From NCBI GenBank assembly GCA_051362555.1, contig CM120642.1, forward strand, positions 10,850,001 to 10,914,000: DNA of 64,000 bases, read 5' to 3'. The position numbers were made by a program, and so were the translations under genes. Below, piece by piece: positions 1 through 64,000 of this stretch (positions are counted from its first letter, which is position 1; every line of letters begins with the position of its first letter). Under the pieces are notes generated by a model. The model made no database searches and was not told where the DNA came from. It worked only from the letters and a program-made list of their open reading frames with translations. This stretch comes from Lingula anatina. Taxonomy: Eukaryota > Animalia > Brachiopoda.

Positions 1-3000
1 GATTAATTACTTGCAGTTAAGCAACTCAGCTAACGGTCGTTTGGTTCATTCGCGAGATCAACGGACTACCTGGCTATTATTTCACAGCATAAATGGAAAT
101 ATATAAATTGCAGAGTAACCTTGTGTCGCAAGGATACTACTTATAGTTATTTATTCCCTTCATGCTCCCTCTTCCTCTCCCCCCCCCCCCCTCCCCGGGT
201 ACTTGTAATTGATACTCCGTATCTTGATTAATGTGGAAGAATTGAAAGATGAAAAGAGCGCCCAGACGTGCTTTTGACAGGTCAGGTCACGAAGTAACGG
301 ATACGGCATCTCAGGCCATAAAATGTGGCTTCACAGGACAGTGAACAAACTCGAGAAATTTCCCTCTCCGACAAAATTCCGAGCATATATGGTAACCCTG
401 CTTCCTATATGTCTTTACAACAATTCAGTATCATTATACTGAATTCTATTACTGTTCTATTAATAATGTTGTATTTAACCATTTAATAAAATTTAATATT
501 TGAAGAAAATTTTATTGCAGGATTTTACAATATCACTACTTTGCACCATTGCTATTATATGGCGCAGAGTACAGGTTCCAAACAGGTATACCTGCAAACA
601 GTAAAATTGTTTGATATTAATAAAAATATAAACAATAATGTTGATCATAATAAGTAAACCACTCAGCAGTCTAACTGGCTACGGTTAATTGCCAAGATGT
701 GTTTAGTTTATAACACTCTCCCCTAGTTCGGGACATTTACAGAATGTCTTGACCTCTCTCTCCCTCGTCATAAATCAAAGTTTCTGACATTTATCATTAG
801 TATTTAAATTCAGGATATTTACAGAAATGTGTGAACATGATATTAATTCGAGAAAGGGTATTTTATAGTATTTTGTAAATGTTACAAAGGAAATTACCAA
901 AAATATATAGCTTTCCATATTGAGAAGACATGTTCCTCTACTCCCCCTCTCCAGATTTCCTGGCCCGAGGAGCAATATGTTTGTCCTAAGCTCTAAAGCT
1001 CTGATCGCGTTTGATAGAAACCAGATGTGGAGATAGTGAGAGTTTATTGCCCGAGCCAGACTACCGACTTTCCAATCTTACAGGTTGAAATAAGTGTGGG
1101 CAGGGGGGCTATATATCTTCTTAACCAACCAAGCTAGATAGTCACGAAACACGATAAAGTATATCAGTAAAAAGGCTCAACTTGACTTTTTTTCATTTCA
1201 GATCGTTATTTCATAACATAATAGTTGTTATGCCCTTATGCCCCCCCTCCCACCCTGAACTCTTGTAATAAATATTCATTTTTTTTCATATGAAAGATGA
1301 GAGCGTAAATTAACTTATCCAACCGCTCACGTTTTCCATTACGTTTTTATTAATGTTTCATATTACTTTTAATAACTGCTGACTGCTTTCCCTGTTAGAG
1401 GGTACAATGAAATAAACCAGTGAAAGTAATGGAACGTGTCATATATTTATTCCGATATTAATCTAAATTTTCCTGGCTCACATTTTCACTTTTTGTTGAA
1501 AGTTTTCTCACATCGAACTTAATTAATTGGGTTGGAGTGTCTACATCTGTAGCGGTGTTTTAAAGGGTCATAAAGTGACCAATTTTTGACATAGCGTTAT
1601 GCGGGACTTAGGTAACTTTTATATAAACGGAAAATAATATACTGTAGACTGATTCACAACTCTGCCTCCGGTCGACTGCAAGCCCCTTACGGACCAACCA
1701 AAATTAAATGCCCGTGTCTGGTGCGGGTGCTCTGTTTTCGTGGTTCTCTTACATAATTGTGCGGTGCTTCGTTAATCTGGCAACAAATCTCGCTACAGAT
1801 GAGATGCAAATAAAACGGTATAATGATCGACGCGAAAATGCCTTTAGTCTGTTTTGATGCTTTCCATGTACGCACATCTACTATACTGTATATGATTCAA
1901 AATTATCAACATCGGATTACTTTAAATAACCATCCAAAGATCATGTACATTACGGCGCGTACACACAATTCGTTTGATTTGTGGTTTTTAATGAACTTAA
2001 ATATAGATGCTGCGATAAGGGCCACTCATCTGAATAAGATATATATATATAGGATGAAAAAGAAATTGAGACGACCCTGGAGTCGAGACAAAATGTATGT
2101 TAAAGAATCCCGATTCTGTAATAACAGTTAGGTTTGTCTCTAATAAATTAATTTGAATTGTGCTCTATAACAAGAGAGGCAGTCAATGTGAGGGTCGGTG
2201 GCACTTTTAATGGTGGGGATCGAGTATTTAAATTCACAGATTTCGGGCATGAAAGAAAATTTTGTGGTTTTCCAGAGGTCAGTTTGTAAGATCAAAATTC
2301 AGGCCAGGGCGCTGTTCTGAATTTTACATGTAAATTGACACGGGGATGTTAGCCTTTAATTTTGCCCACGGGAGTACAGCGTTGTTTAACAGTAAATTGC
2401 ATTGGTATGCATGCTTATACTACGTAGATCTGTCCTCTACCATTAGTCGATCAAATTGCCACAATGTCTTTGGTCAGATCACTGGGTTTTCATGATATTC
2501 CCTTCACTGTACTCTCCTAAAGCAATACAATTGGGATGCTAAGTTGTCATCCTGTAGCAAAACATCACTTGAACATTATTCGAATGATATGGGATATGTA
2601 GCTTGTGAAGGCCTAGGTATAAATACCAACAAGGTTTGCAGCACATCTCTAAACCAGCCCCGTCAATCAAACACACATTATGGTCAGTTGCGTCCTAGTT
2701 TAAATGCAGTCAAACAAGCAATTGTGCTTTAATTACGAATATATTGCGCGTTTATTAATAAACTTTGTTTATTTTAGATCCGCTGATTCGAAAATAATAT
2801 AATCCATTTCTACTACTTGCACAAAACGCCTACATTTTGGCAGTTTTATAGTGACCATACCTAAACCCTTAATCCTGAAAATTGAAAAAAAAATTCTGAA
2901 AACAAAATGCGTAAAAGAATAAAGTAGCTAGACTATCCTTGATAGGGAGCTTTTTACATAAATTGCAGTATTAATAGATTTATAAAACGTATGCAGTAAA

Positions 3001-3585
3001 AATGCATTATACTGTGCCTATATAAGCTCTGAATCACTATAATTCTTGACAGTCCAGTGGACATTTAGGAAATTCACGGGAATAAACGCGTCCATATGAA
3101 AATAAGAGCTTATACTAACTTGAAACGGAATAAAGAACGAGTGAGTGAGTGAGTACACCCCCATTCCACACACACACACATGCACACAATCACCCACGAA
3201 TGTAACTGTCTTGAAAACAAGAAGCAGAGAACGCCATAAACATTTTAGTAGTATTAGGCATCCTAAAGGTAGTCACGCAGCAAAACTTTTGTGTTCTTTA
3301 AAAAATCTGAGAATATATTATAGCAAATATAATACAATTAAAATAATTGAAATGCATTTCTTTCCAACATTCAGTTTACGTACGTTTTTTTGGTAGCCTC
3401 TCAAAGTTTTAAACCTCAAATATTAGAGACCATAATAGAGTCAGCCAAGGACACGTTTGGGGAACACGTTAGAACACGTCATGATGGACATTAACAGGTG
3501 TAGGACCAGAACAGAGCCTCTGGTAAACAGTTTAGAACCTAGGGACCGAACTTGATTTGAGGACCAGAAGAGAGGCTTTACATAC

Positions 3586-4019
3586 GTCTTCTATGCTGGT
3601 TCCGTCTGTGAATGTCACACCACTTGAAGTGAACTTTGAAATGGAGGGCTTTGCCTTAAATTGGACAAATAAAACGTTGAACGTAAAAAACGTTGCAGAT
3701 TTTTAGAAGAAAAATTTTAAGGGAATTGGGGAATCTCACTTCTTACGGATACAAGTACATGAAAATGCTACTCAGCCTGTCGTATGTGTTACTCACTTGG
3801 ACCTGGCCATATAGCAGCTTGTTTTGAAGCTCATCTGTTATGCACAGCGATTGACTGAGAAACCTTTTGTGAGGTTTGAGGTCAAATTTCTGATAGTTGA
3901 ACCGTTCTTTCAGGACATTTCCCCACGCACGAGTCCTCAATCTGATAAAAAGATTAGAATCGTCAGATTTAAATAGAATCGTCAGGTTCAACAAATTCCG
4001 CAATTTTCTTTCTTTCTTT

Positions 4020-4060
<41 letters not shown>

Positions 4061-6607
4061 AGACAAATAAGTCTGTCAGTGTCTTATTCACAAATCTGCT
4101 ATCAGTTTTTCACACCTATAAGAGTAGGTGGTAGTATAAATATACCTATATCCATATAAGATATAAAATAAAGATATCTTACGCCCACGGAAGCCAGTTA
4201 ATGAGTGGTCTAGAGAAAAGCGTCATGTCCCATGGCTCTTGTCCGTCTGGAAGTCGTGGCATTATCCAAAATCCACGTCTGGTGCTTATATATGTCTGGA
4301 AATATTAGATATAATGTGTTATCTGAATGTGGAGTTTAATGAATTTTAACTAATAATTTGATGGATAATTAACTATCTATAAGTTATTCTTTGTCGAATT
4401 CATCATTTACGGCATAAGAAAAAGCATGAATAAGTAGAAATTAGACATTGAAACTTAGCAGCGCAATAGTAGGCGGAGACTGTTGACGTGAATAAATATT
4501 TATGTGTTTTAAACTTCATCAACTTAAACCTATTTAAACACCGCTGAACTTCACTTATAACTTTATTTTTTATATAGTTAATACGCACATTTTTAGCCAC
4601 GCGACTTAGATCGACGGCAATGTCTGCTGCAGAAAAAGAAGAGCCTGCAATGAAATCAATGGGACATGACTGCACTGATACAATTGCCTGAACAAAATCG
4701 TACAAAATCGATAAAAAAAGATGAAGAAAACAAACTGTTAACACTGTCAAGGCAGAATAAAAAAACGTGAAATCATTCGAGAATCATTTCAAAACAAAAA
4801 ACAAATATTCCCTGAACTTGACAGAAAAAGGATGTGCTTTGCGGAGCAGAGAAAAAAAATTGCTTACCGACTACTAAAACGTTCTTATCTTTGTATGGGT
4901 CGCAGTGGAAGTAGTTTCCCCCGTGTGTAACTTCCCCTTGGAACATCTCCAATCCAGGATAATGGGGCCAATTCTGCTCATTAAAGATGCCATTGCACAC
5001 CATTACGCAATCAAATATCTCAGTCTTTTGGTGGCTTATTTCTGGAAAAATATAATGGGCATCTATCTCAAAATACGCAGCTTAGTTGCTAGACTCTGTT
5101 GCCTGTGACTTTTTGATAGACCAGAATTGTTTTAACTGATCCATATCTATTTTAATTTTCAATTACACTGAGTCGGGAGGATATAAGTACATGAAGAAAT
5201 CTGCGTCTATACATTATTTTCAAGTCAACTGAACTATCAATAAAAATTCACGACGACATTGTCTTGTTCACCTTTTGCATATGTAGGCCTATATGTAACC
5301 TTCCATTGTCCGCTTTGAGAAAAATCGTCTGCTTTGCTGACGTCATCTACCCGTATCCCGTATTGGACATATTTTTTCAAATCAAAATGTTCCGCATAGT
5401 CTTGAATATAGCTGTTAATTTTGCGGGCAGGAATGAATGTGGGGAAATCCTGGAAAAAAGTACCGAAATTGGGAGTTCTCATTAATATGCATTAGTGTAA
5501 TATTACTTGTTATTCTTTGAAATTCTGATCACCAAAAATGGATGTTATACAGTATGTCGTTTTATGTGAACGATTTACATTATATTCATTTCAAATGTGA
5601 AACCAGGGAAATCTTTGTTACATTTTTCCCCTATAAATAACAGAATCATAGGAGGGGAGAGTTGATAAAGAAAGAAAAACAACCTTTCGCATTGGAAAGT
5701 CGCTGAATTCAGTCATCTTTTTACTTGTGTTTGTGACGACTGCAGAGAACATTCTGCAAAGAGAATCATTTGTGGCAGTTTCCATGTTTTCTGAAAAATG
5801 CCACTGTCCGCCTGGAAATATACGACACTAATGTAAGATGGTGCCCTGTAATTTTAGATCAGTTATGGATCCACATTTCACTATAATGTTTTCCCTTTTA
5901 TTTGTGCCATTTTTTTTATTAGATTAAAGGTAATTGAAATATATCCACTTATTTTGGAACTCTATATAAAAATGTGTTAAAATTGCTATATTACAGTAGT
6001 GATTTAAAAAAAAAACATTTGCTTTTCCATAGTATCATCTTGCAATAACATTATGTTCTGATCGTTACGATCAATTTCACAACCATTTTCCACGACGTTG
6101 TCAAATGAATATACAGTAGAATTTAGGTCGATACAAGCAACTTGCTTTGAAAATGTCAAGGAGAATGAAAGCGTGCAAACATTTGATTTTTGATGAAATG
6201 TCTATGGCAGTTAAAGTATCTCAAAGGATCTATTTAAAAAAACAACCGAAAATAATCAAATTTGAAATTAATTTGAATGTAAAACTTTTGTTCGCTACTC
6301 TTTAATTCCGTTTCCTTAATGTTTTTGTTAGAATAAAAAATGCTCGGAAATATAAAGAGTTTAAAAAGTATCTTCTTGACTTACCGACGTGGTCATGTTG
6401 CTCGAAGCACACAGGGCGTAAACCTTCTTCCAGGCAAGCCTTGATGGAACTCAGCCCGGAGACACCTCCGCCAATAATACACACGCGTTTATGTTGACCT
6501 GTGGGCAAGGAAATACCTTCTTCCAGGCAAGCCTTGATGGAAGTCAGCCTGGAGACACTCCCGCCAATAAAACACACGCGTTTTAGTTGACCTGTGACCT
6601 GCGACAT
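3586..6607 (-). CDS. Flavin-containing monooxygenase (FMO family), 8 exons identified; C-terminal part not found in window
   Basis: Spliced reading with GT-AG and consistent phases: exons ~6607-6385, 5811-5684, 5449-5272, 5041-4868, ~4643-4588, ~4295-4182, ~3942-3798, ~3654-3586. Motifs: FAD site [32 protein letters not shown] fingerprint [11 protein letters not shown] (FxGxxxHxxxY), NADPH site [28 protein letters not shown]. Confidence 0.9.
6423..6596 (-). repeat. 93-bp-period in-frame tandem duplication in FMO exon 1
   Basis: ccttcttccaggcaagccttgatggaa...gttgacctgtg starts at both 6423 and 6516; gives [27 protein letters not shown] then [27 protein letters not shown]. Confidence 0.95.
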
Positions 6608-9582
6608 ACTGTCGATTTTCTACTCAAGATGAAGCAATCCTAGAGTTTTACCGTAAAAATAGTTGTTGCAATATTTTAGTCTGAACGACTGTAGTTCGCT
6701 CTTGCAAATAAAAGCGGAACGGAAAGCCTGTTTCTTTAAAGTTGTATGAGGCTACATTTTGCAATTACAAATGTGTCATCCGTACATGTACACGTACATG
6801 GAATTTAATTAGGTCTGTATCACATCTATTCATAGGTCAGTGACAAAACTAATAGGTGGTTTGACTTGATTCCAAAAATTTACAATTCACGGGATATGTT
6901 AATCTTAGCCGACAGTATATATCTTAAGATCTGATCTTTGTTAAAATGTTTTTCAAAACGCCGTAATAATTTGCTCTTCTTCCGAGAGGAGTAATCACTA
7001 ATACATTAAATCATCTTTCTGTATAGTTCCGCCAGCTGACAAAAACCGTTTCGAGACTTCGAGTTTTTCAAATGCATGCCCCAAATTTTTTTTATTTTTG
7101 GAACATTAAAGGGATGGGCAGTTTTAATGTTGATAGAGGTAAAAAAAACAGTTTTTAAATATCTTTCAGTTTGAACTCGAGGCTCTTTTAAGCAGTGAAC
7201 AGCATATCATGAAAAAATTAGCCTTTGATATACAGCATATACGTATGAAAAAAGAAATCGGTTTTAGAATATACTAAAACCCCGTATACCCGGAAACAGT
7301 AGCCTGACTTTATACTCCCTAAAAAAAGTCCACTTGATAATTCAAAATGGTGTGCCGTAATAAGCACTACTTGAGAACGTCAACAACATGACTCAGTCGT
7401 TTTCTTTCTCATTGAAAACTTTCATATACACAATCTAATTTGCACTGACGAAAACAAATGTATTTGCTGATCTAGTTTTTGGTGACAGGTACATGTAGTA
7501 GACCCATAAACGACCTGAAAAATCCATTACACTTTCCATCAACCACAAAGTTCTACAAATTGATGATTCTTACAAATAAACACAAAAATGCATAATAAAT
7601 GAAGTACTAAAAATCAAGCAGTAAACGTGGGATGAATAAAAGGATATATGTATAAAATAAATAGATACATATACGTCCAACAATAATTACCCATCTCCAA
7701 ACAATTGTTATTATTAGACAGTTTTATACGCTAAAAGGAACAAATAATTGACCCTGTAAAATTTATTTGAAGTTGTATTTCAATTTCTGAACAAAGCACC
7801 ATTTCAATGATTCTCTTAAAAACTCGAGTCATTTGCAGAACATGCTTATGGATAAAGATAAAGTACACACACTTTTAAGTGCAGTTTTTAAATTAAAACG
7901 GCTGCATGACTGTGCACATTTTTTGTTCTCATTATGCATAATGTCAGTCAAATGGTTCTATAAAAAAAAACCCAAACCAGTACCATTTCCAATGTTAGAA
8001 AGCTCTCGCTCTTTTGGCAGGCCAGGTGGGGGTGGGGGAGGGGCGGTCACGGATACGGGAAGGGTAGAAGTCTAAGAGTTTGACAGCCTGGTTGACCCGT
8101 TTGAGTCACCTAAACAGAGCCCAGCGCTCGACACGGTCATTTAACCGACTTCCGCTTAAACAGCATTCTTGGGTTGAGACTAAGATCCATCTTGGATCCT
8201 AAGTTGAGATAAAGACTTAGATACGGTTCTTGAGCCTGACGTTATGATTGATAATTATTTAAATACAAAACAGTGCCACTGAGATATGTGCAAGGAACAC
8301 CATCGAGACGGACATCAGTGTAATTAGCATGTCATCTTGCTAATCAGAGAGAGAGAGAGAGAGAGAGGTTGTGGGACAGTTGGCGATGGAAATGACACTG
8401 CAAGAGTAATATAATGTAAGATTGTACTAAAGCCCAACTGCTTTATGTCGTCTGATATTCCCTATCACTGCATTTTTGTTACGGCGACTATTTACACTAG
8501 AGCCCAATGGTCATCATTGCAAAGAAGTCCAACAAAGATTCAACCGTTTTCTTCGAAATTTCCGTTAAGATTGATTACAGTGATAAAAGGTGATGGGGAA
8601 TATTATTAGACAGATGTAATTTTGGAAGGCACGACCAGACCCACATGGGTAATTAAAAATCTGACACCGGAACTGTGTCCTGTCACGGTAACTGATGCTG
8701 TCACGGTCTTAAAGCGCCGTCGTGCTCAAACGTCGTAAGATAAATTTTGCAGGTATCACAGATTAAGGTAGTCTCAGGGGATTTCCGCTGCATTTCTTCA
8801 CCTTAAGATAAGGTGACCATCAATCTGTTAAACATAATATCGATTTCTTAAATTTTAATAACAGTAATTTTTGCCACGGTCATCAATGCACAGTCGTACA
8901 TCATACTGTTTTTTTTTAGATAAAACTTCACTTTTTGTTTTTAAATAAAAAATAATAAAATAAAACAAGCACAATTCAGGATTTTGATCCAAAATAATTA
9001 ATTTCCTTTCTAATTACAGCAATGACAATTTCATAGGACTCCAACACGACGGACTTATCATGAAACATCGAGTCACGCCACACTGTCGCGGTCATTCTGC
9101 AGGGAAAAGCACGACCTATAAAGAGGTTGAAAATAATGACCAAATCTTTTATTTCATGGCTGCAGCTACGGTTCACATGATCTTTCATTTTCAGCGTTTA
9201 AAATCATTGTTAAATCAATGCAGGTAAAATTATCGGACAATTTCCCCTGCCAATTGATAATTATCTGGACTTTATATCTCATTCCAATAGTAAATACTGT
9301 ATACCCTAGCATATGACCGTCTGGGACCACGCGCCAGTAGTAATTAGCAACATGTATCCAAACAGATCCAAACAGATTCATAAAACTAAACAAGTCATTG
9401 CACCATTTATTCATATTCTGTCATTGTGAGTAGATTCATGATTTAAGTCCCCAGTTTTTCTCTGTGATTTATCGGTAATAAGTCGATGACAATCATATTC
9501 TTTAACGTCTTTTTGAGTTTTATGTATGTTTATACCAAGTCAAAGGTATTTTTCCTTCTCAAATCTGATATAAAAGTTCCTG

Positions 9583-12500
9583 TTAGTCTTGTATTTTTAA
9601 TATACTCCTCTTTTCCAAATCTTCCATTTCTTTGAGTACGTAAGCTACGTTATAGCGTAGCTCGTGGAATTTGGAGACGGGTACCTGAAATGAGTTAAAA
9701 ATTGTGATATTTACTTCATTGTAACTCATATTTGTTCATTTTTTGTTGAAAAAATAATCATATTTTGATGAAAAAAACTCTGAAATGTTCTTGTTTATGA
9801 TTCATATACATTTTACATGTAATAAGTATTTCCAAAGAGAAAAATGTTCTTATTTTTGCATTTTAAAAACTTCTCTTCATTTACCTCAAATGTCTGTATT
9901 TTTCCATCACTTAGAGTCATCTCCATAGTAATAGTTGGTTCTAAGGCTCTATTCAGCACACTAAAACATGTAAATACATACCAAATATATAAAATGTTTT
10001 TAAGAAATGTCAGAGGCTGATAAGGATTTACGTATGTTTATACCAAGTCCATATAATATTGAAACATATAATATTAATAATTTTTTTACCAAATGTTCTT
10101 ACATCTAGAAAGAATTAAAAATTACACCTTTGTTAGATTATAGGTCAATCAACACCCAGTAGGTAATAACATACTTCAGCCTAAACACTAAGAAATAGTT
10201 CTCTAAAACAGTGAACCTTCAAACAGAGAGTAAGGCTGTCATTTAATTAAATGCCTGTTTAAAATCACATGAAGCAGTATAAATTCCAAAATTATAATCC
10301 AATTGGGCTAATTTCACACTGAACAGATGGCCCCTGCCACATGAAAAGCAAATACAACTGAAATTTTGGTGGAAAATATTCATTTTGTAGATATTTCTGA
10401 GACAAGGTACTTAAAGTAATTTTAAAAACAGGGAAAAAAAACTTCATGTTTGATTACTTTGACCCACTTTCATATTTGATCTCCATTTAACTCCAGGGCC
10501 CAGTTTCATAAAGGACGTTTAGCACTAACCAGTGTTCAACTGTAATCAGTGGATAAATTCTCGTAACACCCATTAACTAAACGACGGATGAAATTGTGTT
10601 TCATAAACAGTGTTTAAACAGTTGGTTAGTTAACTGACCTTTAAATATTTTATCCAGTTAAACACTGGCCAGTTAACTAATTGGCTGTTTAAACACTGTT
10701 TATGAAACACAATTTAACCATCTTTTAGTTAATGGGTGTAAGGAGAATTTATCCACTGGTTAGTGCTAAACGTCCTTAATAAATTTGGGCCCAGAATGTT
10801 ATTAGAAACCAAACTGGAAACTTTGGATTCAATTTTCTGAGAGAACAAAAAACAAGTCTATCTCCAGTTTCATTTCAAGCTTTGGCATCTGCTGCATCAA
10901 AACAGACAATGCCCAAGTGATCAATAAATGTGCAGTAACCACAAGGACTGCACATAAAATGATGTTTACCTTGTTGAAATTGCTACATCAACTCTCCATT
11001 TAAAGTTTTCCAACTTTGGTAATCTTGATCTTGATTCCATGATTACTTGTTCCAACCTTGGTCTCCTACATGAATAAAAAAAGGATAAGGGCTGTGTGTG
11101 TGCATGTGTGTGTTCACAATATGTTATATTTAATCATTCAACTGACATATAAACATCCAGTTAGGTAAAACTTTTAACTATTCTGACATCACAACATAAG
11201 CATTATATAAAGACTCATTATAAGATATTATAACAAAATAAACATCTATACCTTATGTAATTGAAACTATACGTGATCTTACCTTGAACCAAATACTACA
11301 CTTGCAAGGTCAGGAATGAATTCTGCTGGAATGCTATAAAGAATTTTCATTAAAACAAAAGTGTAACTGGTTCTCAACTAAGATGAAAAACCCCTTTAAG
11401 AGAGTCAGCCAAAATAAACTTAAAATATAAAAATTTATAACTAGGAAAAATTACTCTGTACAGCCGACATGACATATTAACCTTATCCATTTCATACAAT
11501 ACTTCTCTGGTATCAACAATACATCAAAGATAAATATTTGTAAAGTTGATCAGAGGCACTTTGACCAGAATTCATTCATTCACTGGTTTTATTTAAAAAA
11601 TTTTCAGACTTACTTCAGTTCTTGTAAGTCTTCTTTAAAAATCTGAAAAAGTCAACAATACAGTTATTTTTCAAATTTGTTGCCACATTCATACAGTTTT
11701 GAGCAACTAGATCCAATAGCTACCTTTGTAAATGCCAAAGATCCCACATAACTTCAGGGACAGTTTCAATAAATGACATAAGGTCCAAAGCTGATGATTT
11801 TAACATCAATCCAATGTTTGTGGTTCTTGGGCCTATTTTGTAAAAATGGCTACTGTTTAAAACATACAGCTGCTTTATTCTAGTGTATAAGTATAGGTTT
11901 ATCCAAGGTCAAGTTTAATGCCCACATAAGATAAGCATTTATTCTGCAGAACAGATCCATGACTGGTTCATCAGTAGTGAAAAAAACAATAACAATTTTT
12001 AAAAAAATGCACTTGAAAGTGGACATAAATCATCATTAAGGTCATACTTACCTCCTGTTTTAAGGAAGACTGTGGTAATCTCAGAGCTGCTTTTAGTAGA
12101 CTATACAACCCACTATATGTGACAGCAAGCATCTCCTCCGATAAACTTTTACTTTGTAACACTTTGAACATCTCTGGTGTAACTGGCTTGTCTTCTAATG
12201 CAGTTATTGCAACTGTAAATCAAACAAAACAGAAGTGAGGTTGTTTTAGTAAAAGTTACACCATTGCACATAATTTTCTTACCAATGTTTCAAGGAAGTT
12301 TTTTTTTTTACACTAAGAGTTAAAAATTCTTGAGACAGCTTTAGCTTATGAAACATGCTGCTGGTACAGTACATGAAGCTCTTCATATGTGATTAACAGA
12401 CTTGCATTCACAAATTGCGTATACAGGTGGTCAACCTTTGCAGTTTGTGGTTTTACCTGCGAAGTTTTTTTTTAAATAAGCGCTATAGATTCACAAGTTT

Positions 12501-12893
12501 GACTGCATGTATAGCATACAAGACACATACAAAAAACAGTGGAAATTATACCAGTGCCAATTCTTAAAATTCAACATTGTACTCGACTTGAAGTAAATAA
12601 TTACTATATTGTAAACAGACTTTAAAATAAATTTTAAACCTGTAGGGAAATATAAAATCCACTGAATAACTGTTATTACAATCCCTTTAGATAAAGTTTG
12701 TCTTCGAAGATAACTAAACAGAGTTAAATCAATTTAGCCACTCACTTTGCAGCAGCTTCCTGAACGTTTGTTTATCCATTTTCTTCACCAACTTCACCAT
12801 GTCAGCAATGTCTTGCGGCGTCCTCCCGCCGACAAAAGATGTTCTGTCGGAGGCAATACCTCCACCACTGCCTGTGACCTGAATGATAGACAT
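9583..12893 (-). CDS. COMMD5: COMM domain-containing protein 5 (HCaRG homolog), 7 coding exons
   Basis: Exons ~12893-12746, ~12212-12052, 11642-11614, 11333-11283, ~11065-10970, ~9960-9885, ~9684-9583. Peptides SFVGGRTPQDIADM..MDKQTFRKLL, LLKAALRLPQSSLK, IPAEFIPDLASVVFGS, FKWRVDVAISTSVLNRALEP, FEVPVSKFHELRYNVAYVLKEMEDLEKR match COMMD5 as recalled. Confidence 0.93.
10497..10791. mobile_element. Palindromic MITE, PIF/Harbinger-like, with 3-bp CAG target-site duplication
   Basis: Begins ggcccagtttcataaaggacgtttagcactaaccagtg and ends cactggttagtgctaaacgtccttaataaatttgggcc. Internal arms also pair (tttcataaacagtgtttaaacag / ctgtttaaacactgtttatgaaa). CAG flanks both ends (10494-10496, 10792-10794). 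Lies in a COMMD5 intron. Confidence 0.85.
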
Positions 12894-13051
12894 TTTGAAT
12901 ACTTTTGGTAAAGATTTAGCGTACTTCACCCTGCTGTTATCATCAAACCCAAATGCCCTTCACCTCCCTCTTCATAGCCTCGCAGTTTGACCTACTTGTT
13001 TATTTCAGCCAATCAAATAATCGAAATTACAAAACTGCAGAGATTTCCAAC
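12894..13051. promoter_or_regulatory. Compact bidirectional promoter COMMD5/VMA21 with CCAAT box
   Basis: Only 158 bp between the divergent ATGs (12893 and 13052); cagccaatca NF-Y-type box at ~13006-13015. Confidence 0.7.
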
Positions 13052-13939
13052 ATGGAGAGCACGGGACCAAGTCTTCAAGTCATGAGGTATTTATTATGGT
13101 TATTGAGATCGTGAATATCTAAAATTATGTTAACTTGATGAGGTTTTGACGTGTTTCATATTCACCAAGTCTATTTAAATTATTTGTTCGATTTATCCAT
13201 AACACTTAAGGCTTAATCAGAACATCACAACAGTGGAAAATAATAATTCAATAGACTCCGCTGTCAAGCAAGATAAATGGCTCAGAGAAACTGAAGGTAA
13301 AATAAAAATAAGAGATGCCTGTGTTTGCATTTTGTGTTTTCAATACTGTTGAAAAATGTATTATGAAAAATGGCATATTGGGGGCATTATTATTATGAAG
13401 CATTTGATTTTTAGTTTTGCAAATACACTGATGAATTATAAATGAATATATGAAATATTTTCTTCCTCATATTGTTGTGATGACATTTTTTCAGTAATGA
13501 AGAGTCCAGTTGGCGAGTGTTCAAGACTTTGCTTACATTTACAATAATGATGATCACCCTCCCAGTTGGGATGTACTTTGTCAGCAAAAACATGGTGTTT
13601 GAAGGCAAGTTATTTAAACCTTATTGTAGAATATTCAATAACATCTTAAAACAGTAGTGTAAGTGGTAAAGATATATATATATATAATCAAGTGCATTGT
13701 CTTCAAGGAAAAGGGGCAAAAATTGCTCATTAAAAAGTTTGTTATTTAAGATGATGATAATTCATGTTTATAATTTCAATTTTACCTTAGGTATGCTGGG
13801 TGTGGAGACCAGCCGTGCCCTTATCTATTCTGCAGGGGTGGCAGTTTTGATGGTGCATATAATATTAGGATTATTCATATATGTTGCATGGACAGAAGGA
13901 GGGAAACCTCCACAAGAAAGGGAATACAAATTGGATTAA
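13052..13939 (+). CDS. VMA21: Vacuolar ATPase assembly integral membrane protein VMA21, 3 exons
   Basis: Exons 13052-13086, 13495-13604, 13791-13939: MESTGPSLQVMSNEESSWRVFKTLLTFTIMMITLPVGMYFVSKNMVFEGMLGVETSRALIYSAGVAVLMVHIILGLFIYVAWTEGG...KLD. Two TM helices and VMA21 signature segments. Intron 2 needs a GC donor. Confidence 0.92.
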
Positions 13940-15814
13940 CTGAAGATGCAGTCTTCTCATAGTCCACGCATTGGAAATTACCATATATCATGTATATAAT
14001 AAATCAACTGTCATTATGCATGTATATAAAGTACAGACAGCTAATATTATATATTGAGACTGAAATGTTAAACTTGGGGAACCAGGGATTATGGTGTCAC
14101 ATGGGAGTTGAATGGATGTGGTAAACCTGTGTATTGTGAACCTGTTGTGGTGTCAGTTTAGACGTTGTTAACATTAGGAAAAGAACAGCTAATGATGCGA
14201 TAAAAAGAGCAGAGATGTTTTTTTTAATGTTACAGTATAGCATTGACATTGTAAGTGTAACAAAATTTTATGCAACAAGGGTTCAAAACAAGTGCTGGAA
14301 CAATGTATCTAAACTGTAACTGACTCTTTAAAGTTTAAAATCAGCACTGGTATAAGCTGCTCACTTGACAAGCTGTGTGGACTGAAAAGTTGCATTGACA
14401 CTGTCAGCAGAATTTTTCTGGTGATCTACCAGAACTTTCATTATCTCAAAAAAGTTGTCATTGTGGTATGCTCAGGTTTCTTTCCCATGTCTTGTAGATA
14501 ATGTTTCGTCTTTATACAAAAGATACTTTTACTGGATGAAGCACATTGATTTTCTGAAATGTTTATGCAGTGTGTTGCAGCGCTTTATGTTAAATACATG
14601 TACAGTGTGTATATACTAAATAGAAATGTCAGGTGAATGTTTTCGGGGATACAATAGAATGCAATTTGTTCTCTCAGCTTTGACACATACAAAATACTTG
14701 CCCATTCAGGACATGCGCTTTCATTTTATTTATTTTTTTTTGCAACACCAAGCACACTGGACTTAAATCCCATGCCATTAGCAAGATGTCAGATATTATT
14801 TACCATGCAAACTATTGATGGAAAGTATGTGCATGTTCTCATGTTTTCTTGTAATGTTCAAATACTAATATGAATTGATATAAATTGGAAAGAACATTTC
14901 AGGATGTCATGGAACTTTTTATTTGTATTTGCTCTGAATAAATGTGGCAATACATTCTTAATGTTTTATTAACTTCTAACTTAAAAAAAAAAAAAGAAAA
15001 AAAAAAACTTGCACAAAATTTAATTAAGAGGGGAAAGTTTTACAATACATACAAGATACCTTGGCACAGAGAGAATAACCAAAGCATGGTTTTGCAGAAA
15101 AAAAGGAAGTTCTTATAACAAATTCATACATTAAACAAACTTATAATCAAATTGTACAACAAATGGATGTCAACTTTTTCACATTTGCTGCTACGATTTC
15201 ATCTACATTGCACCCCAATTACAACCTGAACTAAGTGAAATTTGTTTTGTTCATCTAATTTAGCACCACTTTTTGTATCAACATTACACTTTTTAACAAC
15301 TATAGTTAAGTTATAAAGTTGCTTTCTTTTAAAAAAGAAATTTGTCCTGACCAGATAATGGAAGATAATGCATACAAAAACCATCTGTCCCGAGTACACA
15401 CATGACCTTTAGTGAACACTGTACGGATATAAAATTGGCAGTCAGTACTACAGTAACTCATAACAAAACATATACAATTTGCAGTGAAATAACAGGTCAT
15501 GATTTCACGGAGTTTCTTTTTTCATTTGGAGAAGTCAAAAAGTTATAAGAAAAATGCATTATATAAAGAATTGATTGTCAGAGTAAGTAAGTGTCGGTTC
15601 CAAATCATTTTTTAATTTAAAAATAATTCAAGAACAAATAACAGCCTCTTACAGAATAGAAATACTTGCAATTTGGCAATTTCTGTAACTAAAGAGACAT
15701 CTGCTATGACCTCTCTAGAATGCCAATTGAGCCATGACACTGGCACTATATTCTTGCACCATTTTTTTTCATTCCTGTGTTTAACAGTATAATTGTGATC
15801 TCCATAGTCAAAGT

Positions 15815-18800
15815 TCACAGTCTTCTTGTCCCATGATTTACGACTCTATCGTAGCCCAGTTTGCTGTCCCAGACTAACTCCCCTCCTATGTATGTAGCCT
15901 AAAATTAATAAAAGATGCATGTTAGGTTACACATATTATGGCACACATAATTCTTTTAGGCAATAGGCTTCAAATTCAATTTTACTTTTCTCCTGTAACT
16001 CGGTCCTCTTCTATACAACTTTAAATATGAAGGCATATGGAGTATTTTATTTGTTATATCAAAACAAATAGTTTTGTGTTTGACAAACAGTTTTTCAAAC
16101 TTAAATATACTGGCTGTAATATACAGTGACATTTAGGGGCATGGCCTTATACTTCAACTTGAATCGAGTTCAAATGTGACCTACAAAAATGCTTTCAGAT
16201 ATATTTTAAACTGAAGGGGTAATAAGTAAATTCTGTTGTACAAAAAGGGAAAACTATCAAAACCAAATAAAAATTGCTTTAATAAAGTATGAAAAAATAT
16301 TCTCAATGCCTTCAAAAAACTATCAAATATATGCACTCATTTTCTGGGGAAATTGGCAAAAGTGAGGGGTGGGTCAACCCACCCAAAAATTTCATTAAAA
16401 TCCTAGTTTAAATCATACCAGTAAGTTCAGGCTGTCGTCAAGCATCACAAAGTCGGCATCAGTGCCATAATCAAGTGAGCCCTTTCTGTCCGTGATCTTC
16501 AGAAGTCTGGCTGGATGTAGAGAGGCAGACTCCAATGCATCCACCATAGTGCACTCTGTAGCTTCATAGAAGTACTTCACACACTGGTTCATAGTGGCTA
16601 TGCTGGAACATGCAGATTTTGGTGATTACTGTATGTCAAAGTGGGTGGGAAGAAACACAGGATGGTAGGAATAATCTCTTTTTGACATTCTGTTAAATTA
16701 TAAATCTAAAAGTCATTTATTTTAAGGCTTTGCTAGAAAAACTAATAAAAGTTTACTCCTTTTCACCAATTTAGTGCTTAATATTTAAACCAAACAATTT
16801 AAGTGTTCCACATATGAAGGGGAATATATGTCAGGATGAGGCTTTAAATGGGGTATTTACGGCTTAGTTATAGGTTTTGAAGTAAGGGTTATATTCAAAG
16901 CATTAGTCACAAAATCAAAGTGAACAAAGTGCAACACTTGTAGCTTTTCCTTAAATTCTGTTACTAGTAAATATTGAGCTTTTCAGGACTACTAAACAAG
17001 CAAAAAAAAAAAAAAAAAAAAAACTTCCGAGATATTATTTTGTTAGTAACCATCAAACAAGTGCCTTAGTCTACAGCAAAACTCAGAAATATATGTCAGG
17101 GTAATAACTCTGATTTGGAAATTCTATCAGTTGCGGCATCTTCTATCAGTTGGAGTCTTTGCCTGATGAATTTACAAAACTGCAGTTGCCACCATGACAT
17201 ATATACATCTGTATACAGACAGTACACACACAAATTTAACTTAAAGAGGAAAACAATACCGCAATGCTAAATAACATAAAACTTGTACTAGGATAGTATG
17301 ACTATGGCAGGGATGTATATTGCAAATCACAAAGCATGCAGGTTATATTTTTCTCAGGCCACTTCAATTCTTGTTCCAAGTATGTCAGACTGTGCCTTCA
17401 GAACTTACAACTATTTTGATGCAATATGCTTATGATTTAAGGCTATGATAGCAAATACTTGCCAAAGAAGTATTTCAATATTTTCTTACTTAGTCCCAAA
17501 AGAAGTGTCAGATTTAGTGGTTGGGCTTACTGATTTCTTGAAAAATGCTTTAACTAACTCTTCATTCAAGAGGATTATTGGTCAAAAAAGCTACCGTAGG
17601 AGTGTCAAATTAGGTCAAGGGTGCCAACATGATGGATATATCTGCTTTTGCTGTGTGCTATAGTCTCTCACCTCCCACACAGTGTATCTGTGCCTGCAAT
17701 GAGAGCTCTTTTATCCTGGATTTCAATCATTTGTGTTCCAGTGCGATGTGTACCACTGGGCAGTCCCATTGCAGCTACAGCATCTGTAACCAACACTGAG
17801 CCTGCAACAGGGAAAGCAGGAACTGAGACAGGGGAAGCAGGGCACCCTATCTTAAAGGAACCCCAGTAGAAAGTTGGTCATAACCTAAAGACCCAAATTT
17901 TTTTTTCTATTTCAACCCAGGATAAAACTGTTGTAGTCCATTGTTATACAGTATTAGTTCTTTTAACTTTTTTTGCAAAACAGGGGCGGTATCTCTAACA
18001 CCCCATTTCTATGGATTTTTAGATCAATCTATCCCTGTGGGGAGTCTCACTAGATTACTGTCAGCTTGGCCGGCTTAAGCATCTATCCCGCCTATTAAAA
18101 GCTGTAAGGGGGTAATTAACTATGGTTACCGCTCGGCTGACTGCAATTTAGCGTGAACCCCCAGGGAGTTAGGTCGATCTAAATCTTAATCTCTAGATCG
18201 ATCTAAATCTCAGGGAAAGCACCCTAAGTGGAATACTACTTCACTTATCTTGGGTCAAAATATTCTAGAGTTTTCGGTCTTTATGTTAAAACCAACTTTC
18301 AAAGTATTTAAGTTCTTTAGTGAAACTTATATATAGGTTCACTCCACTATGATAAATTTTAGCCACATGCTTAACACATTTTTATTTCAAATTGTTTGAA
18401 AATGAAAAACTATTAACTAATTTTTGCCAAAATGTTCACGAGCTCAAAATTTTGAACCCAACACTTACAGGAGCGGATTGAGGATGTCTTCTGGGTCTTC
18501 CAGAAGACGATCAGATTTTCAAGTTTACATTGACGGGTACCTAATTTTTTCTGTCTGAAGACAGTCAAAATAGAGGATGGATCAACAAAGATAATTTGGA
18601 AAACTGTCAGAAAATATCTCTGGATCCGCCTCTGATTTATAATGTAAAAAATTATATCCTGGGGGAGTCAAGGGGGAGAACCAAACCAACTGTGCTACTG
18701 GTGGTGATACCACATAACTGGCAGATATAATAGCAACTCAATAATGGGAACAGTTATTAGTAATACTAGTGTCATCTATTACACCAAATTTAAGCCACAG

Positions 18801-21800
18801 CTGACACATAATGATGTACAACATCATATATTTATATGTTTTAGAAGCAAATAAACTGCACAATTTTCCCAATAAATATATCCTCAAGGAAGTTTTAGGG
18901 CAGTTTGTTTCCTCCCTCAGCAATCTTTTCAAGAACAAATGGCAGATTCATCTCCCACTCCTTACAAAATAGGCAGGAAAGGCACAGAAGAGCACAGAAT
19001 ATCCCATATACATAGCAATGCATCTTTTTAAAAATATTTCTATCACAGCTTGGCAGGGGGTGAACGGTTGGGTGGTGAGGGAGGAAAAAAAATGCCCCCA
19101 CCCCTTTCTGGAAATCCTGATCTGCCTCTGCCCATGGGGATAAGGGGTGGTGTGTAGCACATGAAAAGCATGCATGGGAATTTTGGAATGCAAAACTAAT
19201 GCAAAAACTGAAATAAAATATCTACAGCACACTGAAATACTGGTCTGCATCAATGTTCACAAAAAAGAAAATTGAATTCTGCAAAAACATAAAAGCATAT
19301 GTTAGTAAATTAGTTCTAGCAATGCACAAGCACAAAAGCCAAACCTACGAGTCAACAATACAGTGGAAATGTCAGTACATGATAAGTACCAGTTTTTAGC
19401 TTCATCTCTCAGCAAAAATATCCAATTCAAAAGTAGATTCAACTTTGCGACATGCCACATACTTCACAACATACCTGACTAAGATCAACATATAAGCTAC
19501 TCATCAATTTCCATGGATGACAATTACACAATTACATGCAGTCACCAAACTATTTTTCTCATTCAAAAACATTCAAATTGCCAATTGTGATGCCAAGTTG
19601 TATGCAATGAAATATTTTACCAAACTGGTGAAAAACTGAAATAATATTTTGCTATGGCTGCCAGCAAAGTATATATGCTTGATTATTCTTGCAGGTTGAA
19701 GCTCAAGCGTTTATCTGACAATATCCATGTGAACCTAAGTGAGCAACAAGCAAAGAAATGCTGCTGGCTGCTTCTGATCTGACTACCTCCCACATAGTGT
19801 TTCTGTCCCAGCAATCATTGCCTTTTTATTCCTGATCTCTATGAGTTGTGGACCTATTTGGTGCTGGCCACTGGGGAAACCCATGGCTGCAATTGCATCT
19901 GTTACAAGAACTAAACCTGTAATGTGAATATTGTCATTCTTTATTAGCACTTTATACACCTGGTCCAGCTTGGTCTTAGGTCTCTCAATTGTACTGGGTT
20001 AAAATTAGAACATACATGAATGAGGCAGTTATCTTCAAATTCAGATACAGTAAATACATTGTTTTCTAATTTTCCTTTAAAATAAAAACCTGTCTTATGA
20101 AGTACAAAGCAATAATTTTCTTGTTCATTTTAACTTACTAACATTGGGCCACACCTTGTATTATGACAAGCTCCATCAGTACAATCAATTATGACATGCT
20201 GTCAACAGTCACATTTGGCATACTGCCCCTTTTCAGTTTCACCCAAACTATGCACCTCTGGGGCATGTAACAGTTATGTTGTGAGAAAAGTCACATCCAA
20301 AATACTGCACCTTTGGTGTGTGCCATATTGTGAAATATATCACCCCTACCACATACTAACTGTACCTTTGGCATGTGTCCTGTGAGCTATTCTTTCTGCA
20401 CAGGGGTTAGTATGAATCCCATCAGATATGATACCATAATAAATTATCCTCAAGTCAGGAGGATGCTTATAACTGGCCAATAATCCTACCAGGTGGGGAT
20501 CTCTGTGATGAAACTAAAACATTGAAATTACAATGGCTATAATATATTATTTTTTACTAATTTAAGACAGGAAAGAATTGCACTCTAATTTTATTACATT
20601 CATTAGTATATATCATAATTATACTGTTATCTATTTATAAGTTATATTATCCTCTGACAAACACAAGGTTTTTTTCACTTACAGGCAACATAGCATTGAA
20701 CAAATGAGTAATGAAGGAAGCTCCATGTTTTACAGCCTCCTCTCCTTGAGACAAACTGGCCATGGAGTGACCTGAAATATGATAAACACAACTACAAACT
20801 TATTCAAATCTGGGATATAACACATATACATATCTTAACATAAGATGACATTATGTAATTTATGTCAGTTGACACAGATATAATGTCCTTCTTGACAGGT
20901 GACAGTTCTGCAATTTATTTGGTATAATGGCATCATTGCTCCCTGAAACACCTATAGCTGGAGAGAAATATTTGAATATGGCAGTGATAGTATTTTCTGC
21001 CCTTTTTTCTCTCTTTCTCTCTTCTTCACCAATAAATTCGAAGGTATTTTTAGATGATATGTCCTTCTTGACAGGTGACAGTTCCGCAATTATTTGACAA
21101 AGTGGCACCATTGTTCTCTGAAACACCTTCATATCACATTTTATGTACGTTTTATATTGAATTCAGAATCGGTAATTTATAAATCATAATCAGATCTTCA
21201 AAAATCAACCTTTAGCCATTTTGTTTTACAAAACCCATTCTGTTTGGATGAAATATTGATGACAGACCAGAACTGCAATAAACTGAAAGACACCCACCTA
21301 ATGAAACCACCACTCCTCTATCAACAAATTCTCTGATAACATCAAGGCTCCTTGGGAGCTCTGGAGCTAAGGTAACAATTCTTACTGAACTGATGTCATG
21401 GTACATGTCCAACACATCACTGAAACCATTGTCATAGGTGGCCATGTTCTCCAGCAGATGTGCACCACGTTTTTCTTTACTTATAAAGGGACCTTCTACA
21501 TGAACGCCTGAAACAAAACTGAAAACTTTATTGAAACATGTCATTATTAGCACCCTTGCCTATAGTGATATATATCAAGTAGGGTATCATAATTCACACA
21601 GTGCACTCTTCACAAAGGATGTATCTTTAATGAAATTATTTTCACATTTTTAATGGAGATCCTATCACAATAATTATTCAAAGAGTGTAGCCTTACCTAA
21701 TATCTCTGCTCCATCTCTGCCGCCAGCTTTTATTTTGATTTTTGGCAATACCTACAATAATCAAGTTTTTAAATCAATATATTATTTCTCAAATACACGT

Positions 21801-23250
21801 CTTCCTTTCTACCTTAAAGGCTTAGACTTTAGGGCTAATTTTTTGAGTGTCACAATAAGGCAGCTTAATATATATATATATATCTATGAATGGCCATTGT
21901 CAGACTAATTTTAAATATGCCATGCTTGGAACAGTAATGATATGTAAGATCTGATAAGGGATTTCAGTTGTGATTCAGAAAATGTCTTTCTACAGTGTTT
22001 TGAATGAATAAATAAAACAAAGTGGGCATTTGGGATGAGGGTAATTCACAGGTATATTTAAAATGTGATCAAAATCTTAACACGGAGTATTTAACACCAT
22101 TGCCATTAAGTTACTGTGTCCTTATACATACTTCACAGATAACTGTTTTATTAAATTAATTTATGAAATTAACTATAAAATTAGTTTTCGGGACAATTTT
22201 ATGAAATTGTTACGGCATAGAATAAAGCAGATAAGCAGACTATAAAGCAAATCAGATAATAAGCCTTTTATTGTCACTTCAAAAGTAATCAGGTCTACTC
22301 AATACTAAGTGCAAAACTATTTGCCATCAATTTGGCTCTTTGCTTTTCTATTGACCCCATGATAATTGATAACCATAAGTTTTCAAGATCACTATAGCCT
22401 TCATAAATACATAAAGTAGGACCAAATCAGAAGCTAGTTGGGAAAAGTTTGCCACTGAAACATACACAGAATAATGCAATTTGGCAAAGGCCATGAAATG
22501 CATTTAATTTTTATCCAATTTGTCATCAATGAAAATGACTTAATCTGAGACATTTCTAAATGCACACTGCTGTGGTTAACTGGTATCATCTCACCTTTTT
22601 ATAGACCTCCTTTGAACTGCTGATGATGGTTGGACAAAAGGATGTGCAGCCATGTTGGAGAATCCCTTTGGCTACTTTCTGTACTCCTCCTTCTATGTCA
22701 TCAAAGTTGGAAGAGAAGTCAATGCCAAAACCGCCTGCAGACAAAAGCATACTGTATAACATGACAATATAAACAGCATCAATAACTTCTGTTTATAGCC
22801 AATTTTCTTATTTATTTATTTATTTACTCAATTTCAAGTGTTATCTTAATCCAATTTATCATATTTCAAAATCCAGTAGTTAAAGGTGAGAGGAGTGCAG
22901 TTTTTTTTAAGTAAATTACTTTCCACTGTTTTGTCACTGTGCCTGTGTGTGTGTGCGTGTACTTCTGACTTGGCCTATAATTTTTTTGCAAAGTTAACAT
23001 TTAAAGATACATGTACCAGTATAAACTTACCATTAATTTGGACATCAATGAATCCAGGTGCAATGATGGCATTTTTACAATCAACTTGAAAGTCTGCATA
23101 ACCCTTTTCTACATAAAACAGTTTCTCAGGGTCAATGATCTTTCCATCTCGCACCCACAAATCTTCCACAAATATACTATGATTACGGAGTATTCTGCAG
23201 TTTTTGAACTGGAATATGTGTCCATCTGATACTGTCTTATTCCCCGGCAT
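15815..23250 (-). CDS. AMDHD2: N-acetylglucosamine-6-phosphate deacetylase (NagA/AMDHD2)
   Basis: Exons ~23250-23031, ~22734-22596, ~21751-21697, ~21507-21298, ~20771-20681, ~20514-20366, [19916-19787 or 17801-17672], ~16603-16420, 15898-15815. Motifs [72 protein letters not shown]. Confidence 0.96.
17672..17801 (-). CDS. AMDHD2: AMDHD2 alternative exon 7B (130 nt)
   Basis: ctgttgcag|gctcagtgttggttacagatgct...tgtgggag|gtgaga; encodes [44 protein letters not shown]. Confidence 0.9.
17999..18227. mobile_element. ~230-bp MITE-like interspersed repeat (family A), copy in AMDHD2 intron
   Basis: Near-identical to 31163-31389 (ccccattt...gagtctcactagattactgtcagcttggccggcttaag...gatcgatctaaatctc...gaaagcaccc). 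Confidence 0.9.
18468..18634. mobile_element. ~165-bp MITE-like repeat (family B; CAGGAGCGGAT...ATCCGCCTCTG ends, hAT-like)
   Basis: Imperfect TIRs; a reverse-complement copy is at ~39161-39328. Confidence 0.75.
19787..19916 (-). CDS. AMDHD2: AMDHD2 alternative exon 7A (130 nt)
   Basis: cattacag|gtttagttcttgtaacagatgca...tgtgggag|gtagtc; encodes [44 protein letters not shown]. Confidence 0.9.
20876..21128. repeat. Interspersed repeat with ~75-bp direct repeats; middle part shared with ~41413-41524
   Basis: atgtccttcttgacaggtgacagtt...ctgaaacacct occurs twice. ggagagaaatatttgaatatggcagtgatagtattt...tttagatgatatgtc recurs in a PFAS intron. Confidence 0.8.
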
Positions 23251-23549
23251 TCTGTTCTACAAAATGTCACCACTGTTCATAATGAGGTAGCTGTTCTTTT
23301 GTAGGCAAATATCCTGGTCAATGGTATGTCTCAGAGGTAGGTGTCAATATCTCACTGTTCAGTCAGACTGTACAAAATATAAATGCTTTTGTCAATAGCT
23401 AGTATGTGTAAGAAAAAATCAATCTGACATAAAGACAATTAAGGAACCTTATAACAAAGAGTGTGTGAAAGAGAGCTTGTGGTAACGATTGTTATTATAG
23501 ACAAAAATGAATGCCTTAAGTTCTCAGCAATTAGCACTGAAACAACCAA

Positions 23550-24125
23550 AATAACGTACCGAGGTTCAACTTTCTCAGTTTTCGGTCTGAAGTGCCAGAT
23601 ATTGCGGTAAGTACATAGCATGAAACTTTGAAAGGCCGAAAATGAGGGAAAAAAAGGTTCAACAGCGATATGCATGATTTTGTACTAGTTTGTCGTAAAC
23701 AGTGTTCTTTTTTCTGCCTACATTGCTTACACAAAATATAATGATAAAGTTGAGCCATCTGAACAGTAAAAAAACAAAGATACATTTCAAATAGGGATAA
23801 TACAATCCAATGAATGGAAAAGATATTCTCACCACCATAATCAGCTGACTCCCACCAAAACAATACCACGTGATCTGGAATTTCAATATAAGCTGAACTA
23901 TGAATAGCTTTCTTTTACTTTCAAAAATATCAAGATGGCTCATGGATCCCAGTTGGAAACAAAACATCGAATTGGAAGCATTTCATCAAAATAAATCGTT
24001 GTTTTAAATAATGGTTTCTATTTAACAAACACACACATTTGACAGGTGCCCCGTGAACGGTTACATCGGTCTGTATTCGTTTTCCTTTATTGTAGCTAAG
24101 GTCATGCTGATTTTTTAGTTTACAA
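23550..24125. promoter_or_regulatory. Putative bidirectional promoter AMDHD2/CCDC169
   Basis: Divergent genes with a CpG-containing interval. Probable non-coding AMDHD2 exon donor (minus-strand gtacgt near 23557). YY1-like caagatggc at ~23931 and aaatggcg at the CCDC169 start. Confidence 0.5.
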
Positions 24126-26583
24126 ATGGCGACCGAAGTTGACGAATTTGATTTGGAGCGGCTTAGAGCCGAGATTCAACAAGAGAAGCAGATGAGGTAG
24201 GTGGAATGACTTAAATAACTTAAGGGTTTGTATGCAAAATTGCGCTTCAATCATTACTGTTTTCAGATTCTGCTTTTTGTACCCTGTGTTGATGACCCCG
24301 TAAATCATCTTTGTAACGTGTACGTGTACAATGTTAGTTGTGCATGTTTCTTGCCTCCGTTTTCGACCTTATTAGCTATGCATATACGCTGTGCTATGAG
24401 ACATATTTATTTGTTTGGCAACTTGCGTATTTTAGCAGGGTACTTGTATCAGTGAAGTTATCAGTTATAATTATAAGCAAAAAGGGGCAGCAACTATGTG
24501 CAGTGTACATGTACTACTACAGTAGTGTTACGGTCACATTATTTAATATTATTTAATACTCCGTATACAGAAAGAGCAGTGATTTGAATTCATCATTTTA
24601 CAGAGAAATGCTGGACCAATCCTCAGCAGAACTCAAACTTACTGTCCAAGAACTGGAAAAAAGGTTTGACACTATTGATGACGAAGGGAATGAGTGGAAG
24701 ACACGCTACGAGACACAGGTTGAAATGAATCAACAGCTAGAAAAACAGGTTCTGGTTTTGCAAGAGAAAGCAGATGAAGCAAGGAAAACGTTGAAAGAAG
24801 GTATTTTCCCTTTTGCTTACAGTAAGCATATATACTAATATGAGCATTTATTCAGTGAGTGTTTCAACATTTGAATTTAATTTTAGGGACAAACAAGTTA
24901 TTCACTCCTCCTTTGCCCAAATAAAATTGCATTCATTTGCCATCTCTCACTAAAAGGGACAAGCAGCTTAATATCTGAATCACAGGGATAATAAAAAATA
25001 CCCAAATCGCATCTTTTTTTTCTACAAAGGTATGGCCTGTGTTCTTTGTTTACACATCTTTGCATTTCAACTGTCCAAGACACAACTGGATATTGACAAT
25101 CTGCTACACTGATAATAATCAGGTTCAAAATCACTGAACAGCAATAGTCCTTGATCGGAAGACTGAACAATATTTAAATTGTTGAATCTCTGTATTTCAG
25201 GTAAAACGGCAAAGGATCCCAGTAGACAGGCAGTAAGCTTAAAGCAAGGGGATGATTTTAATGATGTAAGTATATAGTTTTATTACTCTTTGATCTCTGA
25301 ATGCAGTAATTAATAAAATGGTAAGGGAACATGTCATAGTGTCTGATTGACACTTTGGCCTTAAACAATGGTGCTTTTCAGTATGAGTTATAAACATGTC
25401 TAAGTGACAGAAAATGTAAATGGCTGTTTATAAATTAAAACCATTTTAGAAATAGCAGACAACTATTTTTTGGAAAAAAAATGTGTGAATGAATTAACAA
25501 CCATTATAAAAATAAATAACCTTATTGGGGTTGCAAAATACTTGGTTAAAATATGAAATATGGTGTGAAATAGTGCATGTATTTGATTTGATATTTTTCA
25601 GTGCAGAAAAAGTATAATTTGCATTTAAATATGCAAAAAATAATGCTATGCAAAATTGCCCTCTTTAGCCACAATATTTTAATAGCACTGAGTACTTTTT
25701 TGTTTCAGGCCAATCCACACACAGTAAAACAGATGGAGAGGGAGAAGCAAAGCTTGAACAGCCAACTGAGAGACCTAGAATGGAGACTGGATCAAGAATC
25801 AAAGGTATGTTCTTTCTTATATGGACTTTGATTAACTGAAATGAATACATTTTTGACAGTAGCATGATTAAACAGAAGGCATCAAACAGCGTGACAATTA
25901 AGTTTCAAAAACACTGTTTAATATTGGTTTTTAATCCAAAAACTTCTATTTAAACATCTTCATAGTAGAACCACCTTGCACACGTTTTTATATCTTTTCA
26001 TTTTTTTTAGATAATTGATTTTTTTAAGTACTTTTACATTGACAAACTATTCCTAATTTAAAAGTGATGTTAACAATTTTTCTGAGAGAAACTTTTGAAA
26101 AGTAAGTTTTGGATATCTGAAGTTTGATTATGATTTTCTTCAGGCATACCATAAAGCAAATGATGAACGCAAACAGTATGTGACAGAAATCAACATGGCT
26201 AAGTACCAGGTAGAACACATTAAGAAGGCAGGGTATAAGGAAGGGGAACAATCTCCAAGGTAAACTGGCCAGTTAAAATTTCTCTAGCTCTAAATTTTAA
26301 TCATTAAGACCATTTGCACATAACTAACTCGAACACAGTCAAAAATGACTGCAGTTGTGTTTTCCTTCACTTTAATATGTCTAGCATTTCAGTATCGTCT
26401 CATTTTTACCGCCAAATCTTTCACAGCAAGTAGCCACACTAAGGGTAGGGTAATTAACAGATAACAACCCTCTTGTTTTGCAGGAACATCCCATCAGACC
26501 GCAGAATACTAGATCCACAGAAAGGGCCCATCAAGAAAACTGCTGCTGTCAAAAGTTTGCCTAAGTTAGACAGTGAGCAGTGA
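24126..26583 (+). CDS. CCDC169: Coiled-coil domain-containing protein 169, 6 exons
   Basis: Exons 24126-24196, 24604-24800, 25201-25265, ~25709-25804, ~26144-26259, ~26484-26583. Signature EGNEWKTRYETQVEMNQQLEKQ, RLDQESKAYHKANDERKQY, KGPIKKTAAVKSLPKL. Confidence 0.9.
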
Positions 26584-28386
26584 GAGGGGCCCTACTTTCT
26601 CCCAGCTTCTTACCATTGTGCCATATACTGGGAAGTCTAATCCGTCCTTTTGGATTATCAAACATTCCATATGTCATCAGGAATTCCCAATATCTTATTT
26701 GCTTTGATTTGATTTTCTTTATTTTGTTAATAATGTATATTGCTTAGAATGCTGCTTAAGAAATGATTTATTTTTCATCTCTTACTTTGGAACTGAACTG
26801 ATGTCAACTGTTGGACACCAATGGAAGGTTTCAATATAAGATTTTTTTACATGTATTATAGTAATGTGCAGTTACATGAAGGTACAATGTTTTGTTTCCA
26901 TTTTCTAGTCATATAATATATTTTGATACAATATCATATGTACTTGGAGGGTTTGAATGTATGTAAAGATTTATTGTCATATATATAGATATCTTAGATT
27001 TTGTATATCTATCTACTAGTAAACGTATTTGAATACGTCTGGAATGATTATTTATAAACAAAGTAATTTAATCATACTAATTCTTAGCATATTAGATGGT
27101 TTCAGGGAAGTTTAATGTCCTAGGTCTGTCTGTGCGTTGTCAACCTAGCTCATGTTGAGAAAAATAGTTAATGAAGCTATCAATAATTGTTATTTAATGT
27201 TAAATAGTCAGATTTATCCATGAGTATAATGCAAAATCTTTTTGCTTCCTGCATGTTGTTTTCACACATTTTGAAGTAATTTTGTGACGGAGGTAAAATT
27301 GTACAACATCTGGATTTTTCAGTGCTTTTGCTGGTCAAAAGTTATTCATATTCTTTATGTTTTGCCTCACTCATTTACGTAAATTATTACTCTAAATATT
27401 TCGCATTGTAGAATTCTTAATTTATAAAATTCTTCTAAAATATAATACTGTCGAAAGTAAAACAAATTATTTCAATATTAATTGCAGTTATATATTGTTG
27501 TGATGCTACTGATTCAGAAGTGATTTATAGTATAAAGAGTAAGTGCAATGATAATATATGATTATTTGTTTTTGACGGTGTACTTCTGTGATGGATCTAA
27601 TAAAAAAAACTGATCATGTGTCGTGCCTTTTAAAATTTAAATATTTTAAAACTCTCCTTTTCAGAAACAAACACATTCAAGCTTTTATAACACCACATTC
27701 TGCAACACACATCCCACACACACTAGTTACAAAGGCTTTTAAAAACTCTACACGTTATTCACATTTGATTACTAAAACGGTCAACACTGAAACTCTTCAT
27801 TGTGGATGAGAGGCACTGAGCACTCTGAGACCTGAGACTCGTTCCATTTTGTCACAAGGGCGTGGCACTAGCGGTAAAATCAATTTGTCCTCTCCCGTCT
27901 TCTGGGCTCCTTGGAATAGCAACTTACTTAAAATTCCAAGTAAAAACAACAGGACAGATTAATTAACTCTATATGTTGCACTGGTCATTCAGTCGTGTCC
28001 CAAACGCCGAACGTTATCAACTAGTATTAGATTTAAAACAACTTTCCTAAAACATTAATAATGCTGATCGCGTAAAATGCCTGACTGATAAAACTTGCAT
28101 GCATATTAGTATGCATAGTCACCATAACAAAAATTGATGGCTAAAAGCTATGTGTACACATTCATTGTTGTGATAAAATCAGGATACATGTTATGTTGTG
28201 ACTGTGATCGCTCGATAAATCTAAAATATACAGAGAACGATCTTAACATCTTATAAACTGTGGAAGAGCATTTTAAAAAATAATACCTTTTTTTTTCGAC
28301 AGTCGAGAGACATTAATAGAGGTGTTTTTGCGATCTAATATGACGACACAAAGTAGCGTTATGTGCCGTCAGGGTATAAGCGCAAG

Positions 28387-28442
28387 TTACGTAAAATTCG
28401 CCTTGCGCCACGTTGACGTCACAACAAAAACTCACGTCACGT
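28387..28442 (+). promoter_or_regulatory. Cluster of bZIP sites upstream of the ASB-like gene
   Basis: ttacgtaa (28387-28394), full CRE tgacgtca (28414-28421) and tcacgtcacgt (~28432-28442), 50-105 bp before ATG 28493. Confidence 0.55.
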
Positions 28443-28492
28443 AAAAAGATCGTTTAATACAAATGTACGTTTGAAGTCATTGTCAATTCAAG

Positions 28493-30018
28493 ATGTCAAC
28501 AGTGTGTATAGGACAGGGGCCGACAGAAAAAAATATTTTCTGTAAACTCAGTGATCACTACGGAAGATGGGGATTCACTTTTCCCGAGAAGACCAAGAAG
28601 ATGACGCGATTTTTGTACGAATATGTACGAGCGCAAGGTACCTACTGTTGTACAGAAGTCAATGAAAAACGCCTAAATAAAGAAACTCTTTGAAGAGTCT
28701 TATTTGTTCTACCCGTACTAATTAATAATTTGAAAACTGTTAGAAATTGATGCAGTGTTGCAAAATCCTCAATAGAAAACACCGGTGCCCTTGAATAGGC
28801 CAAGGCACTTTTTAGTATTAAAAAGCAAACATCAATAACAGCGCGTAATTTTAGAATAAGATTGAAGACGACTCTACAAAGTTTCCTTGATAGGCCTAAT
28901 ACAAGTGTTCAACACCTTAAATTTATTTTCAAGGTAACTATAAGCGCGTGGTAGAGCGACTGGTAGAAGACGGTCTGGATTACTACGACAAGAGTACTTC
29001 TCTACATCCACACGACAACAATGCTAGGAATGCAATATACATGTCGGCCCATCTATGTGAAAAATTTGACATCCAATCATCGGACCTCTTATATAGGCTT
29101 TTTATGACCATACACAAATTCGAGAAATCATTTGAGAAACTCTTTGTCTTCTTGGATCCGCTGATGAGCTTAGATGACGTGCGATCTTGTACGCTGTATT
29201 CTCAAACTTCTAAAGGTACACTGAACGCGGAGAACTGCATTACCACAGAACGGTTAAACATCTTGGAGTATTTTCTACGACAGGCCAACAGAGTCAAGAT
29301 CTCCATTCCCCGGCCCGACTGGGATACTAGCGCCTTCGTGATACGGCATGACCCCTACGTCCGATGGAGCCACACCCTGTTTGCTGAGTGGCTTGACGAA
29401 AACCTTCGATTGGTTGACATTAACATGCCAGGATCGCGCGGGAAAACGCCTCTAATGCTCGCATGCTGCTCAGAGAGTCCTGAGGCTGTTCTGATGCTAC
29501 TTCGCTACGGCGCCAACCCCATGAAGCCTACGTATCCCCGTCACTTCTGGGGCAACGATAATGTGGACCTCCAGTTTTTGACGGGCGCGGCCTCTTACTG
29601 TTACCCACTTCACACGTTAGTGACAAAACTTAACGCTAACGTGTTTTGGAAGACGCACGCTGAGTTTATGGACCCCGCCATTAGAGAAGAAATTTCTAAG
29701 CGACAGAAAGTAAGAGAAGCCCGTCTGATACGTTGCATCGAGTATTTCGCTCGTGCTCTGCTAAGGCTGTCGGTGAGAGTGATAGAGGCGAGGAATTCGC
29801 GTCATCACACGGCGTCGTACCTGGGCGGGTTCTACCTCCACCCCGTCTACAGTGACGCGTTCCTGCGCTCGCGGACGCATGGGCCGGCCGAGCTCCAACA
29901 TATCTGCCGCTTCTACATAAGACAGAGTTTGCATACCAACTTCCAGCTGCCGCAAGGAATTTACTCGCTGCCCCTGCCGACGCGACTAAAGGAGTATGTG
30001 GATTTATTGAGAGACTGA
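28493..30018 (+). CDS. Ankyrin repeat and SOCS box protein (ASB17-like), 2 exons, ~410 aa
   Basis: Exon 1 28493-28637 (CAAG|gtac) joins exon 2 28934-30018 in frame. Ankyrin repeat INMPGSRGKTPLMLACCSESPEAVLMLLRYGANP; C-terminal SOCS box PAELQHICRFYIRQSL...LPQGIYSLPLPTRLKEYVDL. Confidence 0.88.
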
Positions 30019-30960
30019 ACAGCTTTGGGAACGTTGCGAATGAAAAACATACCAAAGCATTGGGCTAGAATCTATCAAGAATCTGGCATTTCGTCGCGTT
30101 ACGCGTTCCACTGTTATTTCACTGGTTTTCCTCTCAATAGAAGAGTAAAGCTTTCAAAGGTAGGAGGACGAGTTCGAATCTTAGAAACAAATGAGATGCA
30201 GATCTTGATATTTATCAGTTCATCGCGCGAATAAATCTGGACAAAGAAAGCTACAAATATATCTTTCAAAAAACTTACTCAACTACACTTAAAACATCTA
30301 TGCGGTTTATTGTAAGTTTACTTACTGTGAACACATAATTCTCAAAGCCGAGAATTTCTTATAAATGTGACCCATAACAATTATGATGGCAGTTTTTAAT
30401 GTGAAAAATGTTCTTCTCATATTATCATGTTTACAAATAAAATAAAGACAATGCGAGGGAATGTTTGTCACGCACTTTCAAAAATCTTTGAAAAATTGTA
30501 AAATTGGTCGGACTTCAAAGACAGATTTAAACTCAATTCTAATCTAAGTGTTTAGAAAAGTATACAATACAAAAAACAAAATTATGCCCACGTTTGACAT
30601 GTGCATTTCATCAAAATGACCACTTCTTGAATATCATAAAAATATCATAAAAACGGATATAACTGTGTATAACAATAAAAAATACCATTCAGATCTTTTC
30701 ATCCAACAAAGCCTTTCTGGCTTGAGATTCAGTTTTTTTTCTTTGGTATCCAACCAGTGAAAATACAAGTACATGGCACGTAAAACAACATTCAAAGACA
30801 TATTCTTCTGACAAAACTACTGACCAAGCTTTGCACTGGACAAGCTATCCTGTATGGCATATAAAACATAATTTCAATGGTTTGTTAACTATACTTAGAA
30901 CTTTTAAACTCAAATGTCTTTGTCACAAAAGCATCATACTGAAATTGTCCTCAACACATA

Positions 30961-31389
30961 GACTGCATTCCCAGAGATTTAGATCGATCCATCCGGATCG
31001 ACCTAACTCCCTGGGGGTTCACGCTAAATTGCTGTCAGCCGAGCGCACACGACAGTTAATTACCCCCTTACAGCTTTTAGTAGACGGGACAGACATTTAA
31101 GCCGGCTAAGCTGACAGTAATCTAGTGAGACTCCCCACGGGGAATGTGGGAATGGGGTCATACACCCCATTTCCATAGATTTTTAGATCGATCTATCCCT
31201 GTGGAGAGTCTCACTAGATTACTGTCAGCTTGGCCGGCTTAAGTGTCTGTCCCGTCTACTAAAAGCTGTAAGGGGGTAATTAACTATGGTGCCTGCTCGG
31301 CTGACTGCAATTTAGCGTGAACCCCCAGGGAGTTAGGTCGATCTAAAACTTAATCTTTAGATCGATCTAAATCTCTAGGAAAGCACCCA
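30961..31389. mobile_element. Two family-A MITE copies in inverted orientation, directly adjacent
   Basis: 30961-31159 is the reverse complement of 31163-31389 (e.g. gctgacagtaatctagtgagactc / gagtctcactagattactgtcagc; agagatttagatcgatc / gatcgatctaaatctct). Confidence 0.92.
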
Positions 31390-31423
31390 TAGTTAAGTAC
31401 TATTTCCCCAAAATGAGACCTAG

Positions 31424-34400
31424 CTAATTCTGTAAACACCAATTATGAGCATTCTGGAACATTCTCAACCATGGTGATGTTGCTGTCGTTCCCTTCCATT
31501 CCTGCGGCATCCAAGGCCATTGCCAGGGCAACACACATCTCTCGGGGTGAGGCATCATGGCAAGATGGCGGCCATCTTCAGAGCAGACAGCACAAGTGCC
31601 ATCTGGTGAGCCATTAGGATTGAGTGGATACTTCATGGTGGGGTTGCCCAAGTCATCCACAAAAGCCATTGGTAATAAATGTTTGGATTTGTGGGAGTCA
31701 TGGATAGAATTGTTTTTGAAGACAAAACGGCCTGAAATAAAAGAGAGGGAATTTGAGAAGTTTTCTGCACGGAATTATACTGCACATATACTATAGTCCT
31801 TGTACAAATTTTGCACTTATTTTTGAAGTTGTCCAAAAATACATTTTTGAAAGTAAAAAATCCACTCAATTTCATCACTTTGGTAATATGATTGAGCACT
31901 AAAGTACATGCCAGATCCATTTCATTTTCTTGGGCTCAATTTGAAAGATTGGTTTAAAAGCCTTACAGCAGATTCCAAGCAACTTTTAATTTTAGTGTTA
32001 CTGTCACTTTACCACAAAGCTTACATGGTTTTTTGAAATTATCATTTAAAAAATATAGAGTTATTCACCTTCCCCATGAGCTATCCATATTCCAATGACT
32101 GAGCCCTCCATGCCCTGTAACATGATGGCTGGGCTGGGCAGGATCTTCACAGTAGGGAAGCGAGACTCATATCTACCAGACTCATTGTGATCCAGGAACA
32201 AACCTTGGTTGTGAGTTTCTTCTGAAATGTGAGCTAGCTATTTTAATAAACATGTATATGAAATGATAACAGATAATTACATCTACATAAGAGACCATGT
32301 AACTAAGCCTAGGCATTAAATTTCATACCCCTTTTACATATTATTTCCATTCACCCATATAACTAAGTCTAGGCATTAAATTTCATACCCCTTTTACATA
32401 TTATTTTCATTCACACATGAAAATTCCATGCCCATACCTTTAAGCTAAAAAAGTTTCAAACATACATACTGTTACCCATACCTGTATAGTCGTCAAGAGG
32501 GGCCACCCAGCCCAGAAGTGCCATCAGCTGGCAGCCATTACACACTCCCAGACTAAATGTGTCAGGTCTGGTCCTGAACGCATCCAACTGGGAGCGCACC
32601 TTGGAGTTGAACAAACATGTCGCTGCCCAACCTAAAAATCAAAAATTTTTAAAGATTTACATCATTTACCTAAACTATTTTATCTCAATAAATGAATTGA
32701 ATGTGCAATTTAAACTAAACACGGTGGAGTTCCACTAATGCATTATCATTTTAATTAATCAATTTATCTATTTCTCATCAACAGATTTCACATTTTCTCT
32801 TATGGGCACTATCTCTTTTACAAATAGGTCACACATAACTTTTTAAAAGCAAATAATCCATCAATTTGTGAAAGAGATCTTTACAACCACATGTAGACAA
32901 AATATATTCTGGCACACAACATTTTAGGACATCTACCTTTAGAAGACCCCAGCACATCTGCGTAACTGAAACCTCCAACGAAAACCACTCCACGAAATTG
33001 TTCCAGAGAGATGGCCCCAGTGCAGAGATCCTGCATATTTACATCCCATACTTCAAATCCTGCCAGATACAGGGCTGCCACCATCTCACGGTCCCCATTA
33101 CTACCCTCTTCTCGTATCACAGCTACCTTAGGTTTCTTGGGCTCTATATAGAGAAAGTTATAATTATCTACCAATGAAATGGTTTTATCTGGCAAAACAT
33201 TTTAAGTCCTATAAACTGGATTCAATTATTTCAATTATGTATGTGCATGTTTAAAACAGTTAAGACATTTACTTTTAAATATTCAAATCTATTAGTGGTA
33301 TATTGGTATTTGAAGTCATATGAAAAGATATGTTTCAACATCAGCAACAACAACAAAAAAATATATCAAAGACAAATTCTTTAGTTTAATGATGCTTTAT
33401 CATAACTAAAAATAATAATTTAAAAAACCTCTTATTTGTGACTATACTTTCTAAATTTACCAGCTTACCCATTCCATCAACAACACCATTGTTCAAAATG
33501 TCTGCTGGCATCTCAGAGGGGTCAAAGGTCAGATGATAAGGTGGTGCTGTTCTGGTCTTAAGTCCCAAGGCTTCCTGCTCCACACACTGTGGGTTAGTTT
33601 GTAAACGCTCCAGGTGGAAACTTGTCTCCTCCCAGATGTCACGCAAGTCAGCCATCTTGTTCTCAAGAACTAACCTGTTGTTGTATTTTACCATTATCTG
33701 AGGGAAATACAAAAAAATAAGAATCAATCAGATGAACTTATAACCTACTCTAATAGAAGAGCAAAATGTTCAGTTATTTCCAATAAAACATACACATACT
33801 ACTGTAACATAAGTATTCATATCTTAAACTATTTTCTAATAAAATTTCAACCAACAAATTTTCTTAGAAAAAAAGAATAAATAAATCATGAAATGGTAAC
33901 TTACGTAATATAACAATATAAGAAAATTATGTTCCTGGTATATATTCATTAAAGACACTAATACCCAAATCAGCTTGCACTATTCTTGTAATGAACAGTG
34001 AGAGAAAAATATTTAATCATCTACTTAAGAGTTCAGATCCATCCTCTACTCTACTCACCTTAGGTTGTGTGCTCTCTCCCAAGGAATGACCAAGTTTATG
34101 ACAAGGAATGTTCTTCTCTCTGTAAGCTGCCACAACTTCTGTTACATTTTTCTCAGAGACTTCCAAAACAAGTCCCAGTTCTTCAGCAAACAAGACATCT
34201 ATGAAAGTGTCTAAAATGAAGAAGAATCATCATGAACATCTGATAACTATATATAATGAACACCATGAAATAAATATGTACATCTGCAGCTTACCTGTGT
34301 CTTCACCAGAGGGTATATCCACATCCAGCCCACAGTTTCCAGCAAAAGCCATCTCCAGCAGACAGGTGACCAGTCCTCCATCGCTGACATCATGACCAGC

Positions 34401-37400
34401 GGTCAGCAGGTGGCCTGGAAGCAGAGTGTAACATGGGCCAGTCGACAATACATACAAGTGTTATGTCTGTCAAAGCAAAATTACTCATTTTTATTTATTA
34501 ACTTGAGCAGCATTTTAGATAAACAGCTCAAGCAAGTTTCAGCTTATACCAAATAACCATTTGGATGGCACAGTGTTCACAAGGCCAAAATTATTTTTAA
34601 AAAACACAAAGAGACAAAAAAATCATTTTAAAAAAATTAAAAAAGAAACAAATTATCAGCCCATGCTTGTTGAACTTGACATGCAAATGGGATCATTAAT
34701 ATAATGGTAACAAAAACATGCACAGCTCTGGCATTGCAGACAAGGCTCAGTTGACAGACATACGTACAGATAAAAATATTTCTTTAAACAGAAATTAAAA
34801 AACTGCAAACTAAATCTTCAGTAAGATACCAAGGCTGCACTTAGTTCCATCCTACCTCTGATAAGCTGCTGTGTTATGTTAAAGGCTTGTGAGAACTGCT
34901 CTGGTTTGTCCAAGTCTGGTGACCTGTCTCCTATCTGTTTATAACACTGGGCTAGGGCACTGCCTCCCAATCTGTGGTGTCCACTACCCATCTCAACATA
35001 TAGGATAACACCTAAAATATACAGAACATAGCAAATGCAACTGTCTTTAACAAATATGCAAAAGAAAAACCAAATGACACCTTATCATCAATGTCCAAAT
35101 TAACATATCAATGTAGAATGGTAAGAAATAGCATGAATACAAACAAAGCCTTAGCTTTCAAATATTTTATATGTTTGAGTATTAAAAACATGTTTTCCCA
35201 GGCTCTTCTAAAGTGTCTCCAAAAACACTTCAAAGCTGTCAAGTCATTCAAAGTAGACATTCCATCAATCTTTCTATTTAGTGTGCTACCTTTTCCTCCT
35301 GGGCACTTCAGATCTGGAGTGACAGTGGCCGAGATGTCTGGACAGCCCACATAGGTTGACACCACCAGGGAACCTGACCAACAGAGAAAAAATGTCTACC
35401 ATACTGACTGTCAAAGGCCATTTTCTCAGCATGAGATGCATATTTTATACTATTCATATATAATTAAAAACTATAATAAACAATTTAGCAGGATTCAGTT
35501 TTTCATAATTCTAATGAGTTTAGCTAGCAAGAGATGTATAAGAATATCAGCCACATGTAGCAAAATTGCATCAAACTGCATATAAGCACTCCATACAAGA
35601 TTGAATGTCACTCGGACTTTAATTATACCACTTGACTTTCTAAATAGCCTACCTGGTGCTTTAACAGTATCTTCCTGCACCCTTGCAGCCATACTGAGTG
35701 AGTCTTTTCCTCCATCCACAGCCACACCCAGTTGCTGCATGACATCACACATAGCTTGGCACGCATCAAACAGTCGGACTCCTTCCCCAGGTAACTTTGC
35801 AGCCCACATCCAGTTTCCACTGCATTTCACATCCTGATGAGTGAGAAGGGTCAATCAAATACATATTTCTTAAATCTTTTGTCAGTTTTATTAAGTGCAC
35901 ACTTTCTTAGAATCCAAACTGAAAAGATACATGTAAAAGTATGTTTTACCTTCAGATCTGTGACTAGAGCAAATACTAAGTTTGTCAGTGCCTCTCCAAC
36001 TGACATCCTAGCTCCACATTTGGGGTCCACCAGTCCTTTGATTGGCTGTTCTCCAATAGCAGTGGCTCCACCAACCTTAAAAGTTAAAATATGGTGTATT
36101 TAGTACAATATCCTTCAAAAACAAAGAAAAAACTGTATAACAATTTAGGTGGATCTTCATGTACTTAACATAAACTATAAGTGACAATGATGATACCTTG
36201 TCAAAATGAGACAGTGCTGTGACGGCCACATCTGCCAGTGGAGTATGAAGTGGACCAACACACTGTTGTTGGGCAACCAGACCTGTCACTGAACGATCAA
36301 CCTAAAACCAAGACAAGAACAAGAGTGGTTAGCGAGCTGTGGTACCCCTCAATTCAAACAAGGAATTTCTGTGAGCAATTTGCAATTTTTTTTCACATCA
36401 TTTTAACTATATTTATAGAAAGTGCCAACTGTGTCATTTGTTACCCACTTTGTTAGTTAGGTATCTCTTGCTGGCCACAGCAGGAAGTCTAAGCACCCTG
36501 TGCAAGGCTTCCATTACTTGTAAGTTATCAGGCAGCTCCAGGGACTCAAGGATGGAGGGAATCCTGGTCAGCTTAAATACCTACAACATTTCCAATAATA
36601 TATCATTTGGTGCTTCCCAACTTTTATCAGTGATTCAAATGCAGTATTTAATAATGTTTCACATTTTCATCAACACAATTTATGTTTAGGGAACAGATGC
36701 ACTATAAGTTAAACCACATGCTCAATGATGCTTATCAATATGTGATGTAATTTCAGGTAAGCCATATTTTAATCTTATTAATTCAAAAACCAGCCTTCAT
36801 ATGTCTGTTATCAATGGTGCCATGATTACCTTCCTTGGCATAGACCCCAGCACATGTTTGAGTTCCAAGTCTACTGGGTACAGACTGTGGTGGTCAGGAC
36901 AGCTCCTTTTAATGTCTGGCTCATCAGACTTGGTGGAATGGGAAAAATTTTCAAGCTTGATCTAAAACATTTGACGGTAAAGTATATTAAGAATATATTT
37001 AATCGGTAAAATTTGTTTATAATGCCAAAATAGATAACACCTACAGAATAAAGAAATTGTGCCTGAAAAGTGAAAAAAAAATCAAATTCTAAAATATACC
37101 ACCAATCTGAAAAAAAAAAACTGCCACTCTTTAATTCTTGGAGATAAAACAAATAACTTTTTGGTATACCACAAAAGGCCACTATGTACACTATGTACAC
37201 TGTGGACACTATGTACTCTGACATGTATCTTTAGTATGAAAGTTTATTTGTAGGATGTCAGAATGAAAGCAGAATGTCCAGTCCTCCTTACCACCCCATC
37301 TCCAGTCACAGTGCCCACAAAGGACACGTCACACTTCTCCCTGCGTCCAATTCTGGCCAGCAGCTCCTTGTCCGTTTCTCGTATCAGAAGGGCGTTGGAT

Positions 37401-39743
37401 TCCTGGTATTCGGCTCCCCACAGCTCCATGATGCTAATAGTGGGATCACCCAGTTTGAAGTCATCTGCTCTGATAATGGCTCCAGCTGGGTCTACTATTT
37501 CTTTCAACACATTACCTTACAAATTAAAGAAAAAATAATTTAAATGACATTTGTTAAGAACTTTCTATCATACTGTAGAGTTTGAAGGTGGTTAATTTTT
37601 TTTTAACTTTACAGTAAAATTTTAGCAATGCAGCAATAAAAGTCTAAAAAATTTCCTCTTTCTAGAGAAAACATTGTGGATACACTTACTTTTACATACT
37701 CCTAACACTTACCATTTCCCCCTGCTCCCTGGTCATGTATACTTCTTATGGGATTCTCCGTGCTTCGTTCTATACATGCCCGTATGACCCTATTGACTTT
37801 CTGTTCCATCTCTGCATCCCCTCTTTGCACAGCACCAAAGTCCAACTCGGATGTGTTGTCACCCTGGACTTGTATGGATGAGGCTGCCCCACCTCCAACA
37901 CCAATACGATACACAGGCCCTCCAACCTTAACAACCTCCATGCCTAGAAATCAATTAATTTTTTTTTACTCTTGAAAAATGGAAACAATATCAAATTCAA
38001 CATTTAATGGTTATAATTTATAAATCTTGACATTTTAAAGTAATAAAAACAGAATGACATGAAGAGATGTATTTACTTTATGATTTGCTTAAAATTATGA
38101 ATGAAACTAAACTTTATACAGTTTATCAGGGTGTTCGCAAACATCTTATTTCAAATCATTTATATGATTCAATAAATTTATCACTGGGGTTCATGTACCA
38201 GGTTTTGCCTCCTCCTTGCTGACATGTATGTGATCCAGACTACCCAATCCTCCACTGAACATGACAGGTTTAATCCACTCCCGTCTCTCACCACCTGGCA
38301 ACATCAGTCCACAGGACCTGGCAAACCCAGCCAGCAGCGGCTCGCCAAACTTGTTCCCATAGTCTGAGGCCCCATTGCTAGCCTCTATGGCAATATGTAA
38401 TGGCTTGGCAAAGTTATTTGGATAGGTGAAGGAGTCATCCTCCCAGGGCTGGGAATAACCTGGGCAAATGATACATATAAAAAAATTAAAATAATTGTAA
38501 CATTACATGTTTCAAAACTGTAGCTTTTGCTATTTTACAGTGTGCAATTATCATCTGTTTACATAACTATATGTAGTAGACTGATAAAAATTCACAAAGG
38601 CAAAACTAAATTTAGAATTTTTTTACTTTTTTATCCACCGAAATTTATGATAATTTTTTTTGTATGTTTACTGCTTAATCCTTATAAATTATCAAAGGTG
38701 TAGACCTGAATATATCTGATATTTTCAGGACTGTATACCATACAATATTTTTTTCATATCTATATCATCTTTCACTCACCTGGTATTCTGAGGTTCCCAA
38801 AGCAGTAACCAGCTGTGCCAGCCACTACATGAGCACCTGTTCCAGTGCTGTGCACGTCCCGGATTCTGCCTCCTGTGCCTGTTGTAGCACCAGGAAAAGG
38901 AGCCACACCTGATGCAAATAAGAAGATATATGTATATGGTTCATATCTTAATAATTATAAATTGCAAGCAGATTTTGTCCTTTGATTACACGTTTTAACA
39001 AGGCAGCAAAGCTGTCAAATGTACAGACAAAAAACAGGAAAAAAAAGATGCAAAATAGGTCAATTTGTCAATTTTTGATGCAATAATAAATAATGCTTAT
39101 AATAGCACAGTCTGTCAACAGTGATTTTTAATCATGCACAACAGGTAACATGGTCAATAACAGGAGCAGATCCAGAGATATTTTCTGACAGTATTCCAAA
39201 GTATCTATGTTGATCCATCCTCCATTTTGATGGTCTTCCAACAGAAAAAAAAATAGATACCAGTCAATATAAACTTAATAACCTGACTGTCTTCCGGAAG
39301 ACCCAGAAGATGGTCTCAATCCCCCTTCAATAAGATTACAGTTTCAGAACCATGAAAGACCAAAGTCACATGATGAAAGTCTCAATATTTGAAAAATGAT
39401 GACAGTGCATAAAATAATATAACATAATGTTTAAAGACATAAAAAACAATACAACTGCTTATGTGGAAATACAGAAAATGAGCAGAGCCTCAGGTGGATG
39501 GAAGTTATAAGTCACAAATGCCAGTGTTTGAGAAAAAAATTAACAAGGCAGCAATTGTTGATTATTATTGATTATTGTCCTCTTTGGCCCACTTCTGACA
39601 GTTCCTGAAAATTTCAGCAAAATCGGTCCATAACTTTTTGAGTTATGTTGATGACAGACAAACAGGGGTGAAAATATAACCTCCTTGGCAGAGGTAAATA
39701 TAATTCCAATGAAGCTGCTATTCAAACTTTTAATCTTTGAGTT

Positions 39744-39803
<60 letters not shown>

Positions 39804-41452
39804 AAAACTTATTTGCAATATTAAACAAAATTTACCTGCATAATTATCACTGCTTCCTTATTATTAATCTAGCAGAGAGCTTTACCTTTGGGAGTTTACA
39901 GGGAAATATCAACAAGTGTGCTTTATGTAACCTCATTTAATGGCCTATCAATTAGGCAAATTACTTTAAAACACTGAAATTAGCTAAGTGATACCCAAGG
40001 GAAATTTACAGACTAACCCTCTCAAAGGTCTTTCAGGCCCATAAGTCACAACTTAAGAAAAGCACAAAACAATAATGCACAAAATAGGAGACTACCAATT
40101 CTGATGCAATAATACATTATCTTTAACTGCACAGTCAACATTAAATTTTAATTTTGCACAACAGGTAACACCGACGAAAGTAAAAGCATAAGGCTTCAGG
40201 CCCATCAGAGTTCAAGTTTATGCTTAGAAAGTGCCAGAATGAGAAAAATGAAAATTTCACACAAAATTGAATAAAATTCAATAATAAATGATAACCCAAT
40301 TTACCTGGCTTTCTAATTTAACTACATGCCAATCCTAAAAATCATACTAATAAGTTAAATATAATAATAAACACAGTTTTCTTTTCATAATGTTTGCAGT
40401 AGCAGTGCAAAAAGATTATTGTCAATTTTGATGTAACATTACATAATAAATTATGTAATAATTATCACCAATTTTTGATTATTGACTATAAATAGCATGG
40501 ACATGTAGCTTCATGTCCATGGGAGCTCCGAGTCCCACAATGAAAATGCCAAAAAGATAATGAATATTTCACTAAAATGTATAACTTCCAGAAAAAGAAG
40601 CCAATTAGACTGCTTTTCCAACTCGGGCTGCATTTTAGTCATGTGTTTCTTTTTTGAAAGTTTGACAATCATAAGTAACACGGTTTTCCCATAATGGTCA
40701 TCATGGCAGCAGCACCAAAAATTGTGTTTTCTTCTATTTTGATGCAACATTACATAATGCTTAACAGCATAATGACCATCAATTTTTAATAATAAAATAT
40801 ATGTGTCATGGATTTTCAGAAAATGTGACTAGTATGGGTCTTCAAGCCCATGGAGGTTCTAAGTTGCACCTTGAATTGACCTGCGTATTATGAATATTCA
40901 TCAGTTCTGTAAGTTTCAAGCCAAAAGGTAAAATGGTTTTCCACTTATCGTGTTATCGGTGCTGCATATATGCTGAAAAAAGTGAAAAAACAGCATAAAT
41001 TCCCTAAAAATGGCCCAATCATGCTGATTTTCGAACTTGATCTGCGTATTATGAATATTCATCAGTTCTGTAAGTTTCAAGTCAAAAGGTAAAATGGTTT
41101 TCCACTTATCGTGTTATCGGTGCTGCATATATGCTGAAAAAAGTGAAAAAACAGCATAAATTCCCTAAAAGTGACCCGATCATGCTGATTTTCGAACTTG
41201 ACCTGCGTATTATGAATATTCATCAGTTCTGCAAGTTTCAAGTCAAAAGGTAAAATGGTTTTCCACTTATCGTGTTATCGGTAAAAGTGCACGGCGACGA
41301 TGGCGATGGCGACGACGGCGACGACAGACGCAGATGACGGCTATATGTACAGTGTACAGACACATCTGTGTCTGTACATAAAAAGTTCAACTGTGGTGGC
41401 ATTTTAAAAGTTGGAGAGAAATATTTGAATATGGCAGTGATAGTATTTGCTG

Positions 41453-41483
<31 letters not shown>

Positions 41484-44400
41484 TCTTCACCAATAGATTC
41501 GAAGTTTTTTTTAGATGATATGTCTTAAATCAATCTTTTGGCCAAAAAGGTGCATATTTGGGGAATTCATCTATCATCTACAAAAAAACTACCCACACTT
41601 CTATTTAGCCACATTCATGTCTCATTCATGTCTGTCTTTCTGCCTGTAAGTTTACCTGTGGGGAAGTTGTGTGTCTCTGCAGTGAGTAAGATGTGTCTGG
41701 TTATATCATCTTTGGCTACAAATCTGCTGGGTACACTGGTTTCTTCAGGGTACACAAGGTGCACTGGGAACCCCTTGATGGCACTGTTAACAGCAAAGAA
41801 AAGGTGAACTGTTATGAGAGTACAAACAGTAAATAGTAAGTGCACATATGTCTTCAACAGTTTTAAGTACAGGAACTGACAAAATGTTCCTGATGTATAT
41901 ATAAATATAAATTAATTTTCAATTTGTATAAAAATACATTAAAAAATACCGTTATCCAGCATATATCATAGCATGTTTGTTCATAGATAAACATGCGCAT
42001 CTTAAGTAATCACTTTGACAAAAAATAACTAAATTAAGTTAGCATTACTCAAGCATTATTTTATCTATTCATTTATTTTGTATACAGTAACATATAATAT
42101 GAAATGATGCAAAAAAAAAATAAAAAAACCAAAAAACAAGTAAACAAGTTAAGTACAATATTATTATTGGTTGTGACAGGTGCATTTAAAAAATGAAATC
42201 AAACAATATGAGTCTGCAAAATAAAAAAAAAAAAAATAATAATAATAATAAATGCATTACTGACCTGCTGTTGTCATTAAACTTGATGACATTGTTAGGG
42301 TTGGACTGATCTTGTGTCTTCATAATCATGGAGAACAGAGAGTCAGGACATTCCTGGCCATCAACCACAATTCTGCCCTTGAAGAACCAGTGACGGCAGT
42401 GCTCACTGCAACACAGATTAACATGTAATTACTGGACACTCTGTCTTACAATCAGCTGAACAAATATATCAGACATGAGCCTAGGTTTAAAAAAAAAGCC
42501 TCTGAACAGATTTTTTGCAGATCTACCGGTAGACGAATCTCAGGAACCATCAGAATTTAATTAAAAAACGTTCCGCGTTTCCGCAGAAAAAGCTCATGTC
42601 CGATATATATGGTTTATTTACATTTACCAAAACCATAGAAATAACAATGAAAAGGTTTGTCAGTACCTCTGCAACAAAATAAGGCCAACATTTGTGTGAG
42701 ATAATGAACCAGAAATAGTTTACAAAGCACAAGAAAATGTTGTACTTGTGTCAGAGTGGAAGATTATGACTTATTTTACATTCAATGGTTTAAAAAATCC
42801 AATTATAAAGTAATACAATTCTAAGGCTTATATGTTAACATCTCTATGCTTCTAGTCTAATCTAGTTTACCTGTTTGATTGAGCCAAGTCAAAGCATTCT
42901 ACATTGGTGGGGTTACGTTTTACTTCTTCTTTGAACAATTTAGTATAATAGTCCAGGTCCCAGGCATCAAAGGCAAGACCTGCAGAAACACTACTAACAA
43001 TAGAGTCAATATCTACTATATCATATTGGTCCTACAGAGTTAGATTGACTCAACTTGGCTGGAAACATGACCATAGTCTCTTGCCAAATATCAATAGACT
43101 ATATGCATTAAATCAAAAATTTTAAATAGGCATGCAATGCAGTACTTCATACAGCTAAAAAATTAAAATTTCCTAGAAACTTTTGCTTTTTTTTTTGTTA
43201 ATCACCAATTATACCATATCCCAAACTGTTCACAGATTTTTTATCCATACACTACAGTTTCAAGAACTAAGATTCTTCTTTACGAGTCTCTCTCATAATG
43301 GAGTTGGAGTCAGGTGAAATAAATTGTGACAGTGGAAAATTTAAGAGCTGGTTTATAGAACAAAATTTCCTCAGTCAATGGTTATGGTTAGGGTATACCA
43401 TAGTGATAAGGGAGAATTTCTAATATTTCCATTTTATTAACTATGCACTTTTCTGACAAAAATCAAGGAAAATGTTATCCAACCCATCTGTCCATTCTAG
43501 ACCATTATTGCAATAAAGTGTAACTTTGGGGATTGGTAGACCTTTCATTAAGAATGTGCATGTCCATAATTTTAATACACCTGGCTGTAGGGCTGCATCG
43601 AGGGGGGGGGGGGGGGAATCTACTTTTTAAATAATTTTAAGTTGATACTTTTAAATATCCATGTGTAAAGACAGCTTTCCTTTATTGCTGACATGACATT
43701 AATTTTATTTTCAATTTCTATAATCAAATCACAGGCAATGGCATGGCTATCTAGGGAATGGGGTCCCTGGGAGTAAGCTACTCTTCACAGCCTGGCAAAG
43801 TGCAGAGATATGCAATGGCTACCCACAGACCCCATCTAGTTACTTTCAGTTTTGCTATATAAAATTGCACCATGCAGCGTGTGCCTTGAATAAGAATTTG
43901 TCTCACACAGTGCCCTACCTAAATCTGAATTAACTTTTTCTAATGCTGCTTGGCCTTCTCCAATGACATCCACTTCATATACTGTCTCTGGCTTAACCTG
44001 TGCATTTAATGTAATATTTATGTCATAAATCAATCTTAAAATCATAAGAAATGATGATCAAAGAATTTATTGCAGTTCAGCATCACTAAACGTTTAATGC
44101 GCAAACATAGTTTCAATGATATTGTTCTGCAGGAAAATGTGTTCTTTGTCCTAATTTAATTATGTGCGATTAATAAGTCACGACTATACTACTTAGACAC
44201 AAACATTCACTCTAGATCACCATGCAGAAAAAAAAAATTGAAGAGACATAGGCAAAAAAGTAAGGAAAGCAATCAAAACAAATTCTAGGAAAAAACAATT
44301 AATTATATATTACCTGTAAATCGAAACAGCTGATTGGTGATAAATACCGACACTGTGTCATGGGATCATGAAGTCCTTCCACGAGGGTACTTTCCACATC

Positions 44401-45584
44401 TGCTGTTTTTAAGGGGGTGTCACCACCAGCTTTAGATGTGTCAATTTTGATGTAATATATTGTTGAGTATTCTATACGTGTGATGTCTGCAAGTCCCACC
44501 GAGTGGCACATTGATACAGCATTGGTAGAGAAAGCTGTGGAAAAATTCAGCCTGGAATATTAATAAATTTCCTCTGTGTAATTATCTGGAAATATGTTTG
44601 AAACAAAATGATGTTGAACACAAATGAACAATACTTTTAACTGCTCCAGCTTTGCCAACCACAATAAATGCCATTTTCTTGCATGGTCTTTGAGAGTATA
44701 CCCGATATATTTAAATATTAAATGCCATATATGCTACAGAGGTATACATAGAAATCAAGACCTTATTTCAATGAATATTTCCCATCCTCTGTCTTGAAAA
44801 TACGATGGTTTATATCATCAATTTAATCATTATCTTCATATTGTTCATAGCATATATTATTTGCACATTCTATTGTTGGGTGATGGTCATTGTAAAAATA
44901 AATGCATCAGTACCAAAATAAATCAAGACACAAATAACAAACTTACGTAACACGTACTAGTGCTATATACCAGCCCTACCTAGGTCCTATCTCAATAAGA
45001 AATTCTCCCTCTGTGTCATGGATATCTGGCAGATAGCTCAAGGAGGCCAGCTTATCTTGCTCAAATGGGGTAGACAGTATCCATTCTAACTTTGCTCTGT
45101 CTGCCTTAGTCAAAACTGAAAATAATTAGAAAATATTTTAAACATTATAAACTATTCTGAGTCAACAGCTGAAACTCAAATAGAAAGAATTTTCAATCAG
45201 TTAATAATTGATAAACCTAATAATTTATTTGATATAGTAAACCTCTTAGATAATCAGATAGGCTGTAATTTTTGGAAAAAAATATTCCACATAAAATAAA
45301 TTTTATAAATATTTTAAAAACTTAAATACAAAAGTTTCAATCTGTATCAATAAAATAAATAACAAACCTCTTAATATAAAAAAATAAATAAATAAATCAG
45401 AAAGGTTATTTATTATACAGTGTATATATTCCCTACCCTTTTCATCTACAACTTCCACGTACAGACAAAACTCAGTCTTCACAGAGTCCACTGAGACCGC
45501 TGGCAGTAGAGAGGACACTTTCTTGGTTGCACTGACATCATCGCCGCTCTGGCAGGGAGTACGATAAAATCGCAGGACTGGCAT
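31424..45584 (-). CDS. PFAS: Phosphoribosylformylglycinamidine synthase (FGAM synthase), ~25 coding exons
   Basis: Exons encode [161 protein letters not shown] (catalytic Cys), MMPHPER (His/Glu of the glutaminase triad). Probable 5'UTR exon donor near 45958. Confidence 0.97.
32301..32414. repeat. 60-bp tandem duplication in PFAS intron
   Basis: aactaag(c/t)ctaggcattaaatttcataccccttttacatattattt(c/t)cattcac at 32301 and 32361. Confidence 0.9.
39161..39328. mobile_element. Family B MITE, inverted copy
   Basis: Reverse complement of 18468-18634 (gatccagagatattttctgacag; gaagacccagaaga). Confidence 0.75.
39575..39700 (+). mobile_element. 3' fragment of Helentron/HINE (DINE-1-like) element
   Basis: aaaatttcagcaaaatcggtccataactttttgagttat...gacagacaaacagg..gaaaatataacctccttggcagaggtaa: short microsatellite plus terminal hairpin typical of this class. 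Confidence 0.6.
39747..39801. repeat. (TA)n microsatellite
   Basis: Pure AT dinucleotide run of about 55 bp. Confidence 0.95.
40829..41384 (+). mobile_element. Helentron/HINE-like non-autonomous element with 161-bp internal tandem repeats
   Basis: ctgcgtattatgaatattcatcag starts at 40881, 41042 and 41203 (period 161, ~2.5 copies). Followed by a (GAC/GGC)n microsatellite, the palindrome tgtacagacacatctgtgtctgtaca and taaaaa. Confidence 0.75.
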
Positions 45585-47024
45585 CTGAAATAATGTTTTG
45601 TTTTATACCTGTCCACTAAAACATTGCTGTTTCTTTAAGGCCTGATAGAAATAACATTACGTTATGCGTTATGTTCCAGCAATAAACAGTTAAAACCTGT
45701 GGAAATGACAAAGCAATCATTTCAGGTTCCCTTGTCTTCTATTTTGTGAAAATATCTTGCGTAGCATGTAAGGCCGAAAACTGAGACAAAATAAAGTGGC
45801 TTTCACGGGTAACGTAAGTACCCAATGCGACCCTCTTTAATTTACTAAACAGACGCACTCGGTGACCTTAGTCGCCGGGTCCTATGTCGGCTACAAAATT
45901 ATAAACAAACTTTAAAAAGATAGTCGGTTAAGGTTCTTAGTGCTTAAATGGCACCTTACCTTGTTGAAAAAATCGCAGCTTTCAAGTATATGTTTTGATT
46001 TGCGCAGTACATATATCACGCTATGAAAACAAATCAGTCCGAACGCACGTGTTCCGGTTTAGTACGCATGTGCATTGATAACAAGTAACAAGGGCCGGGG
46101 GGGGGGGGGGGGGGTATCGTGTGTGTGTGTGTGTGGAGGGGAGGGATGACTGCCCATCATTCTGGCCTAGGCCCTATATTATAGACAAGCGTGAAATGGT
46201 TGGGAATATATCAAACTCTGGTATTATAATAATAATAATAATAAATGTTTACGTTTTTTGTGTCATCTTTTATAATTTTTTTATGTATTTTTATTTATTA
46301 TTTATGCTCTCATTGCGAATAAATAGATCATTTAAATTTTCCATTTCACAACATAACGCAATTCTTTGCAATTTTCAAATTTATACCATTGAGATAAATA
46401 TCAAAAAGAGGATCAGTTAAAGAAATCGGAAAATGAGGAAACTAAAAAAAATAAATAATAGGCCTAATAATAATAATAATAATAGGGCCTAATAAAAAAT
46501 AATAATAATTAAATTAAAAAAAAAAGTTAGAGCTTAATTGCTTCAAAATTACCAGGCAGGCATATAAGTTAAACTGATACAGCGTTAGACTGAGCGATAT
46601 GACAAATACCTTTCTAGACTATTCAGAAGTATATCGAGTGTGGCTCTGAAAACTTCACAAACTATAATAAACTGATGAAGAAAATTTGAAAAATTTGTAA
46701 CAGACTACTAGCGACTACTACTGCAGTCAGAGTGTAACTTTACACTAAGTCCGCTGCACTTACAGTACTTCACCTGAAGTTGTGGAATAGGAGTTTATAA
46801 CTCAAATCTGTAAAATATTAATGCGTGATCATATTTTTCTAAATCTTAATCATTTATCTTAATTACTTTTGTAATTAGTGGTCGGGGTAAAGACCCCCAA
46901 CAAAATTTTCAAGACAGAAATAAAGAAATATTCTCTCACTTTAAAAAGTTAAAATTTAATCAGTGACAAAGGTGTAGGCCTAATATTATACAACACAGCA
47001 CGAAACCCACTTTCGAGTTGCACA

Positions 47025-48322
47025 TTACAGTTCCAGTGTGTAACCAAAGAAGCTCGCATCTTCTTTGTAAATTTTCCATACTTTTTCCACCAGTTTTCTG
47101 TCAATACTGTTGTAATATGTATATATAAGAGACTGATTGGGGTTATTACTCGTTGTAAAATGTGAAAACGGAAATTGTGGTACGATGTCTTCAACACCAA
47201 GCAATCGTATTACATTCATGGCGTCAGTGTCAAGGTCTTCATGATGGACGATAACATCGTACATTACATGGCATGGCAAACAGAAGTCTTGGACCAATGC
47301 CCAGTGGCTATTTGTTGCTTTCTTATCCACTATAAACCGAAGAAAATCTGCGAACCCGATTTTATGTTCAATTTGTTTTGGGTAATGTTTGTTCAGATAC
47401 AGTTTTATTTGTGGACCTAGCAGACCCAGCACTTGATCCTTGTACGCTGATATAATCCTTTCCATTGGGTGACGCACGACCAGAACTTTGAGATACGTCG
47501 CTAATCTCTTCTTGATGTTAATATCATCGTAAGAATCCAGTCGGGTATACGCGAAACCATCTGGTCGACGATTGAAAATATCTTGTTCACCAGATATATT
47601 AAGATGTCCAGAGATAACCTGATACACAAGTCGCCAGTTGCGACTGGCTGCTTTGAACAGTGGACATAAAATAAACTTGTTACGATCATCTACAAGAATC
47701 CATCTTCTACGTTCAAGACGACCTGAGGGTGCCTTTTTGAGACTGCCGCATCTGTCTTGCATCATGTGGTTCCTTTTGTTTATGATGGACACCCATTCTC
47801 CCGAAACATTTTGCCAGTTAAAGTTCTGAAAAAAGATCAAAGAGAGTGCCATTTCAGCCATTTCTTTGTCAGCACGAGAGACCTATGCCAACATGTATAG
47901 ATTATTTGAATTTCAAAACACATCAAATGGAAGATGACATTAAAAATTGAAAAAAGGCACAGTTAAAACATTTAAAGACAGCCGGAATAACTACGTATGT
48001 ACACATATGTAGGCAGTGTAAATATTTTTTTATTTTTAAAACCCGCTGGTCAGGTCAATGTAATATTACCACTTTACTAAGAGTTCATGTTTATTGAGTT
48101 ATATTTCTATCGACAATAAAGAATTGCCAATTAATTAGACTCTCAGTGACAGACATCTCCGTACAAACAATATACCATATCAATTAAAGGGGTAACAGCT
48201 CATCATTTTAGTGCCAAAGTGCCATAAAACAGATTTTCTTGGGGTTAATGTCGATGTTCCCATAAGTACCAATGGTTTATGAATCCGTTCCGAAATTGAA
48301 TGTTAGTCGATTGTTTTTTTTC

Positions 48323-48365
<43 letters not shown>

Positions 48366-49536
48366 GTAATAGTCCTTTGAAAGATTACTACGGCGGGTAG
48401 CCATATATGAAGATCCACGTGGTCAAAGGGCAAGCACAGATTTCAGAATAATCGAGATAAGCGCCGTTTTTGGTGGTAAAATGGAATTTATTTTATTTCT
48501 GATGTTTAAAATGTATTTATTGTCGAACTTTGAATCTCATATTAATAGAGTTGTTATCCCTTTAAATATTATAGAAATACCTCCCATATCCGTTGACCTA
48601 TGGTATCACGCTCTGCATGTGGAATATATGGACTACTGGTATGGTTTAGTGAATTTCCATGTTTTGCTGAAATAAAAGTACCCGCACGTGTATACAGATC
48701 AGTCGTAATAGTAGCATTTATCAATTACCATCGTAGCTTTTAATTTTCAAACATGGATATTCTTTAAATTAATAAGGCAGCAAAGGTGTCAAATGTACAT
48801 ATATAAAGCAGAGAATAATGATGACGACACAGGATATTTTGTCAATTTTGATGCAATAGGGGCCTATTACATAAGGCCCAAAAGAAGCATTGTGCTTGTC
48901 GCCAGGTCAAGTTACTATAGTTCGTCAACATATAGAATTTGCAAACCAGATCTGTTCTCCTTAATTAAAGAAACATGTAATAGCCACTGACAACGTGTAA
49001 CGTTGAGCAACAAAATTTTACCGGGATTGCGCAAACTGCCAAAACAAGAAAAACTGACAAAAAAAAAAAAAAAAAAAAATCAAATTTCTAGACTTGTCCT
49101 ACGGGAGACTAAATGGTGATGATTGAAATGTACAAACTTTCAAGTGGATACAGCTGTTAGAAAATTAATCAGACTCTACCAGGCTTTACCTAACAAGAGG
49201 GCACCATTCAAAAATAAAACACCTCAATAGGCCTATAGCGAAGAGAGCTGCTTAAATGTGCCTAACATCGTTATACTTCATATATGTAGGTACATGTAGG
49301 TATTATTTTATGGGAATAAGAAGCCTACACTTCTGAAATAAAATCTGAATTGCCCGGTGTTGCGTTCATGAAATCAGTTACTGAATTCACGGAACAATTA
49401 TCTCTGGAACAACAAAAGTAAATGGAAATGCTTTATGTCACATCCGCCCGTCATAATTACCTGTGAATATGATCGTCCACCAGTACAAGATGGCACCACA
49501 TATCGTCAATCCAACAAGTATTCTGGCAGCTTTCAT
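47025..49536 (-). CDS. Carbohydrate sulfotransferase (Sulfotransfer_2, CHST11/HNK-1ST-like), 3 coding exons
   Basis: Exon 49536-49461 (signal anchor MKAARILVGLTICGAILYWWTIIFT), 32-nt exon 48612-48581 and exon 47825-47025; phases join. 5'-PSB CPLFKAASRNWR, 3'-PB VRHPMERIISAYKD, HW..V...CLPC...YD, YKEDASFFGY. Confidence 0.88.
48324..48362. repeat. (TG)n microsatellite
   Basis: Pure GT dinucleotide run in the sulfotransferase intron. Confidence 0.95.
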
Positions 49537-49906
49537 CAGTTGCGTAAATGTGTTCCTTGCCAGGACAGAAAAGGTAGTCCTGGAAACTGCCACGTTGAAT
49601 AGAAACACTCTCTTCTACAACTTGCACAGATGGCTCTGTAAACATGCAATAAAGCAATTATACCTGCATATTTCAAGTAATATTTAAAGCAAGACTCTTT
49701 TAACTATTAATGGCCTGCATTAAAAGCAATCACTGGAAGACATGTGTGAAAGATAATTTTAAAAAAATTACATTTTTCATTTGAGGTTTAGGCATGATGA
49801 CGAATTTGCCATGAGGCTCTGCTACTGGCCAGTGAATATTTATGCATATAAGGACTAGTTACATCACGAGTCGTCCTCTGTATTCGACACACAGGAGCGT
49901 AATTAT

Positions 49907-50907
49907 AGCTACTCTTACAACCGGTCGTGCGTGCTTCTACGAGCGGTTTGCGTGCAAAAAATTGGCCAAGTAGTAAGATACACGCATGTGGAACGTACTT
50001 TTTTTTTTTGTGGACGCAAACACGACGCAAAGCACGCAGCCCGAAAACTGACCGGCCAGTTTTCGCTACGACCTGTCTGCCTGGAGCACGCTCGTAGCAC
50101 GCAAGACTAAAGTACTGAGTAAGTGCGCTAGGCGTGCGTGTAACGCAGGAAAAGCATGCAGAAATTCCGGGGTATTTTACCACGAAGACGTACTTACCAC
50201 GCAAGAGACTCGTACGTTCAACTTGCTTTCAATGTACGTTTTAACAAAAAGGGGGGGTGAGTGCACTTCCTCCGTGCGTTTATCTTACTTCCAAAGTGCG
50301 TGGCGAGTACTACTACCATACTTGTGAAGTGCGTCACACTAAGACGACGCACGTGCCCAGCACGATAAAAGTGCAGGCGATCTCAAACAACCACTGCAAG
50401 CATTGCGTCGTGATCTTCGGTCTCCTCTAGCATTAGTAGCTGTAGAAGTCGATGGCGCATCCTTCTTGGAAGTGCCATTTTGGAAGCCAAAACAGTGAAT
50501 GATGAAGATACTCGGTGCTCCCTTTATATTATTTATTATATATTATTATTTATTATATTATCCGTGCGTTCCACTTCCGTGCTTATTACGTTTCTCTTAC
50601 GTTTCTCTTACTTCGTAAGTACGATTTCTGAAAACGTACGCTTCACTTGCAATACACGTATGATTATCTCACTCACTGTGTGCGACACAAGTACAGATCG
50701 TACGTGCTCCTTACTTCTTTCTACTTCCAAAAAAGGGCGTACAGACCACTTGCGGGTCCCACGTTTAGAGCACGACACACCTACTTCTAAAGTACTTATT
50801 ACTTCGTCCGCTGCGATGTAATTTTCATCCTGCGACAACGCTACGTCTGACAAGAACTCCGAGGACGCACGATCTCTAAGCACGCACGACGGGTTGTAAG
50901 AGAGGCT
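49907..50907. mobile_element. ~1.0-kb CpG-rich non-autonomous DNA transposon (Harbinger-like), TAT TSD
   Basis: TIRs agctactcttacaaccggtcgtgcgtgctt / aagcacgcacgacgggttgtaagagaggct; TAT flanks both ends (49904-49906, 50908-50910). Confidence 0.8.
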
Positions 50908-50937
50908 TATGTGTATAACGAGGCGCAGCCGCGAAAG

Positions 50938-51182
50938 AATTTGCTCTTGCCTGTCGCATACAGAGGACGCAGAGCAGTTGTAACCGATTTAATCAATTAT
51001 CCCACGTACGACAGACACTTCGAACAATAAGATAATTGCACTTGTATTTCGCTTACAAGCACGCCTGTATTTTCATACACTTCGGCGCGTTCATCCTATT
51101 TGTTGGAAGCGCCAGCCGTGGAATAAGTCAGTTACAGCTACCAGTACTCGTCGTCAACTGTATGCGACATACAAGAGCAAAT
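50938..51182. mobile_element. MITE-like element with inverted termini
   Basis: atttgctcttgcctgtcgcatacag ... ctgtatgcgacatacaagagcaaat; a related motif lies at ~49872-49903. Confidence 0.6.
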
Positions 51183-52500
51183 CATATCGCCTCGATTTAA
51201 TTACTCGATATATACACGTGTGCGCGTGAAGGCATGGGAGCTACGCAATTCCGAGTCTGACAATCAAAATGTAACATAAATTGTCATTCCGAAAGAGACT
51301 GGACTACTGATAAAGATGCTCCATTAATCAATGACGAAAGTAAACAAATCACCAGTGCGTTCCATTCCCAATGAAGTTAAATTTGCAACATACTTTATTC
51401 TCAATTTGAAGCGATAACAAGGTTATCAGCCAGTTTTTCTCTCTCCATCTACATTCACCACCAATGGGTATTAAATGTAATATACAAAATCGTTTTTTAC
51501 AACTATGACCAAATGTATTTAGCAATATAAAAATGAAAAGACAGGCTAATATATAAAACTGCAGCTATTTCTACCTCTATAATTACAGGTAAGACGTGCA
51601 ATTATGGGTTCAACCCAAGAAATAAAATCACGGATGATGCCAAGCAGTTCATCCTTTTAAAATAAAGACGTTCACTCAAGATCACGATATTATCAAAATA
51701 AGAATAGAACAGTGTTCAGAATAATTTCAACAATTAAGTGTTTTTGCCTGAAGTCTATAAAGAAGACAGCTAATTGTAACACCCTTTCTGGGCAATAGAA
51801 CTGATAGTTGTTCCCATGGTGTTGCATACCACAAACATAATCTTTTGTCACGATTGTTTTGCTCATCAGCCAAGGTCCCCAAGTTTGGTGAAAATAACAA
51901 CCTTAATCATCAACACCTTTCGACCTTTTTCAAGAAATAAGCTGATCAAAGAGATTTAGTATCAAATGAACTTTGAATCACAGGGTGTTGACCATGAACT
52001 GGCACCATCAATACTCATTGTTTGTCATTCGCTACTTAAGTGACAAACAGTCAAGAAAATACGTTTGTGCATGAAACTGACCACCTAAATATTATTTTGG
52101 TCCTATTACAAACACAAAGTTACAGAGATGAAAGCTCTAAGAGTTCCAAAGTTTTCTACACAAATACTAAAGACTCTATTAAAACCAGTGTGTTTCATTC
52201 GTATAAAACTGGATTGGACAATCTTTTGTTTTTCACTTTTATTCTAATAAAAGTAATATATCTGCCCATTGGTATTTTATGAAGATACCATCTCCCTAAA
52301 TACATTTTAATTTATATATCTGTGTGTGTGTGTTTAATTGTGTGTGCAGGCATGGGAGCTGCCCAATTCCAATTCTTTGTGACTATCAAAATGTACTATA
52401 AAAGTGTCATTCTGGAAGTCATGGATATGAGAATTTCTTTAAACATGAAAAAGACGGAAATGAGTGACTTGGTGTCAGTAAAACGGAAACTTTAAGACCG

Positions 52501-63866
<11,366 letters not shown>

Positions 63867-64000
63867 CTGTCAGGTAAGACAAATATATAAAGCAAAGAAA
63901 TCAACTATAAGATTATTCTGATAAAGGCATAACTTTAATGTTGTGTAGAAAGTTAGAGTTTAAAAGTTATGATCATAAGCTATAAGATTATAATCCAATC

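Follow-up and report, generated by a model that had tools for sequence, protein, structure and literature searches.

CRMP/dihydropyrimidinase and the deacetylases of the NagA family belong to a common amidohydrolase superfamily, and the tuning that distinguishes KHK-A from KHK-C is one of kinetics. Both CRMP and KHK are switched by duplicated exons: in the metal-dependent hydrolase CRMP of Drosophila, the swapped exon lies at the active site and exchanges a zinc-binding His for Gly (10.1101/292813, PMC7954323), and KHK-A/C (in the PMC9741552 supplement) and PKM1/PKM2 (10.1101/292813) are metabolic enzymes tuned in the same fashion. The general class of tandem duplicated exon substitutions (PMC9741552, PMC5740500, PMC7954323) comprises homologous exons of equal length, in which functional residues are kept, changes are conservative (PMC9741552), and the variable residues lie near the functional site. 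That the deacetylase AMDHD2 controls the supply of UDP-GlcNAc has been recognised recently (PMC8970586). No duplicated exon is reported for the human gene in the catalogue file and main text searched (PMC9741552, PMC7954323), unlike the situation that we describe below for the brachiopod Lingula anatina.

The host gene is the Lingula AMDHD2/NagA, which lies on the minus strand of the window (the whole stretch of 64,000 nucleotides that was analysed) and has the following layout:

~23368-23832, minus strand: intron in the 5' UTR, upstream of coding exon 1
23031..23250, minus strand: coding exon 1, from the ATG (RNA reads, RefSeq models)
22595..22734, minus strand: exon 2 (RNA reads)
21697..21751, minus strand: exon 3 (RNA reads)
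21298..21507, minus strand: exon 4, with Zn ligand E143 and A154 (RNA reads, residue mapping)
20683..20771, minus strand: exon 5, with Zn ligands H210 and H231 and phosphate contacts N234 and A235
20366..20513, minus strand: exon 6, with H241, R242, H272 and dimer residue I280; its donor is common to 7A and 7B
19787..19916, minus strand: alternative exon 7A, 130 nt, residues 289-330 (junction reads, RefSeq X1, models)
17802..19786, minus strand: intron between 7A and 7B, 1985 nt
~17998-18242 and ~18475-18634: two interspersed repeats in the 7A-7B intron
17672..17801, minus strand: alternative exon 7B, 130 nt, phases as 7A, with S289 and T308 (junction reads, RefSeq X2)
16419..16602, minus strand: exon 8, its acceptor common to 7A and 7B (RNA reads)
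15815..15898, minus strand: exon 9, coding part up to the stop codon (RNA reads, RefSeq)

Read coverage of the 3' UTR extends to at least 15300. An earlier note on this DNA had described 7A and 7B as homologous 130-nt exons with intact AG/GT sites and identical phases, each bridging its neighbours in frame, and had argued that, 130 not being a multiple of three, inclusion of both or neither would shift the frame. All of this was verified: AG precedes and GT follows each exon, 862 coding nt lie upstream, the phase is 1 at entry and 2 at exit, and either exon alone yields an open protein of 419 aa, whereas both together give a stop at codon 357 and neither gives one at codon 289, respectively 235 nt and 179 nt upstream of the last junction. 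The copies are thus of like length, frame and phases, as homologous exons are defined in PMC5740500, and share with 60% of human clusters a length that is not divisible by three.

Between the alleles in the window, 89 of 130 nucleotides are identical and 29 of the 42 whole codons specify the same residue, with the differences concentrated in third positions (9, 6 and 25 of 42 by codon position), and the resemblance ends at the splice sites. In tblastn searches of the window, 7B matched the 7A isoform (E 1e-14) and no second copy of any other AMDHD2 exon was found. Of 20,000 neutral simulations at a divergence of 1.0, 0.8% retained the two splice sites together with an open frame, and in no case were as many as 29 of 42 residues identical; taken with the tblastn match, these exclude a chance origin of the likeness. 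The copy-to-copy rate comparison proposed beforehand gave a pN of 0.18 against a pS of 0.75 (Fisher p 2e-8; a pairwise value with synonymous sites saturated), in agreement with the claim that both copies are constrained, and, as judged from the substitution pattern, purifying selection acts on both 7A and 7B. We conclude that exon 7 was duplicated in tandem long ago. In a 44-column tree of 107 segments, 7A, 7B and the protein P0138 group together, but the support (83/81) is weak and does not suffice for dating the event.

The junction mapping that the earlier note had asked for places both copies in spliced reads. In four RNA runs chosen by species label (X1, X4, X7 and X2, in this order below; junctions listed from a threshold of 3 reads), the 7B-8 junction has 8, 0, 3 and 7 reads and the 7A-8 junction 1, 8, 1 and 0, each occurring in three of the four runs, and the 28 joints of exon 7 to exon 8 divide into 18 for 7B and 10 for 7A. 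Splicing to exon 8 thus takes place in RNA for either copy, in proportions that vary by sample: the 7A:7B ratio is 1:15 in study P1 and 8:0 in study P2 (p 1e-5 on reads), a contrast that confounds study, tissue and individual, P2 being a single run. In run X1, the exon-body depth (5 on 7A against 9 on 7B) is milder than the 1:8 junction ratio. The 7A-8 reads bridge from the first exon over the second, a mark of homologous mutually exclusive exons (PMC5740500); a further one, that reads should not join the two unless this shifts the frame, is matched by the lack of listed 7A-7B reads and by the frameshift that joining entails. Neither 7A-7B nor 6-8 joints are listed in the four runs. RefSeq already holds both forms, X1 (XP_013388886.1, with 7A) and X2 (XP_013388887.1, with 7B), whose sole difference is exon 7. 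Thus, of the mutual exclusion originally claimed, the alternative use of both exons stands, but strict exclusion is not fully demonstrated, as the 6-7B junction is unlisted in the four runs (<3 reads each) and a further scaffold has a RefSeq model, XP_013392267.1, that includes 7A and 7B together and ends at the predicted early stop.

The 6-7A junction has 13 reads across the four runs examined, and a rough estimate puts the probability that 6-7B would be missing by chance at ~0.09. Most RNA reads match the window sequence at no more than 95-99%, and allele divergence may therefore drop reads. The 18 reads of 7B-8 beside an unlisted 6-7B, the low depth above exon 7 in the 7B-rich runs and the heavy read coverage of the intronic repeats could also be explained if 7B served mainly in short messages that start within the repeat-rich 7A-7B intron, rather than in full-length mRNA. 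We consider this very improbable: two RefSeq models (XP_013388887.1 and XP_013392271.1) join 6 to 7B, the 7B acceptor is the most pyrimidine-rich of the gene (0.75), the 5' half of 7B with its Asp motif is conserved, the upstream junctions in the 7B-rich runs are sparse too, and the repeat reads continue into unrelated sequence.

The splice sites of 7A are weaker and those of 7B stronger, suggesting that regulated competition between them is likely to keep the output to one of the two, with nonsense-mediated decay presumably clearing the two-exon and no-exon messages. Steric interference, which requires a branch point within ~50 nt of the upstream donor, does not seem to apply to an intron of 1985 nt; the AG-free zone before 7B is only 19 nt. 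U2/U12 incompatibility, for which U12-type sites would have to flank one of the exons, was rejected, all nine donors being ordinary GT types by the U12 consensus. A search for docking-site pairing over 26 site-intron pairs (60 shuffles each) gave its lowest p value, 0.016, at a control site; the 7A donor had 0.033 and an 18/21 pairing over the 7A acceptor 0.16, and none of these survives 26 tests.

The Lingula protein is ~58% identical to human AMDHD2 (7NUT/7NUU; PMC8970586), and its exon 7, which encodes barrel strand 8, catalytic D294, a three-strand lid and L328, aligns to human 289-330 without gaps. Every metal or ligand residue named for the human enzyme in PMC8970586 is found in both forms: the Zn ligands E143, H210 and H231 with D294 (human E143, H211, H232 and D294), as well as A154, N234, A235, H241, R242, H272 and I280 (human A154, N235, A236, H242, R243, H272 and I280), which include the sugar, phosphate and dimer residues. 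The dimer residues (human 242, 243 and 280) fall in the constant exon 6. The TDA aspartate was rightly taken for the catalytic base, as it corresponds to human D294, which has that role (PMC8970586). It is not, however, the catalytic-Asp loop that is swapped, as first supposed: the Asp and its neighbours are identical in 7A and 7B, in distinction to the CRMP exchange of a metal ligand, and of the 12 residue differences, 10 belong to the mobile lid of the active site, where the alignment columns are variable across homologues (entropy 1.46 vs 0.72 bits, p 0.006). In keeping its functional residues, the pair accords with what is general for such exons (PMC9741552). This lid comprises the region of strands 304-322, flexible in human AMDHD2 (PMC8970586), and Lingula 301-331 corresponds to Met274-Ser304, the lid in M. 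smegmatis; the role of the lid was proposed from crystal mobility in the two structure papers (PMC8970586, PMC6016474).

We had also to consider the proposal of the earlier note that the swap alters the substrate range toward GalNAc-6-P or N-glycolyl substrates, and the similar case of sulfate analogues. Exon 7 does overlie the active site and holds the contact to the C4 hydroxyl, and lid residues may act indirectly. In M. smegmatis, this contact, by which GlcNAc is told from GalNAc, is made through the backbone of Ile301 (PMC6016474), which aligns without gaps to L328, and residues 327-331 are identical in the two forms; moreover, human AMDHD2 is inactive on GalNAc-6-P and GlcNAc-6-S (PMC8970586). 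A specificity switch is therefore quite improbable, and, as the catalytic Asp and known sugar contacts are identical and most of the differences lie in the lid, a kinetic change is likelier than switching between GlcNAc and GalNAc.

The predicted models of 7A and 7B are alike (pLDDT 90, pTM 0.91, strands 304-308, 311-316 and 319-322), each a barrel with a three-strand insertion and a beta-sandwich domain; that of 7B, the one searched with Foldseek, has 7NUT/7NUU as best matches (TM 0.90 to human AMDHD2). No difference between the two predicted structures was found, and they lend no support to a functional change. The copies might thus be functionally equivalent, both being kept by regulatory subfunctionalisation by tissue or stage and their differences being tolerated drift. 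Purifying selection on both would be expected in this case too, most differences stand at columns varying freely among animals, and the 7A-7B identity (32/44) resembles that of either to a bivalve orthologue (34/44 for 7A and 32/44 for 7B). Against it stand S289 and T308 of 7B, which are non-conservative replacements at positions that are hydrophobic elsewhere, and we regard equivalence as a less probable alternative. Neither change occurs in any of 105 distinct homologous segments, every one of which has L, I, F, V or M at position 308. This raises another possibility, that 7B has become a regulatory form or one of low activity, its barrel strand and lid being loosened by the two polar residues, so that recycling falls and UDP-GlcNAc rises; in mouse stem cells, UDP-GlcNAc increases when AMDHD2 is lost (PMC8970586), and study P1 has mostly 7B. 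Yet 7B retains all invariant residues of the segment, its model is as confident as that of 7A, the two branches differ little in length (0.16 and 0.24), and 7A too carries a unique residue, F301. We hence hold a low-activity 7B to be unlikely.

Taking these findings together, we propose, with a probability of roughly 0.6, that Lingula AMDHD2 carries an old exon-7 duplicate spliced in a sample-dependent manner, likely giving two active deacetylases with differing predicted lids, which probably differ in kinetics and not in substrate. Both isoforms are predicted to deacetylate GlcNAc-6-P, and the lid changes would shift Km, kcat or stability and thereby the rate at which GlcNAc-6-P is withdrawn from UDP-GlcNAc. 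Lingula has a chitinous shell and 31 chitin synthase genes (PMC4595640), making splicing control of the precursor pool plausible, and the two lid forms may tune the recycling rate of the chitin precursor. A more specific, and doubtful, version is a PKM-like hexosamine switch, in which 7B, its lid loosened by S289 and T308, would recycle little and so supply more UDP-GlcNAc to chitin synthesis in the shell, chaetae or gut, with 7A as the housekeeping form; for the NagA family, the pair would also amount to a lid swap made by nature. The analogy is partial, as the PKM switch alters allostery and tetramer contacts and the Lingula swap would act on the lid. In any case, a gene that swaps precisely the lid between two selected versions renders its role testable with two natural proteins. 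The weight of the finding is limited by the well-known event class, the presence of both forms in automatic annotation and its occurrence, so far, in one species.

That no mutually exclusive AMDHD2 pair had been described, as previously claimed, holds for print, with RefSeq already listing X1/X2: no such paper was found in the literature searched (subscription journals and bioRxiv supplements lay outside it), and AMDHD2 is absent from the main text of PMC7954323 and from one supplementary file of the human tandem-duplicated-exon catalogue PMC9741552, a file that may not cover all 236 events. As far as searched, this is a new gene and phylum for homologous mutually exclusive exons. Among the proteins compared, which included no other brachiopod genome, no other animal had the pair; such protein sets would overlook an unannotated second exon, and paralogues outside the window were judged from RefSeq proteins. 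A search of longer proteins with the 7B peptide recovered the Lingula cluster only (1 of 76 candidates, weak evidence), and the exon-7 segment is unchanged within each of the Patella, Saccostrea and shark isoform sets, in a one-by-one comparison that left out the Tubulanus, Haliotis, Fundulus and other clusters. Of 252 fetched proteins >100 aa, 223 match the 7A peptide and one, Timema P0140, does so with two copies, which are identical and likely an assembly or annotation artefact. A metagenome scan recovered at least 16 loci; among the matches listed, two are intron-containing with a single copy of the exon and the rest are intronless.

The AMDHD2 gene of Lingula anatina, which encodes a GlcNAc-6-P deacetylase of the NagA family, carries two alternative copies of exon 7 (7A and 7B), and this exon pair is real, constrained, and expressed. 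The two homologous 130-nt exons described in the earlier note, with intact AG/GT sites and identical phases, were both found, arranged in the window as follows:

23250 to 15815, minus strand: AMDHD2/NagA gene, nine exons
20513-20366, minus strand: exon 6, upstream of both 7A and 7B
19916-19787, minus strand: exon 7A, 130 nt, AG before, GT after, phase 1 in, phase 2 out
17801-17672, minus strand: exon 7B, 130 nt, AG before, GT after, phase 1 in, phase 2 out
16602-16419, minus strand: exon 8, downstream of both 7A and 7B

A Lingula anatina RefSeq protein matches the peptide of exon 4 at 100% identity, and RefSeq carries both a 7A form (isoform X1, XP_013388886.1) and a 7B form (isoform X2, XP_013388887.1) of 419 aa each. 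As the forms encoded here differ from these by one or two residues, the window represents another allele or assembly. The heterozygosity of the Lingula genome is given as 1.6% (PMC4595640). Another AMDHD2 locus in RefSeq lies on a scaffold of 72 kb and has near-identical models (P0125 and P0126; 4 differences in 356 aa), one of which links 7A to 7B and terminates at the early stop predicted for that combination, with the other running on through the 7B donor; this locus is probably the other haplotype, lacking exons 8-9. The DNA similarity of 7A and 7B stops at the splice sites, and the window has no second copy of any other AMDHD2 exon.

With either 7A or 7B alone, the gene yields a 419-aa protein. 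As the earlier note held, both or neither would shift the frame: including both brings in a stop at codon 357 (235 nt before the final junction), and leaving out both brings one in at codon 289 (179 nt before that junction). By the 50-55-nt rule, both such messages would be targets of decay.

Between 7A and 7B, 89 of 130 nt and 29 of 42 residues are identical, with differences at 25 of 42 third, 9 first, and 6 second codon positions. The proportions of synonymous and nonsynonymous differences (pS 0.75 versus pN 0.18; Fisher p = 2e-8) correspond to a dN/dS of about 0.05, of which only “well below 1” is safe given saturated dS, and bear out the proposal that both copies are constrained. Under neutral decay to this divergence, the frame, splice sites, and such identity would almost never be retained together. 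The best-supported variants among those listed are a silent one in 7B at 17682 (9/9 reads in RNA run X1 and 10/10 in X2) and a K-to-R change in 7A at 19823, where R is also the RefSeq residue and that of 7B.

Junctions were counted in four of nine Lingula RNA runs, at about 6% of reads sampled (25% for X7), a junction being listed only with 3 reads in one run. Every constitutive junction of the AMDHD2 model was present. In runs X1, X4, X7, and X2, respectively, there were 8, 0, 3, and 7 reads for 7B-8, 1, 8, 1, and 0 for 7A-8, and 1, 10, 2, and 0 for 6-7A. Reads entering exon 8 from both copies indicate that both are spliced, with 7A-8 skipping 7B. Neither 7A-7B nor 6-8 was listed in the four runs at the 3-read threshold per run. 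The gap in the junction evidence is 6-7B, which was likewise not listed in these runs at that threshold; few reads span the upstream junctions in the 7B-rich runs, and the chance of 6-7B falling under 3 reads in all four is roughly estimated at 0.09. We place the probability that 7A and 7B are a mutually exclusive pair at about 0.9. The 7A:7B ratio is 1:15 in study P1 and 8:0 in study P2 (p = 1e-5 on reads), with study, tissue, and individual confounded, P2 being one run, and allele divergence possibly losing reads at the 95% cut. In run X1, depth over the exon bodies (5 on 7A and 9 on 7B) is less skewed than the junction counts. The 5' UTR has a 465-nt intron (window 23367-23833; 5 reads in two of the four runs).

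Homologous, tandemly duplicated exons are a well-described class (PMC9741552, PMC5740500, PMC7954323), and among enzymes Drosophila CRMP and PKM set the precedent for such a swap (10.1101/292813). In keeping with the earlier note, which knew of no such pair in AMDHD2, the literature searched, with most subscription journals outside it, held no account of this one; the pair is a new case within this class. For the fly gene, a pigmentation phenotype and three isoforms are described (PMC13261557).

An intron of 1985 nt and an AG-free zone of 19 nt speak against steric blocking between 7A and 7B, and AMDHD2 donors are all ordinary. The 7A acceptor has an inverted match (18/21 pairs) to a stretch 150 nt above 7B, which does not exceed that of shuffled sequence (p = 0.16); of the 26 RNA pairings tested, none survives correction. 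Pyrimidine tracts in the gene range from 0.45 at 7A (the poorest; donor 5/9) to 0.75 at 7B (the richest; donor 6/9). Regulated competition between their splice sites would be the simplest reading, with decay perhaps serving as a backstop.

Predicted models of the two forms are alike (pLDDT 90, pTM 0.91), exon 7 spanning strand 289-291, D294, strands 304-308, 311-316, and 319-322, and then 328-330. The active-site lid proposed for human AMDHD2 is a three-strand insertion that has the highest B-factors in one monomer, and the D294A mutant lacks activity (PMC8970586). Residues Met274-Ser304 form the lid of M. smegmatis NagA, where the Ile301 backbone binds the sugar C4 hydroxyl (PMC6016474). In an ungapped alignment, the latter lid corresponds to Lingula 301-331 (Ile301 to L328), so that the end of exon 7 coincides with that of the lid. 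The RefSeq forms differ at 12 residues, 10 of them within the lid, and share the catalytic Asp; hence, what had been called a catalytic-Asp loop swap is better termed a lid swap. None of the metal, catalytic, sugar, phosphate, or dimer residues named in PMC8970586 and PMC6016474 differs, and the contact residues lend no support to the suggested GalNAc substrate switch. The columns at which 7A and 7B differ also tend to vary among homologues (p = 0.006), except for S289 and T308 in 7B and F301 in 7A, none of which occurs in any of 105 distinct homologous segments (from the 210 of 217 full-length proteins having the segment, a vertebrate-rich set). Functional equivalence of the forms is a rather unlikely alternative. 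That 7B is a low-activity form, which overlaps with kinetic tuning, is slightly less likely still. We lean toward tuning of kinetics via the lid as the most likely function of exon choice.

Two intron-containing contigs from a metagenome scan (L001 and L003) have this 130-nt exon once, in the same phases, indicating that an old exon was copied whole. 7A and 7B are identical at 32/44 positions, against 34/44 and 32/44 for the two copies with a bivalve orthologue, and cluster weakly in a short-alignment tree; these sequence comparisons point to a likely old duplication on the brachiopod line. No alternative exon-7 forms were found in the isoform sets compared from other species, where annotated proteins miss unannotated exons and Lingula is the sole named brachiopod among the hits. 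The closest non-Lingula relative found (P0138, 68%) groups weakly with both copies and may be a near relative of use in dating the duplication. In Patella vulgata isoform X2 (P0128, 327 aa), an R follows the exon-7 segment, as from read-through of the same donor, and Lingula and molluscs thus seem to share the intron position. Identical internal repeats in Timema (P0140) and Corvus (P0218) proteins are probably assembly or annotation artefacts.

The 7A-7B intron also contains two interspersed repeats:

17998-18242: repeat with inverted arms (18018-18065 and 18136-18183), resembling a small transposon
18475-18634: second repeat

Further copies lie at 30955-31406 and 39166-39322, and the intronic repeats are deeply covered on both strands by RNA reads continuing into unrelated sequence. 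Elsewhere, the window has a 365-codon open frame (28921-30015, plus strand) and an exon (35498-35854, minus strand) that we take to resemble FGAM synthase (PFAS).
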